Positions 1-32,000 of a stretch of 32,000 nucleotides of DNA are shown here, piece after piece. Under the pieces are notes generated by a model. The model searched no databases. It saw only the letters and a list, made by a program, of their open reading frames with translations, and had not been told where the DNA came from. The stretch is from Nitratidesulfovibrio vulgaris str. Hildenborough (GTDB taxonomy: Bacteria; Desulfobacterota; Desulfovibrionia; Desulfovibrionales; Desulfovibrionaceae). The translations under genes were made by a program, and so were the position numbers. The stretch is taken from positions 480,001-512,000 of the forward strand of contig NC_002937.3 of NCBI RefSeq assembly GCF_000195755.1, given 5' to 3'. The number at the start of each line of letters is the position of its first letter. The stretch's first letter is position 1.

Positions 1-1
1 C

Positions 2-541
2 TGTCGTACGGTGCTCGAAGGGCCGGGCGACCGCGCAGAACGTCTGCACGACCTGCTATGCGGCATCATCTCCAGCGCCTCGCGCTCGGTGCGCATCGTG
101 ACCCCGTACTTCCTGCCGTCGCGTGAGATCATCAGCGCCCTGCGGGCAGCGGCCCTGCGCGGGGTCGATGTGCGCGTCATGCTGCCTGCCCGCAACAACC
201 TTCCCTTCGTGCACTGGGCCACACGACACCTGCTGGAAAGCCTTGTGGACAGCGGGGTGCGCGTCTTCTACCAGCCGCCGCCCTTCTCGCATTCCAAGCT
301 GTTGCTGGTCGACGGCTACTATGCGCAGGTCGGGTCGGCCAACATCGACACGCGCAGTCTGCGGCTCAACTTCGAATTGACGGTGGAGGTCTTCGACACC
401 AGCGTCGTGCGGCAGTTGAACAGGCATTTCGACACGGTGCGGCGCATGAGCGAAGAGGTTCAGGCCAGTATGCTGGCCAGTAGACCCTTCGCCACGCGGG
501 TGCGGGATGCCCTGTTCTGGCTCTTCTCTCCGTATCTGTGA
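2..541 (+). CDS. cls: Cardiolipin synthase / phospholipase-D family protein, C-terminal fragment (5' end outside window)
   Basis: The frame is open to the window edge. The translation contains a perfect HKD motif, HSKLLLVDGYYAQVGSANID (HxKx4Dx6GSxN), in a context (VRIVTPYFLP..., LRGVDVRVMLP) typical of the second PLD domain of bacterial Cls. Stop at 539-541. Confidence 0.85.
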   Translation, partial: CRTVLEGPGDRAERLHDLLCGIISSASRSVRIVTPYFLPSREIISALRAAALRGVDVRVMLPARNNLPFVHWATRHLLESLVDSGVRVFYQPPPFSHSKLLLVDGYYAQVGSANIDTRSLRLNFELTVEVFDTSVVRQLNRHFDTVRRMSEEVQASMLASRPFATRVRDALFWLFSPYL

Positions 542-725
542 GCAGACGGGGAGGCATGGGCGCATGGTGGCGATCCCTGTCCGGGACATGCCGGAAAATG
601 CCATGAAATGACCTTGTCTGGCGGCATGTTGCGTCGGGGCTTGACAGCCTCTGCGCCGTGCGTATGTAGGGGGTCGCGCGACACCTCGTGTCGCAGACGT
701 CAAGCCTGAAGAGGTATCCCCGCTG

Positions 726-1616
726 ATGCTTCGTTTCCCCTTGTTCCTTGCCATGCTCATGGTGCTGCTCCTGCCCGGAGACGCACTCGCCTGGGGGCCG
801 GGTATCCACATGGCTACGGCCTCGTGGCTTCTCGACCATCTGCCCCTGCTGCCCGCCGCCCTCGCACAGGTGGTGGGGGCCCATCCCGCCGCCTTCCGCT
901 ACGGTTCGCTTTCCGCCGATATCTTCATCGGCAAGGGGTGCAGGGTGAAGCCGGGGCACAGCCATAACTGGTCGACGGCGCACGCCCTGCTGGACGAAGC
1001 CGACACGCCCGAGTTGCGTGCCTATGCGGCGGGCTATCTCGCCCACCTCGCTGCGGACACCGTGGCCCATAACCACTACGTGCCCAACCTGCTGCCCGGC
1101 ACACCCGGCAGCGGCAAGTTCTCGCATGTCTACATCGAGATGCAGGCTGACAGGCTTGTGGAGTGGGACGGTGCCTCGTACAGGCTCTTCGATGCCATGT
1201 CCGAAGCCGATAGCGCCCTGTTGCGTGCCACGGACAAGGCCGCCTTGCCGTTCCGTCTCAAGAAGCAGCTGTTCCGCGGTAGCGTGGCGGTGGCGGGGCG
1301 TCAGTCGTTCCGGCGTTCCTTGCGCATCGTGCACAGGATGATGCCCCACGCTGCCGACCGTGCCTACCTCGGCATGATGCTCGACATCAGCGCGCGTGCC
1401 GTGGTGGACGTCTTGCGTGACCCCTACGGTTCCGCCGTGCTTGATATCGACCCCATAGGCAGCGAGGCCCTCGATACGGCCCGTACAGCCTGCCGGTGCG
1501 CCACGCCGCTGGCCTTCCTTACGGTCGACCGCGAACTGCGCTTTCCGCTGGACGCCCGTCTGGCGTCCCTTCCCGCCTCTGGCGTCCCCTCGGGCAAGTC
1601 TGCCCACGCAGCCTGA
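726..1616 (+). CDS. Secreted zinc-dependent phospholipase C-like family protein (function putative)
   Basis: N-terminal signal peptide MLRFPLFLAMLMVLLLPGDALA with an ALA|W cleavage context, so Trp is the first mature residue as in Zn-PLC/alpha-toxin-type folds. His-rich metal motifs follow: WGPGIH, HSHNW, GYLAHLAADTVAHNHYVP. The product call rests on motif recall only. Confidence 0.7.
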   Translation: MLRFPLFLAMLMVLLLPGDALAWGPGIHMATASWLLDHLPLLPAALAQVVGAHPAAFRYGSLSADIFIGKGCRVKPGHSHNWSTAHALLDEADTPELRAYAAGYLAHLAADTVAHNHYVPNLLPGTPGSGKFSHVYIEMQADRLVEWDGASYRLFDAMSEADSALLRATDKAALPFRLKKQLFRGSVAVAGRQSFRRSLRIVHRMMPHAADRAYLGMMLDISARAVVDVLRDPYGSAVLDIDPIGSEALDTARTACRCATPLAFLTVDRELRFPLDARLASLPASGVPSGKSAHAA

Positions 1617-1823
1617 ATCCTGCCTGAGTCCTGCCCGCGTCCTGTTGCGGCTGATGGTGGATGCCTGTCGCCTTGCACCGGGCAGGGGCGTTGTCCTCTG
1701 CCGTCTGTCAGGCTGTCCTGCATAGGCGGTCTGCGCTGCGCGTCTCTTGCCCCGTCAGCGGCAGATGCTCTTCGCCTCGCCCCGTCGGTTCCAGCGTCGT
1801 TTGCAAGACCCTGCCGATGCAGG

Positions 1824-3176
1824 TCAGAGCAACGCGGAAAGCACCGAGATGGCAGCCGCCCCTATCACGACGATGCCGGGGTCGACCTTGCGCCACAGCG
1901 CCACGAAACCTCCTATGGCAAGGAGCGCCGGGAGTGGTTCGGGAGGCAGTGAGCGGACCACGGCGACCACCAGTGAGAACAGAAGCCCCGAAAGGGCGGC
2001 GAGGCTGGCGCGTACGCCGCGGTGATACAACCGGGAGCGTTCGATCAGAGACACCAGCGTATCCGCCGTCAGCAGGAAGAGCAGTGACGGGGTGAAGATG
2101 GACACCGCGGCGATGACGGCACCGAGAAGCTGGTCGACCCGCCATCCGATGAAGGCCGATGCCATGATGATGGGGCCGGGAGTTACCTGCCCGATGGCGA
2201 TGCCGTCGAGAAAGGCCGAATCGGGCATCCAGCCCCGCAATTCCACCACCTCGTGTCGCATGACGGGCAGCGATGCCAGCGCACCGCCGAAGGCCACGAG
2301 GTCGGTACGCATCATGGAGACGGCTAGCTCATACAGCCGTGGTGCAGCGAGCGCCAGCACCACGAGGAACGTCAGCGTGAGTGCAAGACCCGCCGTCAGT
2401 CGTATCGCACCCTTCCTGAAGTTGCGGTTCTCCCGGGGGCAGCCAGCGCCCGGCATCGTCTGTGCTGTCTTGGTGCAGGGCTGTGGCACGGGCACATCCT
2501 CCTCCCTGTAGACGAGGAGTCCGGCGGCGACGGCGAGGCCCAGCGGAAGCAGCGGGTGCAGTTCAAGGAGTGCCAGTCCGCATACGGCAAGGGCTATGAC
2601 CCTGTCGGCCCACGACCGGAGATAGCGAACGGCGAAATCCATGCCGCCATGCACCATGATGGCGAGTGTCACAGCCTTGATGCCCGTGAACGCGTGCTGG
2701 AAGGCCGGAAGTTCATGATTCTGCCAGTACAGTGCGGCAAGGGTCGTGATCATGGCGAAGGCGGGCAGTACGAAGCCTGCGAAGGCTGTCAGCATGCCGG
2801 GCACACCGCGTAGCTTCAGTCCGCAATGCGCCGATACCTGCATGACCGTGGCACCCGGTACGGCCTGACAGATGGCGACCGTGGCCTTGAACGATTTTTC
2901 ATCGAGCCATCGACGCCGTTCAACGACCATGCGCCGCACATGGGGCAACATGGCGGGGCCTCCGAAGGCCGTCAGACCCACGCGCAGGAAGGAGAGGAAC
3001 AGGGCCGCATGGCCGGGGGGGCGGTGTGGTGCGTCATCGGGCTGAGGTGCCGCCTCGTTGGCGACTGCCGCTGTGCCGGTGGCGTCGCCCTTGGCAATCT
3101 CATTCGTGTCTCGTCCGCAAGGGCCTTGCCCTTCAGGCGGGGCATGATGCCCTGCGTGTTGCGCCGTATCCGCCAT
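1824..3176 (-). CDS. chrA: Chromate transporter, long-chain CHR family (two fused CHR domains)
   Basis: Two CHR-type repeats: LRVGLTAFGGPAMLPHVRRMVVERRRWLDEKSF, and a second half TDLVAFGGALASLPVMRHEVVELRGWM. The protein is a polytopic membrane protein. I chose the start at ATG 3176 (MADTAQ...), preceded by GGATGGAAG, rather than the ORF-track start at 3254. The N-terminal ~60 aa are low complexity, so the true start is uncertain. Confidence 0.88.
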   Translation of the reverse strand: MADTAQHAGHHAPPEGQGPCGRDTNEIAKGDATGTAAVANEAAPQPDDAPHRPPGHAALFLSFLRVGLTAFGGPAMLPHVRRMVVERRRWLDEKSFKATVAICQAVPGATVMQVSAHCGLKLRGVPGMLTAFAGFVLPAFAMITTLAALYWQNHELPAFQHAFTGIKAVTLAIMVHGGMDFAVRYLRSWADRVIALAVCGLALLELHPLLPLGLAVAAGLLVYREEDVPVPQPCTKTAQTMPGAGCPRENRNFRKGAIRLTAGLALTLTFLVVLALAAPRLYELAVSMMRTDLVAFGGALASLPVMRHEVVELRGWMPDSAFLDGIAIGQVTPGPIIMASAFIGWRVDQLLGAVIAAVSIFTPSLLFLLTADTLVSLIERSRLYHRGVRASLAALSGLLFSLVVAVVRSLPPEPLPALLAIGGFVALWRKVDPGIVVIGAAAISVLSALL

Positions 3177-3653
3177 GTTCTTCCATCCTTCTGCGAAAGT
3201 ACAATGCCATGGGCTTGCAGGCGTCGGGTACAGGCACGTGCCCGTGAAAAGCATGAACCGACGAAGATGATCCAGTTTGCATTTCTTTCTGGGACCTTAT
3301 CGTGGGCACTCCCTGACGCAATGGGCTACCAAGGAACGCCGTCCATGTTGAAGGCCCGCAAAGGGTATCCTGCGTACGGCGCACGGGGCGGGCTGCTGTA
3401 AGGTTCGTGCAGGGTACGCGGTATCGGCGTGGTGCCTTCTTGCTTCGATGGTCTTTTGGCTGCACATCATGAAGCGGGTGCGGGCGGGGCATATCCCGTA
3501 AGTGCCCCACGGTCTGCAGCCAAGCCGCCGGGTGTTCATGGACGTTGGCCTGGTCTGTCATGACGTTTCATGTCGTTCCGAATCCACCCTTGAAGCGTAA
3601 CCATGTAACCTTCTCCGGCAGGGGGCGAGCCCATCGGAGTACAGGAGAACGCC

Positions 3654-3974
3654 ATGCATCATGATATGATTGCCATTACCGCCGAAGTCGTCGCAAGGGA
3701 AGGGCATGAGGCCAAGGCCGCTGAACTTCTTGCAGGACTCGCCGCCGCCACCTCACACCATGCCGGAGTGCTGCGGTACGAGGTGCAGCGTCAGGCCGGA
3801 AATCCGCGCGTATTCATGGTGGTCGAACTTTGGGCCGACCGTGCCTCGCTGGAGGCGCACAAGAATACGGAGGATATGCGGTGCTTCATCGAAGCTGCCC
3901 CGGCAGTACTCGAAGGCGCATGGCTTGTGCGTGAATGGCAGGGCGTTGCGGCGTCTGTAATCCCCGCAGCGTAG
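3654..3974 (+). CDS. Antibiotic-biosynthesis-monooxygenase (ABM) domain protein / putative quinol monooxygenase
   Basis: A 106-aa single ABM ferredoxin-like fold pattern: ITAEVVAREGHE...LRYEVQRQAGNPRVFMVVELWADRASLEAHKNTEDMRCF. An AGGAGAA Shine-Dalgarno sequence lies 5 nt upstream of the ATG. Confidence 0.85.
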   Translation: MHHDMIAITAEVVAREGHEAKAAELLAGLAAATSHHAGVLRYEVQRQAGNPRVFMVVELWADRASLEAHKNTEDMRCFIEAAPAVLEGAWLVREWQGVAASVIPAA

Positions 3975-4310
3975 GTTCTCTGCCCTGTCCCGGGACTTCT
4001 CGGATGTGTGACCGGCGTATACGCTTCAGGGCTGGCGCCGGTATCTTACATCCGGGGCGGGATGCGGACGAGGATGTCTTCGGGCAGCTGTCTGCCTGAC
4101 TGCTGACGCGCCTTGCGCCGGGCCATATGCCAGCCCATGTACCAGTCCCCGTGCTGGGGGGCCGTAGGCAGTACACCTTGTCGATGGCTTGCCCGAGTGC
4201 CCTTGGTGTCACGTTCATGCGGTGACAGACGTTGGCAGCGAAGTGCAGGGCAATGAAGTGAAGACCGGGCTGGCCTTGTCCGCAACGATGGGGACAGCCT
4301 GAACATGAGA

Positions 4311-4336
4311 AGGGGCACGGCGTTCGCCGTGCCCCT
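4311..4336 (-). terminator. Stem-loop terminator candidate downstream of echF
   Basis: Perfect 11-bp GC-rich stem AGGGGCACGGC / GCCGTGCCCCT with a GTTC loop, 32 nt after the echF stop. On the minus strand it is followed by TCTCATGTTC, only a weak U tract. Confidence 0.55.
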
Positions 4337-4367
4337 TTGTCAGACATGGTTGCAGGTGCAGCTGCCG

Positions 4368-4769
4368 CTATTCGGAAGCCGTCTCGGCAGCCTGAGGGGC
4401 CGCAGGCGCCTCGGCCTTTTCGGCCTTCTTCGAGCGGCGGGGCGTACCCTGCAGCTGTACCACGAACTTCTCGGGGGCGGGCGCGCGGTGCACGTTCACC
4501 ATCGAGAGGCACTGCGTGGGGCAGGCATCGACGCATACAGAGCAGTAGACGCAGGCGAAGGGGTCGCAGTCCCACGTGCCGGCCTTGGGGTCGACCGTGA
4601 TGCACTGCGAGGGGCACTTTATCTGGCAGCTCTTGCAGAAGATGCAGTCTTCGATCTTGTTCACGAGACGCCCGCGGAAGCCTTCGAAGGCCGGACGGGT
4701 CTGGAACGGATAGAGCCGCGTCGCGTACTTGCGCGACAGGTTCTTGAGGACGTTGCTGAGCATGTACAT
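4368..4769 (-). CDS. echF: Ech hydrogenase subunit F, 2x[4Fe-4S] ferredoxin (NuoI-like)
   Basis: Two CxxCxxCxxxCP clusters (CIFCKSCQIKCP and CVYCSVCVDACP). It is the last gene of the ech operon, 18 nt after echE. Confidence 0.9.
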   Translation of the reverse strand: MYMLSNVLKNLSRKYATRLYPFQTRPAFEGFRGRLVNKIEDCIFCKSCQIKCPSQCITVDPKAGTWDCDPFACVYCSVCVDACPTQCLSMVNVHRAPAPEKFVVQLQGTPRRSKKAEKAEAPAAPQAAETASE

Positions 4770-4787
4770 GGTGTTGTCTCCCTGCTG

Positions 4788-5864
4788 CTAGCGCTCTGTG
4801 CAGCTGATGCACGGGTCGATGGACAGTACCGCCACGGGCACGTCCGCCAGTTGCAGACCGCCCATGATGGCGAGCAGCGGCGGGATGTTGGCGAATGTGG
4901 GAGTGCGGATGCGTACACGTTCAAGGTGCTTCGAGCCGTTACCCTTGACGTAGTACATGAGCTCGCCACGCGGCTGTTCCACACGCGCCACGACTTCACC
5001 TTCCGGCTTGCCGGGAACCTTCACGGAGAGTTCGGTGTCCGGAAGCTTGGAGATGGCCTGACGCACGAGGTCTACCGACTGGAGCACTTCGAGGAAGCGC
5101 ACCTTGCAGCGTGCCCACGAGTCGCCGTCGGGTACGGCGATGGGTTCGAAGTCGAGTTCGTCGAAGGCCGCGTACTGCAGCTGGCGGGCGTCCTGCGCCA
5201 CGCCGCTGCCGCGCAGCATGGGGCCGACGGCACCAAGCTGGATGGCCTGCTGTGCGGTGAGTACGCCCACACCCTTGGTGCGCTTGCACACGGTGTAGTC
5301 GTCGAGGATGGTGGTCATCAGGGCACGGATTTCGCGTTCGAGGTGGTTCATCTCGTCGAGAATCCACTTCTGGTGTTCAGGCGACAGGTCGCGGCGCACA
5401 CCACCCACGATGTTGGTGGAGATGACCACGCGGTTGCCCGCTGTGGCTTCGTTGATGTCCATGACGCGCTCGCGCACTTTCCAGAACTGCATGAACAGGC
5501 TCTCGAAGCCGAAGCCGTCGGCGAAGAGACCGAGCCACAGCAGGTGGCTGTGGATACGGTGCAGTTCCGACCAGATGGTGCGCAGGACCTTGGCGCGACG
5601 GGGCACTTCGACGTTCATCATGCACTCGAGCGACTGGCAGTAGCACATGGCGTGGATGCACGAGCAGATGCCGCACACGCGCTCGACCACGTAGACCATC
5701 TGGTTGTAGTCGCGGATGGAGGCGAGGGTCTCGAGGCCGCGGTGGACGTAGCCGAGGGCCGGAATGGCTTCGACCACGGTCTCGTCCTCGACGACCAGCT
5801 TCAGGTGCAGGGGCTCCGGCAGAACCGGATGCTGCGGGCCGAAAGGAATGATGGTGCGGGACAT
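4788..5864 (-). CDS. echE: Ech [NiFe] hydrogenase large subunit (NuoD-like, group 4)
   Basis: N-terminal Ni-Fe ligand motif RVCGICSCIH (RxCGxC) and C-terminal DPCISCTER (DPCxxC). The 358-aa size is typical of energy-converting group 4 large subunits. Confidence 0.95.
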   Translation of the reverse strand: MSRTIIPFGPQHPVLPEPLHLKLVVEDETVVEAIPALGYVHRGLETLASIRDYNQMVYVVERVCGICSCIHAMCYCQSLECMMNVEVPRRAKVLRTIWSELHRIHSHLLWLGLFADGFGFESLFMQFWKVRERVMDINEATAGNRVVISTNIVGGVRRDLSPEHQKWILDEMNHLEREIRALMTTILDDYTVCKRTKGVGVLTAQQAIQLGAVGPMLRGSGVAQDARQLQYAAFDELDFEPIAVPDGDSWARCKVRFLEVLQSVDLVRQAISKLPDTELSVKVPGKPEGEVVARVEQPRGELMYYVKGNGSKHLERVRIRTPTFANIPPLLAIMGGLQLADVPVAVLSIDPCISCTER

Positions 5865-5876
5865 GGGACCTACCTC

Positions 5877-6269
5877 TTATGCCTTCTTCTGGATGGTGGA
5901 GATCTTGCAGAACGGGGCGGACATGCTGCCCGTGATCTCGTCATCCAGGTAGAGGGTCCTGTTGAAGTCGAGCACCAGACCGTCAAAGGTCAGGCCGAAC
6001 TGGTCACGGGCCTCGTTTTCGATGAGCAGGGCGGCGAAATACACCGGCGTCAGGCTGGGGATGGGCTGGTCCTTGGGGGTCGTCAGCCGGTAGTGCACGA
6101 ACTCGAGGTCCTTGTCGAAGTGGTAGATGATGTCGACGTTGCCGTCGCCAAGATCGACCACCGAGTAGGTGACGAGCCTGTAGTCCTGCTCGAAGAGCGC
6201 CTTGGCCTCGCCGACGATGGCGTCGATGGCGATGGGTTTGGCGTTCAGTATCTCGGTATGGTTGGGCAT
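5877..6269 (-). CDS. echD: Ech hydrogenase subunit D (NuoC-like small soluble subunit)
   Basis: A 130-aa ORF between echC and echE with 12-35 nt spacers. The call rests on position and size in the conserved echABCDEF order, plus the NuoC-like segment YHFDKDLEFVHYRL. Confidence 0.8.
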   Translation of the reverse strand: MPNHTEILNAKPIAIDAIVGEAKALFEQDYRLVTYSVVDLGDGNVDIIYHFDKDLEFVHYRLTTPKDQPIPSLTPVYFAALLIENEARDQFGLTFDGLVLDFNRTLYLDDEITGSMSAPFCKISTIQKKA

Positions 6270-6304
6270 GGTGTTTCCTCGTCTTAACGTCGTGAGAGGC
6301 TTGC

Positions 6305-6778
6305 CTACTCGATGACGGTCACTTTGGGCATCTCGGCGAGACCAAGCTTGGCCTTGACCACCTCAAGCGCGGTGACCACGCCGTCGATGATGGCCTCGGG
6401 CTTGGCCGGGCAGCCCGGCACATAGACGTCGACGGGGATGACCTGGTCGACGCCGCCGACGACGTTGTAGCACTCGCGGAACACGCCGCCCGAACTGCCG
6501 CAGGCCCCGATGGCGATGACGGCCTTGGGGTCGGGCATCTGGTCGTAGATGTTCTTGAGCACCTTCTTGTTGCGATGGTTGACCGTGCCGGTCACCAGCA
6601 GTACGTCGGCGTGCTTGGGGTTGCCCACGTTGATGATGCCGAAGCGTTCGACGTCGAACACGGGGGTAAGGCAGGCGAGCACTTCAATGTCGCAGCCGTT
6701 GCACGAACCACAGTCGAAGTGGACGACCCACGGGGACTTGAGGCGGCCCTTGTTGATCCAGTCTTTGATGAGACTCAT
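6305..6778 (-). CDS. echC: Ech hydrogenase small subunit (NuoB-like, one [4Fe-4S])
   Basis: NuoB/hydrogenase small-subunit cysteine pattern: CGSCNGC ... GACGSSGG ... PGCP. Confidence 0.93.
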   Translation of the reverse strand: MSLIKDWINKGRLKSPWVVHFDCGSCNGCDIEVLACLTPVFDVERFGIINVGNPKHADVLLVTGTVNHRNKKVLKNIYDQMPDPKAVIAIGACGSSGGVFRECYNVVGGVDQVIPVDVYVPGCPAKPEAIIDGVVTALEVVKAKLGLAEMPKVTVIE

Positions 6779-6790
6779 CTCTGCCTCCGC

Positions 6791-7639
6791 CTAGCTGACG
6801 TACAGCCAAAGGATGTTGAACATCGACAGCACGAGGCCCACGCCGAGCGCGCCCTTGAGCATCCACTGCCACGTCATGCGGGCAGTGATGTTGTCGATGA
6901 GCACTTCGATGAAGTAGGTCACAGCCAGAAGCAGCAGCATGCCGGTCAGGCTGGTGTGCCAGAACAGGGTGCACAGGCCGAGAATCAGCACCACGTCGAA
7001 CCAGTGGCCTATCTCAAGCAGTGCAAGGTGCGGGCCCGAGTACTCGGTGAGCACGCCGCGCACGATTTCCTGATGCGCGTGGTGACATGCGGAGATGTCG
7101 AAGGGCGACTTGCGCAGCTTGATGGTCAGCGCATAGCCCAGCGCGATGAACAGGAACGGCATCTGCGTGAGCAGCGGCTTTTCCAGCGCGTAGACGTCGG
7201 AGATCATGAAGCTGCCCGTGGCCATGGAGATGCCCACGAACACGAGGATGATCAGCGGCTCGTAGGCGAGCATCTGGATGAGCTCACGCTGTGCGCCGAC
7301 CTGGCTGTAGGGCGAGTTGACCGACAGGGCACCCACCACCTGGAAGACCGCGCCCACCGTCATCACGAAGAAGAGCAGCAGCAGGTCGCCCTGCATGAAG
7401 AACAGGAAGACCGCAAGGGCGGAGGAGACCACGTAGATGTAGGCGCACAGCACCTGCCACGAGTTGACCACCATCGGCGCTTTGCCGAGGAGCTTCAGCA
7501 CGTCGTAGAAGGGCTGGAGTATGGGCGGCCCGAAGCGCGACTGAAGGCGGGCGGTGATGCGACGGTCGAGACCGGCGATGAGACCGCCGAGGACGGGCGT
7601 GGCCGCAAGCCCGATGAGGGCGAGGATGAGTTTGAACAT
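6791..7639 (-). CDS. echB: Ech hydrogenase membrane subunit B (NuoH-like)
   Basis: A 282-aa polytopic membrane protein with NuoH/HycD-like segments (GLDRRITARLQSRFGPP, SPFDISACHHAHQE). Its ATG overlaps the echA stop by 1 nt (TAATG). Confidence 0.92.
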   Translation of the reverse strand: MFKLILALIGLAATPVLGGLIAGLDRRITARLQSRFGPPILQPFYDVLKLLGKAPMVVNSWQVLCAYIYVVSSALAVFLFFMQGDLLLLFFVMTVGAVFQVVGALSVNSPYSQVGAQRELIQMLAYEPLIILVFVGISMATGSFMISDVYALEKPLLTQMPFLFIALGYALTIKLRKSPFDISACHHAHQEIVRGVLTEYSGPHLALLEIGHWFDVVLILGLCTLFWHTSLTGMLLLLAVTYFIEVLIDNITARMTWQWMLKGALGVGLVLSMFNILWLYVS

Positions 7640-9585
7640 TACAGCATCCCTCCGATCATGAGGATCAGAAGCACGATGGCGACGACGTTGCCGGGCTTGG
7701 TCAGCTGGGCTTCGCCGAAGAGCTTCTCAAGGTAGTAGTTGCCTGCGGCGTTGGGCACGAACTGGTTCATGGGGCCGTTGAAGCCGACCACGCCGTCCTG
7801 CGTCATCTGCGAGCCGCCCATGTAGGGCAGGCTTGCCGCCGAGTCGGGCGTGTTACGCGCGGCCCGCCATGCGTAGTAGAACCCGGCACCGAGGAGCAGG
7901 TACAGCGGGTACACGGCGAAGGCACCCATGGTGTTGCCGATGGTGCCGATGCTCACGCCGTAGGCGCTGGCCTTGGCGTACATGGCGATGGCCGGTTCGA
8001 CGAGGCCGGTGTAGACGAACGGGGCGAGCAGCGAGAGCACCAGCGCGCCACCAACCAGCGAGACGAGGGGCAGCCGGATGGTGATGTCCTGTTCTTCCTG
8101 CATCGGGCCGAAGCCGGGACGCGAGCTGCCCAGCATGATGCCTGCCCAGCGTGCCCAGAACAGCACGGTGAGTGCGCTGCCGAGGGCGATCATGATGACC
8201 AGCAGCGGCATGGCAGACATGGCGCCCGCCGCAGACTCGATGGCCATCCACTTGGCGATGAGCATGCCGAAGGGCGGCAGCATCATGGTGACGATGCCGA
8301 TGACGGTGATGACCGCGGTGCGGGGCATGCGCTCGAAGAGGTTGCGCATGTCCTCGATGTTGCGCGAGCCGATCTTCTGCTCGATGGCACCCACGCACAG
8401 GAAGAGCAGGCCCTTCGAGATGGCGTGGAAGATGATGAGCATCATGGCCGCTGCCACCGAAGCCGCCGTGTTGATGCCGGCACACGCCACGATGAGGCCG
8501 AGGTTGGCGATGGTGGAGTAGGCGAGGATCTTCTTGCCGTTGCTCTGGCCTGCCGCCAGTGCGGAGGTGACGATGAAGGTGAACGCGCCGAACAGCGCCA
8601 CACCCGTGGAGAGGGCCGTCCCCGCATAGCCGGGGGCCATGCGCAGGATGAGGTACACACCGGCCTTGACCATGGTGGAGGAGTGCAGCAGGGCCGACAC
8701 CGGCGTGGGAGCGACCATGGCTCCGCACAGCCAGCTCTGGAAGGGCAGCTGCGCCGACTTGGTGAAACCGGCGAGGCACAGCATGGCCATGGGCAGGAGC
8801 ACGGCGGTGGTCCGCATCTCGGGTTCGACCGCACGGGCGAGGATGTCCTGCACCGAGAGGGTCCCCATGCCCTTCTGGAGGAAGAGCAGCGCGAAGACGA
8901 AGGCGACCCCGCCCACCATGTTCATCCACAGGGCGCGGGTGGCGTTGGTCTTGGCCTCGTCCGTGCCGTCATGCCCGATGAGCATGAACGAGCACAGCGT
9001 GGTGATTTCCCAGAAGAAGTACATCCATGCGAGGTTGTTGGAGAGCACGAGGCCGTTCATGGCGCCGAGGAAGAGCACGACGAAGAAGAAGAACCGGGGC
9101 TGCTTCGTCTGGGGCAGGTGCAGGTGTTCTTCGTGCTCTTTCATGTAGCCGAGGCCGTATACACAGATGAGGCCGCCCACAAAGCTGATGATGAGCACCA
9201 TCGTCAGCGAGAGGCTGTCCACGTAGAAGCCGGGTACGGTCGCGCCATGATCCATCAGGAAGAACTCAAGATAGATAAGGCCAACTATCTGCAGCACAGT
9301 CATGCCCATGATGAGCAGATGCCGCATCTTTGTACCCAGATACAGGATGTAGAAAAGCAGCGCGAAATCGAGGAAGGCTATCAGCCCGTCGAGTCCGATC
9401 CCGAGAAACGACTTCGGGGCGAACATTATCGGGCCGCTTCCTGCCATTCCGAGAGCAGACAGGGCCGTGACCGCCACCGCACCGGGGACGATCAGACGCC
9501 GTGCCGCTTCTCCCCTGACGAAATAGACCGCTAGGGCCGCCAGAAGAGGAAACGCGACGCATCCGAAAACAAGGGTGTCCAGCAT
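7639..9585 (-). CDS. echA: Ech hydrogenase membrane subunit A (NuoL/Mrp antiporter-like)
   Basis: Large polytopic NuoL/M/N-type protein (WEITTLCSFMLIG, ALLHSSTMVKAGVYL). I chose the start at ATG 9585 (MLDTLVFG...), preceded by GAGGTG 4 nt upstream. The ORF-track extension to 9708 is Arg/Pro-rich and lacks a Shine-Dalgarno sequence. Confidence 0.93.
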   Translation of the reverse strand: MLDTLVFGCVAFPLLAALAVYFVRGEAARRLIVPGAVAVTALSALGMAGSGPIMFAPKSFLGIGLDGLIAFLDFALLFYILYLGTKMRHLLIMGMTVLQIVGLIYLEFFLMDHGATVPGFYVDSLSLTMVLIISFVGGLICVYGLGYMKEHEEHLHLPQTKQPRFFFFVVLFLGAMNGLVLSNNLAWMYFFWEITTLCSFMLIGHDGTDEAKTNATRALWMNMVGGVAFVFALLFLQKGMGTLSVQDILARAVEPEMRTTAVLLPMAMLCLAGFTKSAQLPFQSWLCGAMVAPTPVSALLHSSTMVKAGVYLILRMAPGYAGTALSTGVALFGAFTFIVTSALAAGQSNGKKILAYSTIANLGLIVACAGINTAASVAAAMMLIIFHAISKGLLFLCVGAIEQKIGSRNIEDMRNLFERMPRTAVITVIGIVTMMLPPFGMLIAKWMAIESAAGAMSAMPLLVIMIALGSALTVLFWARWAGIMLGSSRPGFGPMQEEQDITIRLPLVSLVGGALVLSLLAPFVYTGLVEPAIAMYAKASAYGVSIGTIGNTMGAFAVYPLYLLLGAGFYYAWRAARNTPDSAASLPYMGGSQMTQDGVVGFNGPMNQFVPNAAGNYYLEKLFGEAQLTKPGNVVAIVLLILMIGGML

Positions 9586-9857
9586 ACGCACCTCGTACCA
9601 TGAAAAGGGGGCAGCAACCTCTACCGGGGAGATCGGTTGCTGTCTGTCGTTGCACGTCCTAGGGGGGACGTGAGCCCTTGGATTCCCGCACCGAATGTAA
9701 TGTCGCAACTACACGAATGCGTCAAGGGTAGTGAAAAAAAATCAGTAGGTTGTGTAATCAGTCGAAGTGCTGCGGTAGGAATTGAAAACCCTGCACTGGT
9801 GCTTGCCCGAATTGCCGCATGGCTGCTTGATGGGAGCCAAGCTTGTGCTTGACTTGG

Positions 9858-9873
9858 CTAAACGGTCGTTTAG
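9858..9873. promoter_or_regulatory. Candidate TetR operator: inverted repeat CTAAACG-GT-CGTTTAG
   Basis: Perfect 7-bp arms separated by 2 bp, 23 nt upstream of the tetR-family ATG. It is embedded between a TTGACT (9849-9854) and a TAGAAA (9871-9876) hexamer pair with a 16-nt spacer. Confidence 0.45.
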
Positions 9874-9895
9874 AAAGGCGGTGGAGGAAGACCGT

Positions 9896-10600
9896 ATGCA
9901 AGGCGGAAGTCGTGAGAGATTGCTCGAAGCCGCAGGAGAGACCTTCGCCGAAAAAGGCTTCCACAGGGCGTCGTTGCGGGAGATATGCACCCGCGCCGGT
10001 ATGAACGTGGCGATGGTGAAATACCATTTCGGCGACAAGATGGGGCTGTACCGCGAAGTGTTGCATGCGACCTTCGATGCTGCGGCAAAGGCAAGGATAC
10101 AGCGTACGCTGGTGGCATGCCCACGTCAGAGGCTCTATGACTTCATCCATGACCAGTTGCTGCGCGTGCGGGGCGGACGACGACCGCCATGGTACAATCG
10201 TCTCATGGCGCGTGAGCTCGCCTCGCCTTCCCCGGCGCTCGACGAACTTGTCGCGCGTGGCATCCTGCCCGTGTCACGCGAGTTGCGAGGCATCGTGATG
10301 GATCTACTTGGCGAGGGCGCAACAGACCGGGAAATCACATTGCATTCGCTTTCAGTGGTGGGACAGTCGCTGCATCATCATCACGCACGGGCCATCATCG
10401 AACGTCTCTATCCAGACCTCACCTATACGCAGCGAGACATCGCCGCTTTGGCTGAACACATCGTGCGTTTCTCTCTCGATGCCCTTGATGCAGCCAGGAA
10501 GCGCATCACGGAACGGGCCCACGGCGCACAGGATAACGTTGCCGAGAGAGGCGTTCTCCATTCCGGACGGGATGTTGCGCATCCTTCGGATGCCGGCTGA
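9896..10600 (+). CDS. TetR/AcrR family transcriptional regulator
   Basis: N-terminal HTH RERLLEAAGETFAEKGFHRASLREICTRAGMNVAMVKYHFGDKMGLY. Start at ATG 9896 with GGAGGAAG 5 nt upstream. It sits upstream of an RND efflux operon. Confidence 0.9.
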   Translation: MQGGSRERLLEAAGETFAEKGFHRASLREICTRAGMNVAMVKYHFGDKMGLYREVLHATFDAAAKARIQRTLVACPRQRLYDFIHDQLLRVRGGRRPPWYNRLMARELASPSPALDELVARGILPVSRELRGIVMDLLGEGATDREITLHSLSVVGQSLHHHHARAIIERLYPDLTYTQRDIAALAEHIVRFSLDALDAARKRITERAHGAQDNVAERGVLHSGRDVAHPSDAG

Positions 10601-10829
10601 CATGTTGGCACAGAGTTCTTTTGCATCATGCAAGGCGGCGATTTTGCCTCATCCCATCCCTCGGCCCGGCACATTCTTCGTCTGAGTCCGCATCGTAGCG
10701 CCGCGATGCGGATGCCCTGAACGAGTCCAGTCGCAACAACAGTAGAAGAACATCATGAACGGATTATCATGCTGTTTCCGGGCAGCCGAAGGCTTCCGGA
10801 CGGTTCAAACTGCAACGAACGGAACCACC

Positions 10830-12215
10830 ATGAACGACCATTCTGCCATGCGCGCCGTCTCCTCCTTCTCGACAATGGCCTCGGTGCGTCGTGTGGCATG
10901 CACTCTGCTGGCGTGTTGCCTCGTGGTCGCGGGCGCGTGCTCACGCGATGAGGGCAAGGCGAAGGGGGCGCGCGCCAAGGGCCCGGCACCTGTGACGGCG
11001 GCTGTTGCCGCCCGGCAGGACATCCCGGTGCGTCTCAAGGCCGTGGGCAATGTGGAGGCATCCGCGACGGTGCAGGTGCGGTCTCGCATCACGGGTGAAC
11101 TCACGGGCATCCATTTCCGTGAGGGCGACGACGTGCGCAAGGGGCAGAAACTCTTCACCATCGACCCGCGGCCCATGGAGGCGGCCCTGCGCGAGGCGCG
11201 TGCACGGCAAGAGCGCACCCGTGCCCAGCTGACCAAGGCGGAGGACGACCTCAGGCGCTTCGCCAGCCTTGTGGAGGGCGGTTTCGTCAGCCGTGAGCAG
11301 TATGAGCAGATACGCACCACCGCCGAGGGGTTGCGCGCGTCGCTGCGCGAGGCTGAGGCCGCCGTGGAGAGTGCGGCCCTGCAGCGCGACTACTGCATCA
11401 TCACCGCACCGGCCGATGCCCGGGCAGGGGCCGTGGGCGCGCACATCGGCAACATGATCAAGGCCAATGCCGACGACTGGCTGGTGACGCTGGACACCGT
11501 GGAACCCGTGTACGTGAGTTTCTCGATTCCCGAGGTGCACCTCCCGGCGGTGCTTGCCTTGAGGCAATCGGGCACTGGCAGGGTGCTTGCGCGCCCTGAC
11601 GGCGGGGACGAGGTGGAGGGCCGACTGGACTTCGTCGACAACAGCGTCGACACGGCGACGGGCACCATCCGTCTGCGGGCCACCTTCGACAACCGGACGC
11701 GCAGTCTGTGGCCGGGGCGTTTCGTGGATGTCCGCCTTACGCTGGCCACGCACAAGGATGCCGTGGTCGTTCCCTCGCGGGCCGTACAGGCGGGTGTGGA
11801 CGGCCCCTATGCCTATGTGGTGGCTGACGGACGCGCCGAGTTGCGCAACCTCGCCGTGGGCGTGCAGGCGGATACGATGACGGAGGTGCTGCAGGGCATC
11901 GCACCCGGTGAGAAGGTGGTCGTTGAAGGCCTGATGCGGCTCACGCCCGGGGCCGAGGTCGTCATCCGGGCAGCGGATGCGGGCCGGAATGCGACAGCAT
12001 CTCCAGCAGACACCACGGCGACGCCAGGCGGGCCATCCGGGGACACTCCGCCAGGTGGCGCGTCGAAGAGTGCTGGGGCTGCGGCTGAAAAGGGAGCGGC
12101 AGATACGGCAACCGACAGCAAGCAGGCAGGCGGCAACGCCGCACAGACGTCCGTGCCGACGCAGGGGCCGACGCAGGGGCCGACGGGCACGAAGGCTGCG
12201 GAGGCCCGCCAGTGA
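10830..12215 (+). CDS. RND efflux periplasmic adaptor (membrane fusion protein), probable lipoprotein
   Basis: Lipoprotein-type signal RRVACTLLACCLVVAGAC, then HlyD/AcrA-like hairpin and barrel segments (VRSRITGELTGIHFREGDDVRKGQKLFTIDPRP, YCIITAPADARAG). The start is ambiguous (10755, 10830, 10848 or 10875). Its stop overlaps the RND pump start by 4 nt (GTGA). Confidence 0.88.
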   Translation: MNDHSAMRAVSSFSTMASVRRVACTLLACCLVVAGACSRDEGKAKGARAKGPAPVTAAVAARQDIPVRLKAVGNVEASATVQVRSRITGELTGIHFREGDDVRKGQKLFTIDPRPMEAALREARARQERTRAQLTKAEDDLRRFASLVEGGFVSREQYEQIRTTAEGLRASLREAEAAVESAALQRDYCIITAPADARAGAVGAHIGNMIKANADDWLVTLDTVEPVYVSFSIPEVHLPAVLALRQSGTGRVLARPDGGDEVEGRLDFVDNSVDTATGTIRLRATFDNRTRSLWPGRFVDVRLTLATHKDAVVVPSRAVQAGVDGPYAYVVADGRAELRNLAVGVQADTMTEVLQGIAPGEKVVVEGLMRLTPGAEVVIRAADAGRNATASPADTTATPGGPSGDTPPGGASKSAGAAAEKGAADTATDSKQAGGNAAQTSVPTQGPTQGPTGTKAAEARQ

Positions 12216-15200
12216 ACGTCACGGAGTTCTTCATCCGCAGGCCGGTGACGACCACGCTCGTCATGCTGGGGCTGCTCTTCTTCGGCGTGATGGGCTACCG
12301 CCAGCTTCCGGTGAGCGACCTGCCCAACGTCGACTTCCCCACCATACAGGTGCGGGCGCAACTGCCGGGGGCGGACCCGGAGACCATGGCCTCGTCGGTG
12401 GCTGCCCCTCTGGAACGGCAATTCGCCACCATCGCGGGCATCGACTCCATGAGTTCCACCAACACGCAGGGCAACACGCGCATCACCATCCAGTTCAACC
12501 TTTCGCGTGACATCGACGCGGCGGCGCAGGACGTGCAAGCCGCCATATCGACAGCGCAGCGCAAGCTGCCGTCAGACCTGACCACGCCACCCAGCTACCA
12601 GAAGGTGAACCCGGCCGACCAGCCCATCCTCTTTCTCGCGCTCACATCGCCCACGCTTCCCCTCTCCAAGGTCAACGAATACGCCGAGACGCGCATCGGG
12701 CAGACCATCTCCATGGTCTCGGGGGTGGCGCAGGTCAACGTCTACGGTGCCAAGAAGTACGCGGTGCGGGTGCAGGTCGACCCGAGGCGGCTGAAGGCGC
12801 TGGGCCTCGGTATCGACGAGGTGTCCGCCGCCGTGGACAAGGCCAACAGCAACCTGCCCACGGGCACCCTGCAAGGCGAACACACGGCGAGCATCATCAA
12901 GGCATCCGGGCAGTTGTATGACGCTGCGGCCTACAGGCCCGTGGTGGTCGCCTACCGCAACGGAGCGCCCGTGCGTCTCGAAGAGTTGGGCCGGGTCGTG
13001 GATAGCGTTGAACAGGACCGCATCCTCAACTGGTTCAACGACGAACGGGGCATCGTGCTGGCCGTGCAACGCCAGCCCGGCACCAACACGGTGGAGGTGG
13101 TCGAATCCATCAAGAGGCTGCTGCCCGAATTCGAGCGGCAGTTGCCCGCCGCCGTGAAGCTGAACATCCTGTTCGACCGGTCCGAGTCCATCAAGGCGTC
13201 GGTGGCCGAGGTTAAGTTCACGCTGGTGCTCACGGTGTGCCTCGTGGTGCTGGTCATCTTCCTGTTTCTGCGCAGCCTGTCGGCCACCGTCATTCCCAGC
13301 CTCGCCCTGCCCATGTCGGTGGTGGTGACCTTCGCCGCCATGCACATGATGGGCTTCAGCCTCGACAACCTCTCTCTCATGGCCCTGACGCTGGCGGTGG
13401 GCTTCGTCGTGGACGATGCCATCGTCATGCTGGAGAACATCGTGCGGCACATGGAGATGGGCAAGACTCCGCTACGGGCCGCCCTCGACGGTGCGCGCGA
13501 GATAGGCTTCACCATCATATCCATGACGGTGTCCCTTGCGGCGGTGTTCATCCCCGTACTGTTCATGGGGGGCATCGTGGGACGGTTGTTCCACGAATTC
13601 GCCGTGGTCATCACCGTCGCCATCCTCCTTTCGGGCTTCGTCTCCCTGTCGCTCACGCCCATGCTGTGCGCGCTGTTCCTCAAGCCGCATGTGGGGCAGA
13701 GACGGCACGGGCGGGTATACAACGCGCTGGAGACCTTCTTCGAGACGCTGCACCGGGGGTATGAACGTTCGTTGCGGTTCACGATGCGGCACCACCGCAT
13801 GACGTTCGGCCTGTCGATGGTGGTGCTTGGTGTCACGGTGTGGCTTTTCGCCGCCATGCCCAAGGGCTTTCTGCCCAGTGAGGATACCGGGCAGATTTCC
13901 GGCTTCACCGAGGCCGACCAGTCCGTCTCCTTCGGGCAGATGGTGAAGCTGCAGAAGACCCTGCACCCCATCATCGCGGCTGACCCCGGCGTGGACTCGT
14001 TCTCGTCCACCGTGGGCGCGGGCGGTCCCAACGTGGGCGGCAACTCCGGGCGTTTCTTCATCAGGCTGAAGGATTTCGACGAGCGCGACGAGCATGTCGA
14101 CACCATCATCAACCGCCTGCGGGCCAAACTCTCCGGCTTTCCGGGCATCAACGTCTTTCTCGTCAACCCGCCCAGTATCAACGTGGGCGGACGCGCTTCC
14201 AAGAGCCTCTACCAGTACACACTGCAAGGGCCTGACACCGCCGAACTGTACAAGGCGGGAACGGAACTTGAGGCGGCCCTGCGCGAGTTGCCCCAACTGC
14301 GCGACGTGACCAGCGACCTCCAGATACGCAACCCCGAAGTGCGGGTGGACATCGACCGTGACAAGGCCGCCGCACTGGGCCTCAGCGTGCATCAGGTGGA
14401 GGACGCCCTGCAATCGGCCTACGGTACGCGGCAGGTCTCGACCATCCTCGCACCGGACAACGACTATCAGGTCATCCTCGAACTGTTGCCCGAATACCAG
14501 CGCGACGCGTCGTCGATGTCGTTGCTCAATGTGCGTTCCGCCAGCGGGCGTCTGGTGCCGCTGGATACCATCGCCACCCTGCGCCCCTCGGTGGGGCCGC
14601 TGGCCGTGAACCACTCCGGGCAATTCCCGTCCGTGACCCTGTCCTTCAACCTGCGCCCCGGCGTGTCCCTCAGTGAGGCGGTGCAGGCTGTGGAGGGCAT
14701 CGCGGGGCAGTATCTCCCGCCCACCGCCACCGGAACCTTCCAGGGCACGGCGCAGGCCTTCCAGTCGTCCATGCAGGGCATGGCGATGCTGCTGTTCATG
14801 GCAGTGGTGGTCATCTACATCGTGCTTGGCGTGCTGTACGAAAGCTTCATCCATCCGCTGACCATCCTTTCCGGTCTGCCCTCGGCCGGGCTGGGGGCAC
14901 TGGTGACGCTGTTCATCTTCGGCATCGACCTCAACCTGTACGCCTTCGTGGGCATCATCATGCTCATCGGCATCGTGAAGAAGAACGCCATCATGATGAT
15001 CGACTTCGCGGTGGAGGCCGAACGCAAGAACGGTGCAAGCCCTTATGAGGCCATCCTGCAGGGATGCCTCATACGATTCCGGCCCATCATGATGACGACC
15101 ATGGCCGCACTCATGGGCACGCTGCCCATCGCCGTGGGCTGGGGGCCGGGGGCCGAGGCCCGCCAGCCTCTTGGCCTCGCGGTGGTGGGCGGGCTGCTGG

Positions 15201-15337
15201 TCTCGCAGTTGCTCACGCTGTACATCACCCCCGTGTACTACACCTACCTCGATGCCCTGAGTCGCCGCATCAAACGGCGCATGGGGCGGGTGGCGCAGGA
15301 CGTCGAGGCCGTGGCCTCCGGTGGTGACGGCGCATAG
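12212..15337 (+). CDS. RND multidrug efflux permease, AcrB/AcrD/AcrF (HAE1) family
   Basis: A 1041-aa protein with the canonical N-terminus MNVTEFFIRRPVTTTLVMLGLLFFG...LPVSDLPNVDFPTIQV and 12-TMS architecture. The GTG start is translationally coupled to the MFP gene. Confidence 0.96.
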   Translation: MNVTEFFIRRPVTTTLVMLGLLFFGVMGYRQLPVSDLPNVDFPTIQVRAQLPGADPETMASSVAAPLERQFATIAGIDSMSSTNTQGNTRITIQFNLSRDIDAAAQDVQAAISTAQRKLPSDLTTPPSYQKVNPADQPILFLALTSPTLPLSKVNEYAETRIGQTISMVSGVAQVNVYGAKKYAVRVQVDPRRLKALGLGIDEVSAAVDKANSNLPTGTLQGEHTASIIKASGQLYDAAAYRPVVVAYRNGAPVRLEELGRVVDSVEQDRILNWFNDERGIVLAVQRQPGTNTVEVVESIKRLLPEFERQLPAAVKLNILFDRSESIKASVAEVKFTLVLTVCLVVLVIFLFLRSLSATVIPSLALPMSVVVTFAAMHMMGFSLDNLSLMALTLAVGFVVDDAIVMLENIVRHMEMGKTPLRAALDGAREIGFTIISMTVSLAAVFIPVLFMGGIVGRLFHEFAVVITVAILLSGFVSLSLTPMLCALFLKPHVGQRRHGRVYNALETFFETLHRGYERSLRFTMRHHRMTFGLSMVVLGVTVWLFAAMPKGFLPSEDTGQISGFTEADQSVSFGQMVKLQKTLHPIIAADPGVDSFSSTVGAGGPNVGGNSGRFFIRLKDFDERDEHVDTIINRLRAKLSGFPGINVFLVNPPSINVGGRASKSLYQYTLQGPDTAELYKAGTELEAALRELPQLRDVTSDLQIRNPEVRVDIDRDKAAALGLSVHQVEDALQSAYGTRQVSTILAPDNDYQVILELLPEYQRDASSMSLLNVRSASGRLVPLDTIATLRPSVGPLAVNHSGQFPSVTLSFNLRPGVSLSEAVQAVEGIAGQYLPPTATGTFQGTAQAFQSSMQGMAMLLFMAVVVIYIVLGVLYESFIHPLTILSGLPSAGLGALVTLFIFGIDLNLYAFVGIIMLIGIVKKNAIMMIDFAVEAERKNGASPYEAILQGCLIRFRPIMMTTMAALMGTLPIAVGWGPGAEARQPLGLAVVGGLLVSQLLTLYITPVYYTYLDALSRRIKRRMGRVAQDVEAVASGGDGA

Positions 15338-15371
15338 GGCCATGAAACGGCATTGAAATCAGGGAGACGCC

Positions 15372-15662
15372 ATGTTCCTCGTACTCGTCCACTATACGAA
15401 ACCGTTGTCCGACATCGATGCCCTGCGCCCTGCGCATATGGCCTTCCTTGATGAACACTTCGCCAAGGGCACGTTCCTCTTCTCCGGGCCGCGCGACCCC
15501 CGCGTGGGCGGGGTCATCGCCGCCACATGCCCCGATGAGCCCACCTTGCGTGCCCTGCTTGCCGAAGACCCCTTCGCAAGGGCCGGGGCCGCGACCTACG
15601 AGGTGATTCGCCTTGCGGTGAACAAGGCGGCCCCCGACCTCGCCCGCCTGCGCGACTGCTGA
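15372..15662 (+). CDS. YCII-related domain protein
   Basis: A 96-aa protein, MFLVLVHYTKPLSDIDALRPAHMAFLDEHFAKGTFLFSGP...DPF, matching the YciI-like fold pattern. It starts 34 nt after the RND gene with a GGGAGA Shine-Dalgarno sequence, so it is probably co-transcribed. Confidence 0.82.
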   Translation: MFLVLVHYTKPLSDIDALRPAHMAFLDEHFAKGTFLFSGPRDPRVGGVIAATCPDEPTLRALLAEDPFARAGAATYEVIRLAVNKAAPDLARLRDC

Positions 15663-15669
15663 AAAAGGC

Positions 15670-15758
15670 CCGGCACCCTGCGCACGCGGGGCGTCTGTAG
15701 GTGGACACGAGGCCCTCGCTCACATTGGCCCCGGCACCCTGCGCACGCGGGGCGTCTT
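15670..15758. repeat. Pair of perfect 28-bp direct repeats (CCCGGCACCCTGCGCACGCGGGGCGTCT)
   Basis: The copies at 15670-15697 and 15731-15758 are identical, offset by 61 bp. Each can fold as CCCUGC-GCAC-GCGGGG (one G-U pair). The first copy begins 8 nt after the YCII stop. Confidence 0.8.
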
Positions 15759-16085
15759 GGGGGCAAGGATAGCGAGGCGGCATGAGGCAGAACGAAGGGC
15801 TGTCGCCCGGACGCGAGGGCTGCGATATCACCCCCACGCCCGCCTTGCGCTGGCGGGGGACAGGGCAGACACTTCGCAGGATGAAGCGCCACGGCACTGC
15901 AAGCCGACACGGCGGCAGTTGCAGAGAGTGGTGCGGCATGGCATGACGACCCTGCCCTTCACGCCGTGAGGTATGGCGGGGCAAGGCCTGCGGGCCGTAC
16001 CTTGCGTCCGTCAGTGTGTACGGCCCTGTGGTGGGCGCAACGCATTCCCGCACCGGCTTGTGCCTTTTTCACCGTCGTTTTCACC

Positions 16086-17462
16086 ATGCATACCGTCAGC
16101 ACGGCAGAAGCCGTCGCAGCAGGAGCCTTCGTGGACCTAGCCCTCTTCTTCCGTAACGAGGTCAAACCCGCACTGGGCTGCACCGAACCAGGCGCGGTGG
16201 CCTATGCCGCCAGCATCGCCGCCCGGCATTGTCCCGGCGAGCCTCTGTCGGTGGCGTTGTCACTCTCCCTCTCCATGTTCAAGAACGGGCGTGACGTGGG
16301 CATTCCGGGCACGGGCGGTCTGCGGGGCAACCGCCTCGCCGCCGTGCTGGGTGTGCTCGCCGGAGATGCGGACAAGGGGCTGATGGCGCTGGAACACATC
16401 GACATGGCGGTCGTGGAGAGGGCGCAGACGCTTCTCGATGCCGGAATGGTCACCGAAGAGGTTGTGGATGGTGTGCCCGGAGTCTATGCCGCTGTGACCC
16501 TGCGCTGTGCGGGGCATGAGGTCACGGTCACCGTGGCGGGGCGTCACGACCGTGTCGCTTCCATCGTGGTGGACGGCGAGGTCGTGGGCGGAGAGGGGAT
16601 GGAACGTGCGCCCGAGGCGGACGGCACCCTGCACGGGGGCGCATCGTGCGAGCCTTCCGCATCCTTCACGAAACCTCCGTTGCCAGCCTACCTCGAAGAG
16701 TTGCGCGAGTGCGACTTCGCGCAGTTGTGGGACATGGCTGCGGGCATCGACGCCACACTCGAACAGGAGTTGCTGCGCGGGGCGGCCATGAACATGGCGG
16801 TGGCGCGCATGGGGCTCGAGTCGGGCTGGGGGCTTGGCGTGGGCCATACCCTTGCCGCACATGCGGAAGCCGCTGACCTGCACGCCCGCATCCGCTTCAT
16901 GGCGGGGGCTGCCGCCGACGTGCGCATGGCGGGGGCACCGCAGCCCGTCATGAGCAGCGCGGGCAGCGGCAACCACGGCATCACCGCCACCGTCCCGGTG
17001 GCTGTCGCAGCCGAGGGCCTTGGCGTCTCCCCGCGTGTGCAGGCAGAGGCACTGGCCCTCAGCCATCTTGTGACCGGGTATCTCAAGGCCCACACCGGAC
17101 GGCTGACCCCCATCTGCGGTTGTTCCGTGGCAGCGGGGGCAGGGGCTGCCGCAGGCATCGTGAAGGTGCTGGGCGGCAACGCTGTGCAGGCCGAAAGGGC
17201 CGTGGCCTCGTTGATGGCTTCACTCATGGGCATGTTGTGCGACGGGGCCAAGGGGTCGTGCGGGCTCAAGGTCGCCACGGCGGCGGGCGAGGCGTACGCC
17301 GCCGCGCTGCTGGGCATGGACGACCGCGGTGTGCAGCGGCCCGAAGGGGTGGTCAACCCTGACATCGCCACCACCGCGCGCGCCCTCGCGCGACTCAGCC
17401 GTGAAGGTTTCGCGGCTGCGGATGCGGTGATGGTGGAACTTCTGGGTGGCGGCAAGCACTGA
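16086..17462 (+). CDS. UPF0597 family protein, L-cysteine desulfidase-like (YhaM/CyuA-type, serine dehydratase alpha-like)
   Basis: Hallmark N-terminal segment FRNEVKPALGCTEPGAVAYAAS and C-terminal MLCDGAKGSCGLKV. I chose the start at ATG 16086 (MHTVSTAE...); the 40-aa ORF-track extension is Arg/Pro/Trp-rich. Confidence 0.85.
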   Translation: MHTVSTAEAVAAGAFVDLALFFRNEVKPALGCTEPGAVAYAASIAARHCPGEPLSVALSLSLSMFKNGRDVGIPGTGGLRGNRLAAVLGVLAGDADKGLMALEHIDMAVVERAQTLLDAGMVTEEVVDGVPGVYAAVTLRCAGHEVTVTVAGRHDRVASIVVDGEVVGGEGMERAPEADGTLHGGASCEPSASFTKPPLPAYLEELRECDFAQLWDMAAGIDATLEQELLRGAAMNMAVARMGLESGWGLGVGHTLAAHAEAADLHARIRFMAGAAADVRMAGAPQPVMSSAGSGNHGITATVPVAVAAEGLGVSPRVQAEALALSHLVTGYLKAHTGRLTPICGCSVAAGAGAAAGIVKVLGGNAVQAERAVASLMASLMGMLCDGAKGSCGLKVATAAGEAYAAALLGMDDRGVQRPEGVVNPDIATTARALARLSREGFAAADAVMVELLGGGKH

Positions 17463-17498
17463 CATTGCCGGGGCACGGATTTTTTGACTTGTATGGGC

Positions 17499-17528
17499 AA
17501 GGGCCGCAGCGGAAGCTGCGGCCCTTGT
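17499..17528. terminator. Bidirectional stem-loop terminator between convergent genes
   Basis: Perfect 13-bp stem CAAGGGCCGCAGC / GCTGCGGCCCTTG with a GGAA tetraloop. It is flanked by TTTTTT upstream (an A-run when read on the minus strand) and TGTGCGTTGT downstream. It lies 37 nt after the UPF0597 stop and 85 nt after the ade stop. Confidence 0.65.
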
Positions 17529-17612
17529 GCGTTGTCGTGGGATGTCGCGTGGCCTGCGGGGCTGCCTGGCCCGGCTGGTGCGGACAGCGCGGTCATCCGG
17601 GCGTGGCGTCGT

Positions 17613-19340
17613 CTATACCCCCACCGTGGTGAAGGAGAAGGTGCGCACGTCGAAAAGCCCCCGGTCGGTGAGTTTCAGGGCCGGAATGACCGGCAGCGTC
17701 AGAAAGCTGAGGGTCATGAAGGGTTCGATGTCGCGCGATATGTGCAGCGTCTCGTGGGCGATGGAGAGCATCTGCGCGAAGGTTGCGCTCACTTCCGTCG
17801 CGGGACGGTCGGACATGAGTCCGGCAACGGGCAGCGGCAGGCTTGCCAGCACACGCCCCCCGGCGCACAGGGTGATGCCGCCGCCGGTACGTTCGAGTTC
17901 ACGCACGGCAACGAGCATGTCGGCGTCGTTGTCGCCCGCCACCACGATGTTGTGCGAGTCGTGGGCCACGGTGGTCGCCACGGCACCGCCGCGCAGCCCG
18001 TAACCTTCGATGATGCCCACGCCCACGTTGCCCGTTGCCTTGTGGCGTTCCACCACGGCCAGCTTCACGAGGCCATCGCCGGGGGTGAAGCACCCGGAGG
18101 CGTCGCGGGGCACGTCACGTTCAAGGGCGTCGGTCAGCAGCGAATGGGGTTGCAGACCGATGACCCGCGCCAGTCCTGTGGGCAGGGGCAGCCGGAAGGC
18201 CGTATCGTCGAGGGGGCGGATGTTCACCGTGTCGCGCACTGCCGGGTCGGCATGGTCGGGCAGGTCGACGACGACGGCCCCGTCACGGGCCACGAGGCGG
18301 CCCGCCGCGTAGACCTTGCGCACAGCGAAGCCGGTGAGGTCGTCCACCAGCACGAAGTCGGCCACACGACCGGGGGCCACAGCGCCACGGTCACGGAGGC
18401 CGAAGCACTCCGCGGCGTTGAGGGTGGCGATGGTCACGGCGGTGACGGGGTCGACGCCGTGGCTGACGGCGATGCGCAGATGGTTGTCGATGTGCCCGTC
18501 ACGCAGGATGTCCGCCGGCTGGCGGTCGTCGGTGCAGAAGACGCAGCGGCGGGCGTTGCCGGGAGTGATGCCGGGGGCCAGCCGCGCCATGTCGCGTGCG
18601 GCAGACCCTTCGCGTAGCAGCACGTACATGCCGAGGGCGATGCGTTCGTGCATCTCGTCGACGGTGGTGCATTCGTGGTCGGTGGCGATGCGGGCGGCGG
18701 CATAGGTGGCAAGGTCGCGTCCCGCGAGGCCGGGGCTGTGCCCGTCCACGGTCTTGCCCCGGTCAAGGGCGAGGGCGATCTTGTCGAGCACGTCGGCATC
18801 TCCGGCGAGCACACCGGGGAAGTTCATCATCTCGCCGAGTCCTGCCACGCGCGGGTCGTCCATGAGTGTGGCGAGGGCGGCGGCGTCGAGCACCGCCCCG
18901 GCATTCTCGAAGGGGGTCGCGGGCACGCACGAGGGCAGGGCCAGACGCACGTCGAGGGGCAGGTCGCGGGTGGCGTCGAGCATGTAGCGCAGCCCGGCGA
19001 GTCCGCAGACGTTGGCTATCTCGTGCGGGTCGGCGATGACGGCCGTGGTGCCGCGCGCCAGCACGAGGCGTGCGAACTGGGCGGGCGAGACCAGCGACGA
19101 CTCGATGTGCACATGGCCGTCGATGAGTCCGGGCAGCAGGTAGCGTCCTTCGGCGTCGAGGGTGGCGTGGGCCTCTGCCTCGAAGAAGCCGAGAAAGCGC
19201 CCGCCGCCGATGGCGAGGGGGGCTTCGACGATGCGCTGCGAGAAGACGTCGACGATGCGGGCGTTGCGGACGACAAGGTCGACCGGGGCACGGCCTGCTG
19301 CCATGTCGACGAGGTCGTTGAGAAGGGGGCGGTATGTCAT
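17613..19340 (-). CDS. ade: Adenine deaminase
   Basis: Amidohydrolase metal motif LLPGLIDGHVHIESSLVSP and GTTAVIADPHEIANV, typical of Ade. Start at ATG 19340 (MTYRPLLNDL...) with GGGAG 6 nt upstream. Confidence 0.93.
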   Translation of the reverse strand: MTYRPLLNDLVDMAAGRAPVDLVVRNARIVDVFSQRIVEAPLAIGGGRFLGFFEAEAHATLDAEGRYLLPGLIDGHVHIESSLVSPAQFARLVLARGTTAVIADPHEIANVCGLAGLRYMLDATRDLPLDVRLALPSCVPATPFENAGAVLDAAALATLMDDPRVAGLGEMMNFPGVLAGDADVLDKIALALDRGKTVDGHSPGLAGRDLATYAAARIATDHECTTVDEMHERIALGMYVLLREGSAARDMARLAPGITPGNARRCVFCTDDRQPADILRDGHIDNHLRIAVSHGVDPVTAVTIATLNAAECFGLRDRGAVAPGRVADFVLVDDLTGFAVRKVYAAGRLVARDGAVVVDLPDHADPAVRDTVNIRPLDDTAFRLPLPTGLARVIGLQPHSLLTDALERDVPRDASGCFTPGDGLVKLAVVERHKATGNVGVGIIEGYGLRGGAVATTVAHDSHNIVVAGDNDADMLVAVRELERTGGGITLCAGGRVLASLPLPVAGLMSDRPATEVSATFAQMLSIAHETLHISRDIEPFMTLSFLTLPVIPALKLTDRGLFDVRTFSFTTVGV

Positions 19341-19392
19341 GGAGTCTCCCGTTGTGTGGCATGTGGGCGCGGTGCGCACACCGCGAGCGGAG

Positions 19393-19421
19393 AGTATAGA
19401 CGTTTCGGGCGAGGATGGCGA
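19393..19421 (-). promoter_or_regulatory. Candidate sigma70-type promoter for ade (TCGCCA-17-TATACT)
   Basis: Read on the minus strand: -35 TCGCCA (19421-19416), 17-nt spacer, -10 TATACT (19398-19393), about 50 nt upstream of the ade ATG. This is a hexamer match only. Confidence 0.35.
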
Positions 19422-19493
19422 GACGCGCGGAAACGGAGGCGGGTTCGGGTTGCCGTTACGTGGCCGTCGTTGCGTCTGCATCCGCGCAGCGCC

Positions 19494-19543
19494 GTGTCGT
19501 GCCGTGTCGTGCCATGTCGTGCCATGTCGTGCTGTGTCGTGCC
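19494..19543. repeat. Tandem array of five 10-bp units (RTGTCGTGCY)
   Basis: GTGTCGTGCC GTGTCGTGCC ATGTCGTGCC ATGTCGTGCT GTGTCGTGCC, head to tail with no spacers. It is intergenic, between the phoH-like stop and the ade start. Confidence 0.9.
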
Positions 19544-19713
19544 GGGGCGAGGCGGAGGTCTGTGACGGTCACGCGCTGCCGGTCACACCATGAAGGGGGG
19601 CCGTCATGGAAGGTGCCGTCATAGGGGGTGCCCTGACGGTAAGTGCAGCCGCCGCATGAGGGAATGCGGGGCGGGGAGGGAGATGAGGTGCGTCTCGGGC
19701 CGGACTGCCGCCA

Positions 19714-19749
19714 CATGCCGCGCCGCAGGGGGTTGTGCGGCGCGGCATG
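19714..19749 (-). terminator. Strong GC-rich stem-loop downstream of the phoH-like gene (terminator or 3' stabiliser candidate)
   Basis: Perfect 14-bp stem CATGCCGCGCCGCA / TGCGGCGCGGCATG with an 8-nt loop, 38 nt after the stop at 19787. A second 7-bp stem (ACGCCGC/GCGGCGT, 19757-19780) lies between it and the stop. There is no U tract. Confidence 0.45.
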
Positions 19750-19786
19750 GCGGAGGACGCCGCAGTGGGAGATGCGGCGTGGTGTG

Positions 19787-20983
19787 CTACAGGCGGGACC
19801 GCAGCACGATATCCGTGATGGGGCCGCGCGACCGTTCGCCCTTGAGGACGATATGGGCGTAGTTGCGGAACCCCTTGAGCTTCTTGACCACCCAGTTGAG
19901 ACCGTTGTTCGATTCGTTGAGGTACTGGTTGTCGACCTGCCGCGTATCGCCAAGGCAGAAGCACTTCACGCCTTCGCCCATGCGCGTGAGAAGGGCGCGT
20001 GCCTCGTTGCGCGAGAGGTTCTGCATCTCGTCGATGATGACCACGGCATTCTCGAGGTTCATGCCACGCACATAGGCTATGGGCTGTATCTCGAACCGTT
20101 TGGGGTTGAGCTTCATGTTGCCCGCCTCCACACTCTGGAAGACGCGGTTGGCAGGGCGCAGGTCATGCAGCTTGAGCAGCAGGTCTTGTACGTAGCGGAT
20201 GTAGGGGTGCATCTTCTCTTCGATGTCACCGGGCAGAAATCCCATGCGCGCGCCTATCTCCACCACCGGTTTGACGAGGTATATCTTGCGATAGGGCGTG
20301 TCCTTGCGTTCGAAGACGAGATGCAGCGCGGCGGCAAGGGCGAGGAAGGTCTTGCCGTATCCGGCTTCGGACTGGATGGAGACGATGTCGATGCCGGGAT
20401 GCAGCATCAGTTCGAAGGCGAGGTTCTGGTGTACGCTGCGGGGAGCCACCTTCCAGACCTCGTGCTGCCATGTGACGGCGCGTGGGCCGTCCGGCCCGTG
20501 GAAGACGGGTTGCCCGTTCTCCCACCGGAAGCAGTTGGGCACGGGGTCTTCACCATCCATGACGAAGCCGGTGTAGCGTTGCGATTCGGACTGGAAAGGC
20601 ACGGAGTCGCGGTAGCCCTCCACCGGGATGCCCCGCACGCGCGCCTTGAGCTGGAGAATGCGGTCGTTGGTGATGAGGATGGGGCTTTCGAGGGCGGAAG
20701 AGGCGATTTCGCCGAGGATGCGGTCGTCACCGATGGTGCCGGGGGAGGGGGCGACATCGTCCGCCAGCGGCGGGAGAAACGTCACCGCCTCGTCACCCAC
20801 CAGTGCGTTGATGGCCTGCCCTACCACATGACCGATGCGCGGGTCGCGCTGGAGGCCGTCCAGCTCGGCAAGTACGGTCCACGGCACATGGATGCGATTC
20901 TCCTCGCCGTTGCGCAATGCGGCGATGCACCGTGGATTCTCGATAAGGACGTTGGTGTCGAGGACGAAGTTCTTCGAGGCCAT
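19787..20983 (-). CDS. PhoH-like ATPase with N-terminal PIN domain (YlaK-type)
   Basis: PIN signature at the N-terminus (FVLDTNVLIE ... TVLAELD ... ITNDRIL). P-loop SEAGYGKTFLALAAAL and the PhoH segment GFLPGDIEEKMHPYIRYVQD ... VVIIDEMQNL. AAGGAG lies 5 nt upstream of the ATG. Confidence 0.9.
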   Translation of the reverse strand: MASKNFVLDTNVLIENPRCIAALRNGEENRIHVPWTVLAELDGLQRDPRIGHVVGQAINALVGDEAVTFLPPLADDVAPSPGTIGDDRILGEIASSALESPILITNDRILQLKARVRGIPVEGYRDSVPFQSESQRYTGFVMDGEDPVPNCFRWENGQPVFHGPDGPRAVTWQHEVWKVAPRSVHQNLAFELMLHPGIDIVSIQSEAGYGKTFLALAAALHLVFERKDTPYRKIYLVKPVVEIGARMGFLPGDIEEKMHPYIRYVQDLLLKLHDLRPANRVFQSVEAGNMKLNPKRFEIQPIAYVRGMNLENAVVIIDEMQNLSRNEARALLTRMGEGVKCFCLGDTRQVDNQYLNESNNGLNWVVKKLKGFRNYAHIVLKGERSRGPITDIVLRSRL

Positions 20984-21195
20984 AACGCTCCTTTTGCGTC
21001 ATGATGCGCTGCCCGTGTCGCTGTTTGAAGGCGGTACGGTGACAGGAACGTGCAACGGGACGCGACGCTACGGGGTGTCTGGCGGTACCGGACGGCTGGT
21101 GGCTTCGGGCTATCGCCGTGCGGGCTCTTGGTCGTGCGGGGAGGCAGGGGCGGTGTCGTCGCGGCTGCGCCGGAGGTGACGCGGAGCATGCCGCG

Positions 21196-21930
21196 CTAGA
21201 ACGTCATGGCCGTGGCACCGTTCAGTTCATGCAGTCCCGTGGCGGCAAGGTGGAAGAGGTCGCCAAGCGTCATGTGGCCGCAGTCGCCATGAACCAGAAG
21301 GCGTTGCAGCACGAGGGCGGTGAGCCATGCGTCGCCTGTGGCGTCGTGTGCGTCAGCCACATCGATGTCGAACACGCGTGCCACGGCGTAGAGGTCGGCG
21401 TCCTTCGTGGCGAGGGCTGCGGCGCGGGCGGGCAGCCTGTGGCGCAGGGCAAGGTGCAGGCCTCGCACGTCGAGGGTGCGGCGGGGCCACGGGCGCACCC
21501 CGTGGCGTTGCGCCGCGGCATCGAGGAATGCGGCATCGAGGCCCACATGCCACCCCGCGGGCACGCTGTCTCCACAGAAGGTGCGAAAGGCGGCAAGGGA
21601 TTCCGCCGGGTCGTCGTGGGTGGCTGTCTCGTCGGGCAGGAGACCGTGCACGGCGATGGCATCCTCTTCCGGGGGCAGATGCGGGCGCATCTTCGCCTCG
21701 AAGCAGCGTCCGGCGAGGATGCGCTCACCGCGCATGGTCACGCCAGCCACGGCGATGATGGCGTCGCGGCGCGGCACAAGCCCCGTCATCTCAAGGTCGA
21801 GTACCACGAACGTTGCGGCGTGGACGGGTTGCCGCAGCCGTTCAGCCTCTCCCGACCACGGGGTGTGCAGCAGCGGCAGCCGCGTCAGTCCGTCCAGCAG
21901 GCGTGAAGCGACGCGTCTCGCCTTGTGCAT
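21196..21930 (-). CDS. DEDDh 3'-5' exonuclease (DnaQ/DNA polymerase III epsilon-like domain protein)
   Basis: ExoI FVVLDLEMTGL, ExoII GWHVGLDAAFL and ExoIII HDATGDAWLTA are all present. I chose the start at ATG 21930 (GAAGG 5 nt upstream, 8 nt after the upstream stop). ATG 21951 is an alternative. The ORF-track start at 22287 lies inside the upstream gene. Confidence 0.85.
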   Translation of the reverse strand: MHKARRVASRLLDGLTRLPLLHTPWSGEAERLRQPVHAATFVVLDLEMTGLVPRRDAIIAVAGVTMRGERILAGRCFEAKMRPHLPPEEDAIAVHGLLPDETATHDDPAESLAAFRTFCGDSVPAGWHVGLDAAFLDAAAQRHGVRPWPRRTLDVRGLHLALRHRLPARAAALATKDADLYAVARVFDIDVADAHDATGDAWLTALVLQRLLVHGDCGHMTLGDLFHLAATGLHELNGATAMTF

Positions 21931-21937
21931 GGTGCCT

Positions 21938-24160
21938 TCAGGGCGCGTCATGGTCTTGCCCTGCCCTTGTCCGCGGAGGCCGCGGCGACACAGTGTCCCG
22001 ACCGTTGACGTGGTGGATGAATCTGGCGACGGCGGCTTCGGCCCTGCGCAGGGCGAGGGCTTCGAGGGGTGACCGCGGGGCGGACGGCATGTCGGTGGGG
22101 ACTTCCGGGGCGGGGCCGCCACGGGCCGCATCGTGGGCGGTGATGAGCAGAAGCACGTCGAGGGCGCATCGTGCTTCAGGGTAGACCGAAGCCGTGTCTG
22201 GCTTCGCCTGTCCTTCTGCAAGGCGGAGGCGCGACCGCGTGCCGACAGCGTCGACGCCAAGGCGCACAGCGAGAAGGCGTACCGCATCCACGAGGGCCTG
22301 AAGCATGGCGTGCGGGTCGGGATGGCTGAGGGCCTGTCCGCGGGTCATCGCATCTGCCGTGGGTGTGTGCCGGATTGCGGGATGGGCGGCGTGACAGACA
22401 GCATGACGGGCGGCATCGCGCACTGTCGAGGTGAGCGATTCCGCACCGTGAAGGGTACGTGCGTCGCACAGGTCTGCGGTTGGGATGCGGGGGGCCAGCA
22501 GTGGCGGGCTGCCCATGCCGGAAGCCGAAAGGCCGGGGGGAGGGGAGGATGCGGTCGCAGACTCCCTAGCCCCACGCCCCGCCCGTGCGAGGGAGATGGA
22601 CGGGGCGCTGCCGTTGACCCCGGCGGCATCACTGGCCTCCCCCTCGGCTTCGTTGGTGGCCTCTCCATTGGCACACAGGGCCATCCATCGGTGCAGGGGC
22701 AGCGTGAGTGCCGGGGCCATGCGTCCTTGCGGGTCGCGGGCAAAGCCCAGTGCCGCGAGTCCGTCGGTGACGAAGGTGGCTACGCTGCGGCAGTAGCGGG
22801 CTGCACGCATTCCTGTCTCAGGGGACGCCTCGTCGGGCGGGGGCATGAAGACGATACCCGTCCGTTGCACGGGGCGCAGCAACGCCTCTTCGCGGGCCGC
22901 CGGCCCGAAGGTCATGAAGGCGTAAGGCACGGGGGGCGGCCCCAGCGTCTCTTCCGCCATGTGGATGAGGCGTAGTGCAAGGCGGTCGTGCAGACGGGCG
23001 GTCACCGTGTGCAGTGCTTCGGGCCCGGCCCCTTCGCAAAGCAGGTCGAAGGCCAGTGCATCGACGCGGGTGGCGACCCCCACGAGGTCGGAAAGCCCCT
23101 TGGCCTCGCGCAGGGCTGCGAAGAGGGCCGCAGGGGATGTCCCGCGCAATGACAGGAGGTCGTCGGAGGACAGCAGACAGGGTGGCGTGTCGTCTGCACG
23201 GCTGTCGTGGGGCGACTCCCGGTGGTGTGTGCTGTCCCTGCCCTGCCCGTCAAACCTGTCGACCCCGGTGTGCCCGTCCCCCCCGCCACGTTCCCTGTCT
23301 CCGTCGTCCCCTTCTTGTGCTGCGCATCTCGCATCGGGGTGAAGCATGGCGTGAGGGGCTTCGCCATGCGCGAGAGTCTCGGGTACGACGGCCACATGGT
23401 GGATGCCACGTGCCGTCATGGCAAGCAGCGCGTCGAGGGCGGGTGTCTCGGGGGGCAAGGTGAAGACCGGCGATGACATGATGCCGCCTACGGGCTGCGC
23501 GCTGTCCCCACCCCGCGCCAGCACACGGGCTGTGAGGTCACGCACGGTGACGATGCCGCAGGGACAGCCGCCTTCGACCACCAGCACGGCACTGCCGCCG
23601 CTGTCGACCATGGCGCGTGCCGCTTCGCCGATGGCGTCGCCGGGGGCGACACACGGGGCGGGGCGGGTGGTGAGCGTTGCCAGCGTGGTATGGTGCCATG
23701 TGTCCGCCTCGTGCCGCGCCAGCAGGGTCGTCCGTCGCATCTCCGCCGCCGCCCTGTCACGAAGGGCCGCGCTGCAACGGGGGGCGAGCAGCGCAACAAG
23801 CCCCGGTGTGGTTGCAAGGGCGTCTGCCACGGCATTCCGTTCCAGAAGGATGCAGAGTACGTCGGTGAGGGCCGTGCAGGGTGCGGTGCCGGTCGTGTCG
23901 GTCGCGCCAGTCGCGTCGTCGAGCCATGCCCCCGGCGCGAGCACCGTTCCGGGCCAGCCGGGGCGAGTGGGGCCTTGCACCATCCCCTTGCGGATGAGGT
24001 GCAGGTGCGTGCCGATGTCATCAGGGGCTGCGGGAAGCCGCCCGCCCCTGGGGACGAAGAGTACCTCCGCCGTCGCGGCGACTCGCCGCAACGCACCCGA
24101 AGGGCAGTCCGAGAAGGGGGCGATGCCGCGCAGGAAGCCGATGATGTCTTCGGGGATCAC
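21938..24160 (-). CDS. cNMP-binding-like / CBS-pair / degenerate DUF294-type nucleotidyltransferase-domain protein
   Basis: N-terminal cyclic-nucleotide-binding-like segment (IIGFLRGIAPFSDCPSGALRRVA...HLIRKGMV). Two CBS motifs follow (AVLVVEGGCPCGIVTVRDL; GIHHVAVV...SSDDLL); the second is interrupted by a ~65-aa Asp/Gly/His/Arg-rich insert. After that comes a region colinear with the DUF294 core of the upstream paralog, but with the catalytic residues replaced. It starts 8 nt after the upstream gene. Confidence 0.75.
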   Translation of the reverse strand: MIPEDIIGFLRGIAPFSDCPSGALRRVAATAEVLFVPRGGRLPAAPDDIGTHLHLIRKGMVQGPTRPGWPGTVLAPGAWLDDATGATDTTGTAPCTALTDVLCILLERNAVADALATTPGLVALLAPRCSAALRDRAAAEMRRTTLLARHEADTWHHTTLATLTTRPAPCVAPGDAIGEAARAMVDSGGSAVLVVEGGCPCGIVTVRDLTARVLARGGDSAQPVGGIMSSPVFTLPPETPALDALLAMTARGIHHVAVVPETLAHGEAPHAMLHPDARCAAQEGDDGDRERGGGDGHTGVDRFDGQGRDSTHHRESPHDSRADDTPPCLLSSDDLLSLRGTSPAALFAALREAKGLSDLVGVATRVDALAFDLLCEGAGPEALHTVTARLHDRLALRLIHMAEETLGPPPVPYAFMTFGPAAREEALLRPVQRTGIVFMPPPDEASPETGMRAARYCRSVATFVTDGLAALGFARDPQGRMAPALTLPLHRWMALCANGEATNEAEGEASDAAGVNGSAPSISLARAGRGARESATASSPPPGLSASGMGSPPLLAPRIPTADLCDARTLHGAESLTSTVRDAARHAVCHAAHPAIRHTPTADAMTRGQALSHPDPHAMLQALVDAVRLLAVRLGVDAVGTRSRLRLAEGQAKPDTASVYPEARCALDVLLLITAHDAARGGPAPEVPTDMPSAPRSPLEALALRRAEAAVARFIHHVNGRDTVSPRPPRTRAGQDHDAP

Positions 24161-24168
24161 GTGTCACC

Positions 24169-25893
24169 TCACCCGATGAGATGCAGCCCGAAGCGGTGTT
24201 CGAGCCATGACGCGAAGGTATCCACGACGATGAGGCAGCGCCGCAGCCCTTCGCGTTCCAGCGGGGCGAGGGCTCCCACGTCCAGCAGGGCGCTGCCGCC
24301 TCCCTTCGTGGCCTTCGCGGGGGAGGTTCCCCCGGAGGATGGTGCGGCTGCCATGACCAGCGATGTCGTGCCGGTTGCGTCGTGCAGGGCCTTTTCATCT
24401 GTCATCATGGCTTCCGTTGCCCACGACGGACCTTTCTGCTGCCGGTCTACGGGCTGGGCGTGGGCCTCGTGCGCGACCTGTCCCCGCAGGCGAAGCCCGA
24501 GCAGGACGTCCCACGCATGGGCGATGTCGTCGCCGAGTTCCCCGCCGGGAATGCCGCATTGCCTGAGGGCGGCAAGGCGCGACGCGGTATCGGAGGGTGA
24601 CGTTATACCCCGGCCGGCAGCGTCGTTGTGCGATGCGTTGCCCGAGACGGATGCGCCGGCCCGTTCAAGGGCGAGCGCTCTCGCCCCCTGCATCAGGGTG
24701 AAGAGACCGCACCGTTTGAGGTCGATGTACTCGCCGTCCTTGCCGTCGCGGATGACTGGCAGCCGGTTGAACATGCCGAGCTTCGGAGCATGGCGCACGG
24801 CTTCGCGTCCCATGAGTCGCAGGGGCAGCGAGGTTGTGGCAAGGCGGTGGCAGAGGTGGTCGGTCAGGCGCGGGCAGAGGTCGAATCCGTCGTTGAGCCC
24901 GCGCAGGTCGGCAAGGATGGAGAGTGTGACCACGGCAGGGGCGTCGGGGGTGCGGCAGGCCCCGTCCACGACAGTGCGCCAGCTTCGCATGGTGCGTCGC
25001 CACGCGGGGCTGGAGGGCATGATGCCGTGAGGGCAGGGCGGCAGCCCCGCATGGACGAGCATCTGTGCCAGTGCCTCGCCGAACCGGGCGAACCATGCCG
25101 CCACTGCGTCAGGGGGGATGTCGCCGCTGGCGTCGGACAGCACGAGGGCCACATCCTGGTCGGTGGCGAAGAACTGTTCCCGTCGGGCGTGGCTGCCCAG
25201 CACCCCCACGGCGAATGGCGATGGAGGCGGGGTGGGCATGGTCTGGAGTGCGAGGTGGGCGGCGCGTGTCACCAGCCTGTCGCGCAGCCCTGCGACGATG
25301 CGACCCAGTCGTACTGCAGCGATGCCTTCGGACGTGTATCGGCGGATGAGACGATGCAGGGTCTCGTGCGCCATGCCGAGTGCGGTGGCGTCGGTGGAGG
25401 TGTCGATGGCCGAAGCCACGGCAAAGGGGCTTGCCGTATCACCGGACAACAGGTCGCGTTCCTCGAGGATGCCCCGGGGCGTGCCCTCGCCGGATACCAC
25501 CAGCAGATGGCGTATGCCGTGTTCGGCCATGCGAAGCACGGCCTCGCCCGTGGTCGAGCCTTCACCGATGGTGACGACCCCTCCCCGCATGACCCGCCCG
25601 AGTGGGCGCGCGTGGGCCATGCCCCTGTGTTCGGCGACGAGGCGGGTGATGTCGCGTTCGGTGATGATGCCTTCGGGGCGGGTCGCCTCGCCCACCAGCA
25701 CCGCCGAGACCTGCGCTTCTACCATACGCGCTGCCGCTTCGCCCAGTGACGTCTCACGGTCGAGGGTCAGTGGTGGATGCAATACCAGCGAGGAGAGGGG
25801 GGTGAGGCATGAGGGCGGTGAGGTGTCGGCACCCCCGGGGTCTCTCCGTCCGGGTGACGTTGGCGGGGCGGCGGGCCGTGGTTCCTTTGTCAT
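24169..25893 (-). CDS. CBS-pair / DUF294 putative nucleotidyltransferase (GlnD-like NTase fold) with DUF294_C region
   Basis: CBS pair (VSAVLVGEATRPEGIITERDI; IRHLLVVSGEGTPRGILEERDLL) followed by the NTase signature VLGSHARREQFFATDQDVALVL (GS...DxD). Confidence 0.85.
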   Translation of the reverse strand: MTKEPRPAAPPTSPGRRDPGGADTSPPSCLTPLSSLVLHPPLTLDRETSLGEAAARMVEAQVSAVLVGEATRPEGIITERDITRLVAEHRGMAHARPLGRVMRGGVVTIGEGSTTGEAVLRMAEHGIRHLLVVSGEGTPRGILEERDLLSGDTASPFAVASAIDTSTDATALGMAHETLHRLIRRYTSEGIAAVRLGRIVAGLRDRLVTRAAHLALQTMPTPPPSPFAVGVLGSHARREQFFATDQDVALVLSDASGDIPPDAVAAWFARFGEALAQMLVHAGLPPCPHGIMPSSPAWRRTMRSWRTVVDGACRTPDAPAVVTLSILADLRGLNDGFDLCPRLTDHLCHRLATTSLPLRLMGREAVRHAPKLGMFNRLPVIRDGKDGEYIDLKRCGLFTLMQGARALALERAGASVSGNASHNDAAGRGITSPSDTASRLAALRQCGIPGGELGDDIAHAWDVLLGLRLRGQVAHEAHAQPVDRQQKGPSWATEAMMTDEKALHDATGTTSLVMAAAPSSGGTSPAKATKGGGSALLDVGALAPLEREGLRRCLIVVDTFASWLEHRFGLHLIG

Positions 25894-25959
25894 GAGTCCC
25901 TGCCCTTTCAGGTTGCATCACTGTTGCCGGGGACATGTGGTGCGCTTTCGCCATCCGGT

Positions 25960-25996
25960 GGCGTATCCCTCCCGTCGTCGCAGGGAGGGATACGCC
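25960..25996 (-). promoter_or_regulatory. Intercistronic 14-bp perfect stem-loop between actP and the DUF294 gene
   Basis: GGCGTATCCCTCCC / GGGAGGGATACGCC with a 9-nt loop, centred in the 148-nt actP-DUF294 spacer. No U tract follows on the coding (minus) strand. Confidence 0.5.
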
Positions 25997-26041
25997 GTCT
26001 TGCGTTCGTCCTGTCATCCCATCATCGGCATCAGAGGGGAA

Positions 26042-27589
26042 TCACTCCGCGCCTACGCCGAGGTAGTTGCGAATCTTCTGGGCGTCGAAGCGGGCGGACT
26101 CCTCACTGTCGGGGCGCAACAGCGACCCGGCGATTCCGGCCATGAACGCGGCGGGCATGGAAAGCAGGGCCGGGTTTTTGAGCGGGAAGGGGGCCGTGCC
26201 GAGGTGGAACACATCCGTCCAGACGGTGGGGCTGACGATGATGAGGCCCACGGCGAGAACGCCCCCGGTGACAATGGCCCACACTGCGCCGGTGGTGCTG
26301 CAGCCGCGCCACATGATGGACAGGAGGAGTGCGGGCAGGTTGGCACTGGCGGCGATGGCGAAGGCCAGTCCGACCATGAAGGCCACGTTCTGTCCCTTGA
26401 AGGCGATGCCCAGCAGCATGGCGATGACGCCGAGGGCGATGGTGGCGCGTTTGGCCACGCGGACCTCATCCGCCTCGTTCGACTGTCCGCCCTTGAAGAC
26501 ATTGGCGTAGAGGTCGTGGGAGAAGGTCGTCGCCCCTGCCAGCGTCAGACCCGCGACCACGGCGAGGATGGTGGCGAAGGCGACGGCGGCGATGAAGCCG
26601 AGGAACATGGTGCCACCTGTCACTTCCGCCAGCAGCGGGGCCGCCATGTTGCCGCCCTTGTCGAACATGCGGATGGCGTCGGGGCCGACAAGCATCATGG
26701 CACCGAAGCCGATGATGAAGGTGAGCACGTAGAAGTACGAGATGAGACCGGTGGCATAGAACACCGATTTACGGGCGGCGCGGGCGTCGGGCACCGTGTA
26801 GAAGCGCATGAGGATGTGCGGAAGCCCTGCCGTGCCGAACATGAGTGCCATGCCCAGCGAGATGGCGTCCCACGGGTTGGACACGAGGCCGCCGGGGGCC
26901 AGCATCGCCTCGCCGTGCTTCGCGGCTGCGGTCACGAAGAGACGGGTGGGGCTGTAGTCGAACTGCGCGAGAACCATCACCACCATGGCCGTGGCACCGC
27001 CAAGGAGCAGCACCGCCTTGGTTATCTGCACCCATGTCGTGGCCAGCATGCCGCCGAAGAGCACATAGGCCATCATGATGAAGCCCACGGCCACCACGGC
27101 GTATTCGTAGCGGATGCCGAACATGAGCTGCACCAGTGCTCCCGACCCCACCATCTGGGCGATGAGGTAGAAGCACACCGTCATCAGCGACCCGCACGCG
27201 GCAGCGATGCGTATGGGCTTCTGCCGCAGCCTGTAGGCCACGACATCCGCGAAGGTGTACCGGCCGAGATTGCGCAGGGGTTCGGCGATGAGGAACATCA
27301 TGAGCGGCCAGCCCACGAGAAAGCCGATGGAGTAGATGAGGCCGTCGTACCCCTTCAGCGACACCAGTCCGGCGATGCCGAGAAACGAGGCCGCACTCAT
27401 GTAGTCGCCCGCGAGGGCGAGGCCGTTCTGCAGTCCGGTGACGCTACGCCCCGCCGCATAGAATTCCGAGGCCGAACGGCTGCGGCGTGCCGCGAACCAC
27501 GTGATGGCCAACGTGAAGGCGACGAAGGCGAAGAAGAAGAGGATGGAGACGGCGTTGGGCTGTCCGAGAGTGCTGGTGAACTCAGGCAT
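26042..27589 (-). CDS. actP: Cation/acetate symporter ActP (sodium:solute symporter family)
   Basis: A 515-aa SSF transporter with the ActP-type N-terminus ...[34 protein letters not shown]. Its ATG overlaps the upstream DUF485 gene by 8 nt, the classical yjcH-actP arrangement. Confidence 0.93.
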
Positions 27590-27899
27590 GGTCGTCCCCC
27601 TTCATGCTTTCGACGATGGTTCGAACGTCGCTGTCGTATTTCGTGTTGGCCCACCATACGTAGATGCCCGTGAGAAGCGACGCGGAGATGATGATGCCGA
27701 TGCCGAGTGGAATGCCCACGGTGAGACCGCTTTCGAGACGGGCGGTGAGCAGGTCGCGTCCGAAGGCCAGCAGCATGATGAACCCGAAGTAGATGACCAG
27801 CATGAGCGCGGTCATGGACATCGAGACGGTGCGGCTGCGGCGGACGAACAGGTCGAAGTGACGTTCGTCGGGGGCCTTGTGCGTTGTCGGGCCTGACAT
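27582..27899 (-). CDS. yjcH: DUF485 inner-membrane protein (YjcH-like, ActP partner)
   Basis: A 105-aa two-TMS protein ([29 protein letters not shown] ... [20 protein letters not shown]) directly upstream of actP. Start at ATG 27899 with AAGGAGG 6 nt upstream. Confidence 0.85.
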
Positions 27900-27906
27900 G
27901 GGATGC

Positions 27907-27938
27907 CTCCTTTCCTGTGTGTTCCGATAGGAAAGGAG
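27907..27938 (-). promoter_or_regulatory. Leader hairpin that pairs the Shine-Dalgarno sequence of the DUF485-actP operon
   Basis: On the mRNA strand: CUCCUUUCCU (27938-27929), a 12-nt loop, then AGGAAAGGAG (27916-27907). This is a perfect 10-bp stem whose 3' arm is the AAGGAGG ribosome-binding site, 6 nt before the AUG. Confidence 0.55.
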
Positions 27939-28229
27939 CATATGTGTATTTTTGTATGGTTTCACTCCCATATCGGCAAGCGGCGCCCTGACATGGGACG
28001 AGTGCCGTTAACGGGCGCCAGGGCAGGGTGAATGCCCATGGGCGGCGCTGCCCGCGCTGGGCGTTGGGCGTCTGGGGCAGGTGTGAACGGTCATCCGCAC
28101 GTGGTGGGCGGTGACCCGCCGTCGGGTGGCAAGACCAGACGGTGAACGGCATCAAGGCGGGCCGATGCGTCGCCAGTGGCGGGAAATGGCATGACGACGC
28201 CGAGAAGCATGGCGTGGGGCGGCACGCGG

Positions 28230-28258
28230 TTGCCACTGCGCCACGGTTGTCCTATAAG
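28230..28258 (+). promoter_or_regulatory. Candidate sigma70-type promoter for gmd (TTGCCA-17-TATAAG)
   Basis: -35 TTGCCA at 28230-28235, 17-nt spacer, -10 TATAAG at 28253-28258, about 35 nt upstream of the gmd ATG. A GGAG Shine-Dalgarno sequence lies at 28283-28286. This is a hexamer match only. Confidence 0.4.
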
Positions 28259-28292
28259 GGGCCGATAGTCTGACCTCTTTACGGAGAATTTC

Positions 28293-29438
28293 ATGAAGCG
28301 CGCGCTCATCACCGGCATCACCGGGCAGGACGGGGCCTACCTCGCCGAATTCCTGCTTGCCAAAGGCTATGAGGTGCACGGCATCAAGCGCCGGGCCTCG
28401 CTTTTCAATACCGACCGCATCGACCACCTCTATCAGGACCCGCACGAGAAGCGCAGACGGTTCATCCTGCATTACGGCGACATGACCGATGCCAGCAATC
28501 TCATCCGCATCGTGCAGGAGGTGCAGCCCGACGAGGTCTACAACCTCGCGGCGCAGAGTCATGTGAAGGTGTCGTTCGAACTGCCTGAATATACGGCCAA
28601 TGTCGACGCACTGGGGCCGTTGCGGCTGCTTGAGGCCATTCGCATCCTCGGCCTGGAGAAGAGCACGCGCTTCTATCAGGCCTCCACATCGGAGCTTTTC
28701 GGGCTGGTGCAGGAAGTGCCGCAGACGGAACGCACCCCCTTCTATCCCCGTTCCCCCTACGCCTGCGCCAAACTCTATGCCTACTGGATTGCGGTCAACT
28801 ACCGCGAGGCCTACGGCATGTACGCCTGCAACGGCATCCTCTTCAATCACGAGTCGCCTGTGCGCGGCGAGACCTTCGTCACGCGCAAGATTACCCGTGC
28901 GCTGGCGCGGACGGTGCTTGGGCTGACCAACGGTCTGCATCTCGGCAATCTCAACGCCCTGCGCGACTGGGGGCACGCCCGTGACTACGTGGAGATGCAG
29001 TGGCTCATGTTGCAACAGGACAAGCCCGAAGATTTCGTCATCGCCACCGGACATCAGTATTCGGTGCGCGACTTCGTGGCCACGGCTGCAGGTGAACTCG
29101 GTCTTGCACTGGAGTGGCACGGCGAGGGCGTGGACGAGAAGGGTGTTGTCACGTCGGTGGATGCGAAGGCGCTGGAACGGTTGACCGGTGCCGCCGGGGC
29201 TTCGTGCCCCGTGAAGCCGGGCGACGTTCTGGTGCAGGTCGACCCGCGCTACTTCCGTCCCACCGAGGTCGAGACGCTGCTGGGCGACCCGACGCGGGCC
29301 CATGAACGCCTCGGATGGAAACCGCGGACGACCTTCGCCGACATGGTGGCGGAGATGGTCCGCGAGGACGTGAACCTCGCCCGCCGCGACGCCGTATGCA
29401 AGGTGGCCGGTTTCAGGGCCTTCAGTTACAACGAATAG
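28293..29438 (+). CDS. gmd: GDP-mannose 4,6-dehydratase
   Basis: Near-canonical Gmd sequence: [47 protein letters not shown], catalytic [33 protein letters not shown]. Confidence 0.97.
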
Positions 29439-32000
29439 TCTTCACGGGTGCGGCCTTCGGGCCGCACCCGCCGCCCCAGGGTCGCAAGGGCCTTCTCCAG
29501 TGCTGTGAAGTCGTAGGGCTTCTGCACATAGGCGTCGGCCCCTTTCGCCATGAACCGTTCTCGGTCGCCCTGCATGGCGTGTGCGGTCACGGCCACGACC
29601 GGAATGGTGGGGGGCAGTCCCGCGACCTGTCCCGTACGGATGGCCTGCAAGGTTGCCATGCCATCGAGGACGGGCATCTGGATGTCGAGGAACACGGCAT
29701 CGAAGTGCTGTTCCGCGAGTGCCTGCAACGCCTGACTGCCGTCTTCCACGGCATGGGCGCGGTGACCCAGCTGTTCCAGCATCCGTGTCAGGGTGAGGCG
29801 ATTGATGGCATCGTCTTCCGCCACGAGCAGGTACAGGGCATGCCTGTCGCCTTCATCCTCCGTCTCCTTGACCTTCCTGCCCTGCGGGCGCCGGGTCTTT
29901 CCGACCGGGATGGCGAAATGCATGGCCGTACCCATGTCCGGCGCGCTCTCCACTTCGATGCTGCCCCCGAAGAGTTCCATGAGTCTGCATACGATGCCAA
30001 GGCCGAGTCCCAGTCCGCTGTGACGGCGTGTGTAAGAGCCGTCCAGTTGGGTGAAGGGCTGGAAGATGCTCTCGATTCTGTCTTCGGGGATGCCGGGACC
30101 GGTGTCGCGTACGGTACAGAACAGGACGATGGCGTCGCCGCGCATGGAGGCTGTGGAAAACTCCACACGTACGCCACCCTTCTCCGTGAACTTGACCGCG
30201 TTGCCGACAAGGTTGAACAGCGTCTGCCGCAAGCGCAGAGGGTCTGTCCGAACGTAGGTGGGGGTACCGGGGGCAATGGTCGTCTCCAGCGTGATGCCCT
30301 TGCCTGTGGCGTCGAGGCTGAAGGTGGAGAACACCTCGTCCACCAGTTCCCTTATGTCGCAGGGGATGGCTTCGATGACAAGCTTGCCCGCCTCGATGCG
30401 GGAAAGGTCGAGGATGTCGCTGAGCAGTCGCACGAGGTTCTGCCCGGAACGGATGGCGGTGGTCACATACTGCCTCTGTTCGGGAGAGAGGGACGACAGT
30501 TCGAGCAGTTGTAACATGCCCAGCGCTCCGTTGAGCGGAGTGCGCAATTCGTGGCTGACGTTGGCAAGGAACTCGCTTTTGGTACGATTTGCCTCTTCGG
30601 CGCGTTTGCTCGCCTCGCACATGGATTCCAGCGCGTTGACCGCATCGGTGATGTCATAGCAGTAGCCGATGAAACCGGAGAAGGTGCCGTCGAGGTCGGG
30701 AAGGGGCTTGCCGCAGTCGACGAGCCAGCGGAATTGACCGTCGTGCCGCTTCAGGCGGTAGTTCATCTCGAATGCCTGCTGGAGTGCGAAGGCTTTCTGA
30801 TAGATGCTGACGCAACGGTCGTAATCGTCGGGGTGCACTCCCCCGGCCCAGCCGTAGCCATACTCCTGTTCCATGGTCCGGCCCGTGAAGTCGAGCCATG
30901 TGGTGTTGAACCAGTCGCATGCACCAGTGGTGTCGCTACGCCAGATGAGCATGGGGGCGTGGTCGAGGATGCGCAGATACCTGTCGGCGGCATTATGCAT
31001 GCGCGTCGCGTCGTATCGTCGTTCCGTGGCGTCCACGGCAACGCCGTACCATTCCGTGCCGCCCCCCCGTGCCGGAGTGGAGGTGGCCTGTACATGAACC
31101 CATTTTGTACCGCCTGTGCAATGCAGGGGGATTTCGACATCCACAGGCGTCCCTTCCCCGTCTGTCGCAGAGATGCCCGCAAGGATATGTGGCACGACAT
31201 CCGGGCCGAACAAGGCGACCAGCGCGTGCGGGTCGGCTTTGATCTCTTCCTGCGACAGCCCGCACAACTCGACCGTTCCGCCGCCGACGTACTCGACCCT
31301 GATGTTACCATCATGCGGGGCGCACAACTTGAACACCACGCCGGGAACGTTACGCGAGACCTCGTCAAGAGAACGTGCCTCCTGCCGCATGGCTTCGGCA
31401 TGTTTGACGTGGGTGATGTCCATGAAGGTGAGCAGCATATGCTCTGTCGCCCCTGTCTCATCACGGACGGCATGGATGCGTTGCTGGCACCACCTGCCAT
31501 CCGTGAGGCGTGCCTCGCTGTCGTGTGTTCCCCCTTCACTGAGGCCAAGAGCCAGCGATTTGAAGAGATTGTCAGGTTCCGCAAGGCACGAGGCGATCTG
31601 TTGCAGCGGCCTTCCCACATCGTGGGGTTGCAGGTGGAAGATTGCAGACATGCCCGCATTGAAACGCCGCACCCGTAGCGATTCGTCCAGCGAGGCGATG
31701 GCGATGGGAATCGTGTCGAAGAGTTGAGCGTAGTCTTCTCCAAGAATGCGTAGCTGGTCGTTCTTGCGCTCGAATTCGGCGTTGACGGTGTAGAGTTCCT
31801 CATTGATGGAATGAAGCTCTTCGTTCGTCGCCTGCAGTTCTTCATTGGCCGAGAGCAGTTCCTCGTTGGTGGCCTGCAATTCCTCGTTGGTGACGTGCAC
31901 CTGTTCGATACTGTCACGCAGGCTCGAACGTGTCTCGGCAAGTTCCGCTTCGAGTTCGGCGACCCGTGACGCCAGCAGTCCTGTGCCGTGCCCCGTCGCT
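29426..32000 (-). CDS. Hybrid sensor: coiled-coil / multiple PAS / histidine kinase / receiver (5' end outside window)
   Basis: The frame is open to the window edge (...[34 protein letters not shown]...). It carries PAS-like modules, the H-box [17 protein letters not shown], HATPase N/G boxes ([23 protein letters not shown]), and a C-terminal receiver [11 protein letters not shown]...[13 protein letters not shown]...KP. Confidence 0.92.

Follow-up and report, generated by a model that had tools for sequence, protein, structure and literature searches.

The closest described relatives of the locus analyzed here are pairs of a COG2905 nucleotidyltransferase (NTase) and an RNase_T exonuclease, in particular PP_0354/PP_0353 of P. 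putida, PA3233/PA3232 of P. aeruginosa, and Pflu5625 of P. fluorescens. In Pseudomonas, the module is a direct target of CrbS/R (MxtR/ErdR) and has deletion phenotypes. The PA3232-PA3235 cluster, which the original prediction made from the DNA sequence had named correctly, is co-induced ∼16-fold on propionate (PMC9765439). In P. putida, deletion of the exonuclease gene causes the pyruvate defect that is also seen when actP-I or yjcH is deleted, whereas deletion of the NTase gene does not; on propionate, each of the two deletions lowers growth. These phenotypes are mild, and polar effects are possible. A nearby gene described as "COG2905 (RNase T domain protein)" is cofit with the DUF4212 subunit of a transporter in both S. 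amazonensis (Sama_1525) and P. stutzeri (Psest_0349); the wording is ambiguous as to whether the NTase or the exonuclease is the cofit gene, and Price et al. speculated that expression of the symporter requires it (10.1101/072470). The speculation of Henriquez et al. was mRNA degradation. In D. vulgaris, Rajeev et al. (2011) found by DAP-chip that DVU0749, a LytR-type regulator encoded in one operon with acs, binds "DVU0443-0448", probably the operon analyzed here, and also acs DVU2969 (PMC3333781).

The original prediction had presented the module as one of unknown function. As regards the biochemical function, this is still so in a September 2026 preprint, but the module is not unstudied, being a CrbS/R target with deletion phenotypes in Pseudomonas and having been mapped with DVU0749 in 2011. 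It stands where acetate, pyruvate, lactate, and propionate enter metabolism, and these steps matter in pathogens (the CrbS/R regulon), sulfate reducers, syntrophs, and acetate-based bioproduction. For D. vulgaris Hildenborough, mutant libraries and genetics exist.

The operon and its transporter

The window, a stretch of 32,000 nt from Nitratidesulfovibrio (D.) vulgaris Hildenborough, contains five genes on the minus strand in the predicted order and essentially at the predicted coordinates (Table 1); they probably correspond to DVU0447-DVU0443, the locus tags being taken from the accession order. The DUF485 and actP genes overlap by 8 nt. The spacer between NT1 and NT2 is 8 nt, as expected, while that between NT2 and Exo is 7 nt rather than 8; the alternative ATG of Exo at 21951 (251 aa), which is the start in public gene calls, gives the 14-nt overlap with NT2 that had been proposed. 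The acs gene is absent both from the operon and from the window.

Table 1. Features of the operon and its upstream region, in window coordinates.
Feature	Coordinates	Strand	Basis
DUF485 (YjcH-like) small membrane protein, 105 aa	27582-27899	-	PF04341, E 2e-26
ActP/MctC-like cation:monocarboxylate symporter (SSF), 515 aa	26042-27589	-	PF00474, E 2e-106, 356 bits
NT1, CBS pair + DUF294 NTase + DUF294_C, 574 aa	24169-25893	-	Pfam, alignment, AF2, Foldseek
NT2, cNMP-like + CBS pair + degenerate DUF294, GTG start, 740 aa	21938-24160	-	Pfam, alignment, AF2
Exo, DEDDh 3'-5' exonuclease (RNase_T/DnaQ-like), 244 aa	21196-21930	-	PF00929
Divergent intergenic region, DUF485 vs gmd; presumed operon promoter and regulator-binding region	27900..28292	.	
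Structured leader	27890..27998	-	Inverted repeats, RNAfold
Perfect 14-bp GC-rich hairpin in the actP-NT1 gap	25960..25996	-	Sequence, fold

The symporter is ActP/MctC-like, with the substrate predicted from these similarities; its sequence is identical to N. vulgaris AAS94929.1. The best NCBIfam match is ActP PRK09395 (728.4 bits, cut-off 750), followed by TIGR02711 (646.7 bits, cut-off 1099) and MctC (601.7 bits, cut-off 670). As in other ActP systems, the DUF485/YjcH partner gene is immediately upstream. In particular, in E. coli acs-yjcH-actP the DUF485 gene (yjcH) likewise lies just upstream of an ActP-type SSF symporter gene and overlaps it. By contrast, the N. vulgaris operon has no acs and carries three putative regulatory genes appended to the transporter, and its symporter scores below the NCBIfam cut-offs for ActP and MctC.

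Since the arrangement recurs in relatives down to ∼35-40% NT2 identity, it is not due to chance. We tentatively view the five genes as one uptake operon for monocarboxylates of the acetate/pyruvate type, in which the three distal genes would control the transport activity. The original prediction tied the module to acetate transport in particular. As the P. putida deletions have no acetate phenotype but do have pyruvate and propionate ones, the link is with monocarboxylate transport in general.

The DUF485 gene starts with the ATG at 27899, preceded by a strong Shine-Dalgarno (SD) sequence, GGAAAGGAGG. A search for inverted repeats revealed an anti-SD sequence in the leader, CUCCUUUCCU, complementary to the SD AGGAAAGGAG; in addition, the start-codon region TCCCATGTCAGG is present twice in the leader, and GAUAUGGGA is complementary to either copy. 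The leader folds at -32.4 kcal/mol (z -4.0, RNAfold), and in this predicted fold the SD and AUG are sequestered. The leader has no match in Rfam, and its structure is not kept in one relative (L089). No match to the sigma-70 consensus was found in the intergenic region between DUF485 and gmd. No CrbS/R-type pair, that is, an SLC5-STAC histidine kinase with a LuxR-type regulator, is encoded in the window; unlike the CrbS/R-controlled COG2905 pairs, the D. vulgaris operon is assigned in the literature to the LytR-type orphan regulator DVU0749.

The gap between actP and NT1, to which the original prediction had not drawn attention, is 148 nt long and as a whole folds at -58.3 kcal/mol (z -3.0). 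The hairpin within it has no U-tract, and the gap has no match to the terminator consensus. In two relatives, unlike in the window, actP and NT1 overlap by 4 nt (L086) or are separated by 2 nt (L087). The hairpin is possibly an mRNA-stabilizing or attenuating element that sets the transporter:regulator ratio.

The nucleotidyltransferase pair and the exonuclease

NT1 carries two CBS domains, PF03445 (131.1 bits, cut-off 21), and PF10335 (73.6 bits, cut-off 22.5), but no cNMP domain. In the alignment, the pol-beta signature hG[GS]...DxD...D is intact (G233 S234 / D245 Q246 D247 / D329). The AF2 model (pLDDT 83.7, pTM 0.80) contains an NTase with a helical substrate-binding fold of the GlnE/GlnD/DrrA type, and the best non-CBS Foldseek matches are the protein AMPylators GlnE (1v4a, E 1e-6, 459 columns, TMt 0.56; 3k7d, E 1.1e-5) and DrrA (6yx5_B, E 1.1e-6); AcuB is among the CBS matches. 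The similarity to the GlnE fold is modest (TM 0.43-0.56), and the sequence profile of NT1 reaches GlnE alone, marginally (E 0.26). DUF294_C belongs to a Pfam clan common to the GlnD/GlnE C-terminal domains (PMC3710099). The suggestion of a GlnD-like NTase is thus supported at the level of the fold. If the model is correct, the likeness to GlnE, GlnD, and Legionella DrrA/SidM would point to a protein target here as well.

In NT2, PF03445 scores 97 bits (cut-off 21) and the CBS pair is present, while PF10335 at 17.5 bits is under its cut-off of 22.5; in the AF2 model (pLDDT 71.3, disordered at 266-323 and 501-555), the helical C-terminal domain is retained but broken by disordered inserts. The proposed cNMP domain is sub-threshold in Pfam (PF00027 with the N-terminus alone, E 9.5e-4, 19.5 bits vs GA 27.5). 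It is supported by the alignment to canonical cNMP-CBS-DUF294 proteins and by Foldseek matches of the model to CNB domains, among them those of PKG, CNG, and M. loti; the matched structures include 5l0n (TM 0.63), 1u12, and, for the N-terminus, 4orf of the mycobacterial acetyltransferase. The alignment also reveals that the cNMP phosphate-binding Glu and Arg are missing.

The active site of NT2 reads GP...VQR instead of GS...DQD, so that both DxD carboxylates are lost and only the third Asp is kept; hence NT2 is a family member by homology, not by catalytic signature. VQR replaces DQD in all NT2 orthologues. This is in agreement with the predicted pseudo-nucleotidyltransferase, and from its sequence NT2 is a putative regulatory pseudoenzyme. 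On the other hand, the description of the two genes as duplicated and diverged was misleading. NT1-like and NT2-like clades branch congruently and are co-inherited across a clade, with NT1 sister to exonuclease-fused, cNMP-less forms and NT2 occupying the canonical slot directly upstream of Exo. They are two old subfamilies rather than recent duplicates.

Exo matches PF00929 with 57-59.2 bits (cut-off 24), and all its DEDDh residues (D45, E47, D132, H195, D200) are kept and conserved in 71 aligned neighbours. The best NCBIfam match, PRK09145 (101 bits), is under its cut-off, and so are the dnaQ equivalog models TIGR01406 (18.6 bits vs 222.7) and TIGR00573 (44.4 vs 71.5). Structures related to it in the PDB are those of the PolC exonuclease domain, Cas2-DEDDh, and DnaQ.

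Similar to the window module, the described COG2905 and RNase_T pairs have PF00571, PF03445, PF10335, and PF00929 and the exonuclease gene immediately after that of the NTase, and are associated with an SSF monocarboxylate symporter and the acs regulon. Unlike them, the window has two proteins in place of the single NTase, the active, cNMP-less NT1 and the cNMP-like, catalytically dead NT2. This conservation of a dead NT2 beside an active NT1, by which the D. vulgaris triad separates sensing from catalysis, looks new.

Distribution of the module across genomes

Relatives in the scan comprised at least 583 confirmed genomic hits from at least seven phyla, of which the best 80 loci were examined. 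NT2-related clusters at 50% identity numbered 3345 at E <= 1e-3 and 885 at E <= 1e-10, and COG2905/DUF294 with the exonuclease is among the more widespread two-gene modules. In 73 of the 80 loci, which represent many phyla, we found an Exo-family ORF, and RNase_T was the next same-strand gene after the NTase in 61 of 73 cases. Moreover, single-chain Exo-CBS-NTase fusion proteins exist in other genomes; one of them (L094) is encoded beside a two-component system and DUF4212-SSF. The conserved core of the module consists of the NTase and Exo genes.

An SSF symporter was present within 10 kb in 24 of the 80 loci, and Acs in ten, while 70% of the canonical loci had no transporter within 10 kb. These counts bear out the stated recurrence of a cNMP/CBS/DUF294 protein with a DnaQ-like exonuclease, and its tie to actP/acs. 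Four of the 24 SSF loci were ActP-like, and three tested representatives of the other ∼20 were VC_2705/TIGR03648. Judging by these three, the transporter in most of the genomes is of the VC_2705/DUF4212 type rather than ActP with DUF485, the type found in the window.

Among the 150 cluster representatives closest to NT2, ∼110 strictly retain the catalytic motif GS...DQD...D, while in ∼35 it is degenerate. Of the canonical NTase ORFs in the 80 loci, 86 in number, at least 70 have the motif, the other 16 being outside the search pattern. In L089/L090, a single NTase with a degenerate site (GE...GQE) accompanies Exo, DUF485-ActP, and Acs, and the 8.6-kb contig encodes no active partner; this means that NTase catalysis may be dispensable, or that the partner is elsewhere. 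In L089, DUF485, NTase, Exo, and Acs occur together. In another locus (L092), a dead form accompanies Exo alone. Such loci, the common degeneracy of the motif close to NT2, and the stronger phenotype of the exonuclease deletion in P. putida would fit a scheme with Exo as the actual effector, perhaps an RNase whose targets are transporter or metabolic mRNAs; the DUF294 proteins, whether active or dead, would then serve mainly as ligand-sensing allosteric regulators, with the NTase catalysis secondary or vestigial. We regard this as rather unlikely, given the prevalence of the intact motif. In addition, a dead cNMP-bearing copy usually has an active CBS-NTase alongside, as in the window, L003, L085, L086, L087, and L093, which argues for the need of catalysis. 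In L093, the triad of dead cNMP-NTase, Exo, and active CBS-NTase has a gene order different from that in the window.

NT2 evolves fast and has long low-complexity inserts, and database entries for members of the exonuclease family bear the name "DNA polymerase III subunit epsilon". One could thus consider NT2 a decaying pseudogene, Exo a proofreading or repair subunit of the epsilon type, and the adjacency to actP an accident. This is very improbable and contradicted by the conservation data. NT2 has an intact frame of 740 codons, a dN/dS of 0.35, similar to that of NT1 (0.38), and orthologues down to ∼35% identity with the identical degenerate site. The gene order is kept across a clade of relatives, Exo follows the NTase in most genomes or is fused to it, and the gene survey of the window found no replisome genes near the locus.

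Candidate mechanisms

With some reserve, we favor a model in which NT1 is a writer, NT2 a sensor pseudoenzyme, and Exo an eraser, together tuning monocarboxylate uptake. It builds on the gene content, the state of the catalytic residues, conservation, neighbourhoods, fold similarity, and the published regulation and phenotypes, while its inferred parts are the nature of the substrate, the sign of the effect, and the interaction of NT1 with NT2. DUF485 and ActP would form the transporter, and NT1, NT2, and Exo a lineage-specific three-part COG2905/DEDDh module. NT1, with its GlnE/DrrA-like fold, would transfer NMP from NTP to a hydroxyl of the target, most likely a protein of uptake or activation (ActP, DUF485, or Acs), and its CBS pair may sense the adenine-nucleotide or energy status. 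NT2, a dead paralogue that retains the CBS pair and a cNMP-like fold, would act as a regulator or scaffold together with NT1, Exo, or both. Exo would hydrolyze the NMP phosphodiester to release 5'-NMP, by the same chemistry as in removal of a 3'-terminal nucleotide. The mark on the target would be inhibitory; then loss of the eraser should mimic loss of the transporter, while loss of the writer should be nearly silent. The full version, with a reversible protein-nucleotidylylation switch on the transporter or Acs, a DnaQ-type DEDDh protein as the de-nucleotidylylase, and a writer split in the Desulfovibrio clade so that NT2 gates NT1, is doubtful. Against the model, we know of no DEDDh exonuclease that removes NMP from a protein. 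If Exo did so, this would be a new regulatory principle and the first such use of a DEDDh enzyme.

A less likely reading is that NT1 appends non-templated nucleotides at the 3' end of one specific RNA (mRNA of the transporter, a small RNA, or a tRNA) and Exo trims them, setting stability or translation and hence the transporter expression; an NTase-Exo tail editor for one transporter would likewise be new as a principle of regulation. Exo is a genuine RNase_T/DnaQ DEDDh nuclease with all catalytic residues, many genomes have it fused to the NTase, and in the pairs of CCA-adding enzyme with RNase T and Gld2 with PARN a pol-beta NTase is similarly opposed by a DEDD 3'-5' exonuclease at the same 3' end. 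Unlike these, NT1 has a fold and a C-terminal domain of the GlnE/DrrA type, not of class I/II CCA-adding enzymes or poly(A) polymerases, and its top 50 Foldseek matches include no CCA-adding enzyme, poly(A) polymerase, cGAS-like protein, or CD-NTase. Moreover, no RNA-binding domain was found with Pfam and NCBIfam profiles. The structured leaders of transporter operons, with the predicted sequestration in the window and the TIGR03647 riboswitch candidate upstream of DUF4212-SSF operons (PMC6429828), fit the RNA reading, and so do the published speculations on symporter expression and mRNA degradation. However, a 5' leader is not directly accessible to a 3'-5' exonuclease. Bacterial 3' tails usually favor RNA decay, and therefore loss of the trimming enzyme would not obviously abolish expression. 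As for the pairing itself, the near-universal association or fusion with a nucleic-acid-type exonuclease fits the protein mark of the favored model no more naturally than it does an RNA substrate. If neither of the two readings holds, the module would be an ordinary accessory regulator.

It is also conceivable, though quite unlikely, that NT1 responds to the energy status by making a linear or cyclic (oligo)nucleotide or conjugate messenger that acts on the transporter or Acs and is degraded by Exo. Messenger synthases exist among pol-beta-fold NTases, DEDDh enzymes degrade short oligonucleotides (pGpG by Orn or NrnC), and synthesis and degradation are often fused or adjacent, which the Exo-CBS-NTase fusions match; the CBS and cNMP sensor domains lie upstream of the catalytic one. 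The lack of CD-NTase/cGAS likeness in the structural matches counts against such a messenger, as do the PADLOC results, in which NT1 and NT2 have no defence or CBASS-type match and Exo matches the generic DEDDh model with no defence system. Furthermore, the neighbourhood clusters contain no conserved receptor or effector candidate, and the asymmetry of the P. putida exonuclease and NTase deletions is predicted no better than by the writer-eraser model.

The writer-eraser model has partial counterparts among known systems. A nucleotide sensor and reversible modification of Acs are combined in the mycobacterial cAMP-regulated protein acetyltransferase (cNMP + GNAT, 4orf), Pat/CobB, and AcuABC, which may serve as an analogy; the mycobacterial enzyme has another transferase fold and transfers acetyl rather than NMP, and here Acs is a candidate target. 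Removal by a DEDDh hydrolase, as proposed here, would differ from phosphorolysis by the AR domain of GlnE, from the HD domain of GlnD, and from the PP2C-like SidD. Unlike GlnE and GlnD, the window genes have no PII/GlnB or glutamine synthetase context. Still, GlnE, like the NT1 and NT2 pair, combines two homologous NTase domains.

The operon and its published record

GC3-guided ORF calling together with Pfam and NCBIfam scans yielded five co-directional minus-strand genes in the window: a DUF485 gene, a gene for an ActP-like SSF symporter, NT1 (a CBS-DUF294 nucleotidyltransferase with an intact catalytic motif), NT2 (a degenerate cNMP-like/CBS/DUF294 protein), and Exo (a DEDDh exonuclease). 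This is the order that the original prediction had given; it had also put both distal spacers at 8 nt, which is correct for NT1-NT2, while NT2 and Exo are separated by 7 nt. An alternative ATG of Exo at 21951 (251 aa) is the start used in public gene calls. The symporter scores 728 bits against PRK09395 (cut-off 750) and 602 bits against MctC (cut-off 670) in NCBIfam.

Features of the operon and its surroundings in the window
Feature	Position	Strand	Description
Hybrid sensor	29426-32000	-	CheB-CheR-PAS-HisKA-HATPase-REC; upstream of gmd; continues past the window end
Leader of DUF485-actP	27890-27998	-	fold z = -4.0
Start-codon box, upstream copy	27998-27987	-	12 nt, TCCCATGTCAGG
Start-codon box, downstream copy	27903-27892	-	12 nt, TCCCATGTCAGG
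DUF485	27582-27899	-	105 aa; PF04341, E 2e-26; strong SD
ActP-like SSF symporter	26042-27589	-	515 aa; overlaps DUF485 by 8 nt
Hairpin	25960-25996	-	perfect 14-bp, GC-rich, without a U-tract; within the 148-nt actP-NT1 gap
NT1	24169-25893	-	574 aa; CBS pair, DUF294, DUF294_C
NT2	21938-24160	-	740 aa; GTG start; CBS pair, DUF294; DUF294_C sub-threshold
NT2 insert, residues 266-323	~23194-23365	-	low-complexity, predicted disordered
NT2 insert, residues 501-555	~22498-22660	-	low-complexity, predicted disordered
Exo	21196-21930	-	244 aa; RNase_T
PIN-PhoH	19787-20983	-	YlaK-like ATPase/nuclease; 212 nt downstream of Exo

The operon is flanked by unrelated genes, namely those for PIN-PhoH, adenine deaminase, gmd, and a large PAS/CheB/CheR hybrid kinase. 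We left PIN-PhoH out of the module, rejecting it as a sixth member, because its synteny is confined to the species. The large hybrid sensor is 1535 aa long in the related locus L001 (128-4735). A role in a defence system was rejected, as it had no support from PADLOC.

The symporter and PhoH are exact matches to the N. vulgaris Hildenborough proteins AAS94929.1 and AAS94925.1, respectively, and the clusters of NT1 and NT2 include AAS94928.1 and AAS94927.1. Judging from the accession order, the genes would be DVU0447 (DUF485) to DVU0443 (Exo). DAP-chip showed binding to four targets by DVU0749, an orphan regulator of the LytR type that shares an operon with the acetyl-CoA synthetase DVU0748; 'DVU0443-0448' and an acs paralogue, DVU2969, are among these targets (Rajeev et al., 2011, PMC3333781). 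Therefore, the operon and its connection to acetate have already been published, unlike the anatomy of the three distal genes. Rajeev et al. was the only D. vulgaris-specific paper that we found on DVU0443-0447, and the literature yielded no statement on the fitness of these genes in D. vulgaris.

Distribution of the general nucleotidyltransferase-exonuclease module

The locus belongs to a known module of uncharacterised biochemistry, comprised of COG2905 (the canonical cNMP-CBS-DUF294 nucleotidyltransferase) followed by an RNase_T exonuclease gene. A GTDB-wide scan with an alignment restricted to canonical proteins confirmed at least 583 relatives. Those at the best 80 loci are spread over Pseudomonadota, Actinomycetota, Rhodothermota/Bacteroidota, Desulfobacterota, Nitrospirota, Acidobacteriota, and Chloroflexota. 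In 61 of the 73 testable loci among these 80, an RNase_T exonuclease is the next same-strand ORF (ORF extraction and Pfam), and BLAST clustering found an Exo-family ORF in 73/80. The much lower count from tblastn with the divergent window Exo (only ~22/80) was rejected as a sensitivity artefact.

Among the same best 80 loci, an SSF symporter is encoded within 10 kb in 24 and an acetate-CoA ligase in 10. Four of these symporters are ActP/MctC-like, two of them with DUF485; about 20 loci have another SSF type, and all three representatives tested were VC_2705/TIGR03648. As a typical genome has, per several thousand genes, a few SSF genes and one or two acs, both are roughly tenfold more frequent near the module than expected, in a set of non-independent loci of which ~14/80 are from Corynebacterium. 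These counts bear out the original prediction that a sensor-nucleotidyltransferase/exonuclease pair tied to acetate genes recurs. The feature is real; its general association with acetate genes and the acs link of the window operon are already published.

Single-chain Exo-CBS-DUF294 fusions of ~700 aa are common. At L094 (699-10927), such a fusion gene lies among those for a DUF4212-SSF, a 1173-aa PAS-HK-REC kinase, and two GerE-type response regulators, which looks like a compact island of transporter, two-component system, and module.

Pairing of NT1 and NT2

NT1 has no cNMP domain and carries an intact pol-beta signature (G233 S234, D245 Q246 D247, D329). Besides CBS, the best PDB matches of its confident model (pLDDT 83.7, pTM 0.80) are GlnE, in both domains, and DrrA, all of them protein AMPylators; the sequence profile matched GlnE alone (E 0.26). 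No solved structure of a DUF294 domain was found by sequence.

In NT2, GP...VQR replaces GS...DQD and, of the site, just the invariant Gln and the third Asp are retained; the catalytic-signature test was negative. At the N-terminus lies a cNMP-like domain (sub-threshold in Pfam, E 9.5e-4), which in the model matches CNB domains of PKG, CNG, M. loti, and the mycobacterial cAMP-acyltransferase, and which lacks the phosphate-binding Glu and Arg. One of the two inserts interrupts the CBS pair and the other the nucleotidyltransferase domain; they are shorter or absent in P0023, an orthologue of NT2 with 56-58% identity. Decay of NT2 as a pseudogene was ruled out: orthologues at 93, 79, 75, 56-58, and 34-41% identity all have degenerate sites (VQR, MQR, TQC, RQW, QQH, RQR), and comparison with a 98.6%-identical strain gives NT2 a dN/dS of 0.35 (NT1, 0.38; Exo, 0.18; ActP, 0). 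Among the 150 nearest 50%-identity representatives, ~35 sites are degenerate and ~110 intact.

Wherever the loci of relatives include upstream DNA (L001-L003, L085-L088), an NT1-like gene directly precedes the NT2-like one, with ActP before and RNase_T after the pair; for L003 and L085, we confirmed that the NT1-like catalytic motif is intact. In a neighbour-joining tree built without bootstrap from the nucleotidyltransferase core, NT1-like and NT2-like proteins form one monophyletic clade each; the two clades are not sisters and are internally congruent, and NT1 clusters with Exo-fused cNMP-less forms. Moreover, NT1 and NT2 match each other at ~50 bits and other subfamilies at 100-190 bits. 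These scores and the separate clades rule out a recent duplication, so the original description of a duplicated and diverged sensor is misleading. We conclude that NT2, being directly upstream of Exo, is the positional descendant of the canonical gene, and that NT1 represents a second, old subfamily, the pair being co-inherited.

An independent triad with a different gene order is found at 3735-7853 of L093 (GCA_905168795.1): a dead cNMP-CBS-nucleotidyltransferase (GH...HPA) is followed first by RNase_T and next by an active cNMP-less CBS-nucleotidyltransferase (GS...DQD). Among the 80 canonical loci, L013 (13820-19699) and L034 (5506-11869) have two catalytically intact DUF294 genes each; the second copy in L013 is cNMP-less and adjoins a VC_2705-type symporter and Acs. 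The Desulfovibrio-like contig L089/L090 (Logan DRR358089, DRR321573) encodes a single degenerate cNMP-CBS-DUF294 protein (GE...GQE), then RNase_T, flanked by a divergent DUF485-(ActP) and a convergent acetyl-CoA synthetase, with no active partner on its 8.6 kb. We found no description of a co-inherited active/dead pair or of its recurrence in another gene order.

Possible function and regulation

Published genetics link the exonuclease to transporter function. The PA3232-PA3235 cluster named in the original prediction is co-induced, ~16-fold on propionate (PMC9765439). PP_0354/PP_0353 form one operon, which ErdR targets directly and whose transcript depends on MxtR/ErdR more strongly than any other; deletion of either gene leaves acetate unaffected and lowers growth on propionate, and a pyruvate defect is common to P. 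putida Exo, actP-I, and yjcH deletions (PMC9927547; bioRxiv 10.64898/2026.09.07.749794). A Pflu5625 mutant had no phenotype (PMC5715377). RB-TnSeq data for S. amazonensis and P. stutzeri show cofitness of DUF4212 transporter subunits with a 'COG2905 (RNase T domain protein)' gene close by, which the authors, as a speculation, proposed to be required for the symporter to be expressed (10.1101/072470). In line with the original prediction, no paper was found that assigns a biochemical function.

The locus probably acts in the manner of reversible nucleotidylylation of the GlnE/GlnD type. By analogy, it is also similar to the acetylation of Acs under the control of cAMP or AMP sensing; membership of these families is supported at the fold level only. 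Our preferred reading, to which we give somewhat less than even chances, is that NT1 adds NMP to a protein, NT2 senses, and Exo takes the NMP off. Exo has all DEDDh catalytic residues and is no dnaQ equivalog; DnaQ proofreading was rejected on NCBIfam scores and gene context. Release of NMP from a protein-O-NMP phosphodiester as 5'-NMP would be the same reaction as removal of a 3'-terminal nucleotide, which would make a DEDDh enzyme a chemically plausible eraser, although we know of no precedent. If the mark is inhibitory, loss of the eraser would phenocopy loss of the transporter and loss of the writer would be nearly silent, as in the published asymmetry; such a mark would also explain why, as a rule, an active copy accompanies a dead sensor copy. 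We found no such writer/eraser reading of the existing phenotypes.

The main rival, which we consider unlikely, is that tailing and trimming of RNA 3' ends control transporter expression; the nuclease type of Exo, the Exo-nucleotidyltransferase fusions, and structured leaders speak for it. Minor alternatives are a nucleotide messenger cycle, Exo as the effector with DUF294 proteins serving simply as allosteric sensors of it, and a locus with nothing special about it.

No match to a sigma-70 promoter or intrinsic-terminator consensus was found on the operon strand. In relatives L086 and L087, actP and NT1 abut or overlap, unlike in the window, where the hairpin in the gap may set the transporter-to-regulator ratio. 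An Rfam search of 20900-28400 (E ≤ 1) gave no family and three chance eukaryotic matches only, and the leader hairpin was not found in the more distant L089 leader. In the window, the anti-SD CUCCUUUCCU is perfectly complementary to the SD, and, from its sequence, the DUF485-actP leader can putatively sequester its own ribosome-binding site. Alternative helices are possible, since GAUAUGGGA could pair with either copy of the start-codon box. The upstream copy is the start of a 10-codon uORF (MSGRRLPIWE).
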